Assembly (NCBI GenBank): GCA_963707215.1
Contig: CAVPPB010000003.1
Span: 1,504,001-1,568,000, forward strand
Length of the DNA stretch: 64,000 nucleotides
Reading direction: 5' to 3'
DNA from: an uncultured Chloroflexia bacterium
GTDB taxonomy: Bacteria; Chloroflexota; Limnocylindria; Limnocylindrales; CSP1-4
Shown: one piece after another, positions 1 to 64,000 of the stretch
Layout: every line of letters begins with the position of its first letter
Numbering within the stretch: position 1 is the stretch's first letter
Notes under the pieces: model-generated
The model's input: only the letters and a program-made list of their open reading frames with translations
Database searches by the model: none
What the model was told of the DNA's origin: nothing
Position numbers and translations under genes: made by a program

Positions 1-463
1 CGGTCGCATAACCGATGGAGACCATCGTCCGGACGACGCGATCCCTGGGGACACCGAGCAGCTCGCCGATCGGGCCCTGAGCATCGTCACGGGCCCGGGC
101 GATCCCCGTCGACAGGCCATGAGCGGCTGCGGCGATCATGATCCGCTCCGCGACGCGGCCCTCGTCGAAATTGTCGCTCTCGACCCCCCGTGGCTCCATG
201 GCCACGCAGACGACGACCGGGGCGACACCGATGTGCGGGGTGTTCGTGGCGATCTCGGCCATCCGGCGCCGGGTCGCCGCGTCGGTCACGACGACGAATG
301 TCCAGGGTTGTCGGTTGCTCACACTGCCGGTCCAGCGGGCAACGTCCAGGATGTCCCGCAGGGCATCCTCGGGGACCGGGTCGGGCCGGTAGTCGCGTGT
401 CTGGCGGACGCGCTTGACGAGTCTGGTGGCGGTGGATGGATCGAGGGTGTTCGAGTCGGTCAT
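1..463 (-). CDS. Nitroreductase family protein (partial, runs off window start)
   Basis: Not in the ORF track. My translation from ATG 463 gives MTDSN...KRVRQTRDYRPDPVPEDALRDILDVARWTGSVSNRQPWTFVVV...SIGY, the typical nitroreductase R-x-x-R and N-x-QPW motifs. TAGACT -10 lies 6 nt upstream. Confidence 0.85.
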   Translation of the reverse strand, partial: MTDSNTLDPSTATRLVKRVRQTRDYRPDPVPEDALRDILDVARWTGSVSNRQPWTFVVVTDAATRRRMAEIATNTPHIGVAPVVVCVAMEPRGVESDNFDEGRVAERIMIAAAAHGLSTGIARARDDAQGPIGELLGVPRDRVVRTMVSIGYAT

Positions 464-539
464 GCCCCGAGTCTAGCGGCGAGCGCCCGATCCGAGGGAC
501 CGGCTACCCTGTCGTCCACGAGCACGACGAGGAGCGCAC

Positions 540-2060
540 ATGGCAGACCAGGACCCGGCCGTGACCGAGGAACGGCCGACCAGCAAGCCCGACGAGGCCA
601 AGGCGACGCCGGCGCCGACAGTGCCTCCCCCGGTGGATGACCTCGTCGAACGATCGCACAGCCTCTCGATCGGCCGCCGCCGGAAGCTCGAATACACCTC
701 GCGAGCCGGCCGGGTCGTCCTCCGGGAGGAGGTCACCGAGGATGGCAAAGCACAGGGTCATAAGCCGAAGGCGACCGTCTTCCTGACGTCGTACACGCTC
801 GACGGAGCCGTCCCGCGCGAACGGCCGGTGGTCTTCGCCTTCAACGGCGGGCCTGGGTCGTCGAGCGTCTGGCTCCACCTGGGGCTGCTGGGACCCCGCC
901 GGGTCGTCGCCGGTGATGCCGGGGCACTGGTGCCGCCCCCGTACGACCTCGTCGACAACGTCGAGACGCTGCTTGCCCATGCCGACCTCGTATTCATCGA
1001 CCCGGTCGCCACCGGCTACTCCCGGGCGCTGGACGGGGAGAAGGCCCACGAGTACTCGGGCTTCGGCCGCGACCTCGAGTCGGTCGGCGAGGTCATCCGG
1101 CTCTGGACGTCCCGGAACGGCCGCTGGATGTCGCCCAAGTTCCTCGCCGGCGAGTCCTACGGGACGCTCCGGGCGGCCGGCCTGGCCGCCCACCTCCAGG
1201 AGCGTCACGGGATGTATGTCAACGGGATCATCCTGGTCTCGGCGGTCCTCGACCTGAGCAGCATCGACGTCGCCGAGGGCAACGAGCGGCCCTACGCCCT
1301 GTTCCTGCCGAGCTACGCGGCGATCGCCAACTACCACGGCAAGCACGGCGACCGCCCACTCGAGGACGTCCTGGCGGAGGCGACCGCCTACGCCGCCGGC
1401 GAGTACCCCCGCCTGCTCGCTCTCGGCAACCGGATCACCCCGGCGGAACGGCGTCGGGCGGTCCGCAGGATCGCCGACCTGACCGGCCTGTCGCGCGACT
1501 ATGTCGATCGCGTCGATCTGCGCATCGAGCACATCCGCTTCTTCACCGAGCTGCTCCGCGACCAGGGTCGCTCGGTCGGACGGCTCGATGGCCGGTTCCT
1601 GGGCTGGGAGCCCGACGGCGGCCGGGAGCACTTCTCGGCCGATCCCTCGATGTCGGCGATCATGGGTCCCTACACCGCCGCCTTCAACCACTACGTCCGC
1701 TCCGAGTTGGGCTACGAGAACGACCTGCCCTACGAGATCCTCGCGATGAAGGCGCACGAGGCCTGGTCGTACAAGGAGTTCGAGGGCAAGCCGATCGCGG
1801 TCATCGAGCGGCTCGGCGAGGCGATGCGGGCCAACCCGCACCTCCGGGTCCACGTCGCCTCGGGCTGGTACGACGGGGCGACCCCGTACTTCGCCACCGA
1901 GGAAGTCATGGCCCACGTGCCGATCCCGGCCGAGCTCCGCCCCAACATCGAGTACGCCTACTACCCGGCCGGCCACATGATGTACGTCCATGAGCCCTCG
2001 AGGCTCCGGCAGTCGCGCGACCTGGCCGAGTTCGTGGAGCGCGCCTCGCGCACCGACTAG
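540..2060 (+). CDS. Peptidase S10 (serine carboxypeptidase-like)
   Basis: FNGGPGSSS, FIDPVATGYS, GESYG nucleophile and GHMMY catalytic His motifs; SD gaggag upstream. Confidence 0.9.
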   Translation: MADQDPAVTEERPTSKPDEAKATPAPTVPPPVDDLVERSHSLSIGRRRKLEYTSRAGRVVLREEVTEDGKAQGHKPKATVFLTSYTLDGAVPRERPVVFAFNGGPGSSSVWLHLGLLGPRRVVAGDAGALVPPPYDLVDNVETLLAHADLVFIDPVATGYSRALDGEKAHEYSGFGRDLESVGEVIRLWTSRNGRWMSPKFLAGESYGTLRAAGLAAHLQERHGMYVNGIILVSAVLDLSSIDVAEGNERPYALFLPSYAAIANYHGKHGDRPLEDVLAEATAYAAGEYPRLLALGNRITPAERRRAVRRIADLTGLSRDYVDRVDLRIEHIRFFTELLRDQGRSVGRLDGRFLGWEPDGGREHFSADPSMSAIMGPYTAAFNHYVRSELGYENDLPYEILAMKAHEAWSYKEFEGKPIAVIERLGEAMRANPHLRVHVASGWYDGATPYFATEEVMAHVPIPAELRPNIEYAYYPAGHMMYVHEPSRLRQSRDLAEFVERASRTD

Positions 2061-2068
2061 GCACGATC

Positions 2069-2755
2069 GTGAACGCTCCGCGGGACGACGACGCGTCGGC
2101 AGCCGGACCGAGTCCGCCCGCGTCGCGCCGGGCCTCGCTCGTCCGGGTCGCCGGGGCCCTCCTGTTCGCCGCCGGCGGCATCACGATCATGGGCATCATC
2201 ACGGCCGAGGCGATCTTCCCCGGCAGCTACGCGACCGGGGCCAACGAGATCAGCGAGCTCGGGGGTCGAGGCGGCCGGGACGGGCCCGTCAGCTCGGCGA
2301 CCCTCTTCAACGGCGCTCTCGTCACGGCCGGGCTGTGCACCCTCGGGGCGGCCCTGGCGCTCTGGCGAGCCTCGACCGGCAGATCGCTGCCGGCGCTGCT
2401 GGCGATCCTCGCATCGGGGCTGTTCGGGGTCGGGCTGCTCCCCGGTGGCACCGGCTGGACCCACCAGGCCGCCGCCCTCGTGGTGTTCGTCGCCGGCGGG
2501 AGCGCCGCCCTGGCATCGGGGCGCGTGGCACGGCCGCCGTTCACCTACGTGGCGTTCGCGATCGGTGCGGCCTCGCTCATCGTGCTCCTCGTCTACCTGG
2601 TGGTCCGCAACGACGCGCCGCTGCCGGGCCTCGGCGTCGGCGGGCTGGAGCGCTGGATCGCCTATCCGCTCCTCGTATGGTGCGTCGGCTTCGGTGGATA
2701 CCTGATGGCGACCCACGACGTCGACCGGAGAAGCCCGGGCAGCGATCCGGGCTAG
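2069..2755 (+). CDS. DUF998-like membrane protein
   Basis: About 6 hydrophobic helices; Y...N.ISELG and GGLERWIAYP motifs. Confidence 0.75.
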   Translation: MNAPRDDDASAAGPSPPASRRASLVRVAGALLFAAGGITIMGIITAEAIFPGSYATGANEISELGGRGGRDGPVSSATLFNGALVTAGLCTLGAALALWRASTGRSLPALLAILASGLFGVGLLPGGTGWTHQAAALVVFVAGGSAALASGRVARPPFTYVAFAIGAASLIVLLVYLVVRNDAPLPGLGVGGLERWIAYPLLVWCVGFGGYLMATHDVDRRSPGSDPG

Positions 2756-2794
2756 GGCTGGCGGCGGCCTCGCAGCCGTCGCCGACCGCTCGCC

Positions 2795-3535
2795 TCAGTC
2801 GGGATCGACAAGGGCGATCCGGATCCGCTTGTTGATGCGGCCCTTGGATTCGTAGCCGGTGACCCGGATCGCCCCGACCTCGTTCGTGTTCGTGACGTGC
2901 GTTCCACCGTCCGCCTGGAGGTCGAGCCCGACGATCTCGATGGTCCTGATCTGCTCGATCCCAGGCGGCAGGAGGTTGACCTTCGTCCGGATCAGGTCGG
3001 GGATCGCGAAGGCCTCCTCGCGCGGCAGGACGTCGACCCGGACCAGCCGGCCCGATGCCAGCTCGGCGTTGACCGCCGTCTCGATCGAGTCGACGAGGTC
3101 GGCGCTCATCCGCTCGAACTCGAAGTCCATCCGGCCGGCACCCGGTTCCATGTTGCCGCCGGTCACGAGGGCGCCGTGGTCGCGCCAGACCACCCCGCAC
3201 AGCGCATGGAGCGCGGTGTGGGTCCGCATGAGCGAGTAGCGACGAGCCCACTCGAGCTCGGCGACGAGCCGATCACCGGGAGCCGGTGGCTCGACACCGG
3301 GCTCGAGCTCGTGGACGGTCTCGCCGCCGACCTTGCGCGCAGCCCGGACGGTCCATCGGCGGCCATCCGAAGCCCGCAGGAGCAGACCGCGGTCCGACGG
3401 CTGGCCTCCGCCGCCAGGGTAGAAGACCGTCCGGTCGAGGACGACCAGTGACGCCTCGTCCGAATCGTCGACCGTGCCGACGTTCGCCTCGACGGCCCGG
3501 AGGTAGGCATCCTGGTAGCACAGGTTGACGTTCAC
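2795..3535 (-). CDS. alaX: Free-standing alanyl-tRNA editing protein (AlaX-M type)
   Basis: LDRTVFYPGGGGQPSDRG, MRTHTALH (HxxxH) and QADGGTHV motifs. Confidence 0.9.
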   Translation of the reverse strand: MNVNLCYQDAYLRAVEANVGTVDDSDEASLVVLDRTVFYPGGGGQPSDRGLLLRASDGRRWTVRAARKVGGETVHELEPGVEPPAPGDRLVAELEWARRYSLMRTHTALHALCGVVWRDHGALVTGGNMEPGAGRMDFEFERMSADLVDSIETAVNAELASGRLVRVDVLPREEAFAIPDLIRTKVNLLPPGIEQIRTIEIVGLDLQADGGTHVTNTNEVGAIRVTGYESKGRINKRIRIALVDPD

Positions 3536-3586
3536 CTGAGGCCTCCGACTGCGGGCGGCGGCGCGGTCGAGGGCCGCCGCGGGCGC

Positions 3587-4069
3587 CTACCGGACGATGA
3601 GCTCCCCGACCATGTTCGGGTGCACGGTGCAGATGAACACGTACGTGCCCGCTGGCAGGGCAGGCACGTCGTACACCCGTGTCTCGACACCGTTGAAGAT
3701 CTCGCCCATCCAGAGCGACATGCTCATCGCGTCGCGGATCTCGACGTTGTGCGGCACGCCGGCGTCGTTGTTGGTGAAGCGGATCTGGAACGGCGTGTCG
3801 GCGGGAGCCTCCAGGGTGTCCGTATCGAAGGCGATGTTCTGGGCGCTGATATCAAGGACGACACCGCCGGCGCCTCCGGTGCCTTCCGACGGAGCCGCGG
3901 AGGCGCCAGCCGACGGTTCGGAGGTCGGTTCGACCGACGCGTCGGCCGACGGGACCGGCGTCGGGGACGGGGCCGGTGCGTAGGTCCAGCCGGGCGAGGT
4001 ACTGCCGGCGCAGGCGGCTACTGCCAGGGCGACAAGGGCCAACAGGACGAGAGATCGGATGGAGCGCAT
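3587..4069 (-). CDS. Cupredoxin-domain lipoprotein
   Basis: Lipobox VAAC; PHN...Y.FICTVHPNM type-1 copper ligands (His, Cys, His, Met). Confidence 0.85.
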   Translation of the reverse strand: MRSIRSLVLLALVALAVAACAGSTSPGWTYAPAPSPTPVPSADASVEPTSEPSAGASAAPSEGTGGAGGVVLDISAQNIAFDTDTLEAPADTPFQIRFTNNDAGVPHNVEIRDAMSMSLWMGEIFNGVETRVYDVPALPAGTYVFICTVHPNMVGELIVR

Positions 4070-4217
4070 CGAGGCGTGGGTCTCCGTGCGGATGGGTGGC
4101 GGGCGACAGCCGTCGGCCGAGGACGCGGTGGGGTGAGCCCCGAATCTACCGCCGAACGGCGGAGGACGTGGAGACGGCCCTCCCGGGTGCTGCGAGGAGG
4201 TCGCCGGCGCCGGTCGA

Positions 4218-7200
4218 TCAGCGGGAGACGGTGAGCCCCAGGCGGATGGCGACGGTCGCCGCCTCGACCCGGCCGGAGACGCCGAGTTTGGCGAGGATGT
4301 TGCCGACGTGCACGCCGACGGTCTTCTGGCTGATGAAGAGCCGATCGCCGATCTCGCGGTTGGTCCGACCCTCGGCCAGGAGCGCGAGCACCTCCCGCTC
4401 GCGGGGGCTCAGCCCGAAGGTATCCGCGGGTGCCGCCGCCCCATCCGCCAGCAGCGTCCTGGTGACCGAGGCGCCGACGCTCTCCGCCGCCGTAGCGGCG
4501 ACCACTGGCCCCGGGCCGACCGGCACCGCGATCGGCTCCGCGGCCACGGCCACCGAACCGACCGGAGCCGCCAGCAACGACTCGACCGTGTCGGCCAGCG
4601 ACTCGGGCAACCGGATGAGGGCTCGACCGGCAAGGTCGCGCAGCTCGCGCAGGAGAGGGAGCGCGCCGAGCTCGCTGGCGATCGTCGTCGCTTCGACCAG
4701 CGCCCCCCGGGCGGCGGGCCGGGCGACCCGGGCGTCGTCGCTCGCGACCAGCGCGGCCTCGGCCTGCCGCCAGCGGGCCTTGGCGGCCTGGTACCGGTCG
4801 CCGATCGCCTCGAGGGCCATCGCCACGGAGGCCCAGGCGCTCGGATCGTCGCGCCCGTCGATCCTGGCGTGGTAGGCCCGCGCGACCATGAGCCGGGCGT
4901 CGGCCTCCCGCCGCGAGCCCAGGCTCGGGTCCACGCCGGCGATCGCCACTGCCTCGGCCGCCTCGCGGAGGACCCGGCCGGCGGTGGTGCGGGCCTCGGC
5001 GATCGTGGCCAGGTCGCGTCGGCGACGGGCATCGGCGACGTCGGCCGCGGCGACTTCGAGGACCGTGGCAGCCAGGCGGGCGATCAGTGCCCAGTCCTCC
5101 GTACCGCGCGCACGCTCCCAGCCGAGGGATGCGGCCCTCCGAGCGTCGACGACATCGTCGCGCCAGAGCGCGAACGACGCGGCCGCCTGGTAGACGGGTG
5201 GCGCGTACTGCGGATCGGGGACCGTCTCGAGGTCGACCAGGAGCTGGCCGAGCAGGCGGTCGGCGACCTCGCCGGCCGTCGATTCGACCTCGATCGTAGC
5301 CAGGTTGATGGCGGCATTCGCCCAGCCGAACCCGGCCGGGTTCCACTCCAGCGAGGATCGGGCCAGGGCGCGAGCCTCGTCCCAGCGACCGAGCAGGAAG
5401 AGGGTGTCGGCCGCGTTCCCGCGGAGCCAGTTGCCGTAGACCGCCTCCTGGCCGACCTCGCGGGCGGCGGCGATCCCCTCCATCGCGACATCCACGGCGG
5501 CTTCGCGCTCACCCATGAGATCGAGGACGGTCGAGTGGTTGGCGTAGGCGCGGAACACCTCATCGAGGCGACCCGATCGGCGAGCCGTCTCGCGGGCCTC
5601 CTCAAGATGGCGGATGCCACGCTCGGGGTCCTCACCCCAGCCCTCCGAGACGCCGAGCGTCGTCAGCGCATGGGCGGACTCGCCGAGGGCGGCGTCGCCG
5701 ACGGCACGGGAGACCTCGAGCGCCTCGTTGGCCAGCACGATGGCCTCCTCGAAGTGGCCCACGAGCATGCGGATCTGAGCCAGTGCCGCCAGGATCCTGG
5801 CGCGTTCGCGACCGGCATCGGGGGGGACCATACGGACGGCTCGGCGAAGTGTCTCCTCCGCTCCATCGCGATCGCCCGCGGTCCATCGGTAGCGCCCCAG
5901 ACGGGCGAGGAGCTTGGCCAGGGCCAGCCGATCCTGGGCTTCGTCAAGCCCTGCCGCGGCCGCCTCCCCGAAGGCCACCGCACGGTCGGCCCCGCCGGCG
6001 GCGAAGGCGGCTCGACCGGCCCGGGCCAGCAGGTCCGAGAGCGAGGCCTCGTCATAGGCCTCGCCTCCGGGCACTGTCAACTCAAGGGCGGCCTCAAGGA
6101 ACGCCAGAGCCTGGTCCGGGGCGTCCAGGGCCTCGGCGGCCGCCGCGGCCGCGACCGCCGCGGGACGTGCCTCGTCCGGGCGGCCGGCCGCGATCCAGTG
6201 GTGCACCGCGATCGCCGGGCGATCCACCGCGGCCTGAGCGAGGGCCGCGTGGAGCCGCGGGCGCTGGTGCGGCAGGAGGTCACCTTCGATGGCGCGGGCG
6301 ACCAGCTCGTGTCGGATGGCGAACCAGGGACCTGGATCGGTCGATCCCAGCGGCGCCGGTCGCTCGACGATGATGCCGTGGTCCAGACCCTCGGCGAGTC
6401 CGGCCGACAGGTCCGGATCCAGCGGTCCCTCGGCCGACCGGGGGGCGGTCGTGGAGCGGGGCGGCGGCCGGTGCCGGCCAGCCTCGAACACCTCGGCCAC
6501 GACCGCGATCTCCGTCCCCGAGACGGGCCGCCCGGCCGGCGCCACGAACCGCAGGAGGCGTCGGCATTCGGGGGACCGGTCGGCCAGGCGAGCCCGGACC
6601 AGGTCTTCCAGCGAGCCGGTGAGCGATGCTCCGGACAGCTCGCGGCGGGCTGCCAGGAGCTCCTCGGCGACGAGCGGGCTGCCAGCCGAGCGCTCCGCGA
6701 CCAGCAGCAACACTGTGGCGCTGGGTCGCTCGCCCTCGATCCCGGTGATGAGCTGGGCCAGCTCGTCACGGTCGAGCGGACCCAGGTGCAGGGTGGCAGG
6801 CGGGCGTGGCGAGCTCTGCATCGCCGCCATGGTCGAGTGGACCGGGTGGTCGCGGTGGAGCGCGTCAGGCTGATAGCTGGCGATGACCGCGATCCGCTGG
6901 CCACGAGAGACCCGCGAGATGAACTCGGCGAACGACCGGGTGGCCGGGTCGGCCCGATGGAGGTCGTCGAGCATCAGGACCACCGGCGATGATTCGGCCA
7001 GGCGGGTCATGATGCCGAAGAGGCCCTCGAGGAGCCGCGACTGGCGGCGCTCGAGGTCCGAGACGAGCGGACGATCGGGCAGCAGGCCGAGCTCGGTGAG
7101 GCGCCGGCCCAGGATCGGCAGGAGTCGGACGAGCTCGCCGCCGTTGGGTCCGACGACGTCGGCCAGGTCACGGTCCGACAAGCGAAGCAGATGCGGCTCG

Positions 7201-7457
7201 AGCCCGGCGACGAGCGGCCCATAGGCCCGCCCGTCAGCAGCCGCATCGGCCTGGCAGCGGACGACCGTGACCGGCTCGCCCTCGAGGGAGAGCCGGCGCG
7301 TGGCTTCCTCGAGGAAGCGGGAGGCCCCGAGCCCGGCATCGGCCGCGATCAGGAGCGTCGTGGGCTCACCCCCCGCCGCGGCCTCGACGACCGCGGCGAG
7401 CCGGGCGAACTCGGCCGCCCGCCCCACGAACCGCGCACTGGCGTACGGCCCGGTCAT
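4218..7457 (-). CDS. Large LuxR-family regulator (AAA/STAND-like domain, TPR-like region, C-terminal LuxR HTH)
   Basis: FVGRAAE N-terminus, degenerate P-loop DAGLGAS, LDDLHRAD Walker B, C-terminal LSPREREVLALLAEGRTNREIGDRLFISQKTV. Start placed at ATG 7457, 7 nt after TAGAAT. Confidence 0.9.
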   Translation of the reverse strand: MTGPYASARFVGRAAEFARLAAVVEAAAGGEPTTLLIAADAGLGASRFLEEATRRLSLEGEPVTVVRCQADAAADGRAYGPLVAGLEPHLLRLSDRDLADVVGPNGGELVRLLPILGRRLTELGLLPDRPLVSDLERRQSRLLEGLFGIMTRLAESSPVVLMLDDLHRADPATRSFAEFISRVSRGQRIAVIASYQPDALHRDHPVHSTMAAMQSSPRPPATLHLGPLDRDELAQLITGIEGERPSATVLLLVAERSAGSPLVAEELLAARRELSGASLTGSLEDLVRARLADRSPECRRLLRFVAPAGRPVSGTEIAVVAEVFEAGRHRPPPRSTTAPRSAEGPLDPDLSAGLAEGLDHGIIVERPAPLGSTDPGPWFAIRHELVARAIEGDLLPHQRPRLHAALAQAAVDRPAIAVHHWIAAGRPDEARPAAVAAAAAAEALDAPDQALAFLEAALELTVPGGEAYDEASLSDLLARAGRAAFAAGGADRAVAFGEAAAAGLDEAQDRLALAKLLARLGRYRWTAGDRDGAEETLRRAVRMVPPDAGRERARILAALAQIRMLVGHFEEAIVLANEALEVSRAVGDAALGESAHALTTLGVSEGWGEDPERGIRHLEEARETARRSGRLDEVFRAYANHSTVLDLMGEREAAVDVAMEGIAAAREVGQEAVYGNWLRGNAADTLFLLGRWDEARALARSSLEWNPAGFGWANAAINLATIEVESTAGEVADRLLGQLLVDLETVPDPQYAPPVYQAAASFALWRDDVVDARRAASLGWERARGTEDWALIARLAATVLEVAAADVADARRRRDLATIAEARTTAGRVLREAAEAVAIAGVDPSLGSRREADARLMVARAYHARIDGRDDPSAWASVAMALEAIGDRYQAAKARWRQAEAALVASDDARVARPAARGALVEATTIASELGALPLLRELRDLAGRALIRLPESLADTVESLLAAPVGSVAVAAEPIAVPVGPGPVVAATAAESVGASVTRTLLADGAAAPADTFGLSPREREVLALLAEGRTNREIGDRLFISQKTVGVHVGNILAKLGVSGRVEAATVAIRLGLTVSR

Positions 7458-7605
7458 GGCGGCCATTCTACGGGCGCGGTCCGAGCGCTGGTCGGGCCGG
7501 TGGCCACGGAGTCCCCTGCTGACTGCGGGGACGCACCGGCTTCTCGCCGGGCCGACACGGGACGTCGGCGTCGCATCCGCCGTCCAGGGCGGCTAGGCTG
7601 GCCGG

Positions 7606-8538
7606 GTGCAGGAGCGCCGGCCGCCCCATCCCGCGAACGAGCTCAACGAGCTGAGCGGCGAGGAGTGGCTCTACTTCACCAAGTCGGTCTGGTCGACGGC
7701 CTACCCCTCCGAGCTCGGCCACGCGCTCCGGAAGGCCCATGGGGCGAACAAGCCGCCCCGCCTGATGGCCCGCCTGATCGAGTTCTTCACCCGCTCCGGG
7801 GAGCTGGTCCTCGACCCGTTCGCCGGCGTCGGCGGGACGCTGCTGGGGGCGGCGATCGCGCGCGGTCCACGCCGAGCGCTGGGGCTCGAGCTGGACCCTC
7901 GCTGGGCGGCCGTGTACGAGACCGTGCTCGCCGCCGCCCAGGCCGAGCGGGATGGCGCTGGGCCCCTGCTGGCGGATCTCGGGGCGCAGGATCCCGGCGG
8001 CCCGCGGAGCTTCGACCCGTCAGGCCTCGAGCTCAGGGTCGGAGATGCCGTCGAGTTCCTCGCCGAGCTGCCGGACGACGCCGTCGACTTCGTGGCGACC
8101 GATCCGCCGTACAACATCCAGCTGCCGCTGACGATGGCCGGCGGTCCTCTTGCCGAGCGTCACGCGAACCGCCGGACCGACTACGCGATGATCGGCGACG
8201 ACCCGGCCGACCTGGCCAACAGCCCGGACTACGGGACGTACCTCGACCGGATGGAGGGCGTCCTGCGAGAGCTGCACCGGGTCCTGCGGCCTGGCCGCTA
8301 CGCGACCGTCATCGTCCGCGACGCCTACCAGGGTGGTCGCTACCTGTTCACGGCGGCAGACCTCGCGGCCCGGGCGAGCGACGTCGGGTTCGTGCCGAAG
8401 GGGGACCTGGTCTGGTACCAGGCCGGCACCCGGCTCCGCCCGTACGGCTATCCGCGGAGCTTCGTGCCGAACATCGCCCACCAGCACATCCTGGTGCTCC
8501 GCCGGGAAGGTCAGGCGCGGGCCCGGGCGGCCCGGTAG
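7606..8538 (+). CDS. Orphan amino (N4-C/N6-A) nucleic-acid methyltransferase
   Basis: H.ANKPP.L, VLDPFAGVGGT (SAM motif I), TDPPY (motif IV), LHRVLRPGRY. Confidence 0.85.
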   Translation: MQERRPPHPANELNELSGEEWLYFTKSVWSTAYPSELGHALRKAHGANKPPRLMARLIEFFTRSGELVLDPFAGVGGTLLGAAIARGPRRALGLELDPRWAAVYETVLAAAQAERDGAGPLLADLGAQDPGGPRSFDPSGLELRVGDAVEFLAELPDDAVDFVATDPPYNIQLPLTMAGGPLAERHANRRTDYAMIGDDPADLANSPDYGTYLDRMEGVLRELHRVLRPGRYATVIVRDAYQGGRYLFTAADLAARASDVGFVPKGDLVWYQAGTRLRPYGYPRSFVPNIAHQHILVLRREGQARARAAR

Positions 8539-10097
8539 GCGGCGATCACGTCGTCGTCGATGCGCTCGTCATCGAGGTTCCCGGCCGCCGCGTCGGTCGT
8601 GGGCTGCCGGTAGGTCCAGGTCGGCATCGGGCGGGCGGCCGTGAGACGGGCGGCCAGGCCCGGTTCCAGCAGCTCCTCGTCACTCCGCCGGTCCGACCGG
8701 ACATCCTGGTCGCCCTCGACGTCCACCGCGGAGCCGAGCACCATCCGGTGGACCCAGCCTCGATTCCCGTCCGGGCAGAGGACGAGCCAGTAGCTGCCCG
8801 AGCTCTCGCAGAGGGCGACCTCGTCGCCCTCGTCGAGCAGGCCGATCTCGCGGGCCGTGAACTCGTCGGGCGAGTCAAGCAGGCGGACCACCCGATAGCG
8901 GATCCGGCGCCGCTCCAGGTCGTCGTCGAGGGGTACGGCCGCGCTGTCGAAGGTCAGACGAGGGGCCGGCTCGGGCTCGGGAGCGCGCGCGGGATCGTGT
9001 TTGCGGGCCTGAAGAAGGGACGGCCGGCGCCAGCGGGGGATCAGTGCCTCCGGATCCGTCCCGGGCGCTGCCGGTCCCTGTCCGGGCCACGCGGCGACGG
9101 CCATCGCACCGGATGCCAGCGCGGCGTCGGCGGACGCGGCGGCGGACCGCCCGCCCGACGGATCGTCCTCGTCGTCGTCGCGCCGGCGGCCGAAGAGGAG
9201 GAAGGCGGTGACCATCGCCGCACCGCCGATGGTCGAGATGACCACGGAGGTGAATGGATCGGCGACCAGCAAGTCGGGCGGCAACCCTGGGAGCGCCCCC
9301 CGACCGGGGGCGACGGCAGGTCCCGGGACGCGGCGGGTCGGGATGGGCCGCGGGTCACCGGCGGTCGCGGCACTCGGGGGCATCCACCAGCCAGGATCGA
9401 TTGCACCGACAGAGCCGCCCGGGGCCAGGCCTGGATCGCGGGACTCCCCGAAGCGATCCGCGGGCGGGGTCGGGGCCTCGAGAGTCGGTCCGACGAGTGC
9501 CGTGGGAGCGTTGGTGGGCTCCGGCTGAGGTGGGGCGGGGGCGTCGATCGCGGACCCGCCGCCGGCGTCCGGGGGGCTGAACACAGCCGGCGGCGGAGGC
9601 GCCGGGGTCGCGGGCGGCGGCGGCTTCGTCGTACCGCCGCCCGAGCCACTGTCGCCGGGCGTCGGCGCCGGAGCCGGGGGCGGCGTGACGGTCATCCAGC
9701 CATCGTCGAGCTCGCCGACGGCGCCCTCCGGATCGACCGCCACGTAGTGGACGTCGAGCTTGCCGGCCGGCGGGGAGGCTACGGCCATGTAGATGACGCC
9801 CTTGCGGACGTTCCCGTCGGCGCCGGCCGGGGCCATCGCGTAGCTCACCGGACCGACCCGGACCACGACCGACACGGGATCGAGGCCACCGCGATGGCGG
9901 TACTCGATCCGGAACGTCACGGGTTCGCCGGCCGCCGACGACCGATCCGAGACCGATGGCTGCGAGAGCCGGATCGGGCTCGGGGCGGCGCCCAGCGAGG
10001 GTCCGACCGCGACGAGGACCAGGACCAGCGCCGCCGACCATGCGACGGCCAGGCCCCGGACCCCACCCGGGGCCGGGGGGCGATGGATGAGACCCAT
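8511..10097 (-). CDS. Membrane protein: signal peptide, extracellular domain, Pro-rich linker, TM helix, C-terminal SH3-like domain
   Basis: Hydrophobic N-terminus; TM VVISTIGGAAMVTAFLLFGRRR; IGLLDEGDEV...SYWLVLCPDGNRGWVHR resembles SH3. Start inferred from SD gagg. Confidence 0.7.
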   Translation of the reverse strand: MGLIHRPPAPGGVRGLAVAWSAALVLVLVAVGPSLGAAPSPIRLSQPSVSDRSSAAGEPVTFRIEYRHRGGLDPVSVVVRVGPVSYAMAPAGADGNVRKGVIYMAVASPPAGKLDVHYVAVDPEGAVGELDDGWMTVTPPPAPAPTPGDSGSGGGTTKPPPPATPAPPPPAVFSPPDAGGGSAIDAPAPPQPEPTNAPTALVGPTLEAPTPPADRFGESRDPGLAPGGSVGAIDPGWWMPPSAATAGDPRPIPTRRVPGPAVAPGRGALPGLPPDLLVADPFTSVVISTIGGAAMVTAFLLFGRRRDDDEDDPSGGRSAAASADAALASGAMAVAAWPGQGPAAPGTDPEALIPRWRRPSLLQARKHDPARAPEPEPAPRLTFDSAAVPLDDDLERRRIRYRVVRLLDSPDEFTAREIGLLDEGDEVALCESSGSYWLVLCPDGNRGWVHRMVLGSAVDVEGDQDVRSDRRSDEELLEPGLAARLTAARPMPTWTYRQPTTDAAAGNLDDERIDDDVIAAYRAARARA

Positions 10098-10340
10098 CGG
10101 ATGATGCCTCCGCGCCGAGCGATAGGTGCTCGACACGGACCGAGGATGGGCGGCGGGTGGCGGGTGGGCAATGGTACGGGGGTCCCGCCCGGCCGGGGCC
10201 ATCGGGCAAGCGCCCCGAGCGGATGGGTGCGGTCAGCATCGGTCCGGGGCGGAGCCGTGGCGTCCGGGCGTCGAACGGATGCCAGGGCTGGTCCGATTCG
10301 GCTATCCCGGGAGCCGGGGGCGGCGCCCGATGATGCCGTC

Positions 10341-11102
10341 ATGCCGGTCCTCGTCGCGTCCCGCGACCGCTCCGTCGCGCGCTCATTCGCGAGCGCGTTC
10401 GTTGGTCTGACGGTCGGCACGATCCTCCTTGGGGGAGGGATCCTGCTCGGCTACCTGCTGCTGACCGCCGGGATCGTGGAGCGGTTCGCCGTGCCGCCGC
10501 GGCCGAGCCCCGTGGAGATGGCCGCCGGCGTGCTCGCCTGGACCTTCGCGCTCGTGGTACCGGCCGGGTTCGCGGTGATCGGGGCCCTCCGGCTCCTCGA
10601 CACGATCGGCGTCAGCAGGCACCGACCGCGGATCCGCCCGGCGGCCCGCGTAGCCCATGCGATGCCCGACGATCACCTTGTCGCATCGCGTGTCCGCCTG
10701 CCGGATGGCCGGCTGGTGCCGGAGCTGATCGTGGGTCCGTTCGGGGTCGTGGTCGTCGGCGAGCTGCCGCCGGCGGGCGCATCACGCCACAGCGGCGGGC
10801 GCTGGGAGGTCCGGGTCGAGCGCGGGCGCTGGGTCCCGATCGAGAACCCGCTCGACCGGACCAGCCGTGACGCCGAGCGGGTCCGCCGATGGCTCGGCTC
10901 GGACGACAGCGATCACGTGGTCCGCGTCCATGCCGTGCTGATCGATCCAGACCGACGGGTCGAGCGGACGCCGACCTGCGCCGTCACGACGGCCCAGGAG
11001 CTGCCGGCCTGGCTGGCGTCGCTGCCGGCCCAGCGCTCGTTCGTGGCGGATCGCCAGGCCCGGGTGGCGGATACGGTGCGCGCTTCCCTCGACGGAGGCT
11101 GA
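10341..11102 (+). CDS. Membrane protein with two TM helices and a NERD-like domain
   Basis: Real C-terminal part of the 1303-aa track ORF. ELIVGPFGVVVV...GRWEV...ENPLDRTSRDAERVRRWL resembles NERD, though acidic/lysine catalytic residues look degenerate. Confidence 0.6.
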   Translation: MPVLVASRDRSVARSFASAFVGLTVGTILLGGGILLGYLLLTAGIVERFAVPPRPSPVEMAAGVLAWTFALVVPAGFAVIGALRLLDTIGVSRHRPRIRPAARVAHAMPDDHLVASRVRLPDGRLVPELIVGPFGVVVVGELPPAGASRHSGGRWEVRVERGRWVPIENPLDRTSRDAERVRRWLGSDDSDHVVRVHAVLIDPDRRVERTPTCAVTTAQELPAWLASLPAQRSFVADRQARVADTVRASLDGG

Positions 11103-11116
11103 GGCCGGGCCGAGGC

Positions 11117-11192
11117 TGGTAGGGGAGCCAGGATTCGAACCTGGGACCGCCCGGATATAAGCCGGGTGCTCTAACCGCTGAGCTACTCCCCC
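11117..11192 (-). tRNA. tRNA-Ile with anticodon UAU
   Basis: GGGGGAG TA GCTC AGCGGTTA GAGC A CCCGG CT-TAT-AT CCGGG CGGTC CCAGG TTCGAAT CCTGG CTCCCCT A CCA: a 76-nt cloverleaf with A73 and encoded CCA. Confidence 0.95.
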
Positions 11193-11250
11193 ATCGGACG
11201 CCTGGCAGGGCCAAGCCCAGGGCATCGTACCCCCGGATGCCAGCGCAGCT

Positions 11251-12060
11251 CTACCCGAGCGAGCGCATCGGCGGAAGGCGGCGACCACCCAGGACCCGGA
11301 CGGAGACGAGCACGACCATCGCGGCGACGATCAGGACGGCGGCGGCCGCGACCGCCGCGTCGAGACTGCCAGCGAACTCGGCGTAGACGAGCAGGGGCAG
11401 CGTCTGGGTGAGTCCCGGCAGGCTGCCGGCCAGCAGGATGGTCGCCCCGAACTCGCCGAGCGCACGGGCCCAGGCGGTCACGAGGGCCGCCGCCAGGGCC
11501 GATGACGTCAGTGGCAGGTCGATCCGGCGAAGGGTCTCGAGTTCACCCGCACCATCGACACGGGCCGCATCCTCGATGTCGCGGTCGACGCCGGCCAGCG
11601 CGGCGCGGGCGGCCCGGACGAAGATCGGGCCGGCGACGAAGACCTGGGCGACGACGACGGCCGCGGTCGTGAACGGGATGACGATCCCGAGGTCCGCCAG
11701 CAGCGTGCCGAGCGCCCCCTGGCTGCCGAGGACCAGCAGGAGGGCCAGACCGGCGACGACCGGGGGCAGGACGACCGGCAGGTCGACGATCGTCTCCACG
11801 AGGATCGCGCCCGGGATCCGGCGACGTGCCAGCAGGAAGGCCAGCGGCACACCCAGGAGGACGACGACGACGATGGACACGGCGGTCGTGGCCAGGCTCA
11901 GCCCAAGGGCGACGAGGACGTCGGAGCGGACGGCCACGTCGGCCAGGAAGCCGCCGAGGACCGCCCGGCCGAGCAGGGCCACGATCGGCAAGGCCAGGAA
12001 GGTCAGGAGGAGGCCGGCCGGGATGGCCAGGGCGAGCTCGGTCGGGATCGAGCGCCGCAT
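11251..12060 (-). CDS. modB: Molybdate ABC transporter permease
   Basis: DLPVVLPPVVAGLALL, EAA loop EDAARVDGA, WARALGEFGATILLAG, TQTLPL. Confidence 0.92.
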   Translation of the reverse strand: MRRSIPTELALAIPAGLLLTFLALPIVALLGRAVLGGFLADVAVRSDVLVALGLSLATTAVSIVVVVLLGVPLAFLLARRRIPGAILVETIVDLPVVLPPVVAGLALLLVLGSQGALGTLLADLGIVIPFTTAAVVVAQVFVAGPIFVRAARAALAGVDRDIEDAARVDGAGELETLRRIDLPLTSSALAAALVTAWARALGEFGATILLAGSLPGLTQTLPLLVYAEFAGSLDAAVAAAAVLIVAAMVVLVSVRVLGGRRLPPMRSLG

Positions 12061-12917
12061 CAGCCCGGCCCGCCGAAGCCGAACCCGGCGATGATCGTTC
12101 GTGCCTCCTCGCTCGCCAGCCAGTCGACGAAGTCGGCCGTGAGTTCCGGGTCGGCGGCACGGGCGAGCGCGACGGCCACATACGTGGCGACGACGGAGGC
12201 TGTATCGGGCAGCGGGACCTCGCGCACGGCCGGGCGGTCACGGAGGTCCGTGGAGTAGACGAAGCCCGCGTCCCCCTCGCCCAGCTCGAGCTTGGTGACC
12301 ACCGCCCGGACGTTCGCCTCTTCGCTCACGACGTTGGCAGCCACACGGGCCGCGAAGTCCGCCGGGGCGCCCGGGAGCGCGGCCAGCCGGCCGACGACCT
12401 CGGACCCGTAGCGAGCGATCGGGACCGCCGGGGCTGCTGCCACGATCCGGACGCCATCGTCGGCGAGGTCCCAGGGATCGGCGACGGACGACCCCCGGGA
12501 CGGGACCGCGAGGACCACCCGAGCGGTCGCGAAGTCGCGCGCGGCGGTCGCCGTCAGCCCGGCAGCCGCGAGCGGCTCGACCTCGGCAGGACTGGCAGGG
12601 GCGAAGATATCGGCCGGCGCGCCCTGCTCGATCTGGACCCGCAGCGTCGACGAGGCGTCCGACGCCACCACGACCGTGACCCCCGGGTGACCGGCTTCGT
12701 ACTCGGTGGCCAGCGCCGCGACGAGGTCACGGAGCGACGACGCCGCGAAGACCGTCAGTCGGGGACCGGCCAGGCCATCGGAACAGCCGGCGAGGGTGAC
12801 CGCCGCTGCCAGCACGACCGCGGCGACCATCGGGCGTGACCTGTCGGATCGGCCCCGATCCGGCCGGCCCGGGTCGCTGGCACCCCTGGCCGGCCGCCGC
12901 GGGGGCGGCCAGGTCAT
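12060..12917 (-). CDS. modA: Molybdate ABC transporter substrate-binding lipoprotein
   Basis: LAGC lipobox, VFAASSL, SSTLRVQIEQGAPADIF, NVRAVVTKLELGEGDAGFVYSTD. Confidence 0.92.
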   Translation of the reverse strand: MTWPPPRRPARGASDPGRPDRGRSDRSRPMVAAVVLAAAVTLAGCSDGLAGPRLTVFAASSLRDLVAALATEYEAGHPGVTVVVASDASSTLRVQIEQGAPADIFAPASPAEVEPLAAAGLTATAARDFATARVVLAVPSRGSSVADPWDLADDGVRIVAAAPAVPIARYGSEVVGRLAALPGAPADFAARVAANVVSEEANVRAVVTKLELGEGDAGFVYSTDLRDRPAVREVPLPDTASVVATYVAVALARAADPELTADFVDWLASEEARTIIAGFGFGGPG

Positions 12918-13336
12918 CTGGGGACCTCGACGATGACCTGGGTCGCCTTGACGACGCAGACCGCCTCGTCGCCGATGGAGAGGTCCAACTCGTCCACGGC
13001 CTCGGCGGTCATGAGGCTCAGCAGCCGATGGGGTCCGGCCAGCACCTCGACCGTGGCGGCCACGCCGTCCCGCTCGATGCGGGTGACGATGCCGGCGAAG
13101 CGATTGCGCGCCGATTGGGCCACGATCGGCCGATCGGCTGTGGTCCGGCGACGCTCAGCCAGGAGCCGGCTCACCTCGCTGATCGGCACCAGCCGCTGCC
13201 CTCCGGCACTCCGGGTCGTCTGCAGCCGACCCTCCTCGGTCCAGCGGCGGAGGGTATCGACCCCGACGCCGAGCAGCTCGGCGGCCTGGCCGATGCGGAT
13301 CGTCCGGGAGTGGGCCGCTTGCCCATCCGGTTTCAT
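12914..13336 (-). CDS. MerR/excisionase-like HTH plus TOBE molybdenum regulator
   Basis: IRIGQAAELLGVGVDTLRRW HTH; SARNRFAGIV...VKATQV TOBE/Mop domain; first gene of the mod operon. Confidence 0.9.
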   Translation of the reverse strand: MKPDGQAAHSRTIRIGQAAELLGVGVDTLRRWTEEGRLQTTRSAGGQRLVPISEVSRLLAERRRTTADRPIVAQSARNRFAGIVTRIERDGVAATVEVLAGPHRLLSLMTAEAVDELDLSIGDEAVCVVKATQVIVEVPR

Positions 13337-13380
13337 AGCTAGACATCATCACAACCTGAGTGAGAATTGTCTAGATATGA
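13333..13380. promoter_or_regulatory. Inverted-repeat operator over the mod regulator start and promoter
   Basis: TCATAGCTAGACA (13333-13345) and TGTCTAGATATGA (13368-13380) form a 12/13 inverted match with a 22-bp spacer in an AT-rich island. Confidence 0.65.
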
Positions 13381-13451
13381 CGTTCCTTTGGGGCGGGAAA
13401 CGCCACCTGCCCGGCGCCGACCACGCCGACCGCGCCGACCACGCCGAGCGG

Positions 13452-13745
13452 TCAGCGAGGATCGATCCTGCGGGCGAGGGCTCTGAGGCTGAACGGTCGC
13501 GGCTCGAGCGGGCGGGACCCATCCGGGTCGCTCTGGGCCAGGCCGTCGCGCTCGGCCTCGGCGGGCCCCGACGCTTCGGCGGGCGACGAACCCGTCGACC
13601 CTTCCTCCTCGAGGCCCCGGAAGGCTTCGAGCGGCAGGTCATCCGGGTCGAGGGGTCGCTCCTGGACCTCGATCGGGCGCGGAGGGCGCGCGTAGGCAGG
13701 GGCTCCGTAGAGCTTGGGCAGCGCGACGTACTGCTGCTCGTCCAT
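13452..13745 (-). CDS. Small hypothetical protein
   Basis: MDEQQYVALPKLYGAPAYARPP...DPDDLPLE; SD gagg before ATG 13745. Confidence 0.6.
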   Translation of the reverse strand: MDEQQYVALPKLYGAPAYARPPRPIEVQERPLDPDDLPLEAFRGLEEEGSTGSSPAEASGPAEAERDGLAQSDPDGSRPLEPRPFSLRALARRIDPR

Positions 13746-13902
13746 CGGCCTCGTCGTTGAGTCTGATCGAGTCGGCACGGCGCCGGGACCCGTCGGGAGA
13801 CTACCGCGGACCGGACCATCGGGTCACCCCCCGGTGGCGCGGAGCGGTGGCCTCAGGTGGGCTCCGAGCCGGTCCTTGTGGTGCGCCAACGCACCATGTG
13901 GG

Positions 13903-14331
13903 TCACGAGCCGACCAGGATCGGCTTCAGCACCTGGGTCACCAGGACGAGGACGAGGTAGGCGATGGGGATGGCCGCGAAGAGCCCCAGGGCGGCGCTCC
14001 AGATCGTGCGGCGCGGTCGCCGGTCCGTCGCCGCGCCACTCGGCTGGGGCACGACCAGGTAGGTGACGAGGCTCCCGATAGCGAGGACCAGCACCACGTA
14101 GGCAGCGACGGCCAGGCTCCGCAGGTCGCCACCAGGGAGGGCGGCCCCGCGGCTCAGCGCGACGTCGTACACGAGGAGGGCGATCCCCAGGATCGAGGCG
14201 ACGACGAGGCTCGCGGCGACCGCCCGCACCACCGGCCTGGGAGCACCCCGGAACTGCCGCCAGCGGACCTCCAGCCAGGAGCGCTGGCGGATCGGCCGTC
14301 GCTCGACGTCAGATGATGGGCGTCCGCTCAC
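13903..14331 (-). CDS. Hypothetical membrane protein (3 TM)
   Basis: GTG start overlaps the upstream stop (GTGA); three hydrophobic segments. Confidence 0.7.
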   Translation of the reverse strand: MSGRPSSDVERRPIRQRSWLEVRWRQFRGAPRPVVRAVAASLVVASILGIALLVYDVALSRGAALPGGDLRSLAVAAYVVLVLAIGSLVTYLVVPQPSGAATDRRPRRTIWSAALGLFAAIPIAYLVLVLVTQVLKPILVGS

Positions 14332-15569
14332 GGCCGCCGAAGGTCGACGATCTCGAGGTCGCGTCGCGGCGGGATGTCCTCGGGGGTGTGGCTCGCGATC
14401 AGCTCGACGGTGGCCAGCGTCCTCTCCAGCTCGTCGGCCGAGTTCCAGGCACCCACGCTGAACCGGACCGCGTCGAGAGCGGGGATCGTCCGGCAGACGA
14501 CGAAGCCCCGGGCGGCAAGCTCGTCCATGACCGCGTGGGCGGTCCAGCCTGCGACACGGAAGCTCACCAGCGTCGCCATCTGCGCCCTCGGCGTCAGCAG
14601 CTCGACACCCGGGATGGAGGCCAGCCGGTCGGCTACGCCACGGGCCAGGGGCAGGGCTCGTCCGTGGACCCAATCCCAGCCCACGTACATCGCCAGCCAC
14701 CCGGCGGCCCGAGCCAGGCCGGCGACGGCCGGCTTGTACCAGTTGGCGGCGTCGTAGCGTCGAGCGGTCGGCCAGGGATCCGCGGTGCCACGCGCGTCGA
14801 GCCGCTCGAACGTGGACCAGCCGCCGAACGCCGGCAGTCGGTCCGTCCGAAGGTCTGGCGAGACCCACAGACCGGCGACGCCGTCGGGGCCCAGCAGCCA
14901 CTTCTGGCCGGGGAACGCGTAGAGGTCCGCACCGAGCGAGGGGGCGTCGAGCGGCATCGCTCCGGCCGCCTGGGCGCCGTCGACGACCATGATCGCCCCT
15001 CGCTCATGGGCCAGCTCGGCGATGCGAGCGACGGGGAGGACGGCCCCGGTCGACCAGGCGACGTGCGAGACGGAGACCACCCGGGTCCGCCCGTCGATCG
15101 CGTCGGCCAGCGCGGCCAGGGTCCGCCCGTCGTCGCCGCCGTCGCCGACGTCCGCGAAGACCGCTTCGACACCTCGGTCGCGGAGCGCGTACACCGGGCC
15201 GAGAGCCCCGGCGTGCTCGAGCGTGGTGGTGACGACGCGATCGCCGGGTCCGGCCCAGGCTGCCCAGCTCGCGAGGCTCATGCCGTGGGAGGTCGAGGTC
15301 GTCAGGGCGATGTCGTCGACATCGGCCGTCAGGACGGTCGCGAGGGCGGCCCTTGCCTCGTCGAGGCGCTGCATGACGAGCTCGAAGAAGGCGGGGTGCG
15401 CTCGCCCGGTCCGCAGCTCCCACTCGGCGAGCTCGGCCATCGCCGCGGCCACCTCGGATGGCAGCGGGCCGGCCGTGCCGGCGTTCAGGTAGACACCGGC
15501 AGCGACCGCCGGCAGGGCGTCACGGAACGCGCGCAGCCGCTCGTCGTCCGCGGGGAACGGTGGGATCAC
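14328..15569 (-). CDS. Class V PLP enzyme, cysteine/cystine C-S lyase (C-DES/CefD-like)
   Basis: YLNAGTAGP, EHAG, VDGAQAAG, YAFPGQKWLLGP (PLP Lys); no RxGHHCA desulfurase Cys motif. Start GTG lies 7 nt after TATCAT. Confidence 0.8.
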   Translation of the reverse strand: MIPPFPADDERLRAFRDALPAVAAGVYLNAGTAGPLPSEVAAAMAELAEWELRTGRAHPAFFELVMQRLDEARAALATVLTADVDDIALTTSTSHGMSLASWAAWAGPGDRVVTTTLEHAGALGPVYALRDRGVEAVFADVGDGGDDGRTLAALADAIDGRTRVVSVSHVAWSTGAVLPVARIAELAHERGAIMVVDGAQAAGAMPLDAPSLGADLYAFPGQKWLLGPDGVAGLWVSPDLRTDRLPAFGGWSTFERLDARGTADPWPTARRYDAANWYKPAVAGLARAAGWLAMYVGWDWVHGRALPLARGVADRLASIPGVELLTPRAQMATLVSFRVAGWTAHAVMDELAARGFVVCRTIPALDAVRFSVGAWNSADELERTLATVELIASHTPEDIPPRRDLEIVDLRRP

Positions 15570-15588
15570 GGCCCGTATGATACCGAGC
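15570..15588. promoter_or_regulatory. Overlapping bidirectional -10 element (TATGAT on +, TATCAT on -)
   Basis: Each hexamer is exactly 7 nt from a start codon on its own strand (ATG 15589 on +, GTG 15569 on -). Confidence 0.7.
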
Positions 15589-15654
15589 ATGCCGACGCCA
15601 CCCCCCGGGCTCCGCGCCACCGGTCCAGCCGACCTGCCGACGGTCGGTCGGTGA
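15589..15654 (+). CDS. Leaderless 21-aa uORF coupled to the rhodanese gene
   Basis: MPTPPPGLRATGPADLPTVGR*; TGA 15652-15654 overlaps GTG 15651. Confidence 0.45.
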   Translation: MPTPPPGLRATGPADLPTVGR

Positions 15655-16493
15655 GCAGCTGGGCGCGGCCGGAGATCCTCGCCTCGACGGACTGGCTGGC
15701 CGACCAGCTCGAGCGCCCGGACGTCCAGGTGCTCGACGTTCGCTGGCGTCCCGACGGGACCGGCGACCAGGTGCACGCAGGGGGCCACGTCCCGGGCGCG
15801 ATCCACCTCGACTGGGCCACCGCCCTGGCCGAGTCGACCGATGAGACGGGCATCCTCCGGCTCGCAGGCCCGGAGCTCGTGGCGGGGGCGCTGAGCCAGG
15901 CCGGGATCGGCGATGGCGCGAGCGTGGTCGTCTACGACGACACTGCCAGCCTCTTCGCCGCACGGACCTGGTGGAGCCTGCGCGCCTACGGGCTCGACTC
16001 GTGCCGGATCCTCGACGGGGGGTTCGCCGCCTGGTCGTCCGAGGAGCGCCCGGTGTCACGCGCACGGGTCCAGCCGGAGCCGACCATCTTCACGCCACGG
16101 GCCCAATCGCGACTGCGCCTGACGACCGCCGACGTCCGTTCTCTCCTCGGCTCAGCCGAGGCGACCATCGTCGATGCCCGGTCGCCGAGCGAGCATCGCG
16201 GGCTCGAGGGGGACAGCCGACGGCTCGGTCGGATCCCCGGGTCGCACAGCGTCCCGGCGGCGGCCACGACGCGGCCCGGTGACCAGCGCTTCCGCGATGC
16301 CGACGGATTGCGGGCGCTGCTACGGGGAGCGGACGTGGGGCGCGACCGCCGGTTCGTCTGCTACGACGCTGCCGGCATCGGCGCGGCCAAGGTCGCCTTC
16401 GTCCTCATGCTCCTCGGGTACGACGACGTGGCGGTCTACGACGGGGGGTGGGCCGAGTGGGGCGACCGGCTGGACCTGCCGGTCGAGCGCTGA
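15651..16493 (+). CDS. Tandem-domain rhodanese/sulfurtransferase-like protein (SseA/TST fold)
   Basis: GHVPGA, VVYDD...AARTWW, ILDGGF, IVDARS, GRIPGS, VYDGGWAEW motifs; active-site loop reads YDAAG instead of YCxxG. Confidence 0.88.
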   Translation: MSSWARPEILASTDWLADQLERPDVQVLDVRWRPDGTGDQVHAGGHVPGAIHLDWATALAESTDETGILRLAGPELVAGALSQAGIGDGASVVVYDDTASLFAARTWWSLRAYGLDSCRILDGGFAAWSSEERPVSRARVQPEPTIFTPRAQSRLRLTTADVRSLLGSAEATIVDARSPSEHRGLEGDSRRLGRIPGSHSVPAAATTRPGDQRFRDADGLRALLRGADVGRDRRFVCYDAAGIGAAKVAFVLMLLGYDDVAVYDGGWAEWGDRLDLPVER

Positions 16494-16526
16494 GGTCCAA
16501 GCGATCCCCGAAGGATCGCCGGTCGA

Positions 16527-17165
16527 TCAGGATCCGGCGTCGTCGCCCGGGCGGGCGGCTCGAGCCGGGTCGCTCCCGGGCTCGTCGTCGCCCGGACCGT
16601 CGGCGGCCCGGCCGCCGGGCGCGTTCTGGGCGCCCTCGTCGAGACCCGCCCACGGATCGACCTCGGTGTGCGGCGCCAGGATGTGCGCTCGCTCGCGATT
16701 GACCGAGACGACCGTCACGGTCGTCCGCGGCTCGCCGACCCGCTCCGACCAGTAGGTCGCGTCGGTGATCGGGATGAACCGCTCGGTGAGCTCCAGCAGG
16801 GCATCGCGCAGGTTGCGCTCCGGCAGAAGGTGGATCCGACCGGTCACCCGGAACGGCGGCACGGTGACGAGGGCTCGCTCCTGGACCTTGGGGGTCCGCA
16901 GCTCGGGTGTCGCCTCGACAGGGACGTCGGACACGGCGAAGAGGACAGCCGAGAGGTTGACCTGGGCGAAGTCGGCCCGGTCGATCTCCCCGCGACCGCC
17001 GAACTCCTCGAAGACCGCCCCCTCCACGACGAGGAAGTCATCCTCGGCCCGGTTCAGCACGTCGGTGATCCGGTGCTGGCGGGTCCGGACGTGCCCGCGG
17101 ATCACGAAGGTGTCCGTATAGAGCGTCAGCGGGGCGGATTGCTCGGCGGCCATGTCCATGTACAT
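16527..17165 (-). CDS. Hypothetical protein (DUF6812-like, internally duplicated beta domain)
   Basis: Two similar halves (IRGHV..R.TDVLN..F.V / VTGRIH...LRDAL...FIPITDA); TATCCT 6 nt upstream of ATG. Confidence 0.65.
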   Translation of the reverse strand: MYMDMAAEQSAPLTLYTDTFVIRGHVRTRQHRITDVLNRAEDDFLVVEGAVFEEFGGRGEIDRADFAQVNLSAVLFAVSDVPVEATPELRTPKVQERALVTVPPFRVTGRIHLLPERNLRDALLELTERFIPITDATYWSERVGEPRTTVTVVSVNRERAHILAPHTEVDPWAGLDEGAQNAPGGRAADGPGDDEPGSDPARAARPGDDAGS

Positions 17166-17283
17166 GCTCCGAGGATAGCGGCCAAGCGGCCGCCGGTCAC
17201 CGCTCCGGACCTCCCGCCACCGCCCGATCCCGGGGACCGACGGCCCGGCGGCCGACGGCCAGGCGCCACGACGCGCCCCGGGT

Positions 17284-18978
17284 TCAGCGCCGGGCGGAAG
17301 CGGTGACGAGATGCTCGGCGCCCGCCTGGAGGCCCTCGTGGACGGTCGCCACCGTGGCCAGGGTGTCGATCTCGGCAGGGGTCTTGTCGGGCCGCAGCCG
17401 AGCGATCCGGGGAAAGCGCAGCGCATAGCCGCTGCGATGGCGTCGCGACCGCATGATCACGTCGAAGGCCACCTCGACGACGACGGTCGGCTCGACGACC
17501 CGGTAGCGCCCGTGCCGGGAGACCGTGTGCTCCTCGAACCAGCGCGTCATCTCGGCCAGCTCCGCGTCGCTGAGCCCGCTGTAGGCCTTGCCGATCGTGA
17601 CCAGCCCCCCGGTGGCCTCGTCGCGGACGGCGAAGGTGTAGTCGGACAGGACCCCGTGCCGCTTGCCGTGCCCGACCTCGACGCCGACGACGACACAGTC
17701 GATGGTCGCCAGGGCCCTCTTGAGCTTCAACCAGCCCTGGCCTCGTCGCCCCGGGGTGTAGCGGCTCCCGGGATCCTTCACCATCAGGCCCTCGTTACGG
17801 CGTTCACGGGCTGCCGCGAAGGCTGCCTCGAGTCCCTCGACCCCCGAGACGCGCCCGAGGTACGAGAGGGCGAACCGGCCGCTCTCGTCGGCAAGCGGAA
17901 GGACGAGCACCTCCAGCCGGGCCCGCCGCTCGCGAAGCGGGAGATCCAGCAGTGGCTCGGCCTGGCCGTCTCGCGGCCCCAGGGCCAGGAGATCCCAGGC
18001 CACGAAGATGACCGGCACCCGCTCACGGATGGCGGCCGACGGCGCCTTGCGGCCGAGTCGAGCCTGGAGCGCGAGGAACGGCAGGACGGTGCCGTCTCGG
18101 TAGGCCAGGAGCTCGCCGTCGAGGACCCCGTCCCAGGGCAGGTCGCTGGCGTCGTCGGCCACCTCGGGGAACTGGCCGGTGACGTCGTGGAGGTCCCTCG
18201 AGTAGAGCGCGACCCGGTCACCGGCCCGGTGGAGCTGAGCCCGGATGCCGTCGTACTTGTCCTCGACCCAGACCTCCTCGCCGAGACGCGCGACGATGGC
18301 CGCCGCGTCCTCGGCCGGCGACGCGAGCATCGGTTTGAGCGGGCGGAAGAGCGTCAGCCGGGCAGCGTGGAGACGGTCCTCCCGGGCCAGGGCGGCGGTG
18401 CGGCCGACCTCGCCGGACAGCTGGGTGGCCCGCTTGACGGCATCGAGCGGGCGATCGAAGGCCCGGGCGATGGCCGCCTCGAGCAGGCCCTCTCGAAGGC
18501 CGATGCGAAGGTCGCCGCCGAGGATCATGACCACGCCCCGGGCGGTCGTCGGATCGCATCTGGAAAGCAGCCCGGCCAGGAGGTCGACCTTGGGAGCCGC
18601 GCCGGACGCCTGCTCGACCACCGACAGGGCGCGGTCCACCTCGACCAACGTCGGCGAGACCGCGGGATCCGGATCGTGACCGACTCCGACCAGGAGGTCC
18701 TCGGCGGCCAGGCCGACGTCCGAGTAGCGATCGTAGGCCTCGCGGAGCGCCTCGGGCGGGCGGGCGGCAACCGCGCTGATCGCCGCCGCCAGGCCGGCCC
18801 AGCCGAGCCCGATCGAGCGCGGGTCGCTCTCGGCGAACGGGCGCCCCGAGAAGTAGGTACAGGCGATCGGCAGCTCGAGCTCGTCGAGCTCGCGAAGGTA
18901 GGCGGCCAGGATCGCTGTCTTCTCCGAGGTGCGGGTCGTCGCGGCTACCTGCCCGGCGACCTCGGTCCAGCGTCGCAT
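17284..18978 (-). CDS. ATP-dependent DNA ligase (LigB-like, with DNA-binding domain)
   Basis: EDKYDGIRAQ (adenylated Lys), LDGE, EGLMVK, WLKLK, ALRFPRI. Confidence 0.95.
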   Translation of the reverse strand: MRRWTEVAGQVAATTRTSEKTAILAAYLRELDELELPIACTYFSGRPFAESDPRSIGLGWAGLAAAISAVAARPPEALREAYDRYSDVGLAAEDLLVGVGHDPDPAVSPTLVEVDRALSVVEQASGAAPKVDLLAGLLSRCDPTTARGVVMILGGDLRIGLREGLLEAAIARAFDRPLDAVKRATQLSGEVGRTAALAREDRLHAARLTLFRPLKPMLASPAEDAAAIVARLGEEVWVEDKYDGIRAQLHRAGDRVALYSRDLHDVTGQFPEVADDASDLPWDGVLDGELLAYRDGTVLPFLALQARLGRKAPSAAIRERVPVIFVAWDLLALGPRDGQAEPLLDLPLRERRARLEVLVLPLADESGRFALSYLGRVSGVEGLEAAFAAARERRNEGLMVKDPGSRYTPGRRGQGWLKLKRALATIDCVVVGVEVGHGKRHGVLSDYTFAVRDEATGGLVTIGKAYSGLSDAELAEMTRWFEEHTVSRHGRYRVVEPTVVVEVAFDVIMRSRRHRSGYALRFPRIARLRPDKTPAEIDTLATVATVHEGLQAGAEHLVTASARR

Positions 18979-19008
18979 CGTGGCGGGGATGGTATACGCT
19001 CCCGGGGC

Positions 19009-19755
19009 ATGCTCCCGCGCGGCTGGCTTCCCGATCAGCTCGTCGGCCGGACGGTCGTTCTCCGGCCCCACGCGCCGGAGAACCTCGCCGCCTTCCGACG
19101 CTGGTACGCGGACCCCGAGATCTCACGCCTGACCCGCTACCAGGACGGTCCGATGCGGCGGGACGAGATCGACCGCTTCTTCCAGGTGCGCGCCGTCGGC
19201 ACGCAGTCGCTGGCGATGGCGATCCACCTCCGGGGCAGCGGCCGGCTCATCGGCTCGTGCGCCTTCAGTGCCCTCGACCCCGACAACGGCGCGGCGATGT
19301 TCCACATCACGATCGGGGAGAAGGACTGCTGGGGCAGGGGCCACGGCACCGAGGCGACCGAGCTGATGCTCGACCATGCTTTCGGAACGCTGGAGCTCCA
19401 TCGCGTCGCCCTGGCGGTCTTCGCCTTCAACGAGCGGGCGATCCGCTCGTACCGCAGGGTCGGCTTCGTGATCGAGGGTCGATCACGCCAGGCCATCTTC
19501 CGGGACGGACGGTTCTGGGACGAGCTCCACATGAGCGTGCTGTCGGACGAGTGGCGGACCCGGCGCGACCGCTCGACCGGCGCCGTCCCGACCGAGGCGA
19601 GCACCGGTTCCGCGGTGACCGCCGGAGCGGCGGCGGGCGGCGACGGCGTGAGCTCCGGTGCCCCGCAAGCGGCCGTCCCAAGCCCCCAGGCCGGCGCCGC
19701 CCAGGACGACGAGGGCCCGGACCGCGGCGTCCTTGGGCGGCTGGGGTTGCGCTGA
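19009..19755 (+). CDS. GNAT N-acetyltransferase, RimJ/RimL family
   Basis: IGEKDCWGRGHGTEA, FNERAIRSYRRVGFVIEG; TACGCT upstream. Confidence 0.88.
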   Translation: MLPRGWLPDQLVGRTVVLRPHAPENLAAFRRWYADPEISRLTRYQDGPMRRDEIDRFFQVRAVGTQSLAMAIHLRGSGRLIGSCAFSALDPDNGAAMFHITIGEKDCWGRGHGTEATELMLDHAFGTLELHRVALAVFAFNERAIRSYRRVGFVIEGRSRQAIFRDGRFWDELHMSVLSDEWRTRRDRSTGAVPTEASTGSAVTAGAAAGGDGVSSGAPQAAVPSPQAGAAQDDEGPDRGVLGRLGLR

Positions 19756-19757
19756 CC

Positions 19758-20036
19758 ATGCCTGCCGGCGGACCGGAGGCGGAGGCCGCTCGGGCCGCCT
19801 TCCGCGAGCGGATCTCGGCCCCTGGCCACGCCGTCCAGAATGCCCGACTCGCCGTCGACGGCCTCGAGGCCGCCTTCGCCGCCGGCGTGCTCGAGCGGAC
19901 CGCGACCCTCGGGCTGATGCTCGGCGACCTTGAGCGGGCGCTCGAGCAGGACGAGGGGCAGCGACTCGGCGGCAAGAGCGCCGAGGCGGCCCGCTTCATC
20001 CTCCGGGCCATCGACCGGGAGCTCGATCGGACCTGA
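19758..20036 (+). CDS. Small helical hypothetical protein
   Basis: ATG 2 nt after the GNAT stop; 92 aa with typical codon usage. Confidence 0.6.
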   Translation: MPAGGPEAEAARAAFRERISAPGHAVQNARLAVDGLEAAFAAGVLERTATLGLMLGDLERALEQDEGQRLGGKSAEAARFILRAIDRELDRT

Positions 20037-20062
20037 CGACCGCAGATGGGGCCGACCCGAGC

Positions 20063-20101
20063 CGACAGGCACCTCCCGGAAGACTCACAGGAAACTGTAA
20101 G
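20063..20101 (+). promoter_or_regulatory. 11-bp-phased direct repeats upstream of the response regulator
   Basis: CGACAG(20063), TCCCGG(20074), TCACAG(20085), TGTAAG(20096). Confidence 0.5.
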
Positions 20102-20171
20102 GTTCGGGCGCTGGAATGAGGACCGGCGGACCCATCTCGAACGACCGAACGGTCCGCCCGGAGGTGCATAC

Positions 20172-20885
20172 ATGGTGGGAGCCCCGGCGACCCCGCTGGC
20201 CCACGTCCTCGTCGTCGACGACGAGCCATCGATCACCGATCTGCTCGGGACGGCGCTCCGCTATATGGGCTACCGCGTCACCACGGCCCGCAATGGCTTC
20301 GAGGCGCTGGAGGCAGCCGGCACGGTCTCGCCCGACGTCATGGTCCTCGACGTCATGCTCCCCGACCTCGATGGCTTCGAGGTCTGCCGGAGGCTGCGCG
20401 AGGCGCACGACTTCGTCCCGGTCATCTTCCTGACCGCCCGCGACGCGCAGGACGACCGGGTCACCGGGTTCGTCCGAGGTGGGGACGACTACGTGACCAA
20501 GCCCTTCTCCCTGGAGGAGCTGACGCTGCGGATCGGCGCCCTCCTCCGGCGGACCCGGGCCGGCGACGACGGGGCGACGTCGCGGCTTCGCTACCGCGAC
20601 CTGGAGATGGACGAGGACCGCCACCAGGTCTGGCGGGCGGGCGAGGAGGTCCAGCTCTCGCCGACCGAGTTCCGGCTCCTCCGCTACCTCCTCCTGAACC
20701 CGGAGCGGGTCCTCTCGAAGCAGCAGATCCTCGACCACGTCTGGCAGTACGACTTCAACGGCGAGGAGAACGTCGTCGAGACCTACGTCAGCTACCTCCG
20801 CAAGAAGATCGACCGAGTCGAGCCGAAGCTGCTCCAGACCGTCCGCGGCTTCGGCTACACCATCCGGGCCAGCGACGGGCGATGA
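20172..20885 (+). CDS. OmpR/PhoB-family response regulator (actinobacterial PhoP/MprA-like)
   Basis: VLVVDDE, LDVMLPDLDG, FLTARD, DDYVTKPFS, wHTH ...TVRGFGY; SD ggagg. Confidence 0.95.
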   Translation: MVGAPATPLAHVLVVDDEPSITDLLGTALRYMGYRVTTARNGFEALEAAGTVSPDVMVLDVMLPDLDGFEVCRRLREAHDFVPVIFLTARDAQDDRVTGFVRGGDDYVTKPFSLEELTLRIGALLRRTRAGDDGATSRLRYRDLEMDEDRHQVWRAGEEVQLSPTEFRLLRYLLLNPERVLSKQQILDHVWQYDFNGEENVVETYVSYLRKKIDRVEPKLLQTVRGFGYTIRASDGR

Positions 20886-22387
20886 CCCTCCGGGCGCGGC
20901 TCCTGCTCACCGTCGCGGGGCTCCTGGCGGTCGCCCTCGTCGTGACCGGGTTGCTGATCGCCGGGCTGACCCGGGCCAGCCTGGTGGCCCAGGTCGACGA
21001 CCAGCTGCGCCGGACCGCGACCGGCGGGCGGCTCGAGCGGATCCTCGAGCTCGACCCCGGCGACCAGCTCCTGGGCCGGTCGAGCGCCTGGCTCATCCTC
21101 GGCCCCGGCGGGGCGATCCTCGCCTCGGCGCCGTCCGGACCCGCCACGGCGCCCGACCCGCTGCCCGAGGTCCCCGCCGACGCGACCGGCCCGGCGAGCC
21201 TGCCCCCCGGGACGATCGTGGACGCGTCGTCCAGGGATGGTTCGGTCGACTATCGGATGCTCGTCGCACGCGGACCGCGAGACACCACGCTGCTGCTGGC
21301 CTCGCCACTGTCCGACGTCCAGGCGGCCACGGCCGCCCTCGTCCGCAACCTCTTCCTCGTCGGGCTGCTGGTCCTGGCCGTCGGACTGGCCATCGGTTGG
21401 GTGCTCATCCGTCGAGACCTGCGACCCCTCGACACGATCGCCGCGACCGCTTCGAGGATCGCCGGCGGCGACCTGTCCCAGCGGGTCGACGCGGCCGACC
21501 CGAGGACCGAAGTGGGGCAGGTAGGCGTAGCCTTCAACACGATGCTCGACGCGATCGAGACAGCCTTCGGTGAGCAGCAGGCTGCCCTCGAGGCGAAGGA
21601 GCGCAGCGAGGCGAAGCTGCGCCGTTTCGTGGCTGACGCCTCGCACGAACTGCGGACGCCGCTCACCACGGTCCGCGGCTACGCCGAGCTGTACGGCGCC
21701 GGCGGCCTGGAGGACCGCGACGAGCTCGATCGGGCGATGCGCCGGATCGACACCGAGAGTCGCCGGATGGCCGCGTTGACCGAGGATCTCCTGCTCCTGG
21801 CCCGCCTCGACCAGGGGCGCCCGCTGGCCCTCGAGCCGGTCGACCTGAGCCGCCTGGCGAGCGAGGCGGTGACCGACCTCGCAGCCACGGACCCGGACCG
21901 GCCGACCACGGCCTCGATCGAGGCTGGGGTCTCCGTCCTGGGCGACGAGGATCGATTGCGTCAGGTCATCGGCAACCTGCTGGTGAACGTGCGGGTCCAC
22001 ACGCCGCCTCGGACGCCGGTCGAGGTCGAGCTCCGGTCGACCGACGGCGTCTCGACCCTGGCGATCGTGGACCATGGACCGGGCATCGAAGACGTCCACG
22101 CAGGACGGATCTTCGACCGCTTCTTCCGGGCCGACCCGGCGCGCTCCCGGGACAAGGGCGGCAGTGGGCTGGGGCTGGCGATCGCGTCGTCGGTGCTGGC
22201 GGTCCAGGGCGGCACCATCACCCACCGGCCGACACCCGGCGGAGGCGCCACCTTCGAGGTGACCCTGCCGGTGGCAGCTCCCGCCCCGGCGCATCGCTCG
22301 GAGCCGGATCCGGCATCGGCCGAGGCGGGCTCGGCCCAGCGGCGCGATGCCGGTGACGAGCCGACCCACGACGTCGAGCCAGCCTGA
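20882..22387 (+). CDS. HAMP-domain sensor histidine kinase
   Basis: Two TM helices, HAMP, DASHELRTPL, NLLVN, DHGPG, FDRFFR, GSGLGL. Confidence 0.95.
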   Translation: MTLRARLLLTVAGLLAVALVVTGLLIAGLTRASLVAQVDDQLRRTATGGRLERILELDPGDQLLGRSSAWLILGPGGAILASAPSGPATAPDPLPEVPADATGPASLPPGTIVDASSRDGSVDYRMLVARGPRDTTLLLASPLSDVQAATAALVRNLFLVGLLVLAVGLAIGWVLIRRDLRPLDTIAATASRIAGGDLSQRVDAADPRTEVGQVGVAFNTMLDAIETAFGEQQAALEAKERSEAKLRRFVADASHELRTPLTTVRGYAELYGAGGLEDRDELDRAMRRIDTESRRMAALTEDLLLLARLDQGRPLALEPVDLSRLASEAVTDLAATDPDRPTTASIEAGVSVLGDEDRLRQVIGNLLVNVRVHTPPRTPVEVELRSTDGVSTLAIVDHGPGIEDVHAGRIFDRFFRADPARSRDKGGSGLGLAIASSVLAVQGGTITHRPTPGGGATFEVTLPVAAPAPAHRSEPDPASAEAGSAQRRDAGDEPTHDVEPA

Positions 22388-22448
22388 TCCGGCCCGGGAC
22401 CGCTGTGGCTGGGACGGCCCGGCGGCGACCCCAGGGCGACCGGCGAGT

Positions 22449-22503
22449 TCCCAGCCCGGTCCCAGCCGAGGCTCCGCCCGATCCCAGCCCCGGGTCCTAC
22501 GGT
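22449..22503 (+). promoter_or_regulatory. 11-bp-phased TCCCAG repeats plus -10 (TACGGT)
   Basis: TCCCAG at 22449, 22460 and 22482; -10 at 22498, 10 nt after the last repeat. Confidence 0.65.
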
Positions 22504-22583
22504 CAGGGCCAGGTCGCACCCCGAAGGTGCGACCGAGGATCGTGCCGACGGACGGCGCGACCGGCTCACGACAAGGAGAACAG

Positions 22584-23069
22584 ATGCGCAAGACCATCGT
22601 CGTCATCGGGGCCGCGGCCCTGATGCTCGTAGGTGCCTCGACCGTCCTGGCGGCCCCGGCCGCGACGAACGGCCTCGGGGTGGTCACCGCCACGATCGGC
22701 GGTGCCGGTGACGTCCTCTCCGACGTGCTCGACGAGCTCGTCGGGGCAGGGACGATCGACCAGACCCAGGCCGACGCGATCGAGCAGGCGGTCGAGGACA
22801 AGCGGGCCGAGCTGCAGGCCGAGCGCCAGGCCCTCCGCGAGCAGATGGAGGCCTTCCTCGAGGACGGCGTGCTGTCCGCCGAGGAGCTCGCCCAGCTGCC
22901 CGCCGACCATCCCCTCCGGAACCTCGATCAGTTCCTCGAGGACGGCCAGCTGACGACCGAGGAGCTCCAGCAGCTCCGGGGCGTCGGCGGCTTCGGCCAC
23001 CGCGGCCATGGCCACGGCCCGATGCCCGAGTCGGACGACTCCGACAGCTCGAGCGGCACGGAGTCCTGA
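22584..23069 (+). CDS. Secreted helical acidic protein with His-rich tail (paralog 1)
   Basis: SD aaggag; signal peptide; DVLDELV..GTIDQTQADA; GHRGHGHG tail. Confidence 0.8.
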   Translation: MRKTIVVIGAAALMLVGASTVLAAPAATNGLGVVTATIGGAGDVLSDVLDELVGAGTIDQTQADAIEQAVEDKRAELQAERQALREQMEAFLEDGVLSAEELAQLPADHPLRNLDQFLEDGQLTTEELQQLRGVGGFGHRGHGHGPMPESDDSDSSSGTES

Positions 23070-23099
23070 CCCCCTGCCACGTCCCCTCCTCCTCTCTCG

Positions 23100-23135
23100 C
23101 CCGGACGCCGGCGGTCACTCCCGCCGGCGTCCGGG
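23100..23135 (+). terminator. 15-bp GC hairpin after paralog 1
   Basis: CCCGGACGCCGGCGG-tcactc-CCGCCGGCGTCCGGG. Confidence 0.65.
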
Positions 23136-23160
23136 TTCCCGCCACGGGTGGTTCGGTCAC

Positions 23161-23215
23161 TCCCAGCCGATTCACAGGCGGACCCCGGGTGGATCACAGG
23201 ACGTCCCGCTAGCGT
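23161..23215 (+). promoter_or_regulatory. 11-bp-phased TC(A/C)CAG repeats plus -10 (TAGCGT)
   Basis: TCCCAG 23161, TCACAG 23172, CCCCGG 23183, TCACAG 23194; -10 at 23210, 10 nt after the last repeat. Confidence 0.7.
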
Positions 23216-23289
23216 GCCGCGATGGGCAGGTGCGAGCCTGCTCGTCGCGCGAGCCATCCGATCTCGGCGCGCCACATGGAGGAGTCTCG

Positions 23290-23838
23290 ATGCGGAGAGC
23301 CGTCGTCATCGTCGCCGTCGCAGCCATCGTCCTGGTCGGGGCCGCCACGGTCCTCGCCGCGCCGGCCGGCCCGGGTGGTCGCTCGATCGTCGTCGCCGCT
23401 TTCGACGGGGTCGGCTCGATCCTCTCCGATGCCCTCGACGAGCTGGTCGCCGACGAGACCATCACCCAGGAGCAGGCCGACGCGGTGCAGGAGCGGGTGA
23501 AGGAGAAGGCCGAGGAGCGCCGCGACGCCTGGCAGGCCGAGCGCGAGCAGCGACGAGCGGACATGGAGGCGCAGCGCGAGGCCTGGAAGGAGGCCCTCGA
23601 GGACGGCAGGATCTCCAGGGAGGAGCTCGACGCGCTCGTGCCCGAGGATCACCCGCTCCGCCAGCTCGACGAGTTCCTTGACGACGGCGAGCTCTCGGCC
23701 GACGAGCTCGAGGCGCTCCGCGGCTTCCGGCTCTTCGGCCCGCTCGGGGGTCGCGGCGGCTTCCATGGCCACGGGCTCCACGACCATGGCTCGCCGGAAG
23801 CGCCACCCAGTCCCAGCCCGAGCGGCACGGACTCCTGA
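23290..23838 (+). CDS. Secreted helical acidic protein with His-rich tail (paralog 2)
   Basis: SD ggagga; clearly homologous to 22584-23069 (LSDALDELV, TITQEQADA, DHPLRQLDEFL, GTDS*). Confidence 0.8.
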   Translation: MRRAVVIVAVAAIVLVGAATVLAAPAGPGGRSIVVAAFDGVGSILSDALDELVADETITQEQADAVQERVKEKAEERRDAWQAEREQRRADMEAQREAWKEALEDGRISREELDALVPEDHPLRQLDEFLDDGELSADELEALRGFRLFGPLGGRGGFHGHGLHDHGSPEAPPSPSPSGTDS

Positions 23839-23866
23839 GGGACGACAGCGACCCTCGCTCATAGCC

Positions 23867-23895
23867 CGACGCCGGCGGATGGCCCGCCGGCGTCG
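23867..23895. terminator. 12-bp GC hairpin after paralog 2
   Basis: CGACGCCGGCGG-atggc-CCGCCGGCGTCG, with the same stem core as 23100-23135. Confidence 0.6.
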
Positions 23896-23934
23896 TCGTG
23901 TCGGGTGGGGTCGGCGGCCGGCCGCCGACCGGGA

Positions 23935-24369
23935 TCAGGCCGGCGCCTCGGTCGCGTCGCGGCCGTCGAAGCCGTCGACGAGCGCTCGGTCGCCGAGCGG
24001 CTCGCTCAGCTCGATCTCGATCGGGAACTCGGGATTGCCCTGGCAGTCCTGGTCGCCCTCGCGCCGGCCGACCTCGAAGGTGATGACGACCTCGGCCTCG
24101 CCGTACTCGATCACCGGCGGCAGGACACGACCCTCGGGCGACTGGCCGCTGGCGCAGTCGCGCTCCCTCAGCACGGCCCTGATGACGGTCGAGGAGGGAT
24201 CGAGGGGCAGGGCGTCCGGGTCGACCCACCACTGGGCCGGGCCGGCCTCGGCCGGGGCGCTCGGTGTAGGCGACGCCGACGGCTGCGGGGACGGCGTGGC
24301 GCCGCCGGTGGTGCAGGCGGCGACGAGGAGCGCCAGCAGGGCGGTCGCCGCGAGGGCTGGCCGGGACAT
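23935..24369 (-). CDS. Hypothetical lipoprotein
   Basis: SD ggagg; VAAC lipobox; ERDCASG...DCQGNP...EPLGDRALVDG with two Cys. Confidence 0.75.
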   Translation of the reverse strand: MSRPALAATALLALLVAACTTGGATPSPQPSASPTPSAPAEAGPAQWWVDPDALPLDPSSTVIRAVLRERDCASGQSPEGRVLPPVIEYGEAEVVITFEVGRREGDQDCQGNPEFPIEIELSEPLGDRALVDGFDGRDATEAPA

Positions 24370-24482
24370 GACAGGACCTCCGGATGGGGCGGCGAGTGGC
24401 CGAGGTGCTCGGGCCCGACCCCGCCCTGACGCGGGCGCCCCGTGGCCGGTTCCCCGGTCTGCTTCGGGACCTCGCCGCCCGT

Positions 24483-24526
24483 TCCCATGGATCCCACAGC
24501 CTCCTCCAAGGCGGTCGACCGAGATT
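24483..24526 (+). promoter_or_regulatory. 11-bp-phased repeats upstream of the HtrA gene
   Basis: TCCCAT 24483, CCACAG 24494, TCCAAG 24505; -10-like GAGATT at 24521, 10 nt after the last repeat. Confidence 0.55.
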
Positions 24527-24562
24527 CGGGGCGTCGAGCACGCACGACCCCCTGGAGACGCC

Positions 24563-25858
24563 ATGAGCTGGCAAACCCCGGAACGACCCGAGCACCGGCG
24601 GTCTCGTCCCCGACGAGCGGCCCCCCGAGCCTGGACGACCCCCGACCCGAGTGCCTCGCGGTGGTTGGCAGCACCCTCCCAGCCTCCCGCACCGATCGCC
24701 GCCGCGGTCCCGGACCCGAGCCCGGCCGATGATCGGCGCCGGCACGGGCGCCGCACGCGGGAGGCCCTGCTCGTCGCGGTCGGCGCGCTGGCTGTCGTCG
24801 GCGTCCTCGCCATGGGCATCCTCGTAGGCCCGGCCGAACCGGGCAGCGCCGGGGCCGCGTCCTCCGGCGCCGATGCCACGCCGGCGGCCACGGCCACCAC
24901 GAGCCAGGCGACCATGAACCAGCAGCCCGAGGTGGTCCTCGCCGCCGACGTCGACGCCGCCTCGGTCGCCGACCGGGTCATCCCGTCGGTCGTCTACGTC
25001 GAGGTGCTCGCTTCCGGGCGTGACGGTGCGGCCGCGCCGATCGCCTCCGGCAGCGGGGTCATCCTCGACACCGCCGGGCACATCGCGACCAACCGCCACG
25101 TCGTGGCGGCCGGGACCACGTACCGGGTCGTGCTGTATGACGGGCGGACCTACGACGCCACCCTGGTCGGGGTGGACGAGGCGACCGACCTGGCGGTCCT
25201 CGACATCGGCGCCGACGACCTCATCCCGATCACGCTCGGCTCCTCCGATACCCTCGAGGTCGGCGACCCGGCCGTCGCGGTCGGCAGCCCGCTCGGACTC
25301 CAGGGCGGTCCGTCGCTGACGGTCGGCGTCGTCTCCGCCTTCGGTCGGGAGGTCACGACCGACACGAGCACCCTGTACGGGATGCTCCAGACCGATGCCG
25401 CCATCACCGAGGGCTCGAGCGGCGGCGCGCTGGTCGACGAGGCGGGCCGGCTGATCGGCATCACGACGGCCGTCGGCGTCAGCAGCGTCGGGGTCGAGGG
25501 CATCGGCTTCGCCACCCCGGTCGAGATCGTCGACCGGGTCGCCGACGAGCTGGTCTCCGACGGCACGGCGAGCCGACCGGGCCTCGGGATCACCGGCCAG
25601 ACGGCCTACCGCCAGCTCGCCGACGGTGGAGAGCAGCCGGTCGGCGTCGAGATCCTCGCGATCCGGGCCGGCTCGGCGGCATCCGATGCCGGCCTCGCCG
25701 TGGGAGACGTCATCTCGAAGGTCGGCGACACGCCGATCGACACGATGGACGAGCTGGTCGCGGCGCTGCGGCGTCACTCGGCCGGCGACGAGGTCTCCCT
25801 GGCGATCGACGGAAGCGGGGCCATCCGGACGGCGTCGGTCGTGCTCCAGGACCTCTAG
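24563..25858 (+). CDS. Membrane-anchored HtrA/DegP-like S1C serine protease with PDZ domain
   Basis: TM anchor; GSGVI, TNRHVV (His), DLAVL (Asp), QTDAAITEGSSGG (Ser); C-terminal PDZ. Confidence 0.92.
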   Translation: MSWQTPERPEHRRSRPRRAAPRAWTTPDPSASRWLAAPSQPPAPIAAAVPDPSPADDRRRHGRRTREALLVAVGALAVVGVLAMGILVGPAEPGSAGAASSGADATPAATATTSQATMNQQPEVVLAADVDAASVADRVIPSVVYVEVLASGRDGAAAPIASGSGVILDTAGHIATNRHVVAAGTTYRVVLYDGRTYDATLVGVDEATDLAVLDIGADDLIPITLGSSDTLEVGDPAVAVGSPLGLQGGPSLTVGVVSAFGREVTTDTSTLYGMLQTDAAITEGSSGGALVDEAGRLIGITTAVGVSSVGVEGIGFATPVEIVDRVADELVSDGTASRPGLGITGQTAYRQLADGGEQPVGVEILAIRAGSAASDAGLAVGDVISKVGDTPIDTMDELVAALRRHSAGDEVSLAIDGSGAIRTASVVLQDL

Positions 25859-25977
25859 GCGTCCGCCGTGGCGGGCGACCGGGCTTGACCGGGGCGGGGG
25901 TCGCGGGTGCACCATCCCGTCAACGAGCGTCGTCGCCCGCTCCGGGCGCGGCCGGCCGACGAACGAAGGAGCGCCCG

Positions 25978-26454
25978 ATGGCCACCCCGACCCGCCCACC
26001 CGAGCTCGACGACGCGACCCGGCGGGCACTGGCCGTCGGCCTCTACAACCGGGCCATGGACCTGCTCCAGGTGCCGGACCGGACCCCCGACCAGGACGAC
26101 GATCTCATCCACACCGCGCACGCCTCGCGCCACCACTGGGGCGAGGTAGGGACGCCGCTGAACCTGGCCCGCGGGGAGTGGCTCTGCGGCCGGGTGTACG
26201 CGACGCTCGGGCGCGGCGAGCCGGCCGTCTGGCACGCCCGACGTTGCCTCGAGCTCCTCGAGGGCCCGGCCGCCGCGGACCGCGAGGACTGGGACCTGCC
26301 CGCCGCCTGCGAGGGGATGGCCCGGGCCCTGTCCGCGGCCGGCGACACGGATGGTCGCGATGCCTGGGAGGCACGTGCGCGGGAGGCGCTCGCGGACATC
26401 GTCGACGCCGAGGACCGCGAGGTCATCGAGCAGGACCTGCGCACCATCCCATGA
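25978..26454 (+). CDS. Hypothetical helical (TPR-like) protein
   Basis: SD aaggag; HTAHASRHHW...NLARGEW...EGMARA. Confidence 0.75.
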   Translation: MATPTRPPELDDATRRALAVGLYNRAMDLLQVPDRTPDQDDDLIHTAHASRHHWGEVGTPLNLARGEWLCGRVYATLGRGEPAVWHARRCLELLEGPAAADREDWDLPAACEGMARALSAAGDTDGRDAWEARAREALADIVDAEDREVIEQDLRTIP

Positions 26455-26531
26455 GCCACCTCGTCGTGGCGCCCTCGCCGACCGGGGCGGTGCCGGTGTC
26501 GGAAGCAGCCGTCGGGGGACGTCGCAGGTGA
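26451..26531 (+). CDS. 26-aa bridge ORF overlapping both neighbouring genes
   Basis: ATG overlaps the upstream TGA (ATGA) and its TGA overlaps the downstream GTG (GTGA): MSHLVVAPSPTGAVPVSEAAVGGRRR*. Confidence 0.4.
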   Translation: MSHLVVAPSPTGAVPVSEAAVGGRRR

Positions 26532-27421
26532 AGGTCGGCGTCATGCTCCCGGTCGGCGCCACCGACGGACCCGGTGGCCGGGTCTCGACATGGGACGACG
26601 TCCGCGGGATCGCCCAGGCTGCCGAGCGGGAGGGGCTCGACTCGGTCTGGTTGGCCGACCACTTCTTCTACCGCGACCCGGACGGGAACGTCACCGGGAT
26701 GCACGAGGCCTGGACCCTGCTGGCGGCCGTCGCCGCCGTGACGCCCCGGGTCGAGATCGGGCCCCTCGTCCTCTGCTCGTCGTTCCGGGATCCGGGCCTG
26801 GTGGCCCAGATGGCGGCCACGGCCGATCTCGTCAGCGGGGGCCGCCTGGTCCTGGGCCTGGGCTCGGGCTGGCACGATCCCGAGTACGAGGCGTTCGGGC
26901 TGCCGACCGATTGGCGCGTCAGCCGCTTCGCCGAGGCCCTGGAGATCGTCGCTCGCCTGCTGCGTAGCGAGCGGGTCACCTTCGAGGGCCGCTTCTACCG
27001 CGTCCACGAGGCCGAGCTCGTGCCGCCGCCGGAGCGACGGATCCCGATCCTGGTCGCGGCCTTCGGACCGCGGATGCTGGGCCTGACGGCTCGCTGGGCC
27101 GACGCCTGGAACACGGCCTGGTACGGCGAGCCGGACGACGAGCTCCGGGCGGCGCTGGGAGCCCTGGACGATGCGCTCCTTGCGGCCGGCCGCGACCCCG
27201 CCACCATGACCCGGACCGTGGGGATCACCGTCCGTGACTCGGGGCAGCCGCCGATCGCCGAGCCGGAGGAGGCGGCCCTGACCGGCTCGGTCGACGAGCT
27301 GGCCGCGGCACTCCAGGCCTACGCGGCGCTCGGGGTCGACCATGTCATCGCTGGCCTGGAGCCGATCGCCGAGCGGTCGGTCGAGCGCCTCGCCGAGGCC
27401 GTCCGGCGGTCCCGTCCCTGA
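26528..27421 (+). CDS. LLM-class flavin/F420-dependent oxidoreductase
   Basis: DSVWLADHF, EAWTLLAAVAA, SGGRLVLGLGSGW, ARWADAWN. Confidence 0.9.
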   Translation: MKVGVMLPVGATDGPGGRVSTWDDVRGIAQAAEREGLDSVWLADHFFYRDPDGNVTGMHEAWTLLAAVAAVTPRVEIGPLVLCSSFRDPGLVAQMAATADLVSGGRLVLGLGSGWHDPEYEAFGLPTDWRVSRFAEALEIVARLLRSERVTFEGRFYRVHEAELVPPPERRIPILVAAFGPRMLGLTARWADAWNTAWYGEPDDELRAALGALDDALLAAGRDPATMTRTVGITVRDSGQPPIAEPEEAALTGSVDELAAALQAYAALGVDHVIAGLEPIAERSVERLAEAVRRSRP

Positions 27422-27528
27422 CGGCCGGCTGGCCCGTCGCGTACCGTTGACGGCACGTCCCGGGCGGTGCGAGCGCACCGCGTCGGGACGTCGTCATCCC
27501 GACACCGTGACCCGAGGAGGACCCACCG

Positions 27529-28476
27529 ATGGCCGACCTCAAGCTGGGGATCAACCTCTGGAGCCAGTGCGCATCGTGGGACGAGATGCTCGAGACGGCG
27601 CAGCGCTGCGAGGCCCTTGGCTACGAGCACGTGTGGACCTGGGACCACCTCTACGCGATCGTGGGCGATCCCTACCAGCCGATCTTCGAGGGCTGGTCGG
27701 TCCTGGCCGCATGGGCCATGGCGACCGAGCGGATCCGCATCGGCCTGATGGTGGGAGCCAACACCTTCCGCAACCCGGGCCTGGTAGCCAAGACCGTCGC
27801 GACCCTCGACCACATCAGCCACGGCCGGGCGATCCTCGGCATCGGCGGCGCCTGGTTCGACCTCGAGCACGAGGCCCACGGCATCGAGTTCGGAGCCAGC
27901 CCGGGCCGCCGCCTGGACTGGCTCGACGAGTCAGTCGCGGCGATTCGGACCCTCCTCGACGGCGGGACGGTCACCTCGCCGTCGGACGGGCACTACGCGT
28001 TCCGGGAGCTGCGCCATGTGCCGCCGCCGGTCCAGGAGCACCTCCCGATCATGATCGGCGGCAGCGGCCGCAGGAAGACGCTCCGGACAGTAGCCCGCTA
28101 CGCCGACATGTGGAACGGCTTCGCTGACACGCCGGAGGAGGCTCGCGAGGTCGTCGGCGTCTTCGAGGGGCACTGCGCCGACGAGGGTCGGGATCCCGCG
28201 TCCGTCCATCGGACGAGCAACCTGTGGATGGTCATCCGGGATTCGGAGCAGGAGGCCCGGCGCGTCTGGGAGCACCAGATGCGTCACAACCGCGAGAGCG
28301 AGGAGATCGAGCCCGATCGCCCCATCGTGGGCTCGCCCGAGCAGGTCGCCGAGCGCGTCCGCGCCTATGTCGAGGCCGGCTTCGAGGGCGCCATCGTCGA
28401 GCTGCCGGCCCCCTACGACACCGAGACCATGGAGCGCCTCATCGGCCAGGTGAAGCCGCTCGTCGACCGGGGCTGA
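27529..28476 (+). CDS. LLM-class (probable F420-dependent) oxidoreductase
   Basis: WTWDHLY, NTFRNPGLVAK..ATLDHISHGRAILGIGGAW, IMIGGSG, ARYADMWN. Confidence 0.9.
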   Translation: MADLKLGINLWSQCASWDEMLETAQRCEALGYEHVWTWDHLYAIVGDPYQPIFEGWSVLAAWAMATERIRIGLMVGANTFRNPGLVAKTVATLDHISHGRAILGIGGAWFDLEHEAHGIEFGASPGRRLDWLDESVAAIRTLLDGGTVTSPSDGHYAFRELRHVPPPVQEHLPIMIGGSGRRKTLRTVARYADMWNGFADTPEEAREVVGVFEGHCADEGRDPASVHRTSNLWMVIRDSEQEARRVWEHQMRHNRESEEIEPDRPIVGSPEQVAERVRAYVEAGFEGAIVELPAPYDTETMERLIGQVKPLVDRG

Positions 28477-28480
28477 CGAG

Positions 28481-28924
28481 GTGGCCGGACGCCGGATCGC
28501 CTACCCGACCGACCGCCTGATGGCGGTGGTCGACGACCCGTCCGCCGGCCGGTCCGCTGCGGAGCGGCTGGTGGCCGCCGGCCTGGTCGAGCCCGGCGCC
28601 GTCGAGGTCCTGCTCGGGCCGGAGGACGCGGCACGGATCGACGGGCTGGGCCGGAGCGGCGGGATCCTGGCCAGGGCGATCCGGCTGGTCCAGTTCACGA
28701 CGATGGACCAGATGCCCGACCTGTACCTGTACGAGGCGGCGGTCCGGGACAGCCGGGCCGTCATCGCCGTGCGGGTCCGCGACCGGGCCCGGATGCTGGC
28801 GGTCCGCGATCGGCTCGGGGCAGACGGGGCCCACTTCATGAACTTCTACGGCCGCTTCGCGACGGAGGAGCTGACCCGCTGGCGGGGACCCGAACTGGCG
28901 ATCCCGGAGACGCTCCGGCGCTAG
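28481..28924 (+). CDS. Hypothetical protein
   Basis: Operon-spaced ORF with coding-like codon usage. Confidence 0.65.
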   Translation: MAGRRIAYPTDRLMAVVDDPSAGRSAAERLVAAGLVEPGAVEVLLGPEDAARIDGLGRSGGILARAIRLVQFTTMDQMPDLYLYEAAVRDSRAVIAVRVRDRARMLAVRDRLGADGAHFMNFYGRFATEELTRWRGPELAIPETLRR

Positions 28925-28986
28925 CCCGGGTGGCGGCCGGCGGCGGGCATCGGCTATGGTCGCCGGACCACCGAGGAGCCCGCCGG

Positions 28987-30171
28987 ATGTCCGTCCAGAC
29001 CGTCGCCAACGGCCGTGCTGCTGCGACCGTCGAGTTCGAGCACGTCACCAAGCGCTACGACTCGGCCGCGGCGGCAGCTGGTGCCCCGGCCGCGGTCGAG
29101 GACCTCTCGCTCCGGGTGCCGGCCGGCCGGATCTGCGTCCTGGTGGGTCCGTCGGGCTGCGGCAAGACGACCTCCCTGAAGATGGTCAACCGGCTCATCG
29201 ACCCGACCGGCGGCCGGATCCTCATCGACGGCGAGGACGCCGCCTCGCGCGACATCACCGAGCTGCGGCGGAGCATCGGCTACGTCATCCAGCAGGTGGG
29301 CCTCTTCCCGCACCAGACGATCGAGGAGAACGTGGCCACCGTGCCGCGGCTCCTCGGCTGGCCCACGGGGCGGCGGCGCGAGCGGGCAGCGGAGCTCCTG
29401 GCCCTGGTCGGCCTGGACCCCGGCGCCTACGCCCGTCGCTACCCGGCCCAGTTGTCGGGCGGCGAGCGGCAGCGGGTCGGCGTCGCCCGGGCGCTGGCGG
29501 CCGACCCGCCGATCATGCTGATGGACGAGCCCTTCGGCGCGGTCGACCCGATCGTCCGGACCCGCCTCCAGGACGAGCTCCTGCGCCTCCAGGAGGACCT
29601 CGCCAAGACCATCCTCTTCGTGACCCACGACGTCGACGAAGCGATCAAGATGGGCGACCTGGTCGCCGTCCTGCAGGTGGGCGGCCACCTGGCCCAGTTC
29701 GGCCCGCCGGCCGAGATCCTGGCCCACCCGGCGAACGAGTTCGTGGCCCGCTTCGTCGGCGCCGATCGGGGGCTCAAGCGGCTCTCGCTGGCCCGGGTCG
29801 GCGAGGTCACCCTGCGAACCCCCGTGACCGCCCGACCGGGTGACGAGGCCGAGCCGGCCAGGGCCCGCATCCAGGCGGACCCCTTTCCCTACCTCCTGCT
29901 GGTCGACGCACAGGATCGGCCGATCGGCTGGCTGGATCAGGATGAGATCCCCTGGTCCGGCCAGCTCGACGCGTCGCAGGCGATCCCGATGTCGCCGCTG
30001 CTCGATCGACGGATGACGCTCAAGGATGCCCTCTCGATCCTCCTCGACGCGAGCGTCCAGGCCGGCATCGTCGTCGACCGGACCGGAGCGACCCGGGGCC
30101 TCCTGACCGTCGACGACATCGCCGAGCGGCTCCGAACCCCGGTCGAGCCGGCCGAGGGCTCGGCGACGTGA
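28987..30171 (+). CDS. Osmoprotectant ABC transporter ATPase with CBS-like domains (OpuCA/OsmV-like)
   Basis: GPSGCGKTT, LSGGERQRV, LMDEPFGAVDP, FVTHDVDEA. Confidence 0.93.
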   Translation: MSVQTVANGRAAATVEFEHVTKRYDSAAAAAGAPAAVEDLSLRVPAGRICVLVGPSGCGKTTSLKMVNRLIDPTGGRILIDGEDAASRDITELRRSIGYVIQQVGLFPHQTIEENVATVPRLLGWPTGRRRERAAELLALVGLDPGAYARRYPAQLSGGERQRVGVARALAADPPIMLMDEPFGAVDPIVRTRLQDELLRLQEDLAKTILFVTHDVDEAIKMGDLVAVLQVGGHLAQFGPPAEILAHPANEFVARFVGADRGLKRLSLARVGEVTLRTPVTARPGDEAEPARARIQADPFPYLLLVDAQDRPIGWLDQDEIPWSGQLDASQAIPMSPLLDRRMTLKDALSILLDASVQAGIVVDRTGATRGLLTVDDIAERLRTPVEPAEGSAT

Positions 30172-30806
30172 ACTGGGCATGGATCCCGGCGAACGCAGCA
30201 GCGCTGGTCGAGGCGACCGTCGACCACGTCGTCCTCACGGCCCTCGCCGTCGGCGTCGGCCTCGCCATCGCCATGGTCCTCGCCCTCGTCATCCACCGCG
30301 ATCGCCGGGCCTACGGTCCAGTGACGGCCGTGACCGGGCTCCTCTACACCATCCCGAGCCTGGCCCTCTTCGCCTTCCTGGTCCCGATCACCGGCCTGTC
30401 GCTGCTCACCGCCGAGATCGGCCTGGTGAGCTACACCCTCCTCATCCTCGTGCGCAACATCGTCGCCGGTCTCGATTCGGTGCCGCCGGACGTCTGCGAG
30501 ACGGCGGACGGGATGGGCTACACCTGGGGTGGCCGGCTGTGGCGCGTCGAGCTCCCGGTCGCCGTCCCCCTCATCATCGCCGGGCTGCGCATCGCCACGG
30601 TCACGACGATCGGCCTGGTGATGGTGACGGCGCTTATCGGCGAGGGCGGACTGGGGCAGGTCATGCTCCGCGGCTTCAACTTCCGGAACTGGACCGCCGT
30701 GTACGCGGGCGCCGCGATCACCCTGGCCCTCGCGATCGCCGCCGACCTGATGCTGGTCGGGCTCGGACGCCTCGCCACGCCGTGGGCCGCGGCGAGCCGG
30801 CGCTGA
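30168..30806 (+). CDS. Osmoprotectant ABC transporter permease
   Basis: YTIPSLALF, EAA loop ETADGMG, IIAGLRIA, GGLG. Confidence 0.92.
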   Translation: MNWAWIPANAAALVEATVDHVVLTALAVGVGLAIAMVLALVIHRDRRAYGPVTAVTGLLYTIPSLALFAFLVPITGLSLLTAEIGLVSYTLLILVRNIVAGLDSVPPDVCETADGMGYTWGGRLWRVELPVAVPLIIAGLRIATVTTIGLVMVTALIGEGGLGQVMLRGFNFRNWTAVYAGAAITLALAIAADLMLVGLGRLATPWAAASRR

Positions 30807-30816
30807 GGCGGCCCCG

Positions 30817-31593
30817 ATGATCGAGCTCCTGGCCGAGGTCGTCGCCTGGTTCGACGACCCCGCCAGCTGGACCGGTCCCAACGGCATCCCGGCACGGACC
30901 CTGGAGCACGTCCTGCTGTCGGGCCTCTGCGTCGTGACCGCGATCGCGGTGGCGGTCCCCGTGGGCCTGACGATCGGGCACACGGGCCGAGGCGCCCTGC
31001 TGGCGGTGACGATCGCCAACATCGGCCGCGGCCTGCCCTCGTACGCCCTCCTGCTCATGCTCTTCCCGTTCTTCGGCATCGGCTTCTCGACCGCCTTCCC
31101 GGCGCTCCTGCTGCTGACCATCCCGCCGATCCTCACCAACACGTACGTCGGCGTGCGGGATGTCGACCGGGATGTCGTGGAGGCCGGCCGTGGGATGGGG
31201 ATGACCGAGCTGGCGCTCCTCAGGCAGGTCGAGCTGCCGCTGGCGCTGCCGGTGATCATCGCCGGGGTCCGGACCGCCGCGGTCCAGGTGGTCGCCACGG
31301 CGACGCTGGCCGCGCTCGTCGGAGGTGGCGGCCTGGGCCGCTTCATCGTCGATGGGTTCGCCCTCCAGGACGACGGGCAGCTCGTCGGCGGGGCCATCCT
31401 GGTCGCCGCGTTGGCGATCCTGACCGAATGGTCCCTGGGCATGGTCGAACGACGGGTCGTCCCACCCGGCGTGCGAGGCCCCGGGATCGCGGAGCCGCCG
31501 GCCTTCGAGTACGTCGCCCCGCCTCCTGCCGAGCGGCGCGTGGCGTCCCTGGAGGTCGTCGCGCGGCCGTCGAGCCTGGTCCGACCCGGCTGA
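30817..31593 (+). CDS. Osmoprotectant ABC transporter permease
   Basis: IPPILTNTYVG, EAGRGMGMT, VELPLALP, GGGGLG. Confidence 0.92.
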   Translation: MIELLAEVVAWFDDPASWTGPNGIPARTLEHVLLSGLCVVTAIAVAVPVGLTIGHTGRGALLAVTIANIGRGLPSYALLLMLFPFFGIGFSTAFPALLLLTIPPILTNTYVGVRDVDRDVVEAGRGMGMTELALLRQVELPLALPVIIAGVRTAAVQVVATATLAALVGGGGLGRFIVDGFALQDDGQLVGGAILVAALAILTEWSLGMVERRVVPPGVRGPGIAEPPAFEYVAPPPAERRVASLEVVARPSSLVRPG

Positions 31594-31701
31594 GCGCCGT
31601 CCAACGGGCCGGACGCCTTCGGCGTCTGGGGCTACCATCGACCGCGCGACCCGGCGCGCCGTTGACCGACGGCGCCGGGATCCGATGACCAAGGAGGACC
31701 C

Positions 31702-31812
31702 ATGCGGTATCACCGCAGCGTGGCTCTCGGGGCGAGGCGGCCGCTCGGCGGCGTCCCGGGTGGGGGCCACTACCTCGACAGCGCGACGCGTCCGGCGAGG
31801 TGGACCCGATGA
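31702..31812 (+). CDS. 36-aa uORF with strong SD, coupled to the SBP gene
   Basis: aaggaggaccc-ATG; MRYHRSVALGARRPLGG...RWTR*; TGA 31810-31812 overlaps ATG 31809. Confidence 0.45.
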   Translation: MRYHRSVALGARRPLGGVPGGGHYLDSATRPARWTR

Positions 31813-33041
31813 CCGAGCAGCAGGGCGGCGGGCAGTCCCCGGCGACCGGCCCGGATCCGACCCCGACACCAACACCGGAACCGGCGACCCCGGGGGCCGC
31901 CTCTACCCCGGCATCCACGCCGGCCGAGCCGTCGGGCGGCAGCGCGACGCCACCACCGCCGGCCGCGCCCGTCCAGGGCAGCACCGGCCCCAGCGGCGGC
32001 GGCACGAACTGGCTGCCGTGGGTCCTCGGGATCGCGATCGTGGCGATCGTCGCCATCTTCCTGCTGCGGCCCGGCGGACCCCTGAACACCGGCTCGGCCA
32101 CGCCGGAGCCGTCACCATCGGCGAGCGCCGAGGCGTCGCCGTCGGCGTCGCCCGAGGCATCGCCATCCGAGGAAGCCTCGCCCTCGCCGAACCCGCCGAT
32201 CGCGAGCGGCCTCGTGCTGGGCGGTCCGCCGGAGTGCCCGGAGCGCCCGTTCTGTCTCCTCGGCCTGCAGGAGACGTACGGCCTCGAGTTCAAGGAGTTC
32301 GTCCCGCTCGACGCCGGCGGCCCATTGACGGTGGAAGCGCTCCTGAGCGATCGGATCCAGGTCGGGCTCCTGTTCACCTCCGACCCGGCCATCGTCACCA
32401 ACGGCTTCGTCCTCCTCGAGGACGACCAGCAGCTCCAGCTCGCCGACAACATCGTGCCGGTCCTCCGGCAGGAGGTCCTCGACGCCAACGTCGGCGTCGC
32501 CGACGTCCTGAACGCGGTGATGGAGGCCCTCACCCAGGAGGAGCTCACCAAGCTCAACGCCGCGGTCACCGTCGAGCAGAAGCCGACGGCGGACGTCGCC
32601 CGCGACTGGATCGCCGGTCAGGGCTTCCCCACGGACGGGGGCTTCAGCGGCCAGGTGACCGTCGGGTCCACGAACTTCTACGAGCAGGAGGTCCTCGGCG
32701 AGATCTTCGCCCAGGTCCTCGAGGCCAACGGCCTCACGGTGGAGCGAAAGTTCCAGCTCGGCAACCGCGAGATCGTCTTCCCGGCGCTCGAGTCAGGCGA
32801 GATCGACATCCTGGCCGAGTACGCCGCGACCGCCCTCGAGTTCGTCAACGGCGGCGCCGGCGAGGCGACGACCGACCCGGCGGTCACGACCGCTGCCCTG
32901 CGGGCGGCGCTCGAGCCGAAGGCGTTGGTGGCCCTCGACTTCGCCGAGGCGACCGACCAGAACGGCTTCGTCGTCACCAAGGCGACGGCCGATCGCTACG
33001 GTCTCGCCAAGATCAGCGACCTCGGGGCGCCGTCCCCCTAG
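31809..33041 (+). CDS. Osmoprotectant ABC substrate-binding protein (OsmF/OpuCC family), circularly permuted and TM-anchored
   Basis: LGGPPEC...GLQETYGLEF...LEDDQ...NIVP...VARDWI precedes VTVGSTNFYEQ...LGNRE...GEIDILAEY...KISDL. Confidence 0.88.
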   Translation: MTEQQGGGQSPATGPDPTPTPTPEPATPGAASTPASTPAEPSGGSATPPPPAAPVQGSTGPSGGGTNWLPWVLGIAIVAIVAIFLLRPGGPLNTGSATPEPSPSASAEASPSASPEASPSEEASPSPNPPIASGLVLGGPPECPERPFCLLGLQETYGLEFKEFVPLDAGGPLTVEALLSDRIQVGLLFTSDPAIVTNGFVLLEDDQQLQLADNIVPVLRQEVLDANVGVADVLNAVMEALTQEELTKLNAAVTVEQKPTADVARDWIAGQGFPTDGGFSGQVTVGSTNFYEQEVLGEIFAQVLEANGLTVERKFQLGNREIVFPALESGEIDILAEYAATALEFVNGGAGEATTDPAVTTAALRAALEPKALVALDFAEATDQNGFVVTKATADRYGLAKISDLGAPSP

Positions 33042-33062
33042 CCGTCCATCGAGCGCCACCCT

Positions 33063-33092
33063 GGACCCTCGGCCCTTCTGGGCCGGGGGTCC
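33063..33092. terminator. Hairpin between convergent genes
   Basis: GGACCCTCGGCCC-ttct-GGGCCGGGGGTCC. Confidence 0.6.
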
Positions 33093-33108
33093 TCTCGTGG
33101 CTCGGCGG

Positions 33109-33846
33109 TCAGGAGCCCTCGGTCCGGCCCCGCGTCGCTGGCGCCAGGCCGAGCCGGCCGAGCAGCCGTCGGGCGGCACTCACGGCATCCGGGTGCTGCG
33201 CCTCGAGCCGGTGGCGCTCGGCCCGGGCCCAGCTGGCCAGCTGCGGTTCGGCGTCTCGTCGACGCTGGGTCGAGGCGAACCGCTGCCACGCGTCGTCCAC
33301 GAAGGCCGCAAACAGGACGAGTGGGCCGGCCGTCCCGATCGCCTGCTCGGCACCGGGCGAGAAGTCGATCGGGATCATGATCCGCCCGAAGAACGCCCCG
33401 ACCTCGTCGGTGAGCGGATCGAGTCCCTGGCTGTGGCCGGCCCAGCGGAGGATCGGTGCCGGAGCGTGGACCTGGATGAGCCGGGTCCCATCCGTGTCGG
33501 CGATGCGAAGGCGGCCCCCGAACGACAGGAAGTCGTTCGTGATGCCGAGCCGGTCCTCGATCCGGATGCGGCCCCAGGCGATCGGCCGCTCTCCAGGGTC
33601 CGGTGTCTCACGGTCCACCAGGAGCTTCACCCCATGCTCCCCGTCGAAGTGCCAGCACTCCATCGACTCGGGATCGAAATGGAGGAGGGTCGGCCTGGCC
33701 CGGATCGCGACCAGGAGGTTGGCGCCACCGGCCTCCCACGGATCGTCGCCGTTGACCAGGCTGAAGCCGAGGTCCGCCATCAGGCGGGCCACGGCCGTCG
33801 ACCAGGCGGCGGGGTCGGCCAGCTCCGGGTGCGGGCCCGCGGTCAT
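33109..33846 (-). CDS. Hypothetical protein
   Basis: ATG overlaps the upstream stop (ATGA); globular composition (PTLLHFDPE...FLSFGG). Confidence 0.7.
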   Translation of the reverse strand: MTAGPHPELADPAAWSTAVARLMADLGFSLVNGDDPWEAGGANLLVAIRARPTLLHFDPESMECWHFDGEHGVKLLVDRETPDPGERPIAWGRIRIEDRLGITNDFLSFGGRLRIADTDGTRLIQVHAPAPILRWAGHSQGLDPLTDEVGAFFGRIMIPIDFSPGAEQAIGTAGPLVLFAAFVDDAWQRFASTQRRRDAEPQLASWARAERHRLEAQHPDAVSAARRLLGRLGLAPATRGRTEGS

Positions 33847-34874
33847 CGCGCGGTCGCCGTCGTCCCCGCTGGCTCGTCCACGACATCGGCAGCCGGCGAC
33901 GCCGCTCGTCGGTCGCGGTTCGCCTCCACGATGCCGACCCGGACGAAGGCGATCCCTCCCCCGACGGTGGTCACCAACAGGATCCCGGCGTGCACGAGGA
34001 GAGCCAGGGCGAACGCCTCGTCGGCCGGGACGCCGATCGAACCGGCGATCGTGACGGCCGCCAGCTCGAACGTCCCAAGGTAGCCGGGGCCCGACGGGAT
34101 GACGGTCGCCAGCGCAACGCCGGCCGACAGGAGGGCCGCCTCGCCCATGGCGAGCTCGATCCCGACGGCCTGGCCAGCGGCCGCGAAGGCGAGGATGGAC
34201 GCTCCCCAGGCACCGGCCGTCAGGACGATCGCTTCGAGGAGGGTGCGGGGCCGACCGACGACGGCCAGGCCCTCGCGGAGTCGCGCCCCCAGCGACCGGA
34301 TCCGCGGGAAGCCATCGACCGTCGCGGCGAGCCGGTCCGCGCCCGGGAGGCGGTGGGCCAGGAGGAGGCCGGCCAGACCAAGGACGAGGAGCCCGGCGAA
34401 GGCGATGCCCACCAGGACGGCACTGGCCAGGACACCGCGGACCGACAGGACAAGGACCGAGCCAGCGGCGAGGAGGACGACGAACGTCGTATCGATGACC
34501 CGCTCGACCACCACGGTCCCGAGGGCCGTGGTTCGACTCAGGCCCTCGCGATCGCCCAGGTAGTGGCTCCGCACGAGTTCGCCGAGCCGGGCAGGCAGGA
34601 CGTTGTTGGCGAGGTAGCCGATCAGCTGGTAGCCGAGCATCCGGACGTAGGCGACGACCGCCACGGGTCGGACGAGCCGTTGCCAGCGCCAGCCCCGCAG
34701 AGCGACATCGGTCACGTTGAGGAGCAGCATCACGGCGATCCACTGCGGTGCCGCCTCGGCCAGCACCTCGAGGACCTGGCCCAGGTCGACCGCCCGGAGG
34801 GCCAGCGCCATGGCAACCAGCGAGATAGCCACTCCGACGGCGCCCCGGATGATGAGCTTGGAGCGGGTCGTCAT
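33843..34874 (-). CDS. UPF0104 / lysylphosphatidylglycerol-synthase TM (flippase-like) protein
   Basis: RGWRWQRL, GYLANNVLPARLGELVR, VVERVID, PSGPGYLGTFE. Confidence 0.88.
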   Translation of the reverse strand: MTTRSKLIIRGAVGVAISLVAMALALRAVDLGQVLEVLAEAAPQWIAVMLLLNVTDVALRGWRWQRLVRPVAVVAYVRMLGYQLIGYLANNVLPARLGELVRSHYLGDREGLSRTTALGTVVVERVIDTTFVVLLAAGSVLVLSVRGVLASAVLVGIAFAGLLVLGLAGLLLAHRLPGADRLAATVDGFPRIRSLGARLREGLAVVGRPRTLLEAIVLTAGAWGASILAFAAAGQAVGIELAMGEAALLSAGVALATVIPSGPGYLGTFELAAVTIAGSIGVPADEAFALALLVHAGILLVTTVGGGIAFVRVGIVEANRDRRAASPAADVVDEPAGTTATAR

Positions 34875-34939
34875 GTCAGCCGCTCATCACCATCGGTCCG
34901 GGCATCACCCGGCATCCCCAGGTCATCGGCGCGGGGCCG

Positions 34940-35758
34940 TCACGTGGAGGCGCGTGGCCGCCCCGTGGATCCCGCCCGTGGATGTGGGGCCAGCTTGGGT
35001 GATGGCCGGACGCGCACCCGATGGAGCAGGAAGCGGAGCACGACTCGCACGGTGGACAGGCCGTAGACGACACTCCGCACGAAGCCGACCGAGCTGGCCT
35101 CCTCGAAGTAGCGGGTCGGGACGGCGATCTCGCCGATCCGGCTGCCCATACCGGCGGCCACGACCTGAGCGATGAGCTCCTGGTCGAAGACGAAGTCATC
35201 GCTGCTCCGCTTGTACGGGATCGTCTCCAGCAGCTGGCGACTGTACGCTCGCAGGCCCGTGTGGTACTCGGACAGATGCAGCCCGAAGGCGAGGTTCTCG
35301 AGCTTGGTGAGGAACCGGTTGGCGACGAACTTCCAGCGCGGCATCCCGCCGGCGAGCGGATCGCCGAGGAAGCGACTGCCGAGCATCAGGTCGGCCTCGT
35401 CCCGGAGGATCGGCTCGATGAGCGCCGGGATCCGTGTCGCGTCGTACTGGTAGTCGGGGTGGAGCATGACGACGACGTCGGCGCCGTCCGCGAGGGCTGC
35501 GTCGTAGCAGGTCTTCTGGTTCCCGCCGTAGCCGCGGTTCTGGCGGTGGGCGATGACCTCGAGGCCGAGCTGCTGGGCGATCGCGACGGTCTCGTCGTGG
35601 GAGACGTCGTCGACGAGGATGACCCGGGCGACGAGATCGTGCGGGATGTCGGCGTAGGTCCGGTGGAGCGTCCGGGCCGCGTTGTAGGCGGGCATCACGA
35701 CGACGACGCGAGGCACGCGCGCGTCGGCGGGACCTGGTCGCGTCGCGTCCGGAGTCAT
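34940..35758 (-). CDS. GT2 glycosyltransferase (polyprenol-phosphate glycosyltransferase-like)
   Basis: [43 protein letters not shown]. Confidence 0.92.
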
Positions 35759-35882
35759 GGGCGCAGGGTACAGGACCGGTCCAGTGGGTCGGGACCGACC
35801 GAAGGTACCGGCTGCACGGGACCGATCGCGCGACGCCCTCGCCCATCCGTGGGACGATGGGTGGCGAACCGCAGGAGAGACC

Positions 35883-36485
35883 ATGTTCGACCGACTCTTC
35901 GGCAACCGCTCACCCGATCCGGCGGTCGCGGAGCGCGTCCCGCCCGGCCAGTACCTGACCGAGAAGTTCCCGGTCCTTCACTACGGCTCCGTCCCGAGGA
36001 CCGACTTGGCGAGCTGGGACTTCCGCGTCTACGGCCTCGTCGATAGCCTCCTGACGCTCACCTGGGAGCAGTTCCAGGCGCTGCCCCGCAAGACCGTCAC
36101 GACCGACATCCACTGCGTGACCCGCTGGAGCAAGCTCGACACGACGTGGGAGGGGGTGCCGATCCAGGCGATCCTCGAGGCGGTCGGCGTCCGACCCGAG
36201 GCGACCCATGTCGTCGCCCACGCCGAGCAGGGCTACACGACGAACATGCCGCTGAGCGTGCTCGACGACGATGATGTCCTGCTGGCCGACAGGTACGGAG
36301 GCCAGCCGCTCGATCCGGAGCATGGCTACCCGCTCCGGCTCCTCGTCCCCAAGCGCTATTTCTGGAAGAGCGCCAAGTGGGTCCGTGGCTTGGAGTTCCT
36401 GGACCGGGACGTCCTCGGCTTCTGGGAGCGCTACGGCTATCACAACGACGCCGACCCGTGGAGGGAAGAGCGCTTCAGCGAGTAG
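35883..36485 (+). CDS. Sulfite-oxidase-like molybdopterin oxidoreductase (YuiH-like)
   Basis: [17 protein letters not shown] (Mo-ligating Cys), [23 protein letters not shown]. Confidence 0.92.
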
Positions 36486-36573
36486 CCACGGCCGGGACGC
36501 GGTGGGACCCCCTGTGCCGGCCCCCCCGGTCCGGTCCGGGTTCGCACGGGCGGATCGGGCAGCGCCGGGACGG

Positions 36574-36936
36574 TCAGCGACCGCCGGTCGCCAGCTCGGC
36601 CAGACGGATCTCCACCACCCGGCGCACGAGGTCACGCGGGATCGGCCGATCGAGGGCGAAGCGGACCGTCGCCTTCCCGGCGAGGTAGGCGTCGAGCTCC
36701 TCGCCCAGCGCATCGCGAACGGCCCGACTGGCCGGGAACAGGCTGCAGTGCCGGGCGAACGCCGCGTACGACACGAGCATCCGGCCATCCTGCTTGAGCG
36801 TCGGGATCTGGTAGCTGATCACCTCGGTCGCGTCTGGCGCGGCGTCCCGGATCGCTCCCCGGAGCTCCTCGAGGACGGCTCGCGACGCGGCCGGAAGATC
36901 GGCCAGGTATGCCTCGACGCTCGACGGTCTGGTCAT
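36574..36936 (-). CDS. DUF1801 / YdhG-like protein
   Basis: VEAYLA...LRGAIRDAAPDATEVISYQIP...GKATVRF...IP. Confidence 0.85.
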   Translation of the reverse strand: MTRPSSVEAYLADLPAASRAVLEELRGAIRDAAPDATEVISYQIPTLKQDGRMLVSYAAFARHCSLFPASRAVRDALGEELDAYLAGKATVRFALDRPIPRDLVRRVVEIRLAELATGGR

Positions 36937-37012
36937 CTGCTCCCCTTCAGCGCCGCCGGGTGCGGGGAGCGGTCCGAGGACCTGACCGCCCGAAGGTTGG
37001 CCGGCAGCGCGA

Positions 37013-37792
37013 TCAGCTGAGCCGGACGGCCGGGGGCCCCTCGGGCGCATCGACCGGCAGCACCATGACCCATCTCCCGGAGAGCGTCGAGGTGAGCCAC
37101 CGGGCGGAGGATGAGCCGGTGCCACGAGCGACGAACTGGCGCCCGACGGCCTCGAGCGACTGGAGCTTGCCCGGCTTGGGACTGGGGCCCCAGGTCGCCG
37201 ACCCATGCGGGTAGAGCGGATCGAGGACATAGGCGCCCGTGACGGTGAAGTCATCCGTACGCATCGGATCGGCCGTGGCCTGGAAGCCGCTCATCACCCA
37301 GGCGTGGCGACCGCGCCAGACCAGCAGCCCGACCGGCCGGCCGGTGGCCGCGATCGAGCGGGCCGCCATCCGCATCGCCTCGTCCAGGGACTCGGCGCCG
37401 ACGAGCCGGTACGGACCGTAGCCAAGGTGGTTCAGGCCGGCCGTCCAGCCCCGGACGGACGCCCCCTGTCGCTCGCGGCCGGTCCGGCTCGGCCCCGACA
37501 GCGTCCGCGCAAGCCGCTGGAGCTCGAGCTGGCGGGCGGCGGTCCGATCGTCCCGGGAGCCGACGATGTTGGCCATCATCTGCATGCTCGCGCCGACACA
37601 CTGGACGAAGTTGGTCTGGGCCACGTAGTCGCCGCTCATCGCGATGTCGAGGGCGAAGCGATCCGCTGCCAGGGCGCCGGACGGGGCGACGATCCCGGCC
37701 GCGAGGGCGAAGGCCAGAAGGGCGGCCACGGCTCGGCCCGGGCGGGCCTGGTCAGCGATGCGGGGGCGGTGCCGGGGGGGACGGTCGTTCAT
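37013..37792 (-). CDS. Secreted protein with C39-like papain-fold peptidase domain
   Basis: Signal peptide; QTNFVQCVGASMQM (Q-x5-C), GRHAWVM (His), VLDP (Asp). Confidence 0.65.
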   Translation of the reverse strand: MNDRPPRHRPRIADQARPGRAVAALLAFALAAGIVAPSGALAADRFALDIAMSGDYVAQTNFVQCVGASMQMMANIVGSRDDRTAARQLELQRLARTLSGPSRTGRERQGASVRGWTAGLNHLGYGPYRLVGAESLDEAMRMAARSIAATGRPVGLLVWRGRHAWVMSGFQATADPMRTDDFTVTGAYVLDPLYPHGSATWGPSPKPGKLQSLEAVGRQFVARGTGSSSARWLTSTLSGRWVMVLPVDAPEGPPAVRLS

Positions 37793-37858
37793 CGGGGTCG
37801 CCTGCAGGTGCCGAGTGTCGCCCAGGCTCGTTGCGCCGTCAACCGCTGCCCGCCCATG

Positions 37859-38632
37859 TCAGTTCCTCGCCACCAGCGCGAGGGTCGGATCGGGTCGCAC
37901 GACGCGCAGCCCTCGGTCCAGGTAGATGACCTCGCGCGCCAGCAGGCCCGCCAGCGCCTCCAGCCGCGCCTCGGCGGTCGGGGCTTCGAGCAGCGCCTGG
38001 CGATGGACCGGATCCACCTCGACGATCCCGGCCAGGAGGTGCGACAGCAGGAGCGGGTCGGCGGGCATCGCGAGATCCGAGCGGCCGTCCTGGTCGGCGG
38101 GCGACCCGGCCGGGTCGGGATCGGGGGCGGCGGGACGACGCGATGGGGCGCTCGTCCCGCTGCGTCGACCCGCGGAGGGCGATGGATCGGGTCCCGACTC
38201 GGGCTCGTCGAGGAGGACCCGGACGCCGTCGACGTAGCGAACGAAACGACGGGTCACCAGGCGCACCAGGGAGGCCGCGCGTCGCTCGTCCCCGACCACC
38301 TCGTCGAGCGGCTCGACCGTCGCCGTCAGGTACGGCTCGCTGACCGTGTCGACGGCCAGGACCCGGAAGCGCTCGACGCCGACGGTGACGATGTCGTAGC
38401 GCCCGTCGGAGTAGCGGTCGGCCTCGCGTATCTCGGCCAGCGTGCCCACGGCGGCCACGGCCAGGTCGGTCGAGCCGACCTCCCGGCCGTCGCGGATCCA
38501 GACGACCCCGAACGGTCGATCCTCCGCGAGGCAGCGGCCGACCATCAACCGATACCGCGGCTCGAAGATGTGGAGCGGCAGGGCCACTCCCGGGCAGAGG
38601 ACCGTGTGGAGGGGGAAGAGCGGGATCTCCAT
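37859..38632 (-). CDS. Stand-alone LON substrate-binding (N-terminal) domain protein
   Basis: IPLFPLHTVLCPG..LPLHIFEPRYRLMV; DGRY; no AAA or protease domain. Confidence 0.88.
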   Translation of the reverse strand: MEIPLFPLHTVLCPGVALPLHIFEPRYRLMVGRCLAEDRPFGVVWIRDGREVGSTDLAVAAVGTLAEIREADRYSDGRYDIVTVGVERFRVLAVDTVSEPYLTATVEPLDEVVGDERRAASLVRLVTRRFVRYVDGVRVLLDEPESGPDPSPSAGRRSGTSAPSRRPAAPDPDPAGSPADQDGRSDLAMPADPLLLSHLLAGIVEVDPVHRQALLEAPTAEARLEALAGLLAREVIYLDRGLRVVRPDPTLALVARN

Positions 38633-38779
38633 CACCACCAGGGATACGTGCGAGACACGCGTCGGGATGAGCCTGCCGCATCCGGCGCGACGATCGGCCG
38701 GGCAAGCACAGTGCCGCCGGCTGGGCCGACGGCACTCGGGTCCGCGACGGACGGCCGCGGCATGGCCGTCACCCCGTTC

Positions 38780-39160
38780 CTAGTGGGCGCAGCTCCGGGG
38801 CGAACCGGCCTCATCGGCGGTGCGGAAGCTCGAGCCGCAGCCACAGGCCGCGACCGCGTTCGGGTTGTTCACGGTGAAGCCGGCGCCCATGAGCGTGTCG
38901 ACATAGTCGATCTCGGACCCGGTCAGGTACTGGACGCTGTTCTGATCGACGTAGACCCGGATCCCGCTCGCCTGGAGGACCTGGTCGTCGGCTGTGGGAG
39001 CGTCCTCGAGCATCATCCCGTAGCGATAGCCGCTGCAGCCGCCGCTGTAGACGTAGACCCGAAGGCCGACGTCCGGGTTCGTCTCTTCCTTCGTCAGCTC
39101 GCGAAGCTTCGCGGCCGCAGCGTCGGTGAGGCTGACCACGGTGGTCTGCGGGTCGATCAT
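38780..39160 (-). CDS. A-type Fe-S carrier (HesB/IscA/ErpA family)
   Basis: GGCSGY...NPNA...CGCGSSF; SD aaggagg. Confidence 0.95.
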   Translation of the reverse strand: MIDPQTTVVSLTDAAAAKLRELTKEETNPDVGLRVYVYSGGCSGYRYGMMLEDAPTADDQVLQASGIRVYVDQNSVQYLTGSEIDYVDTLMGAGFTVNNPNAVAACGCGSSFRTADEAGSPRSCAH

Positions 39161-39317
39161 GCGGGCTCGTCCTCCTTCGGACGGGGATGCGGCGAGCGCC
39201 GGCGGCGGCGCGTGGACGGTCGGGGCTCGGACCGACCGGAGCATCGTACGCAGCGCAATCGATTCCGACAAGCACCCTGTCTAGACGGGTCGACGACCCA
39301 GCGGTGCGGCGGCCGGG

Positions 39318-40547
<1,230 letters not shown>

Positions 40548-40569
40548 CGGTTCGCTCCCGGCTGGAAGG

Positions 40570-41130
40570 TCAGCGGATCCCCTGGAGGGCGGCGGCGGCA
40601 AGGTCCGGGTCGGGGCTCTGGACGACGTACATGGTGTCGGGTCGGGCGATCGGGATGTAGACGTAGACGGTGCCTGCCTCGAGGGAGGCGTCCTCGACCT
40701 GGACGACCGGCTTGCCGCCGACGTTGGTGTTCGTTACGGTCGGATCCGGCAGCCCGCCGGCCCACTCGTTGACGACGAGGCTCAGCTGGCCCTGGGTCCC
40801 GGCCAGCCGGAGCGCCACGATCCGAAGCTCGGTCGTGCCGTCCGCCGGCGCGGCCTCGGCAAGCTCGGCATCCGCGGGCAGCAGGTTGGCGTTGTTGAGC
40901 CGGGCGATGAGGTCAGCGTAGGCCGGGTCGGCCTCGACGTCGGCGGCGGAGATGCTGCGCTTCTCCATGGCCACGCCGTCGACCTCGTCCGGCAGGGAGG
41001 CGGCCAGGTCCGTGGGGCCCGGCGCCTCCGAGGCCGGGACGGGCGTCGCGCTCGCTCCGCAGGCGGCCACGAGCAGGGTGATGACGATGAGCACGGCCAG
41101 CGGCGCCGGGAGGGCGCGGATCCGATGCAC
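40570..41130 (-). CDS. Hypothetical lipoprotein
   Basis: LLVAAC lipobox; SD gagga. Confidence 0.7.
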
Positions 41131-41242
41131 GGGTGGGTCCTCGGTACGAAGCGGGTGCGGCGGCGATGGTAGCCCATCCGCCGGGGGTGGACGGAAGGTC
41201 CGGATGGACCCCGGACGGATGGTCGAGCCGCGGGGGATCGAC

Positions 41243-41956
41243 TCAGCCCTGGAACGGCACCAGGTGGCCCGCGGCCAGCTCGAAGGTCCGCCGCTCGATC
41301 GGTTCGTCGGCATCGCCCGCCTGCTCCAGGACGAAGGACGCGAAGAGGGCGGCGAACTCGTCGTCGCCGGGCCGCAGCCCGGCGGCGATCAGGAGGTGCC
41401 GATCCGGCAGACCCACGAGGACCCGGCCGACCGAGCCCAGCTCGGCCACGAGGTGGTCGAGGGTATCCGGGAGGATGATCCGACTGGCGTCCCATCCGTC
41501 GCCGGTCTGCGACGACAGGAGACGATGGTCCTCCGATCGCTCGTCGGACCAGGCCGCCCCGGCCGCCCAGGTCGCCAGGTTCGCCAGGGCCGCGTCCTGG
41601 AGGGCCTCGGTGACGATCCCCCAGGACAGCAGGTGATCCGCGTTGACCAGGATGTCGAAGCCGTCGGAGGTCATGGCGTAGACCACGGCGAGCCCACCAG
41701 GACCCTCGTCGACGAGCGGCTGGGCGTGCGTCTTGAGGCCCTCGGCGGCCAGGGCGGCCGGATCGAGGCCCACGACCGACGTACCGGCCGTCCCGGCGGG
41801 CCGGAGGAGCGGGAAGATCCGGCTGCGGGCTGCCTCCCAGTCGTGCTCGGGGGCGTCGGCGAGCGAGACCTCGCTCGAGGGCCACGGTCCCGGCCGATGG
41901 CCGCTCACGGGGGCGTCCGGATCGGGCCGCGGCGACCCGCGAGTCGGCTCGTCCAC
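41243..41956 (-). CDS. DUF1444/YtpQ-like protein
   Basis: IFPLLRP...LAVVYA...ALANL...DGWDASRIILP...VGLPDRHLL; SD gaggga. Confidence 0.6.
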   Translation of the reverse strand: MDEPTRGSPRPDPDAPVSGHRPGPWPSSEVSLADAPEHDWEAARSRIFPLLRPAGTAGTSVVGLDPAALAAEGLKTHAQPLVDEGPGGLAVVYAMTSDGFDILVNADHLLSWGIVTEALQDAALANLATWAAGAAWSDERSEDHRLLSSQTGDGWDASRIILPDTLDHLVAELGSVGRVLVGLPDRHLLIAAGLRPGDDEFAALFASFVLEQAGDADEPIERRTFELAAGHLVPFQG

Positions 41957-41979
41957 GCCGTCCCTCCTTCCGGCCGCGC

Positions 41980-42795
41980 TCAGCGGCCCTGCCAGCTCGG
42001 CGGTCGCTTCTCGGTGAACGCGGCCATGCCCTCCGCCTGATCCTCGGTCGCGAAGAGAGCGGCGAAGCGTCGGCGCTCGTCGGCGATCCCGGCGGCCAAC
42101 GAGCCCTCGTAGGCGGCGACGACGGCCTGCTTGGCGGCCCGGACCGCGAGCGGCGCCTTGGCCGCGATCCGCTCGGCGAGCTCGACCGCCACCTCCAGCG
42201 TCCGCTCCGCCGGGACCACCGACGTGACGAGACCGAGCCGCTCCGCCTCGGCGGCGTCGAAGCGGCGCCCGGTCAGGATCAGCTCCATCGCCCGGGCCTT
42301 GCCGACCGCCCTGACCAGCCGCTGCGTCCCGCCGGCCCCGGGGATGATCCCGAGGTCGATCTCCGGTTGACCGAAGACGGCATCGTCGCCGGCCACGACG
42401 AGGTCGCAGGCCATCGCCAGCTCGCAGCCGCCGCCGAGGGCGTAGCCCCGGACCGCCGCGACGATCGGCAGACCGATCCGGTCGATCCGCCCCCAGGCGG
42501 CGAAACCGTCCCCCTCCATGATCGTCTCCGGCGTCTGGGCGGCCAGCTCCCGGATGTCCGCCCCGGCGGCGAAGGCCCTGGTCCCGCCGCCGGTGAGGAC
42601 GATGCAGCGGACGCGTCCGTCCTCGTCGAGCCGCTCCAGGGCCGTGGCGAGCTCGTCGAGGAGCTCGAAGCTCAGGGCGTTGAAGGCGGCTCGCCGCTCG
42701 AAGACGACGAGGGCGACGCCGTCGGCGGGCGCGTCGGGGCGCGAGGGATGCGGGGCCGGCACTTCGACGCGGACCAGTGGGCCGGGTTCGCTCAC
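41980..42795 (-). CDS. Enoyl-CoA hydratase (PaaF-like)
   Basis: AFAAGADI, ALGGGCELA, FGQPEI.LGIIPGAGGTQRL, EGMAAFTEKR. Confidence 0.93.
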   Translation of the reverse strand: MSEPGPLVRVEVPAPHPSRPDAPADGVALVVFERRAAFNALSFELLDELATALERLDEDGRVRCIVLTGGGTRAFAAGADIRELAAQTPETIMEGDGFAAWGRIDRIGLPIVAAVRGYALGGGCELAMACDLVVAGDDAVFGQPEIDLGIIPGAGGTQRLVRAVGKARAMELILTGRRFDAAEAERLGLVTSVVPAERTLEVAVELAERIAAKAPLAVRAAKQAVVAAYEGSLAAGIADERRRFAALFATEDQAEGMAAFTEKRPPSWQGR

Positions 42796-43784
42796 GTCGT
42801 CTCCTCGCGCGGATCACCAGTATCGCCGACCGGAGCGACGGACGGCGAGTCGGCGAGCCAGCCGAGGTCCGCGGTCGCCCCAGGCGCGTCGTCGGTGCCG
42901 CCGCGGGCCGCCGTCATCGGCCCGGCCCCGTGGGCGGGATCGAAGGGTCGGGGCCGGCGATCGGCCTGTCCGGCGGCAGCCGATGCCCGCGTCGCCGCCA
43001 CCGCCTCGGTCGAGCGGTAGAACCCGGCGAGCGCCTCGTTGAACAGGGCTGGGCGACGGACCTGGGCCTCGTGGCCCGCCCCGGGCACGACGAGCAGCCG
43101 GCTGTCGGGCAGTTGGCGGGCCAGCGCCCAGGCCTGGTCGACCGGGGCGAACGGATCGCGGTCGCCGACCACGACCAGGCTGGGGCAGTCGATCGCCCGC
43201 AGGGCCCGCGGCTCCGGCAGCGGCTGGCGGGCCACGTCGCCGGCGATGGCTGGCAGCAGACGCCGCCAGGCGCCCTCGCCCTGGGTCGGATCGTGGCGAC
43301 GGGCGAGGTCCCGCGCCCAGGCCGGGTCGTGGGCCTCGATCCGCTCGGGATCCATCAGGCGACGAGCGACGCTCGCCCGTGGCTCACGCCCCAGGCCGGC
43401 CCCGACGACGACGAGCGTGCGGACCCGCTCCGGCCGACGGGCGGAGAAGCCCAGGGCCGTGAAGGCGCCCATGGAGAAGCCCAGGAGGTGGCAGCTGGCG
43501 AGGCCCAGGGCGTCGACGAACGCCTCGAGGTCATCGACGAGCCACTCGTACTCGAAGCCGTTCCGGGCGTCCCAGCGGGTCCGCGCGTGACCGCGGGCGT
43601 CGGGCAGCAGCACCCGGAAGCGCTGCGAGAAGAGGGGGACCTGGGCAGCGAAGTCGGCCCGCCCCGCGCTCGTGGCCCCATGGAGCATCACGAGCGGCGG
43701 GCCGTCCCCGGACACGTCGTAGCCGATGCCGAGCCCGCGGGCCTCGATCGTCGCGCTCCGCCACGAGCCGCCCGAGATCGTCAC
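42792..43784 (-). CDS. Alpha/beta hydrolase
   Basis: MLHG, DARGH, GFSMG nucleophile, GDRD, GAGH. Confidence 0.9.
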   Translation of the reverse strand: MTISGGSWRSATIEARGLGIGYDVSGDGPPLVMLHGATSAGRADFAAQVPLFSQRFRVLLPDARGHARTRWDARNGFEYEWLVDDLEAFVDALGLASCHLLGFSMGAFTALGFSARRPERVRTLVVVGAGLGREPRASVARRLMDPERIEAHDPAWARDLARRHDPTQGEGAWRRLLPAIAGDVARQPLPEPRALRAIDCPSLVVVGDRDPFAPVDQAWALARQLPDSRLLVVPGAGHEAQVRRPALFNEALAGFYRSTEAVAATRASAAAGQADRRPRPFDPAHGAGPMTAARGGTDDAPGATADLGWLADSPSVAPVGDTGDPREETT

Positions 43785-43792
43785 GGGCGCCG

Positions 43793-44320
43793 TCAGGCCT
43801 CGGGTCGACCTTCGAGGTCGAGCTCGTGGGATCGCTCGACCCGGAGGTAGCGGCGCCGGTAGTACAGGAGCGGCATCGGGTGGTGCTCCTCGCTGGCCAT
43901 CGCCTCGACACGGCCGATGAAGAGGTCGTGGTCGCCGGCCGGGATGACGTCGACGGTGGAGCACTCGAGGCTGGCGATGGCGCCATCCAGGAGCGGCATG
44001 GCGTGCGGGCCTGGGCGCCAGGCGGCCCCGCAGAAGGCCTCCCGGTCCGGCTCGACCGGGGCGCCGGCGAAGCAGTCCGCAAGCGCCTGTTGGTCCTCGG
44101 CGAGGACGTTGACGGCGAAGCGGCCGGCCGCCCGGACGAGCGGCGTGATGCGGCGCCGGCGATCGAGGGCCACCATGACGAGGGGCGGCTCCAGCGAGAC
44201 CGAGCTGAGGGCGTTGACGGTGATGCCGTGCGGCTGCTCGGCGTCGAGCGTCGTCACCACGGTCACTCCCGTGACGAAGTGGCCCATCACCCTGCGGAAC
44301 GTCTCGCTCGTCGGCCCCAT
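43793..44320 (-). CDS. Flavin reductase (HpaC/RutF-like)
   Basis: FRRVMGHFVTGVTVV, SVSLEPPL, AGDHDLFIG, PLLY. Confidence 0.92.
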   Translation of the reverse strand: MGPTSETFRRVMGHFVTGVTVVTTLDAEQPHGITVNALSSVSLEPPLVMVALDRRRRITPLVRAAGRFAVNVLAEDQQALADCFAGAPVEPDREAFCGAAWRPGPHAMPLLDGAIASLECSTVDVIPAGDHDLFIGRVEAMASEEHHPMPLLYYRRRYLRVERSHELDLEGRPEA

Positions 44321-44513
44321 CCGGGGCAGTCTACGGGCAGTCCGCCCGGTACCGGCGGAGGCACCCGCTCGGGGGGCCGGTGCCCGCTCGCCCCCGGGTG
44401 CCGTCGGTCCACCCGGTCGACGGGCTCCTTGGGCCCACCACGGGCCGACCGGCCCGCCGCCGCCCGGCGGGACGGCCCGATCGGGATCGACCGATGCGTA
44501 GGATGATCGGACC

Positions 44514-45926
44514 ATGAGCGATCCGACCACCCCGGCGACCCGCGTCGAGCGCGACTCCATGGGCGAGATGGAGGTCCCGTCCGACGCCCTCTACGGGGCT
44601 TCCACCCAGCGTGCGGTCCTGAACTTCCCCGTCTCCGGCCAGCGGATGCCGCGCCGTTTCATCGAAGCCCTGGCCCTGGTCAAGCGGGCAGCCGCCGAGA
44701 CCAACGCCGAGCTCGGCCTGCTCGACGCCGCCAAGGCGACCGCCATCGCCCGGGCGGCCCAGGCGGTGGCCGACGGCGGCTACGACGAGCACTTCCCGAT
44801 CGACGTCTATCAGACCGGCTCGGGCACCTCGACGAACATGAACGCCAACGAGGTCATCGCCCACCTCGCGGCGGCCGAGCTCGGCGAGGGGGCCCGGGTC
44901 CATCCCAATGACGACGTCAACATCTGCCAGTCCTCGAACGACGTCATCCCGACCGCCCTCCAGCTCTCCGCCGCCATGGCGATCGAGGCCGACCTGCTGC
45001 CGGCCCTCGAGCGACTCCACACCGCCCTGGTCGCCCGCGAGCAGGAGTTCTGGGGGATCGTCAAGACCGGCCGGACCCACCTCCAGGACGCGACGCCGAT
45101 CCGGTTGGGCCAGGAGTTCCGCGGCTATGCCGGGCAGGTCGAGGAGGCCATCCGACGGGCACGGGCGGCCCAGGCCGAGCTGCTGTCCGTGCCCCTGGGC
45201 GGGACCGCGGTCGGGACCGGCATCAACGCCCATCCGGAGTACGCGCTGCGCACGTGCGCCCGGCTCTCGGGGCTGACGGGGCTCGAGGTCCGCGAGACCG
45301 CGAACCACTTCCATGCCCAGGCGACCGTCGACGCCGCCATCGCCGCCCACGGGGCCCTGCGGTCGATCGCCCTGTCGCTGTGGAAGATCGCCTCGGATAT
45401 CCGGCTCATGGGCATGGGGCCGCGGGCGGGCCTGGCCGAGCTGGCGCTGCCGGCGACCCAGCCCGGCTCGAGCATCATGCCGGGCAAGGTGAACCCGGTC
45501 ATCGTCGAGAGCCTGACGATGGTCGTGGCCCGGGTCGTCGGGAACGATGCGACGGTGGGCTTCGCCCAGACCGGGAGCTTCCTCGAGTTGAACGTGATGC
45601 TCCCCGTTACGGCCGCCGCGATGCTCGAATCGGTCGGCCTGCTGGGACGGGCGACCGGGAACTTCGCAGCCCGCTGCATCGAGGGCCTGGGGGCGACCGA
45701 GCGCGGTCCCCAGCTCGTCGAGCAGGGCCTCATGCTGGCGACGGCGCTCGCTCCGGTCATCGGCTACGACGAGGCCGCCAGGCTGGCCAAGGAGGCCTTC
45801 GCCAGCGGACGGACCATCCGCGAGCTGGCCCTCGAGCGGGGGATCGAGCCCGAGCGGCTCGACGAGCTGCTCGATCCGGCGGCGATGACCGAGCCCGGAC
45901 TCGGCGGGGCGCCGGGCGGCGGCTGA
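44514..45926 (+). CDS. fumC: Class II fumarate hydratase
   Basis: RVERDSMG, QTGSGTSTNMN, SSND, GRTHLQDA, GSSIMPGKVNP. Confidence 0.93.
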   Translation: MSDPTTPATRVERDSMGEMEVPSDALYGASTQRAVLNFPVSGQRMPRRFIEALALVKRAAAETNAELGLLDAAKATAIARAAQAVADGGYDEHFPIDVYQTGSGTSTNMNANEVIAHLAAAELGEGARVHPNDDVNICQSSNDVIPTALQLSAAMAIEADLLPALERLHTALVAREQEFWGIVKTGRTHLQDATPIRLGQEFRGYAGQVEEAIRRARAAQAELLSVPLGGTAVGTGINAHPEYALRTCARLSGLTGLEVRETANHFHAQATVDAAIAAHGALRSIALSLWKIASDIRLMGMGPRAGLAELALPATQPGSSIMPGKVNPVIVESLTMVVARVVGNDATVGFAQTGSFLELNVMLPVTAAAMLESVGLLGRATGNFAARCIEGLGATERGPQLVEQGLMLATALAPVIGYDEAARLAKEAFASGRTIRELALERGIEPERLDELLDPAAMTEPGLGGAPGGG

Positions 45927-46056
45927 TCTTCGGATCCGGACGGGCGGAGTGCGGCCTGGACCTGCCCGCGGACCGGCGCGACCAGCTCGATCAGGCCGGA
46001 CGCGGGCTCCCCGCAGGGGACGCGAGCGTCCCCGAGGCTGGTACGATCGCCGCGCC

Positions 46057-46845
46057 ATGACGTCCACACGACTTTGGGACCGGGCCGGCACGCTGGTCGT
46101 CCGCCGTGACGACGAGGCTGGCCTGCCCGAGATCGCCGCCCTCCCCGGCGACCGCCCGCCGAGCGTCGGCGAGCTCTTCGACTTCATGCGCGACGCCGAG
46201 CTCCGCTTCGGGGCCCTGCGGTTGCGCATCGAGGACCGGACCCGGGGCACGACCGGCGAGCGGCTCGAGGTGATCGACACCCTGCTCCGCCATCCAGGCG
46301 ACGCGAGGGTCACGACCGCCGACCCCAGCCTGGGGACCTCAGCCAACTACGAGGTCTGGATCTCCGACGGCGAGACCGTCCGGACCTACGCCGCTCGCCA
46401 TCGCCTGGGGACCCGACGCCCCGTCCGTCACCGCGTCGCGGACCTCGACAGCGGCGACCTCCCGGGGATGTCGCGGGTCTATGAGCCGCGCACGGCCCTG
46501 CCGATGGAGACGCTCCCCGACACCTTCGTCCACCCGGCCGGCTTCTGTCAGAACGTGCTGGCGACGGGGCATTGCGAGGTGGTCGGGACGGACGTCGTGG
46601 CCGGCCGCGAGGCGATCGTGCTCGTGGCCGACCATCCGCGAGCGGTCGAGCGCATCGGCGACCGCCCGGACTTCCAGGTGGAGATCGCCGTCGACCGCGA
46701 CACCGGCCTCGTGACCCGGCTCATCGAGCGAATTGGCCAGCGCGAGACCCGGCGAGCCGAGGTGACCTCGCTCCAGCCCGATCCGCCGATCCCGCCGTCG
46801 GCCTTCGAGTTCGAGTTCCCGACCGACACCACGTTCATCTACTAG
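46057..46845 (+). CDS. LolA/RseB-fold-like protein without signal peptide
   Basis: WISDGETVRTY, VVGTDVVAGREA, VDRDTGLV, IPPSAFEFEFP resemble the LolA-like beta-barrel pattern. Confidence 0.55.
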   Translation: MTSTRLWDRAGTLVVRRDDEAGLPEIAALPGDRPPSVGELFDFMRDAELRFGALRLRIEDRTRGTTGERLEVIDTLLRHPGDARVTTADPSLGTSANYEVWISDGETVRTYAARHRLGTRRPVRHRVADLDSGDLPGMSRVYEPRTALPMETLPDTFVHPAGFCQNVLATGHCEVVGTDVVAGREAIVLVADHPRAVERIGDRPDFQVEIAVDRDTGLVTRLIERIGQRETRRAEVTSLQPDPPIPPSAFEFEFPTDTTFIY

Positions 46846-46947
46846 CGCCTCCCGGCTGCGCCTGCGCAAGGGTCCTCCGCGTGCCGGGGCCGGGCGGACT
46901 CGCGAGTCGCCCACCGGACATCCGGCGGATGCGGCCGGACGGCAGGG

Positions 46948-47676
46948 TCATCCCCCGTCGGCACCGCCCAGGGCGGCGAGCCGTACCGCCAGGTCGTCAT
47001 GGCCCTCGGCGGCCGCCAATGCGGCCGCGGTGGCGCCCTCTTCGGTCGGCAGGTCGAGTCGTGCCCCAGCCTGGAGAAGCAGGTCGACGGTCAGCTCGTC
47101 GCCGCTCTGGGCGGCGGCGTGGATGGGCCGGAACCCCCCGGTCTGAGCGGCGTTGACGTCGGCGGCGGCGTCGACGAGCAGGCGGGCGACGGCGAAGGAA
47201 CCGCCGGCGACCGCGCTGTGGAGCGGGTGGACGCCCTGTCCGTTGCGCGACGGGACGTCCGGGTCGGCGCCGTAGGCGAGGAGCAGGTCGGCGACCGCTT
47301 CCGAGCCGAAGAAGGCCGCCAGGTGGAGCGGCGTGTAGCCGTCGATGGACCAGGCCCGGGCCCGCGAGGGGTCCTCGTCCAGGAGCCCGGCCACTCGTCC
47401 GGCCCGACCAGTGGCCGATGCCTCGAAGACATCGAGGGTCGCCTCACCACGAGCCTCCAGCAGGCGGTCCACGATGTCGGATCGGCGGAACGACCAGTAG
47501 CGGGCGACCATCAGCACCGACAGACCATCGCGATCGCGGATCGTCGCGAGGTCCGGGTCGGCGGAGAGCAGACGCGCCACGGTATCGCCCTCGCCGGACT
47601 TCACCGCCACCAGGAACTCGTCCGTACGGTCCACGTGCACCTCGCTGGATGGGGCCGGCATCGTCGGGCCCGCCAC
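46948..47676 (-). CDS. Ankyrin-repeat protein
   Basis: GYTPLHLAAFFG, HPLHSAVAGG, GFRPIHAAAQSG repeats; start uncertain (47676, 47661 or 47638). Confidence 0.9.
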   Translation of the reverse strand: MAGPTMPAPSSEVHVDRTDEFLVAVKSGEGDTVARLLSADPDLATIRDRDGLSVLMVARYWSFRRSDIVDRLLEARGEATLDVFEASATGRAGRVAGLLDEDPSRARAWSIDGYTPLHLAAFFGSEAVADLLLAYGADPDVPSRNGQGVHPLHSAVAGGSFAVARLLVDAAADVNAAQTGGFRPIHAAAQSGDELTVDLLLQAGARLDLPTEEGATAAALAAAEGHDDLAVRLAALGGADGG

Positions 47677-47837
47677 GATGCGGAAAGGATAGTCCCGGCG
47701 CCCCGGCGAGCGGCGGCGGCTGATCGCCCATCCGGTGGGCCGTCGTCGCCGGCGACGTGCCGGGCTGGACGGACTCTGCGAACCTTGTCGTTGACGACGG
47801 GGTCACCGTCGACCGATGCAGGGCAGGAGGTCGGGGC

Positions 47838-48833
47838 GTGCGCGAGCTGGAGATGGAGCCGGCGGATGGCGTGCCGCCGGAGCGGATCGCCATCGGGATC
47901 GACATCGGAGGGAGCGGCATCAAGGCCTCGGCCGTCGACGTCGGGACCGGCTCGCTGGTCGGTGTGCGGCTCCGCGTCGCGACGCCCGACCCTTCGACGC
48001 CGGAGGCCTGCATCGCGTCGATCGGCCGGCTGGTCAAGCGGATCGTCAAGGCGACGCCGGCCGCCTCTCTGGGCCCGATCGGTATCGGCGTCCCCACGGT
48101 CGTCGTCGATGGGGTCACCCGAACAGCCGCCAACATCGACCCGGGCTGGACCGACTTCCCGGCCGATGCCGCGTTCGAGGCCGCCCTGAAGCGGCCGGTC
48201 CACGTCGTCAACGACGCCGACGCCGCCGGTGTGGCCGAGATGCGCTTCGGTGCCGGCGCGGGGCACGGCGGCAGCGTCCTGGTCCTGACCCTCGGCACGG
48301 GGACCGGATCGGCCCTCTTCATCGACGGCCGGCTCGTTCCGAACACCGAGCTCGGGCACATGGAGATCCGCGGGAAGCACGCGGAGTGGCGCTCGGCGGC
48401 GAACGCCCGGATCCGACGCGGCCTCTCGTGGAAGGCCTGGGCCGCCGACCTCGACGAGCATCTCCTCGCCATCGATCGCATCCTGACGCCGTCGCTCATC
48501 ATCCTGGGTGGCGGGGTCAGCAAGCGGGCCGACCGCTTCCTCGAGCGCCTGACGGTGCCCGTGCCGGTCATCCCGGCCGCCCTGCGCAACGACGCCGGGA
48601 TGGTCGGTGCGGCGATGCTCGCCCTCGAGGCGACCCCGAGGAGGGACGACGGGGGCACCGACGCCGAGATCGAGGTCGAAGCCGCGGAGGCCGCGGTCGA
48701 AGCCGCGGAGGCCGAGGACCCAGCGGACGTCGAGCCGGGCGAGGTCATCACGGACGCCGGGCCGGGGCTCGAGCCAGCGGCACCCGACCAGGAACCGGAC
48801 GGGCCGGACGAGCCGATCGCCCCCGTGTCCTGA
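47838..48833 (+). CDS. ppgK: Polyphosphate glucokinase (ROK family)
   Basis: [61 protein letters not shown]; acidic C-terminal tail. Confidence 0.88.
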
Positions 48834-48888
48834 CGCGCCTGACTGTCGTGTCCGGGGCGCAGCGACGGTCTGCCATGATTGACGGACC

Positions 48889-50649
48889 GTGCCGCCGTTC
48901 GACCTGACCCTCGACGTCCACGGGCCGCTCGGGTTCATCCTCGACCTGGGGGCCGCGGTCGTGGCCGCCCTCATCGGCGGGGCGATCGCCGTCCGGCTGC
49001 GCCAGCCGGCCGTGGTGGGCTACATCCTGGCCGGCGTCGCGATCGGTCCGTTCACGCCGGGCTTCGCGGGCGACGTCGAGGAGATCGCCGTCCTCGCCGA
49101 GGTCGGGATCGTCCTGCTCCTCTTCGCGCTCGGCGTCCAGTTCTCGATCCGGGAGCTGGCCCGCGTCCGTCGCGTCGCCGTCCCCGGTGCCATCGCCCAG
49201 ATCCTGGGGACCGCTGCGATCGGAGCCGTGGCGGCGTTCGGGCTGGGCGTGGAGCCACGGGCCGCGCTGGTTCTCGGCGCCTGCCTGTCGATCTCGTCGA
49301 CGATCGTCGTCCTCAAGCTGCTGATCGAACGGGGCGAGCTCGACAGTCTCCACGGCCGGACGGCGATCGGCTGGATGATCGTCCAGGACATCGCGACGAT
49401 CGTCTTCATCGTCTCCCTGCCGCCCCTGGCCGGCGCCGACCCCGTCGCTCCCCTGCTGGGTGCGCTCGCGAGCGCGGCGATCTTCCTGGCCCTCGCCTAC
49501 ATCCTCGGCACCCGCCTGCTGCCGTGGGTCTTCACCGCCGTCGCTCGGCTCCGGTCACAGGAGCTCTTCCTGCTGGCAGTGGTCGGGACGGCCCTGGCCA
49601 CGGCCTTCCTGTCCAGCGCCGTGTTCGGCCTGTCCCTGGCGCTCGGGGCATTCGTCGCCGGCCTGCTGGTGTCGGAGTCGGAGGTCTCCTACCAGGCGGC
49701 CGCCGAGGTCATCCCGTTCCGTGACCTGTTCGCCGTCCTCTTCTTCGTCTCGGTCGGCATGCTCGTCGATCCGGCTGCCCTCGCCGCCCAGGCGCCGACC
49801 GTGGTCCTGCTCGTCGTCATCGCAGTGGTCGTGAAGGGTGCGATGTCGGCCGGTCTCGCCCGTGCCCTCGGCCTGCCGACGAGATCCGCGCTGCTCCTGG
49901 GCGGCCTGGTAGCCAACGTCGGCGAGTTCAGCTTCATCCTGGCCCAGAACGCGCTCGACGAGGGACTCTTCGACACGGCGTCGTACAACCTCGTCCTGGG
50001 CACCGCCGTCGTGACGATCGTCCTGAGCCCGTTCGTGGTCCGCGGATCCGGACTGATCGTGCGGCGTTGGGAGGCCCGGGTCGCCTCCCGAGCGGTCGCC
50101 GCACCTGACCCCCCGGTGCCCGGCGTCGCCCCGGAGTCCCGCGGCGAGCGCGAGGGGCATCACGATCCGGCGACCGGGCGCGCGCCGGTCGTCGTCCTGG
50201 GGGCGGGGCGCGTCGGTCGGGTGGTCGTCCGGGCGGTGCGGAACCGCGGTCTGCGGTGCATCGTGATCGATCGCGACCAACGGCGGCTCGAGGAGGTCTC
50301 CAGGCTGGGAGCCGCGACCCTCTACGGCGACGCGGCCAGCCCGGAGATCCTGGCCCGGGCCGAGCTTGATCGGGCCAGGGTCCTCGTCGTCGCCGTCGGC
50401 GACCCGCTGACGACGCGACTCGCCGTCGAGCGTGCCCGTGCGATCAACCCGAACCTGCAGATCTCGGCTCGGGCGCGTGGGCGACGCGAGATCGACCAGC
50501 TGGGCGCTGTCGGCGTGCGGCGGGTCGCCGACCCCGAGGCCGAGGTGGCCTTCGAGCTGACCCGCCAGGCCCTCCAGCGGATGGGCGTCTCCGGCCCCGA
50601 GCTGTCGGGCATCCTGGTCGGGCTGCGCCGGGACGTCTACGGACAGTAG
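48889..50649 (+). CDS. CPA2 cation:proton antiporter with TrkA-N domain (YbaL/KefB-like)
   Basis: About 12 TM helices; SISSTIVVLK, QDIA, LGAFVAG, PFRDLF; C-terminal GAGRVG...YGDA. Confidence 0.92.
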   Translation: MPPFDLTLDVHGPLGFILDLGAAVVAALIGGAIAVRLRQPAVVGYILAGVAIGPFTPGFAGDVEEIAVLAEVGIVLLLFALGVQFSIRELARVRRVAVPGAIAQILGTAAIGAVAAFGLGVEPRAALVLGACLSISSTIVVLKLLIERGELDSLHGRTAIGWMIVQDIATIVFIVSLPPLAGADPVAPLLGALASAAIFLALAYILGTRLLPWVFTAVARLRSQELFLLAVVGTALATAFLSSAVFGLSLALGAFVAGLLVSESEVSYQAAAEVIPFRDLFAVLFFVSVGMLVDPAALAAQAPTVVLLVVIAVVVKGAMSAGLARALGLPTRSALLLGGLVANVGEFSFILAQNALDEGLFDTASYNLVLGTAVVTIVLSPFVVRGSGLIVRRWEARVASRAVAAPDPPVPGVAPESRGEREGHHDPATGRAPVVVLGAGRVGRVVVRAVRNRGLRCIVIDRDQRRLEEVSRLGAATLYGDAASPEILARAELDRARVLVVAVGDPLTTRLAVERARAINPNLQISARARGRREIDQLGAVGVRRVADPEAEVAFELTRQALQRMGVSGPELSGILVGLRRDVYGQ

Positions 50650-50674
50650 ACGACGCCGCGCTCGTGGCTGACGC

Positions 50675-53296
50675 CTAGGGGAGCGGCGTAGGAACACCCT
50701 CGGCGCTGGGTCCCGGCGAGGATGACGGCGACGGGGCGGCGCTCGGGGCCGGGCTCGAGGGTGACGGTTCTGACGACGGGCTCGGGGACGGCGATGGGCT
50801 GGGGACCGCCGACTGGGAGGGCGAGGGCGGCGGACTCGGGCGAGGCGGGGGACCGGCCGAGACGACCAGGGTGACGGTGGTCCCGGTCGATACCCGGGCC
50901 CCGGCGGCCGGGCTCGTCGACACCACGGATCCACTCGGAACGACCAGATCCTCGACGCGGGTCGTGCCGCCGACACGCAGGCCAGCCGACGTCAGCGCGA
51001 CCACGGCCTCGGCCTCGGACAGGCCAGCGACGTCGGGGATCTCCACGATCTCCCGGCCGGTCGAGACCGCGGGCAGGATCGTGGCCCCGGCCGCGACCAC
51101 CGCCCCCGCAGCCGGCGTCTGGGCGACGACGGTGCCCTCGGGTCGCGCGGTGGTCGAGATGAACGTCGGCTCGCCGAGGACGAGGCCCCGAGCCTCGGCA
51201 GACTGCCGGGCCCGCTCGAGCGGCAGGCCGACGAGGTTCGGGACCACCACCTCCCCGGCAGGCGGTCGAGGACCGGCGTCGCCGGAGCCGACGAGCAGGG
51301 CCACGGCGAGGACCCCGACCACGGCGACGCCTCCCACGACGACGAGCCCGGCCGTCCAGCGACGGGGTGGCTCGGGCGGCTCCATCGGTGGACCGGCTCC
51401 CTGGCCCTCCGGCGACCCATCGGCTTCGACGACCTCCGGTCGAGAGTCGGCCGCGACCAGGGTCTCGCCCCCCTCCGGCCCGAGATCCGACGATCCCCCA
51501 TCCGCTCCGGCCGAGGACGGAGTCACGACAGCGTGGACCCCGACGCCGGCCGCCGCGACGGCAGCCATGATCGTCCGCCGGACCTCGGGCCCCTGACCGA
51601 TCAGCCGACCCAGCCCATACTGACGGAGCAGGTCGCGCAAGGTCCCGGTCGGCCGGGCGATGAGCAACCGGACCTCGCGCCGGTCGAGCTCGTCAGCGAG
51701 CTGCTCGAGGGCACCCGCGGCCGTCAGGTCGAGGTCGACGATCCCGGCCGCGTCTAGGACGACCGTCCGGACGTCCGGCCGCTCGGCGAGGATCCCGCGG
51801 ATGCGATCGCGCAATGCCGTCGCGGTCGCGAAGAAGAGCGGACCGGAGAACCGCACGACGGCGATCCCGGCGATCCTCCGTGCCCGGGTCGTCCGCTCGA
51901 TGTCAGCGAACTCGTCGGAGCCGGGCAGCCGGCCGAGCTCGGCGATCCGGGGCCGCGCCGATCGCCGGAACACGTTGACTGCGGCGAGCGCGACTGCCAC
52001 GACCACGCCGGCGAGGGTCCCGTAGAGGATCACGCCGAGGGCCGCGGTGAGGGCGATGATCCCCTCTGCCCGCTGGAGGCGCCAGATCCGGATGATCCCG
52101 GCTGGTGAGAGCAGCTTCAGCACGGCCGCCACGATGACCGCCCCGAGAGCGGGGATCGGCAGGGACGTGAGGAACGGAGCCAGGAGCAGCAGCACCGCGA
52201 CGAGGCCGCCGGCCGCGACGATGCCGGTCAGCTGGCTGTTGGAGCCGGCCGCCAGGGCCGCCGAGGTGCGGGATGGGCTCGAGCCGATCGGGTAGCCGCT
52301 CGTCAGACTTGCCCCGAGGTCCGCGGCCGACAGGGCGACCAGCTCGCGGTTCGCGTCGATCTCCTCGCCAGGTCGGGCGAAGTTCCGTCCCGTCGCCGCC
52401 GTGTCGGCGAAGCTGAGGATGGCGATGCCGAGGGCGGCCGGCAGCAGGGCGATCGCCTCCTCGACGGAGACCAGTGGGAGGCTGATGGGCGGCAGACCCG
52501 ACGGCACCGGACCCAGGACCTGGACCCCGCGCGCTGGCAGGTCCAGGGCCACGCTGGCGACCAGGGCCACGATGAGCGCCGGAAGGGCGATCGGCACCCC
52601 GGGTAGCAGCCGATCGCCGGCGACGACCGCAGTAAGGACCAGCGCGGCCACGATCACCGACGGCCAGCTGATCGAGATGTCGGCGACCGCCAGGACCAGG
52701 CTCTGGAAGACCACGCCGGGACCGATCGATGTGACGTCGGTCCCGCTGAGGACGGCCAGGATCTCGGCCAGCGGGTCCGCCCCGAGCATCTTCGGGATCT
52801 GGCCGAGCGCGACGCTGACCCCGACGCCCGTCATGTAGCCGACCAGGATGGGCCGGGAGAGGAACTCGGCGAGGAATCCCAGCGAGGCGAGCCGCATGGC
52901 GACGAAGATCAGGGCCACGAGGAGCGCCAGCGCGGCGGCGATCTGCATCCGTTCGTCGGCAGCCACGGCGAGCGGGGTGATGGCAGCGCCGACCAGGGCT
53001 GCGGTGGCGGCATCCGGGCCGACGATCAGGCGGCGTGACGAACCGAAGATCGCGTAGGCGAAGAGCGGGATGAGCGAGGCGTAGAGGCCAGCCTCGGGGG
53101 GCAGGCCGGCGACCTGGGCGTAGCCGATGCTGAGCGGGACGATGAGCGCAGCGACGGTGGCCCCGGCGACGAGATCGCCACGCAGCGACTCGCGTCGGTA
53201 GCCCCGGAGCGTCCACGCGAGCGGAGGCCCGCCGATCGTCAGCTGAGCCACGACCCGGTCGGTGGCGGCGCGGACCCGCTGCAGGGCGCTGGTCAT
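50675..53296 (-). CDS. SulP anion transporter plus STAS domain, fused to a TM helix and two PASTA domains
   Basis: DLVAGATV...P.SIGYAQVAGLPP.AGLY, FGSSR, GPDA, NRELVA; STAS RFSGPLFFA...DLTA; VPNLVG...GTVVAQTPAAG and IPDVAG...GSVVSTSPAAG...LVVSAG. Confidence 0.88.
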   Translation of the reverse strand: MTSALQRVRAATDRVVAQLTIGGPPLAWTLRGYRRESLRGDLVAGATVAALIVPLSIGYAQVAGLPPEAGLYASLIPLFAYAIFGSSRRLIVGPDAATAALVGAAITPLAVAADERMQIAAALALLVALIFVAMRLASLGFLAEFLSRPILVGYMTGVGVSVALGQIPKMLGADPLAEILAVLSGTDVTSIGPGVVFQSLVLAVADISISWPSVIVAALVLTAVVAGDRLLPGVPIALPALIVALVASVALDLPARGVQVLGPVPSGLPPISLPLVSVEEAIALLPAALGIAILSFADTAATGRNFARPGEEIDANRELVALSAADLGASLTSGYPIGSSPSRTSAALAAGSNSQLTGIVAAGGLVAVLLLLAPFLTSLPIPALGAVIVAAVLKLLSPAGIIRIWRLQRAEGIIALTAALGVILYGTLAGVVVAVALAAVNVFRRSARPRIAELGRLPGSDEFADIERTTRARRIAGIAVVRFSGPLFFATATALRDRIRGILAERPDVRTVVLDAAGIVDLDLTAAGALEQLADELDRREVRLLIARPTGTLRDLLRQYGLGRLIGQGPEVRRTIMAAVAAAGVGVHAVVTPSSAGADGGSSDLGPEGGETLVAADSRPEVVEADGSPEGQGAGPPMEPPEPPRRWTAGLVVVGGVAVVGVLAVALLVGSGDAGPRPPAGEVVVPNLVGLPLERARQSAEARGLVLGEPTFISTTARPEGTVVAQTPAAGAVVAAGATILPAVSTGREIVEIPDVAGLSEAEAVVALTSAGLRVGGTTRVEDLVVPSGSVVSTSPAAGARVSTGTTVTLVVSAGPPPRPSPPPSPSQSAVPSPSPSPSPSSEPSPSSPAPSAAPSPSSSPGPSAEGVPTPLP

Positions 53297-53328
53297 CGGG
53301 CGCGGGCCGCTGCGCTGCCTCTGGGCAC
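53293..53328 (-). CDS. 11-aa uORF coupled to the SulP gene
   Basis: SD GAGGGAG 7 nt before GTG; VPRGSAAARAR*; TGA overlaps ATG 53296, which lacks its own SD. Confidence 0.35.
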   Translation of the reverse strand: MPRGSAAARAR

Positions 53329-53615
53329 TCGGCGACTCCCTCGACGTCTGCGGACCCAAGCTCCACGTGGGCCGGTCCCGGGTCCACCGGCGGCACGGAT
53401 GGTCCCGCGATTGTAGGGGTCGCCATGCCGGTCGGGCGGATCAGGCCGGATCGGACGATCATCGGACCCGACGGCACAGTTGGGCGGAGCGTCCCCGGCG
53501 GGCCGCTCCGCCCGGGAGAAGTGCATGGCGGTCGTGGACCCGCGGAGGTCCTCGTCCAAGGAGGAGGAGCGGGTGAGGGATCGTCGAGGGCCGAATCGGC
53601 GGCGGGGCGGCCCGA

Positions 53616-54350
53616 CTAGACCCTTGGGTGCAGCTCCGGGTGGCGTCGATGGACCCAGTCCCGGATGGCCCACGTCGTCGTCTTGAAGGCGATGCCATCC
53701 CACGGGATCGCCTCCGGTCGGAACGGCCGGACCTCGAGTGCCTCGGGCGTCGTCGTTGCCACCCCGCCGACGATCCGGGCCTCGAAGGCGAGGACGACGA
53801 TCGCCGCCTCCAGGCGCGAGTAGAGGCCCACGATCTCACCCGGCTCGACGACCAGGCCGGTCTCCTCGAGGGTCTCGCGGATGGCCGCCTCGGTCACCGT
53901 CTCGTCCACCTCCAGGAACCCGCCCGGCTGCGCCCATGAGCCGAGGCCGGGCTCGATCCCCCGCCGGATGAGGACCAGCTCGCCGGTCTCGGTGACCGGC
54001 AGGGTCGTCACGACCAGGCGCGGGTTGACGTAGGCGACGAGGCCGCACGACGCACAGGCCAGCCGGTCGCGGTCCTCTCCCTCCACGGGACCGAGCGTCA
54101 GGGTCGTCCCACACCGGGTGCAGTGGTTCATCGTCGCCTCGATCCAGCGCGGCGCGCCAAGGCCGGAGGCGACGTCGGTGGAGCGGGCGTCGGGGCCCCG
54201 GCCGATGGTCTCGACGAGCCGGCGGGCCTCCGCCTGGCGCTCTTCCTCGTCGAGTTCGGCGGCCAGCTCCGGATCGATGGGACGGCCGTCGCGATCGCGC
54301 GGACCGAAGGGGTCGCGGCGGCGGTCGCCGGCGCCGGATCGCTCGCTCAT
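53616..54350 (-). CDS. NUDIX hydrolase with N-terminal zinc ribbon
   Basis: HCTRCG...CASCG..YVNP; Nudix box GGFLEVDETVTEAAIRETLEETG. Confidence 0.9.
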   Translation of the reverse strand: MSERSGAGDRRRDPFGPRDRDGRPIDPELAAELDEEERQAEARRLVETIGRGPDARSTDVASGLGAPRWIEATMNHCTRCGTTLTLGPVEGEDRDRLACASCGLVAYVNPRLVVTTLPVTETGELVLIRRGIEPGLGSWAQPGGFLEVDETVTEAAIRETLEETGLVVEPGEIVGLYSRLEAAIVVLAFEARIVGGVATTTPEALEVRPFRPEAIPWDGIAFKTTTWAIRDWVHRRHPELHPRV

Positions 54351-54808
54351 GCCGACAGCACCGCGACGGTGAAGACGACGGCGATCGACAGGATCGTCAG
54401 CGTCGCGACGACCCAGGCCAGGCGGAACGCACCCTTGACCCGGTCCACCGGCATCCAGGCCCAGGCCGAACGCCATATGCGGAGCGTGGCGTCGAGGGTC
54501 GTGATCATCAGCAGCGGCGCGCCGATGACGACGCAGAGCTTGATGAGGGGGCTGCCGAGGGGGACACCGAGCTCGAGCGCGGTGATGGCGACCGCGCCGC
54601 AGACGAGCGCGATGACCGACAGGTTGATGTAGTGCCGCTGGAGCGGCGTCGGCTTCGTCTCCGGGACCGAGCGGGGCGGCAGCCCCTGGAGGCTCGGGGG
54701 CACGACCGGCTCGCGGACGGCCTGGCGATCGAGCACGGGCATGCCCGGCTCCCAGCGTGGGTCGTCCATGCCGGCCGGAGGACGCTCGGGCGTCGACGTC
54801 CGCTCCAT
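54347..54808 (-). CDS. Hypothetical membrane protein (3 TM)
   Basis: Three hydrophobic segments; TACACT -10 upstream; ATGA overlap with the NUDIX gene. Confidence 0.7.
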   Translation of the reverse strand: MERTSTPERPPAGMDDPRWEPGMPVLDRQAVREPVVPPSLQGLPPRSVPETKPTPLQRHYINLSVIALVCGAVAITALELGVPLGSPLIKLCVVIGAPLLMITTLDATLRIWRSAWAWMPVDRVKGAFRLAWVVATLTILSIAVVFTVAVLSA

Positions 54809-54869
54809 CGTCCCCCGAGTGTAGTCGCCCGGGACGACCGGTTCTCAGACACGACCGACCACGGCGCCG

Positions 54870-55397
54870 TCAGGCGAGCGGCTCGGCGTTGCTTGGATCG
54901 GCCAGGACCGCCTCGGTCTGGCGGGCGCGGTAGGCCGCGAGACGGTCGGCCAGCCCCGGATCGGAGAGGGCCAGGATCGATGCCGCCAGCAGGGCGGCAT
55001 TCGTGGCGTTGCCGATGGCGACCGTCGCCACGGGGATGCCACGCGGCATCTGGACGATGCTGAGCAGCGAGTCAAGGCCCCGCAGCTGCTCGGTCGGGAT
55101 CGGCACGCCGATGACCGGCAGCTGGGTCTTCGCCGCCAGCATCCCAGGCAGATGGGCCGCCCCGCCGGCGCCGGCGACGATCACCCGGATGCCCCGGTGG
55201 GCGGCCGTCTCCGCGTAGCGGAACAGGTGGTCCGGCGTCCGATGCGCCGAGACGACACGCAGCTCGCAGGGGACGCCAAGCTCGTCGAGCACGGCGACGG
55301 CCGTCTCCAGCACCGGGAGATCGGAGCGGCTGCCCCCGACGATGCCGACGAGCGGCGAGCCCGCCGGGGTGGCGTCGGGGTGGGAAGTCTCGGCCAT
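54870..55397 (-). CDS. purE: N5-CAIR mutase
   Basis: [42 protein letters not shown]. Confidence 0.96.
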
Positions 55398-55738
55398 CGT
55401 CCGATAGTAGCGCTCGCTGCGAGCCTCCTACGCGTCCAGGAGGCGGCGGGAAGCCGGGAAGCCGACCAGGCGACCGCACCGTCCGATCCGGCCCCCGGAC
55501 GTGCGTGGACGAGCATCCGAACGCCTGGGGACGCGATCGGATCAGCTCCGACCTTGCCCCCGAGTCGCCGTAGTGCGGCCCTCGGCGGGATCGGGCAGGA
55601 GACCCGGCGGGCCGAGGTCGCGCCCGGGGCTGGCCGCGGCCGTGCCCGCACCCGGCCACTGCCCGTCGGGGCTGCGGGTTCCCCTCGGGCGGCGTCGTCG
55701 ACTACCCTCTCCGGACACCCGGCGACGAGGAGGAGCGC

Positions 55739-58700
55739 ATGGACTGTCCCAGCTGCGGCGCCGACAACCGTCCCGAGCGCAAGTTCTGCGCCTCGTGCGG
55801 GTCCGCGCTGGGCTGGCACTGCGCGTCGTGCGGCGCGAGCAACCTGCCCGACGAGCGGTTCTGCGGCGAGTGCGGGACCCGACGGCCCGATGCCGGGGCA
55901 TCCCCCACGCCCGGTCCTGCGAATGCCGCCGCCGCGTCGCCCGGTCCGGGGAGCCGTCCGCAGGTCGCCCCGTCGGCAGGCGAGCGCCGCCTCGTGAGCG
56001 TCCTGTTCGCCGACCTCGTGGGCTTCACCTCGCTCTCGGGCGAGCTCGACATCGAGGCCGTGCGCGACCTCCAGTCGGCCTATTTCGACGCCTCCCGCAC
56101 CGTGATCGAGCGGTATGGCGGCACCGTCGAGAAGTTCATCGGCGACGCGGTCATGGCCGTGTGGGGCTATCCGACGGCCCACGAGGACGACGCCGAGCGC
56201 GGGGTGCGGGCTGCCCTCGACGTGGTCGACGCGGTCGCCGCCCTGGGGGAGACGCACCGGATGGGCTCGCTGGCCGCGCGGGCTGCCGTCGCGACCGGCG
56301 AGGCGGCCGTGACCCTCGGCGCCGTCGGCCAGGGGATGGTGACCGGTGACCTGGTCAACACGGCCGCCCGGCTCCAGGGCGCGGCCGAGCCCGGCTCGGT
56401 GATCGTGGACGAGTCGACCCAGCACGCGACCCACCAGGCGATCGCGCTCGAGCGGATCGGGGACCTCACCCTCAAGGGCAAGGACGTCCCGGTCCCGGCG
56501 TGGCGGGCGAGCGCCGTCGTCGCCGGCCGGCGGGGAGCCGGTCGCGGCGAGGGTGTCGAGTCGCCGTTCGTCGGGCGGCGGACCGAGCTGCGCGCCCTCA
56601 AGGACGCGCTGGCGGCTACCTCGGCGGAAGGTCGTGCCCGGCTCGTCGCCATCGTCGGCCAGGCCGGCATCGGCAAGAGCCGGCTCGCCTGGGAGCTGGA
56701 GAAGTACGTCGACGGCGTCAGCGAGACGATCTACTGGCACCGCGGCCGCTCGCCCGCCTACGGCGAGGGGGTCGCCTACTGGGCGCTCGGCGAGATGGTG
56801 CGCGAGCGGGCAGGGATCGCGGAGTCGGACGATGCGGCCGCCAACTCGGCCAAGCTCGACGCGATGCTCGAGCAGTACCTCGACGATCCCACCGAGCGAC
56901 GCTGGCTCCTGCCGCACCTGCGGACCCTGCTCGGCTTCGAGGAGCAGGCGGGCGGCGACCGGACCGAGCAGTTCGCCGCCTGGCGGCGCCTCTTCGAGGC
57001 GATCTCCGAGCGCGGCACGACGGCGCTCGTCTTCGAGGACATCCACTGGGCGGACGACGGCCTGCTCGACTTCATCGACTCGCTCCTGGAGTGGTCACGC
57101 GAGCGCCCGCTGCTGGTCGTGGCCCTTGCCCGGCCGGAGCTCCTGGAGCGACGGCCCGGGTTCGGGACCGCGAGCCGCAACGCCCTCCGGCTGCACCTCG
57201 ATCCACTGACGACCGACGAGATGCGAGAGCTGCTCGGCAACCTGGCGCCGGACCTGCCGGATGCGAGCCTGACCGCCACCCTCGAGCGCGCCGAGGGGAT
57301 CCCGCTCTACGCGATCGAGCTCGTCCGGATGCTGCGCAGCGCAGCCGGCGAGACCGACCAGGTCGTCGACCCGGCCGACCTGGAGATCCCGCCGACGCTC
57401 CAGGCCTTGGTCGGCGCTCGACTCGACGCGCTCGAGGCCGACGACCGGAGCCTCGTCCAGGTGGCAGCCGTCCTGGGCCAGTCGTTCACCCTGCCGGCGC
57501 TCGTCGCCGTGGCCGACCGGCCGGCCGAGGCGCTGGAACCGCGCCTGCGCTCGCTTGTGCGTCGGGAGATCCTCGCCGTCGACGCCGACCCGCGGTCGCC
57601 CGAGCGCGGCCAGTACGGCTTCGTCCAGTCGGTCATCCGCGAGGTCGCCCTCTCGACCCTCTCGCGCCGCGATCGCCGGACCCGCCACCTGGCGGCTGCC
57701 CGCTACTTCGAGTCGCTCGGAGACGAGGAGCTGGCCCCGGTCCTCGCCGCCCACTACCTCGACGCCTATCGAGCCGCCCCGGACGACGAGCAGGGAGCCG
57801 CGATCAAGGCCCAGGCACGGGTCGCCGTCCGAGCGTCCGCCGATCGGGCTGCCCGGCTCCACAACTACGATCAGGCGATCCGCGGGATCGGCGAGGCGCT
57901 CGTCCTGACCGACGACGACGCCGAGCGGGCCGCCCTGCTCCTCCGCCAGGCCGAGCTATCCGAGGCCGGGGCCCGGCTCACCGAAGGTCGGACGATCGCG
58001 GAGCGGGCCCGTGGAGCCTACGAGGCGATCGGCGATGCCCACGGGGTCCTGACGGCCACCGCCCTCATCGGCCGGATCGAGCTGTCCGACGGGCGCATCG
58101 ACGAGGCGACGGCCGCGCTGGAGCGGAGCCTCGAGGGCCTCGACCCGGCTGCCGACCCCGACGTCTACGCCCGGCTGGCCAGCTTGCTCGCCCGCGCCCA
58201 CATGCTGGCCAACCGGTACGCCCCGGGCCTCGAGTGGACCGATCGGGCGCTGGCGGCCGCCGGGCCGATCCGGTTGACCGAGACCATCGCCGACGCGCTC
58301 AACTCCCGGGGGGTCATGCTCCAGGAATCGGGCCGGCTCGACGAGGCCCTCCTGCTGATCCGGGCGGCGATCCAGCTCGCCGCCGATAACCACCACTCGC
58401 ACGCTGAGCTCAGGGCTCGCTACAACCTCGCCGGACGGCTCTTCTCGGACGATCCGCGAGCCAGCTCCGAGGTGATCAACGGCGCTATCGACGTGGCGAC
58501 CCGGACAGGGCGTCGGGACTGGCAGGTGCTCTGTGCGACCTTCGCAGCAGTCATCGACGAATCGATCGGCGAGTGGGACCAGGCACTGCGCACCATCGAC
58601 GATCTTGGCGCAAGAGTGGACCCTTCTTCGCACGAGGTGGACGCCGTCGCCGCCCGTGCGGCCATCGAGGCCCGACGGGGAGATCGGGAGGCCTGGCCAG

Positions 58701-59302
58701 CGGCGGCAACGAGGATCCGGGAGTTGCTCGAGGGCACCTCGAACACGCAGTCGTTCGCAGTGACCGTCACCTACGCCGCCGACGTCGCCATCGCGGAGGG
58801 ACGGCTGCGTGACGCCCTCGCCGAGGCGTCGAAGATCACGAGCGGGAACTGGCTGTACTTCGCGCTGCACTACCGACTGCGGGCCGCGCTCCGCCTTCGC
58901 GATGTCGCGGCTGCCCGAGCCGCAGCCGAGACGCCAGCCTATCTGGCCGAGGTCGGGCGGCTCAGGGACGTCGAACGTCGCGTGGCGGGGGCCGGCCTTG
59001 CCGCCCTCGCGGATCGTCGCGACGACGCGGTATCGATGTACCAGGACGCTTCCCGTGCGCTGCGCTCGATCGACGCTCCGCTGATCCTCGCCGACGCCAT
59101 GCTCGATGCCGCGTATGTGCTTGGTCCCGACGACCCGGCCGTGCCGGCGATGGCCGACGAAGCGCGGTCGATCTACGAGCGACTGGGCGCCCGGGTGCTG
59201 ATCGACCGTCTCGACGAGGCGATGGCCCGCGGCACACCGGGACGCCCCGGTGCGTCCGTCGCGACGCCCTCGACCGAGGTGAGCACCCGCACCGAGGGCT
59301 GA
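55739..59302 (+). CDS. Double zinc ribbon + class III adenylate cyclase + AAA/STAND ATPase + TPR protein
   Basis: CPSCG..FCASCG..CASCG..FCGECG; FADLVGFT, KFIGDAVMA, GDLVNTAARLQ; GQAGIGKS, FEDIHWAD; helical repeats. Confidence 0.93.
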   Translation: MDCPSCGADNRPERKFCASCGSALGWHCASCGASNLPDERFCGECGTRRPDAGASPTPGPANAAAASPGPGSRPQVAPSAGERRLVSVLFADLVGFTSLSGELDIEAVRDLQSAYFDASRTVIERYGGTVEKFIGDAVMAVWGYPTAHEDDAERGVRAALDVVDAVAALGETHRMGSLAARAAVATGEAAVTLGAVGQGMVTGDLVNTAARLQGAAEPGSVIVDESTQHATHQAIALERIGDLTLKGKDVPVPAWRASAVVAGRRGAGRGEGVESPFVGRRTELRALKDALAATSAEGRARLVAIVGQAGIGKSRLAWELEKYVDGVSETIYWHRGRSPAYGEGVAYWALGEMVRERAGIAESDDAAANSAKLDAMLEQYLDDPTERRWLLPHLRTLLGFEEQAGGDRTEQFAAWRRLFEAISERGTTALVFEDIHWADDGLLDFIDSLLEWSRERPLLVVALARPELLERRPGFGTASRNALRLHLDPLTTDEMRELLGNLAPDLPDASLTATLERAEGIPLYAIELVRMLRSAAGETDQVVDPADLEIPPTLQALVGARLDALEADDRSLVQVAAVLGQSFTLPALVAVADRPAEALEPRLRSLVRREILAVDADPRSPERGQYGFVQSVIREVALSTLSRRDRRTRHLAAARYFESLGDEELAPVLAAHYLDAYRAAPDDEQGAAIKAQARVAVRASADRAARLHNYDQAIRGIGEALVLTDDDAERAALLLRQAELSEAGARLTEGRTIAERARGAYEAIGDAHGVLTATALIGRIELSDGRIDEATAALERSLEGLDPAADPDVYARLASLLARAHMLANRYAPGLEWTDRALAAAGPIRLTETIADALNSRGVMLQESGRLDEALLLIRAAIQLAADNHHSHAELRARYNLAGRLFSDDPRASSEVINGAIDVATRTGRRDWQVLCATFAAVIDESIGEWDQALRTIDDLGARVDPSSHEVDAVAARAAIEARRGDREAWPAAATRIRELLEGTSNTQSFAVTVTYAADVAIAEGRLRDALAEASKITSGNWLYFALHYRLRAALRLRDVAAARAAAETPAYLAEVGRLRDVERRVAGAGLAALADRRDDAVSMYQDASRALRSIDAPLILADAMLDAAYVLGPDDPAVPAMADEARSIYERLGARVLIDRLDEAMARGTPGRPGASVATPSTEVSTRTEG

Positions 59303-59442
59303 CGGTCGGAGTCGCCGCGGGCGTCGAGTGCCGGTCGAGCGGAAGGCCTGCTCCGTCCGGCCGGCTTTTCGGCGCCCTGAAGGGCGGGGTGGCCCTTGAA
59401 TCCGACACCGGTCGCGGGGAGACTGGGGCAAGCAGTCGGGAG

Positions 59443-59511
59443 GCTGGGAAGCACGGTCCAAACGCGAGTCGCCCGGACCGTGCCGAGCCACTGGCGAGAC
59501 CGGCCCGAAGC
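59443..59511 (+). ncRNA. c-di-GMP-II-like riboswitch candidate (GA-bulge variant)
   Basis: GGGAAGC; stem GCACGGTCC(59451-59459)/GGACCGTGC(59475-59483); loop TCGCC pairs with GGCGA(59493-59497) as a pseudoknot; 3' segment GAGCCACTGGCGAGACCGGCCC resembles the class II GAGCUAGUAGUGCAACCGACC pattern as I recall it; lies in the 5' UTR of 59557. Confidence 0.6.
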
Positions 59512-59556
59512 GCTGATCGGAGGCACTCCAGGAAGCGCCAAGGGAGGTCGCGAATC

Positions 59557-59955
59557 ATGCACGCCACCTACCCGGCAGCCATCCAACACCATCCCGGCTG
59601 GTTCGGAGCGTTCATCGGCGCCATGACAGGGGCGCTCCTGATGCTCGGCCTGCTCCTGGTGCTCGACCGTGTCGACCTCAGGACCGCGCAGCCTGCGGCA
59701 CCGGCCGCAGCTGAGCTCACCCAGACGCAGGCGGTCCGGGACCACTGGGTCCGGGAACACCAAGCCGTGATCGCCGCGGACCGCGCCGCGAAGATGCAGC
59801 GGATCTTCGTGCTCGAGCACCACGGCGACCTCGCAGTCCCGGTTCCCGGCACGCTGGCTGACCACTTCACGCGGGAGCACCGGGCCGACATGCTCGTGCC
59901 CGACAGCCTGAGCGGTCACTTCGCCCGGGAGCACCGGGCCGACCTCGCCGGCTAG
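59557..59955 (+). CDS. Small single-TM protein with HxxxEH repeats
   Basis: SD gggagg; TM WFGAFIGAMTGALLMLGLLLVL; DHWVREH, FVLEHH, DHFTREH, GHFAREH; last two repeats are 54 nt apart. Confidence 0.7.
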   Translation: MHATYPAAIQHHPGWFGAFIGAMTGALLMLGLLLVLDRVDLRTAQPAAPAAAELTQTQAVRDHWVREHQAVIAADRAAKMQRIFVLEHHGDLAVPVPGTLADHFTREHRADMLVPDSLSGHFAREHRADLAG

Positions 59956-60024
59956 GGGGCGCGAGAGCGTCGGACCCAGGGGGTGGGACGCCGGTCCCGC
60001 CTCGCGAGGACCCCCGAGGCCTGA

Positions 60025-61491
60025 CTACTCGCCCTGGGCCTTGCTGTAGCCGGCCTCGCCGTCGAACGACTGGAGCCGCTCGACCTGGCTCCAGCGGAAC
60101 CCCGCGCCAGAGATCCGGCCGAGCACGTCGACAAGGTCCGCATCGGTCACTTCGACACCGTCGCGGCCGATGATCCGCAGCCGCCACCAGCGCACGTCAT
60201 CGCTCCCGCTGATCTCACTGGCCGGGTAGACCTTGGTCCCTCGCGAGCTGATCATCTTGAGACGGAGCCGATCGCCGGTGAGGGCCTCGATGGCCGTCCC
60301 CACGCTGACCGGGTCGCCGTCGGCTTCGATCATCACGTCCATCCCGACGAGGACCCGGGGGATGGCCGCGTAGTGCCCCGGCGAGTAGTCCCAGCGCGGC
60401 ATCCGAGCCGCGTCCGAGGGCTCGCGCCGTGGTCGACCTGGGATGGCGGGGCCTCGCTGACCGAGGTTCGCGATGACCGCATCGGTGAAGGCGGTCGTCG
60501 AGGCAGCCTGGGCCGCGTCGCCGCCGGTCTGGCGTGCCAGGTCCTGGGTCATGACGGCACCCGAGGCGAGGGTCGCGAAGACGGCCCCCTCGACCGTGCT
60601 CGCCGCCTCGGCTTCGCCCAGGTGACGGAGCATCATGACCGCCGAGAGGATGAGCGCCGTCGGGTTGATGACGTCCTTGCCGGCGTATTTGGGCGCCGAG
60701 CCGTGGACCGCTTCGAAGATGGCGACGTCGTCGCCGAAGTTCCCGGACGCGGCGAACCCGAGCCCGCCGACGAGTCCCGAGGCGAGGTCGGACAGGATGT
60801 CGCCGTTCATGTTCGTCATGACCAGGACGTCGAACTGGGCCGGGTCCTTGGCCAGCTGGTGGGCGGCGTTGTCGACGATGATGTGGCGCGCCTCGATCTC
60901 TGGGTAGTCCGGCGCGACCTCCTCGAACACGCGCTTGAACAGGCCCTCGGTCAGCTTGAGGATATTGGCCTTCGTCGCGCAGGTGACGAGCTGGCGACCT
61001 TCCCTCCGGGCCAGCTCGAAGGCGTAACGGATGACCTTCTCCGAGCCCTTGCGGCTGACGACCTTGAGCGCCTGGCCGACGTCCGGCGTCTGCATGTGCT
61101 CGATGCCGGCGTAGAGGTCCTCGATGTTCTCCCGGACCACGACGAAGTCGATCCCCTCCCCGCTGTAGCGGGTCGGGACGCCGGGCAGCTCGCGGGCCGG
61201 CCGGATGTTGGCGTAGGTCTCGAAGAGCTTGCGCAAGGTGACGTTGGCGCTCTTCTCGCCGAAACCGACCGGGGTCTCGAGCGGGCCCTTGAGGACGACC
61301 CGGCTGCGCTCGATCGACTTGCGCGTGTCGACCGGGACGCCCGACGAGTCCCCACGCTTGAAGATCTCGGCGCCGGCCTCGGCCCACTCCCACTCGATGG
61401 GCACGCCGGCCGCGTCGATGATGCGGACGGCGGAGCGGACGACCTCGGGGCCGACGCCGTCGCCGGGGATGACGGTGACTGGATGACTCAT
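60025..61491 (-). CDS. icd: Isocitrate dehydrogenase (Thermus/Rickettsia-type with C-terminal domain)
   Basis: [58 protein letters not shown]; C-terminal [11 protein letters not shown]...YSKAQGE. Confidence 0.92.
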
Positions 61492-61627
61492 CGGGGCGGG
61501 ATCCTCGCTGGGGGTGCGGTCTGACGCGTCTCGGGACATCGTAGGTCGAAGGCGTCGGTCGCGGTTGGCGGTTCCCGGCCGTGGGCGAGAGTCCGGTCCG
61601 ATCGGGTGGCCGCCAGCCTGCGGTCGG

Positions 61628-63409
61628 TCACTCCCAGCGCAGCGCCGAGCGAGCACGGCGAGCCCGCTCGAGGGCCGCCTCGACGTCCTCGGCAAGGTCG
61701 GGGTCGGCCAGTGAGTCGCCCATCGCCACGACGTGGCCCATCTTCCGACGCTCGAACACCTCGCGCTTGTCGTAGACGTGGACACGGACCCGCGCGTCGG
61801 CCAGGGCGTCGGCCAGGCCCGTCAGGGCGGCCGGCCGGCGCGGCCCCTCGCCGAGCAGGTTGACCAGCGCGACCGCCTCGTCCTGGCTGGGATCGCCGAG
61901 GGGCAGCCCGCAGATCGCCCGTACGTGCTGCTCGAACTGGCTGACCCGGCACGCCTCGACCGTCCAGTGGCCACTGTTGTGGACCCGCGGCGCGAGCTCG
62001 TTGACGACGAGCGAGCCGTCCGGCAGCAGGAACAGCTCGGCCGTCAGCAGCCCGACGAGCCCCACCCCGAGGGCCAGGCGTTCGACGATCGCGGCGGCCC
62101 GGCGGGCGGTCTCGGCGTCGATCGGCGCGGGCGCGACCGACTCCACGAGGATCCCGGCGTCGTGGACGTTGCGGGCGACCGGGAACGGCGCCATCGTCCC
62201 GTCGATGGCGCGGGCGACGATGACCGAGAGCTCCATCCGGAAGCCCAGCTCGACCTCGAGGAGCGCGGCCTCGCCAACGGGCCGGCCGAGCCGCTCGAGC
62301 GCCTCGCGGAGGGCTCGTTCCGCCGCCGCCGCACCACCGGGCTCCGATGCCGAGGGGATGCGGACCTGGCTGCGGCCGTCGTAGCCGCCGATCGAGGCCT
62401 TCAGCCGGAGGGCGACACCCGGGTGCCCGAGCTCGGCCGCCGCTGCGGCCAGGCCCTCGGCGTCGCGGACCTCGCGCCATGGCGCCACGGCCACGCCGTG
62501 GCCCTCCACGAAGCGACGCTCGGCCAGCCGGTCCTGGGTGACCCGCAGCGGATACGGGCCCGGCCGGACGGGCCGGATGGCGTCGACCGCATCCACGACC
62601 GCCGCATCGACGTGCTCGAGCTCGTAGGTGACGACGGCACAGCCCCCGGCCAATCCCACGGCACCCTCGACGGAGTCATACGGAGCGACGACGACCCGAT
62701 CGGCGATCGCGGCTGCCGGGCACTCGGGGTCGGGATCGAGGACGGCGATCCGGTAGCCCATCGAGCGAGCGGCGAAGCCGAGCATCCGGCCGAGCTGCCC
62801 ACCTCCCAGGATGCCGATGGTCGCCGGTGGCTCGATCGGCCGACGCAGCAGTCCCAGCCGGGCGTAGGCCGTCGAGATCCAGCTCGCCTTGGCATACGCG
62901 TAGACCTGGCTGTCGAGCGGGCCCTCGGATGCCGCGACGATCCCTCGCTTGACCGCCGCGTACTGGCCGCGCAGGTCGGCATCGGCCCGCAGCGCATCGC
63001 GGAACGCCACCTCCCGATCGAAGTCACCCTCGAACGGTGACAGCCCGGTCGGGTGGACGTGGAGGTGGATCCGGAAGCGTTCGCCCCGGGCGACCATCGA
63101 GCCGACGAGGAGCGGCCGGGTCGGAGGGAAGACGTCGGGACCGGGCTGAGGCTGGAACCCGAGCTCGAGAAGCAGCGCGGTGATCTCCGGGATGTCGGCA
63201 GGGTCGGCCTGGACCGCGAGGTCGACGACGTTCTTGCCGGGCAGCCCGGGGACAGCGGAGCTGCCGACGTGCTCCAGCTCGAGGCCCGGGCGGCGCTCGC
63301 CAATGAGGGCACCGACCGCCTGGGCCACGTCCACGACCCGCGGATCCCAGGCGTGGATGGCCGCGGGCTCGCGCTTGTATGGGCCGATGGGGCGGTCGGG
63401 ATCAGGCAC
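61628..63409 (-). CDS. purK: GrpB/UPF0157 domain fused to N5-CAIR synthetase
   Basis: N-terminal EHVGSSAVPGLPGKNVVDL...HLHV...FRDALR...YAAVK...YAYAK; C-terminal GILGGGQLGRM, GGYDGRSQ, NELAPRVHNSGHW, SQFEQHVRA, RKMGHV. Confidence 0.9.
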   Translation of the reverse strand: MPDPDRPIGPYKREPAAIHAWDPRVVDVAQAVGALIGERRPGLELEHVGSSAVPGLPGKNVVDLAVQADPADIPEITALLLELGFQPQPGPDVFPPTRPLLVGSMVARGERFRIHLHVHPTGLSPFEGDFDREVAFRDALRADADLRGQYAAVKRGIVAASEGPLDSQVYAYAKASWISTAYARLGLLRRPIEPPATIGILGGGQLGRMLGFAARSMGYRIAVLDPDPECPAAAIADRVVVAPYDSVEGAVGLAGGCAVVTYELEHVDAAVVDAVDAIRPVRPGPYPLRVTQDRLAERRFVEGHGVAVAPWREVRDAEGLAAAAAELGHPGVALRLKASIGGYDGRSQVRIPSASEPGGAAAAERALREALERLGRPVGEAALLEVELGFRMELSVIVARAIDGTMAPFPVARNVHDAGILVESVAPAPIDAETARRAAAIVERLALGVGLVGLLTAELFLLPDGSLVVNELAPRVHNSGHWTVEACRVSQFEQHVRAICGLPLGDPSQDEAVALVNLLGEGPRRPAALTGLADALADARVRVHVYDKREVFERRKMGHVVAMGDSLADPDLAEDVEAALERARRARSALRWE

Positions 63410-63477
63410 GCCCGGAGTCTAGCGAGCCGTGGGGGCAGCCCGGGCCGACGACCGCGGTCCGGACTCCAGCGCGCTCG

Positions 63478-63879
63478 TCAGATGCCCTCGACGGCGAGGT
63501 CCATCCAGCGGGCCGCATCTGCCTGGCGCCGATCGAAGGTCAGCAGCACGACCGGCGCGGGCAGCCGATCGGCGGCGGCAAGATGGAGCGCATCGAGTGT
63601 CCGGACCTCGTAGCGACAGCCGATCTCGGCTGCGCGGTCGAGACATGCCGGGTCGACCGGGACCACGTGACACCGCTCCAGGTCCTCGCGAAGCCGCTCC
63701 CGGGCGGCCTCGACACCGTCGGGTCCGAAGCCGAGCCGGCACAGCGCGATCTCGGCCTCCGAGCGAGCCAGCGCCGAGACGGCCCAGCTCGGGTCCTCAT
63801 CCATGCGCCGGAGGACGAGCTCGGTCCCTTCCTCCGCGACGTAGCGCTTCAGCAGCGCCGACGTGTCGAGGAACAGCAT
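63478..63879 (-). CDS. vapC: PIN-domain toxin
   Basis: FLDTSALLKRYVAE, E(A)E, RTLDALHLAAA, TFDRRQ. Confidence 0.9.
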   Translation of the reverse strand: MLFLDTSALLKRYVAEEGTELVLRRMDEDPSWAVSALARSEAEIALCRLGFGPDGVEAARERLREDLERCHVVPVDPACLDRAAEIGCRYEVRTLDALHLAAADRLPAPVVLLTFDRRQADAARWMDLAVEGI

Positions 63880-64000
63880 CAGCGCTCGCGCAGCTCGCCC
63901 AGCACGTCGGTGCTCGATCGGCCCGATGGGCTGGGCATCGGCGCCGCGGGGCGGCGGGCCTTGCTCCGTCGTGGCGCGACGACCGCCCCGGTCGCGACCA
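63879..64000 (-). CDS. Probable antitoxin (VapB/Phd-like), C-terminal part
   Basis: Open frame ...LVATGAVVAPRR...SSTDVLGELRER*; TGATG overlap with the vapC start. Confidence 0.65.
   Translation of the reverse strand, partial: VATGAVVAPRRSKARRPAAPMPSPSGRSSTDVLGELRER

What the first reader, a model, noticed from the sequence alone, without database searches (positions are those of the whole stretch)
11117..11192. tRNA-Ile with a genomically encoded UAU anticodon
Seen: an intact 76-nt cloverleaf whose 7-nt anticodon loop CT-TAT-AT gives anticodon UAU, with A73, CCA and an upstream TACGAT -10. Established: almost all bacteria read AUA with tRNA-Ile2(CAU) modified to lysidine by TilS; UAU tRNAs are known only in a few lineages, e.g. 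Mycoplasma mobile, which lacks TilS. Inference: this organism may decode AUA without TilS and need another way to avoid misreading AUG. AUA is rare here but used (ATA at 54476-54478, - strand). No integrase or att duplication is nearby, so the tRNA looks native rather than phage-borne.
Basis: partly seen in the sequence, partly recalled or inferred. Interest (0 to 1): 0.8.

Follow-up and report, generated by a model that had tools for sequence, protein, structure and literature searches.

The report
Lysidine-free isoleucine tRNA in Limnocylindrales
This soil and freshwater bacterium, like its whole order, has lost the enzyme nearly all bacteria use to read the rare isoleucine codon AUA, and instead carries a dedicated tRNA whose anticodon is written directly in the gene.

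Summary
Window 11117-11192 (minus strand) is an intact 76-nt tRNA with anticodon UAU, A73 and an encoded CCA.

- **Host.** It is a 72% GC Chloroflexota of the order Limnocylindrales.
- **This genome.** It has no tilS and no Ile2-type tRNA(CAU). It has only an initiator and an elongator tRNA-Met.
- **tilS locus.** tilS is missing from its ancestral site between tRNA-Met and ftsH on an unbroken contig.
- **301 genomes of the class.** TilS: 0/103 in the two families of this order, against 168/197 in three sister families. A tRNA(UAU) pattern: 94/103 against 0/197.
- **201 genomes of the class.** Ile2-type tRNA(CAU): 0/67 against 110/133.
- **The tRNA family.** It shows strong compensatory covariation and an invariant CUUAUA loop.
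- **Other parts.** IleRS is type 2. MnmE and MnmG were not found. AUA is rare but sits at a conserved Ile site.

The closest precedents are Mycoplasma mobile, Bifidobacterium and Neorickettsia, so this is a new member of a known kind. It has its own features: a pyrimidine at position 38 and an acceptor stem that is not Ile2-like. Expression, the state of U34 and how AUG is avoided remain untested.

The parts
11117..11192 (-). tRNA-Ile(UAU) gene, 76 nt, with A73 and an encoded CCA
   Evidence: ARAGORN. Rfam tRNA 72.8 bits. Cloverleaf. Covariation in 22 orthologues.
11155..11161 (-). Anticodon loop C32-U33-U34-A35-U36-A37-U38. The anticodon is at 11159-11157. Position 38 is a pyrimidine.
   Evidence: Sequence. 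CTTATA is invariant in 22 of 22 orthologues. Position 38 is T or C in all but one (G170: G) of the matches listed. C32-U38 occurs in only 1 of the 47 CCA-bearing tRNAs of this genome.
11224..11229 (-). -10-like hexamer TACGAT, 32-37 nt upstream of the tRNA
   Evidence: Sequence. TANNNT lies within 45 nt upstream in 18 of 25 orthologous loci against 0 of 25 in a control window. The consensus promoter scan does not call it.
54476..54478 (-). In-frame ATA codon (codon 111) of ORF 54347-54808, a small hydrophobic protein
   Evidence: ORF list. GC3 0.94 along the whole ORF.
38429..38431 (-). In-frame ATA codon (codon 70) of ORF 37859-38638, in a fully coding context
   Evidence: Local GC3 is 1.0 on both sides. 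The aligned codon in the one orthologue held is ATC, Ile.

Best explanation
The gene encodes the only AUA-reading tRNA of a Limnocylindrales bacterium (Chloroflexota).

**Inferred history.** The common ancestor of this order deleted tilS from its site between the elongator tRNA-Met gene and ftsH. It also lost the Ile2-type tRNA(CAU). It fixed a tRNA whose UAU anticodon is written in the DNA.

**Inferred mechanism.**
- The tRNA is transcribed from its own promoter.
- It is charged with isoleucine by the organism's type-2 (eukaryote/archaea-like) IleRS. That IleRS was already present before tilS was lost.
- U34 pairs with the A of AUA.
- U34 cannot carry the usual bacterial (c)mnm5 group, because MnmE and MnmG are missing. 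It is therefore unmodified or carries some other modification.
- AUG is protected by a separate tRNA-Met(CAU). Protection may also come from the ribosome, as in Mycoplasma mobile, and from the unusual C32/pyrimidine-38 loop. These last two points are inference only.

**Shown.** The gene, its conservation and covariation, the loss of tilS and of tRNA-Ile2(CAU) across the order, the IleRS type, the missing MnmE and MnmG, and the use of AUA at a conserved Ile site.

**Inferred.** Charging by IleRS, the state of U34, and the way AUG is avoided.
For: 1. **Real tRNA.**
2. **No tilS in this genome.** The best TIGR02432 hit scores 20.5 bits against a cut-off of 93.6 and is a WbuX amidotransferase at 218.4 bits. 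No TiaS was found.
3. **Deletion scar.** In sisters G047 and G043 the order is tRNA-Met(CAU), tilS, ftsH. In G000 the same tRNA-Met (C3:240901-240975) is followed directly by ftsH, 80% identical to the G047 FtsH, on a 1.73-Mb contig. A tRNA(CAU) lies 33-513 nt upstream of the matched ftsH segment on the same strand in 23 of 30 loci of the order: 14 of 20 in f1 and 9 of 10 in f2.
4. **Only two CAU tRNAs in G000.** One has A11 and G12 in the D stem and a C1xA72 mismatch, which marks it as fMet. The other has C3-G70, G4-C69 and G5-C68, which marks it as Met. The criteria are those of Silva 2006.
5. **TilS across 301 genomes of the class.** f1 0/91 and f2 0/12, against f3 80/92, f4 86/103 and f5 2/2.
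6. **tRNA(UAU) pattern in the same genomes.** f1 83/91 and f2 11/12, against f3 0/92, f4 0/103 and f5 0/2.
7. **Ile2-type tRNA(CAU) pattern, 201 genomes.** f1 0/60 and f2 0/7, against f3 46/66, f4 63/66 and f5 1/1.
8. **Type-2 IleRS.** Pfam gives tRNA-synt_1, Anticodon_1 and DUF5915 and no zinc-finger domain. The best PDB matches are the 1032-aa 8c8v/8c8w chains at E 1e-175 or better, against 1e-61 to 1e-64 for the 921-aa chains 8c9e/8c9f. The same type occurs in TilS-positive sisters.
9. **AUA codons.** A strict coding-context count gives ATA 42, ATT 50 and ATC 23134. The ATA in serine hydroxymethyltransferase aligns with the Ile of the SGIR motif in 5 of 5 PDB alignments shown. Other sites align with I, V, L or F and never M.
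10. **U34 enzymes.** MnmG gives no hit in G000, and none over the cut-off in 5 of 5 other genomes of the class. MnmE gives none over the cut-off. MnmA is present.
11. **Precedent.** Bifidobacterium and Neorickettsia lack tilS, carry tRNA-Ile(TAT) and have the eukaryote-type IleRS (Taniguchi 2013, Discussion read).
Against: - No expression data: no RNA run holds the stretch.
- Charging by IleRS, the state of U34 and AUA/AUG discrimination are untested.
- All genomes are metagenome-assembled. G000 is rated 84.8% complete.
- The tRNA(UAU) pattern was not found in 8 of 91 f1 genomes and 1 of 12 f2 genomes.
- The G34 pocket residues of type-2 IleRS (Q961, R964, K965, L969 of the P. megaterium enzyme) are unchanged in this order: Q and R kept, R or K at the third, mostly L at the fourth. 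No adaptation of IleRS to U34 is visible.
- The ATA-site sample is small, and only the SHMT site is a strict Ile position.
- A few TilS-positive Chloroflexota also give tRNA-like UAU matches: G317, G375, G583, and G418, where ARAGORN confirmed it. The tRNA alone therefore does not prove independence from TilS.
Confidence: 0.87

Rival explanations
1. The canonical system is still there. Under this reading, tilS and tRNA-Ile2(CAU) lie in the unassembled 15% of the genome, and the UAU tRNA is a redundant extra, as in Lactobacillus casei.
For: G000 is rated 84.8% complete. Some TilS-positive Chloroflexota give tRNA-like UAU matches.
Against: - TilS was found in 0 of 103 genomes of the order, many of them 90-97% complete.
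- Ile2-type tRNA(CAU) was found in 0 of 67.
- tilS is missing from its conserved site between tRNA-Met and ftsH on an unbroken contig, and the same junction is seen in 23 of 30 loci of the order.
- Every amino acid has a tRNA in G000, and 47 of the calls carry CCA.
Confidence: 0.02
2. The tRNA is a recent horizontal or phage-borne acquisition and not a native part of the decoding system.
For: Phage and island tRNAs often supply rare codons. The tRNA's nearest sequence relatives are uninformative.
Against: - It is present in both families of the order, with changes that track the families.
- The C-terminal part of the convergent ORF 7191-11102 lies next to it in 9 of 25 relatives' loci and 74 of 118 pattern loci.
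- Pfam found no integrase domain in the eight neighbouring ORFs scanned.
- GC content is flat at 0.70-0.75 across the window.
Confidence: 0.02
3. The tRNA reads AUA but is not an isoleucine tRNA. AUA would then be reassigned, for example to Met as in mitochondria, or effectively unassigned. The acceptor stem differs from the elongator tRNA-Met only at pair 3-70.
For: The acceptor stem GGGGGAG is one pair away from the GGCGGAG of tRNA-Met, and both have G1.U72 and A73. AUA is very rare, about 0.2% of Ile-box codons.
Against: - The differing pair is G3-C70, which Silva 2006 gives as a mark of tRNA-Ile and a negative discriminator for Met and fMet.
- The CAU anticodon is the dominant MetRS identity element according to a passage of PMC12514573, and it is absent here.
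- The ATA in SHMT sits at an Ile in all 5 PDB alignments shown.
- Other ATA sites align with I, V, L or F and never M.
Confidence: 0.04
4. Same system, but U34 is not bare. An enzyme other than MnmEG modifies U34 (or U36), as pseudouridine does in eukaryotic tRNA-Ile(UAU) or cnm5U in haloarchaeal mutants, and this modification gives the AUA-over-AUG specificity. This is a variant of the best explanation and does not exclude it.
For: - Eukaryotic tRNA-Ile bears pseudouridine-A-pseudouridine and is charged by the same IleRS type (Taniguchi 2013).
- Taniguchi 2013 leaves open that the UAU anticodon is modified in M. suis.
- The conserved, unusual loop context (C32, Y38) could be a recognition element.
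Against: - M. mobile tRNA-Ile(UAU) has an unmodified U34 (abstract and section 14 of Taniguchi 2013).
- MnmE and MnmG are not found.
- No candidate enzyme was identified here.
Confidence: 0.3

Closest known systems
Mycoplasma mobile AUA decoding by tRNA-Ile2(UAU) (Taniguchi et al. 2013, PMC3575796)
   Same: No tilS, no tRNA-Ile(CAU), and a genomically encoded UAU anticodon that reads AUA. Both lineages need another way to spare AUG.
   Different: M. mobile has a type-1 IleRS whose zinc-binding domain carries Arg865 in place of the conserved Trp. Here IleRS is type 2 and has no zinc-binding domain. M. mobile is an AT-rich reduced parasite and a single species. Here it is a whole order of free-living, 72% GC environmental bacteria. 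The U34 state is known for M. mobile (unmodified) and unknown here.
Bifidobacterium and Neorickettsia: tilS-less bacteria with tRNA-Ile(TAT) and eukaryote-type IleRS (Taniguchi 2013 Discussion; tRNAscan-SE 2.0 paper, PMC8450103)
   Same: The same three-part signature: tRNA-Ile(UAU), no tilS and a type-2 IleRS.
   Different: A different phylum, so the origin is independent. Here the TilS-positive sister families also have type-2 IleRS, so the order of events can be read. The tRNA here has a pyrimidine at 38 and an acceptor stem unlike the local Ile2 type. I did not see the sequences of the Bifidobacterium or Neorickettsia tRNAs, because supplements are closed.
A second tilS-less Chloroflexota family found here (f27, uncultured MAGs)
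   Same: TilS 0/6 and tRNA(UAU) pattern 5/6. Type-2 IleRS.
   Different: Its tRNA keeps the GGGCCC acceptor stem of the Ile2(CAU) type and A38, as expected from a simple C34-to-T change. The Limnocylindrales tRNA does not.
Bacillus subtilis tilS suppressor (Fabret 2011, seen only as cited; Kohrer 2014, PMC3919564, abstract only)
   Same: The loss of TilS function is compensated by a tRNA-Ile with U34.
   Different: That is a laboratory mutant derived from tRNA-Ile1(GAU) with a type-1 IleRS. This is a natural, ancient and fixed state.
Eukaryotic cytosolic tRNA-Ile(UAU) and archaeal tRNA-Ile3(UAU) of Nanoarchaeum and Korarchaeum
   Same: A UAU anticodon read by an IleRS with the type-2 C-terminal architecture.
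   Different: Eukaryotes modify it to pseudouridine-A-pseudouridine. No such pathway is known or was tested here, and this is a bacterial translation system.

Membership tests
TilS-independent AUA decoding by tRNA-Ile(UAU) | A genomic tRNA gene with anticodon TAT and an intact cloverleaf | tested here: met
TilS-independent AUA decoding by tRNA-Ile(UAU) | No tilS homologue in the genome | tested here: met
   None over the cut-off in G000. Found in 0/103 genomes of the order. Deletion scar at the ancestral locus.
TilS-independent AUA decoding by tRNA-Ile(UAU) | No tRNA-Ile2(CAU) | tested here: met
   Only fMet- and Met-type CAU tRNAs in G000. The Ile2-type pattern was found in 0/67 genomes of the order against 110/133 in the sisters.
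TilS-independent AUA decoding by tRNA-Ile(UAU) | AUA codons are still used and mean isoleucine | tested here: met
   42 ATA codons in strict coding context. SHMT site Ile in 5/5 alignments shown. Other sites I, V, L or F. The sample is small.
TilS-independent AUA decoding by tRNA-Ile(UAU) | IleRS charges the UAU tRNA | not testable with these tools
   Only the IleRS type could be read: type 2.
TilS-independent AUA decoding by tRNA-Ile(UAU) | The tRNA is expressed | tested here: inconclusive
   No RNA run holds the stretch. A conserved -10-like hexamer and covariation argue for function.
M. mobile subtype (type-1 IleRS with a basic residue in place of E. coli Trp905) | Zinc-binding C-terminal domain with Arg or Lys at the wobble-contact site | tested here: not met
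   No zinc-finger domain. DUF5915/ARD3-type C terminus.
Bifidobacterium/Neorickettsia subtype (type-2 IleRS) | Eukaryote/archaea-type IleRS together with tRNA-Ile(TAT) and no tilS | tested here: met
   The description of the subtype comes from Taniguchi 2013.
Canonical bacterial lysidine system | TilS together with tRNA-Ile2(CAU) bearing C4-G69 and C5-G68 | tested here: not met
Archaeal agmatidine system | TiaS | tested here: not met
   PF08489 gives no match in G000, while the controls ring in 4 archaea.

The most novel reading that the evidence does not exclude
Limnocylindrales keep a U34 isoleucine tRNA from reading AUG by a means not yet described. This would be the conserved C32/pyrimidine-38 anticodon loop, unique among this genome's tRNAs. 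It could tune ribosome binding by itself, or act as the handle for an unknown U34 or U36 modification. The lineage has no MnmEG pathway at all. The tRNA would then be a remodelled molecule and not a simple C34-to-U derivative of tRNA-Ile2.
Probability: 0.2. Interest if true: 0.75.

Novelty: new member of a known kind. Interest (0 to 1): 0.6.

Why it matters
TilS is treated as near-universal and essential in bacteria. The tRNAscan-SE 2.0 paper reports tRNA-Ile3(UAU) in place of Ile2(CAU) in 17 of 4036 bacterial genomes, naming three genera, most of them host-associated.

Here an entire order of abundant free-living soil and lake bacteria does without TilS, and so does a second Chloroflexota family. 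The TilS-positive sister families share the same IleRS type and also lack MnmG. This gives a clean natural before-and-after comparison for how a codon's decoding system is replaced:
- The permissive background came first: type-2 IleRS, very rare AUA, and C34/U34 tRNA pairs in every split box.
- The scar of the tilS deletion is still visible.
- Two lineages in one phylum reached the same end with differently built tRNAs.

The finding also matters for annotation, because tilS is unreliable as a completeness marker in these lineages. It is also relevant to TilS as an antibacterial target and to work on freeing the AUA codon.

Tried and rejected
- **Origin of the tRNA.** Global identity of the window tRNA to every tRNA of G000 and to the sisters' CAU tRNAs gave no clear parent. 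The top values were Gln(CUG) 0.77, f4 Ile2(CAU) 0.75 and elongator Met 0.71, so I make no claim about descent. G1.U72 is shared by 5 tRNAs of G000 and is not diagnostic.
- **IleRS adaptation.** The G34 pocket is conserved. A lineage-specific EGD (30 of 30 f1/f2 relatives' sequences, and G000 itself) against EGL (3 of 3 TilS-positive sisters) lies near it, but f27 has EGR and only three sisters were seen. This is a weak lead only.
- **Conserved ATA in the window ORF 17311-19755.** This is an artefact of an over-long ORF. The GNAT domain starts at residue 582, so the ATA conserved in 17 of 30 orthologous loci is probably in a promoter or 5' leader.
- **Gene caller.** My crude caller over-extends N termini. 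I rely on the strict count and give the crude count (216 ATA) only as an upper figure.
- **Promoter and terminator scan.** Nothing was found.
- **Expression.** No RNA holder was listed. The laid DNA contigs were short pieces, mostly 90-95% alike. They show only that nothing other than TAT was reported at the anticodon where 5 listed pieces of X1 cover it. The parts without cover say nothing.
- **Exact-pattern scan.** It found nothing. The degenerate one found at least 118 records. Three of the 80 listed rows carry other phylum labels (Paceibacterota, Zixiibacteriota, Verrucomicrobiia). I did not follow these up.
- **TmcAL (PF05636).** No match in G000. It also rings in only 4 of the 14 control genomes, so this says little.
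- **Voided search.** I set max_evalue to 1e-300 to shorten the output. This removed all matches, and the controls rang 0. It cost one search and 401 genomes. I repeated it properly.
- **Literature.** Searches found no paper linking Chloroflexota or Limnocylindria with loss of tilS or with tRNA-Ile(UAU). The supplementary tables of Taniguchi 2013 and of the tRNAscan-SE 2.0 paper list the species concerned, but I could not see them.
- **Unpublished genomes.** The sister-family tallies include G270, G136, G142, G312, G099, G259, G180, G122, G153, G127 and G187, all in f3 or f4. The tallies include G351, G520, G447, G472 and G559, in f9, f17, f18 and f52. None lies in f1, f2 or f27, and the conclusions do not depend on them.
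Full report
**Observation**

ARAGORN finds a single tRNA in the window, tRNA-Ile(tat) at 11117-11192 on the minus strand. Rfam's tRNA model matches it end to end at 72.8 bits against a gathering score of 29. The minus strand reads as follows:
- a 7-bp acceptor stem GGGGGAG/CTCCCCT with G1.U72
- regular D, anticodon and T arms
- the loop C-U-U-A-U-A-U, with the anticodon at 11159-11157
- A73 and an encoded CCA

The finding did not state the strand.

**Whose genome**

The window is G000:C3:1504001-1568000 of a 3.26-Mb, 5-contig assembly with 72% GC, rated 84.8% complete. A degenerate pattern of the tRNA's 5' half hits at least 118 public contigs. Nearly all of their titles name Chloroflexota, Candidatus Limnocylindria or Limnocylindrales MAGs.

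**The rest of the AUA machinery in this genome**

The genome-wide ARAGORN scan gives 52 calls. Of these, 47 carry CCA and look genuine, and every amino acid is covered. Only two have anticodon CAT.
- C2:308589-308663 has a C1xA72 mismatch, A11 and G12 in the D stem and GGG/CCC in the anticodon stem. It is the initiator.
- C3:240901-240975 has C3-G70, G4-C69 and G5-C68.

Passages of Silva et al. 2006 give the criteria. C3-G70 is usual for Met and fMet. G3 or C70 indicates tRNA-Ile. C4-G69 and C5-G68 are frequent in tRNA-Ile(CAT). The second CAU tRNA is therefore the elongator tRNA-Met.

The TilS N-terminal model TIGR02432 finds nothing above its cut-off. The best hit is 20.5 bits against 93.6, while 10 of the 14 control genomes score over the cut-off. 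That weak hit is a WbuX amidotransferase. The TiaS model finds nothing.

**The trait belongs to the whole order**

| Feature surveyed | Genomes | f1 | f2 | f3 | f4 | f5 |
|---|---|---|---|---|---|---|
| TilS | 301 of the class | 0/91 | 0/12 | 80/92 | 86/103 | 2/2 |
| tRNA(UAU) loop plus T-arm pattern | the same 301 | 83/91 | 11/12 | 0/92 | 0/103 | 0/2 |
| Ile2-type tRNA(CAU) pattern (G3-C70, C4-G69, C5-G68) | 201 of the class | 0/60 | 0/7 | 46/66 | 63/66 | 1/1 |

- f1 and f2 are the two families of the window's order. The other three are sister families.
- The reversed-pattern control hit 3 genomes.
- Five TilS-positive sisters were examined in detail. The four searched for all CAU tRNAs (G042, G043, G047, G052) each hold all three kinds. 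In the fifth, G050, I saw only the Ile2-type one.
- Among the 40 nearest relatives plus G000, BLAST followed by ARAGORN confirmed an orthologous tRNA-Ile(tat) in 26 of 41 genomes. Thirty loci were examined, and the other four were unrelated tRNAs.

**Positive evidence for deletion rather than an assembly gap**

In sister G047 the order is tRNA-Met(CAU), tilS (PP-loop domain, 160 bits), ftsH, then a DnaB-like gene. In sister G043 it is tRNA-fMet, tRNA-Met, tilS, ftsH.

In G000 the same tRNA-Met is followed directly by ftsH, inside a 1.73-Mb contig. Its product is 80% identical to that of G047 and carries the Peptidase_M41, AAA and FtsH_ext domains.

Across the order, a tRNA(CAU) lies 33-513 nt upstream of the matched ftsH segment on the same strand in 23 of 30 loci, 14 of 20 in f1 and 9 of 10 in f2. 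Three of the seven exceptions have under 350 nt of upstream sequence. The other four may be ftsH paralogues. A scar shared by both families fits one deletion in their common ancestor.

**The tRNA is under selection as a UAU tRNA**

- In 22 distinct orthologues 99.1% of paired cells are standard pairs.
- Eleven of 21 pairs change on both sides, including all five anticodon-stem pairs and four of five T-stem pairs.
- No shuffle reaches the observed values, and slid controls fall to 36-54%.
- The loop CTTATA is invariant.
- Position 38 is T or C in all but one (G170: G) of the matches listed.
- C32-U38 occurs in this tRNA alone among the 47 tRNAs of G000, and 34 of the 47 have A38.
- A TANNNT hexamer, often preceded by TG, lies within 45 nt upstream in 18 of 25 orthologous loci against 0 of 25 in a control window. 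The simple consensus scan calls no promoter.
- The C-terminal part of the convergent ORF 7191-11102 is the tRNA's neighbour in 9 of 25 relatives' 3-kb loci and 74 of 118 pattern loci.
- Pfam found no integrase domain in the eight neighbouring ORFs scanned.

**Who charges it**

The IleRS of G000 is a 1137-codon ORF with tRNA-synt_1, Anticodon_1 and DUF5915 and no zinc-finger domain. It matches the 1032-residue chains 8c8u/8c8v/8c8w/8c9d at E of about 1e-174 to 1e-177. PMC13752280 describes 8C8V as the tRNA-free P. megaterium IleRS2 structure. The match to the 921-residue chains 8c9e/8c9f is only about 1e-61 to 1e-64. It is therefore type 2.

Taniguchi et al. 2013 (Discussion read) note that the tilS-less Bifidobacterium and Neorickettsia have this eukaryote-type IleRS. 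They suggest it may accept UAU because eukaryotic IleRS charges the pseudouridine-A-pseudouridine tRNA.

The TilS-positive sisters G042, G043 and G050 and the f27 genomes also have type-2 IleRS, 47-52% identical through the C terminus. The enzyme type therefore predates the loss of tilS.

The residues that PMC13752280 assigns to the G34 pocket (Q961, R964, K965, L969; passages) align with Q, R, R or K, and mostly L in G000 and 30 relatives. I see no specific adaptation.

**Wobble chemistry**

MnmG gives no hit in G000 and none over the cut-off in two further f1 genomes, one f2 genome and two TilS-positive sisters. MnmE gives only GTPase-domain hits below the cut-off. MnmA is present at 301.8 bits.

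The class as a whole seems to lack xm5U34. G000 carries both U34 and C34 tRNAs for Lys, Glu, Gln, Arg(AGR) and Leu(UUR). A UAU/CAU pair in the Ile/Met box follows the same logic.

**Is AUA used, and as Ile?**

A crude ORF caller counts 216 ATA codons, 0.25 per 1000. Requiring GC3 of at least 0.85 in the 25 codons on each side gives ATA 42, ATT 50 and ATC 23134.

| ATA site | Aligned residues |
|---|---|
| Serine hydroxymethyltransferase, codon 398 | Ile of the SGIR motif in 5 of 5 PDB alignments shown (two distinct proteins) |
| Transketolase | F, L, V |
| PotA-like ATPase | V |
| Six sites with orthologues among the fetched loci | I, V or L; never M |

**Wider phylum**

In 301 Chloroflexota genomes, 269 have TilS over the cut-off. 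Besides f1 (0/15) and f2 (0/2), one more family has none: f27, at 0/6.

Five of those six f27 genomes carry a tRNA(UAU) pattern. ARAGORN calls it tRNA-Ile(tat) in five public MAG contigs. That tRNA keeps the GGGCCC acceptor stem of the Ile2(CAU) type and A38, as expected from a C34-to-T change. The Limnocylindrales tRNA is only 75% identical to the sisters' Ile2(CAU) and has no clear parent.

A few TilS-positive genomes also give tRNA-like UAU matches (G317, G375, G418, G583), and so does TilS-less G510. Many other pattern hits in low-GC genomes are at the level of the reversed-pattern control.

**What is known**

- Taniguchi 2013 lists nine species in three clades without tilS and with tRNA-Ile(TAT).
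- The tRNAscan-SE 2.0 paper reports 17 of 4036 bacterial genomes, from Bifidobacterium, Mycoplasma and Neorickettsia, and two archaea (passages).
- A 2026 paper still speaks of "rare cases".
- Four full-text searches found nothing on Chloroflexota or Limnocylindria in this respect.
- I could not see the supplementary species tables.

**Verdict**

It is a further, independent and unusually large instance of a known kind of system, with its own features: type-2 IleRS background, no MnmEG, a pyrimidine at 38, and an acceptor stem unlike the Ile2 type.

Not shown here: expression, charging, the state of U34 and how AUG is spared. No RNA run held the stretch. DNA contigs of other runs that cover the anticodon show no other letters there.

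Noticed in passing
Outside the window: f27 genomes G403, G419, G435, G443, G451; loci L222-L226: A second Chloroflexota family has no TilS (0/6) and has its own tRNA-Ile(UAU) (5/6). This tRNA was built on the Ile2-type acceptor stem and has A38, which points to an independent origin within the same phylum.
   Followed up: partly
G000 and G007, G009, G025, G042, G043 (whole genomes): MnmG is not found over the cut-off in any of the six Limnocylindria genomes searched, and MnmE is not found in G000. MnmA is present. The class seems to lack xm5U34 modification altogether, whether or not it has TilS.
   Followed up: partly
L262 (G047:C2:490500-498500), L264 (G043:C20:122000-130000): In TilS-positive sisters tilS sits immediately downstream of the elongator tRNA-Met(CAU) gene (in f3 also of tRNA-fMet) and upstream of ftsH. 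It does not sit next to its substrate tRNA-Ile2.
   Followed up: yes
window 18994-18996, inside ORF 17311-19755 (+): An ATA triplet just upstream of a GNAT acetyltransferase domain (which starts at residue 582 of an over-long ORF) is conserved in 17 of 30 orthologous loci. It is probably part of a promoter or leader and not a codon.
   Followed up: partly
window 7191-11102 (+): A 1303-codon ORF with no Pfam match. Its C-terminal part is conserved and ends 15 nt from the 3' end of the tRNA, and it is syntenic with the tRNA in many Limnocylindria contigs. The true start and the function are unknown.
   Followed up: no
G000:C1:33220-36633 (L202:883-4296, minus strand): The G000 IleRS matches its sisters in two pieces (query residues about 22-172 and 218-1135). 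This suggests an insertion of about 45 residues after residue 172 that the sisters lack.
   Followed up: no
G000:C3:1213406-1213504: A tRNA-Sec(tca) gene is present, so the organism probably uses selenocysteine.
   Followed up: no
L094, L097, L105: Three contigs carrying the Limnocylindrales-type tRNA-Ile(UAU) 5' half are labelled Paceibacterota, Zixiibacteriota and Verrucomicrobiia. They may be mis-binned contigs or real occurrences elsewhere.
   Followed up: no
window 11122-11189 (+): A weak Rfam hit to Plastid-ycf2 (26 bits against a gathering score of 65.7) is only the antisense strand of the tRNA. It is a chance match.
   Followed up: yes
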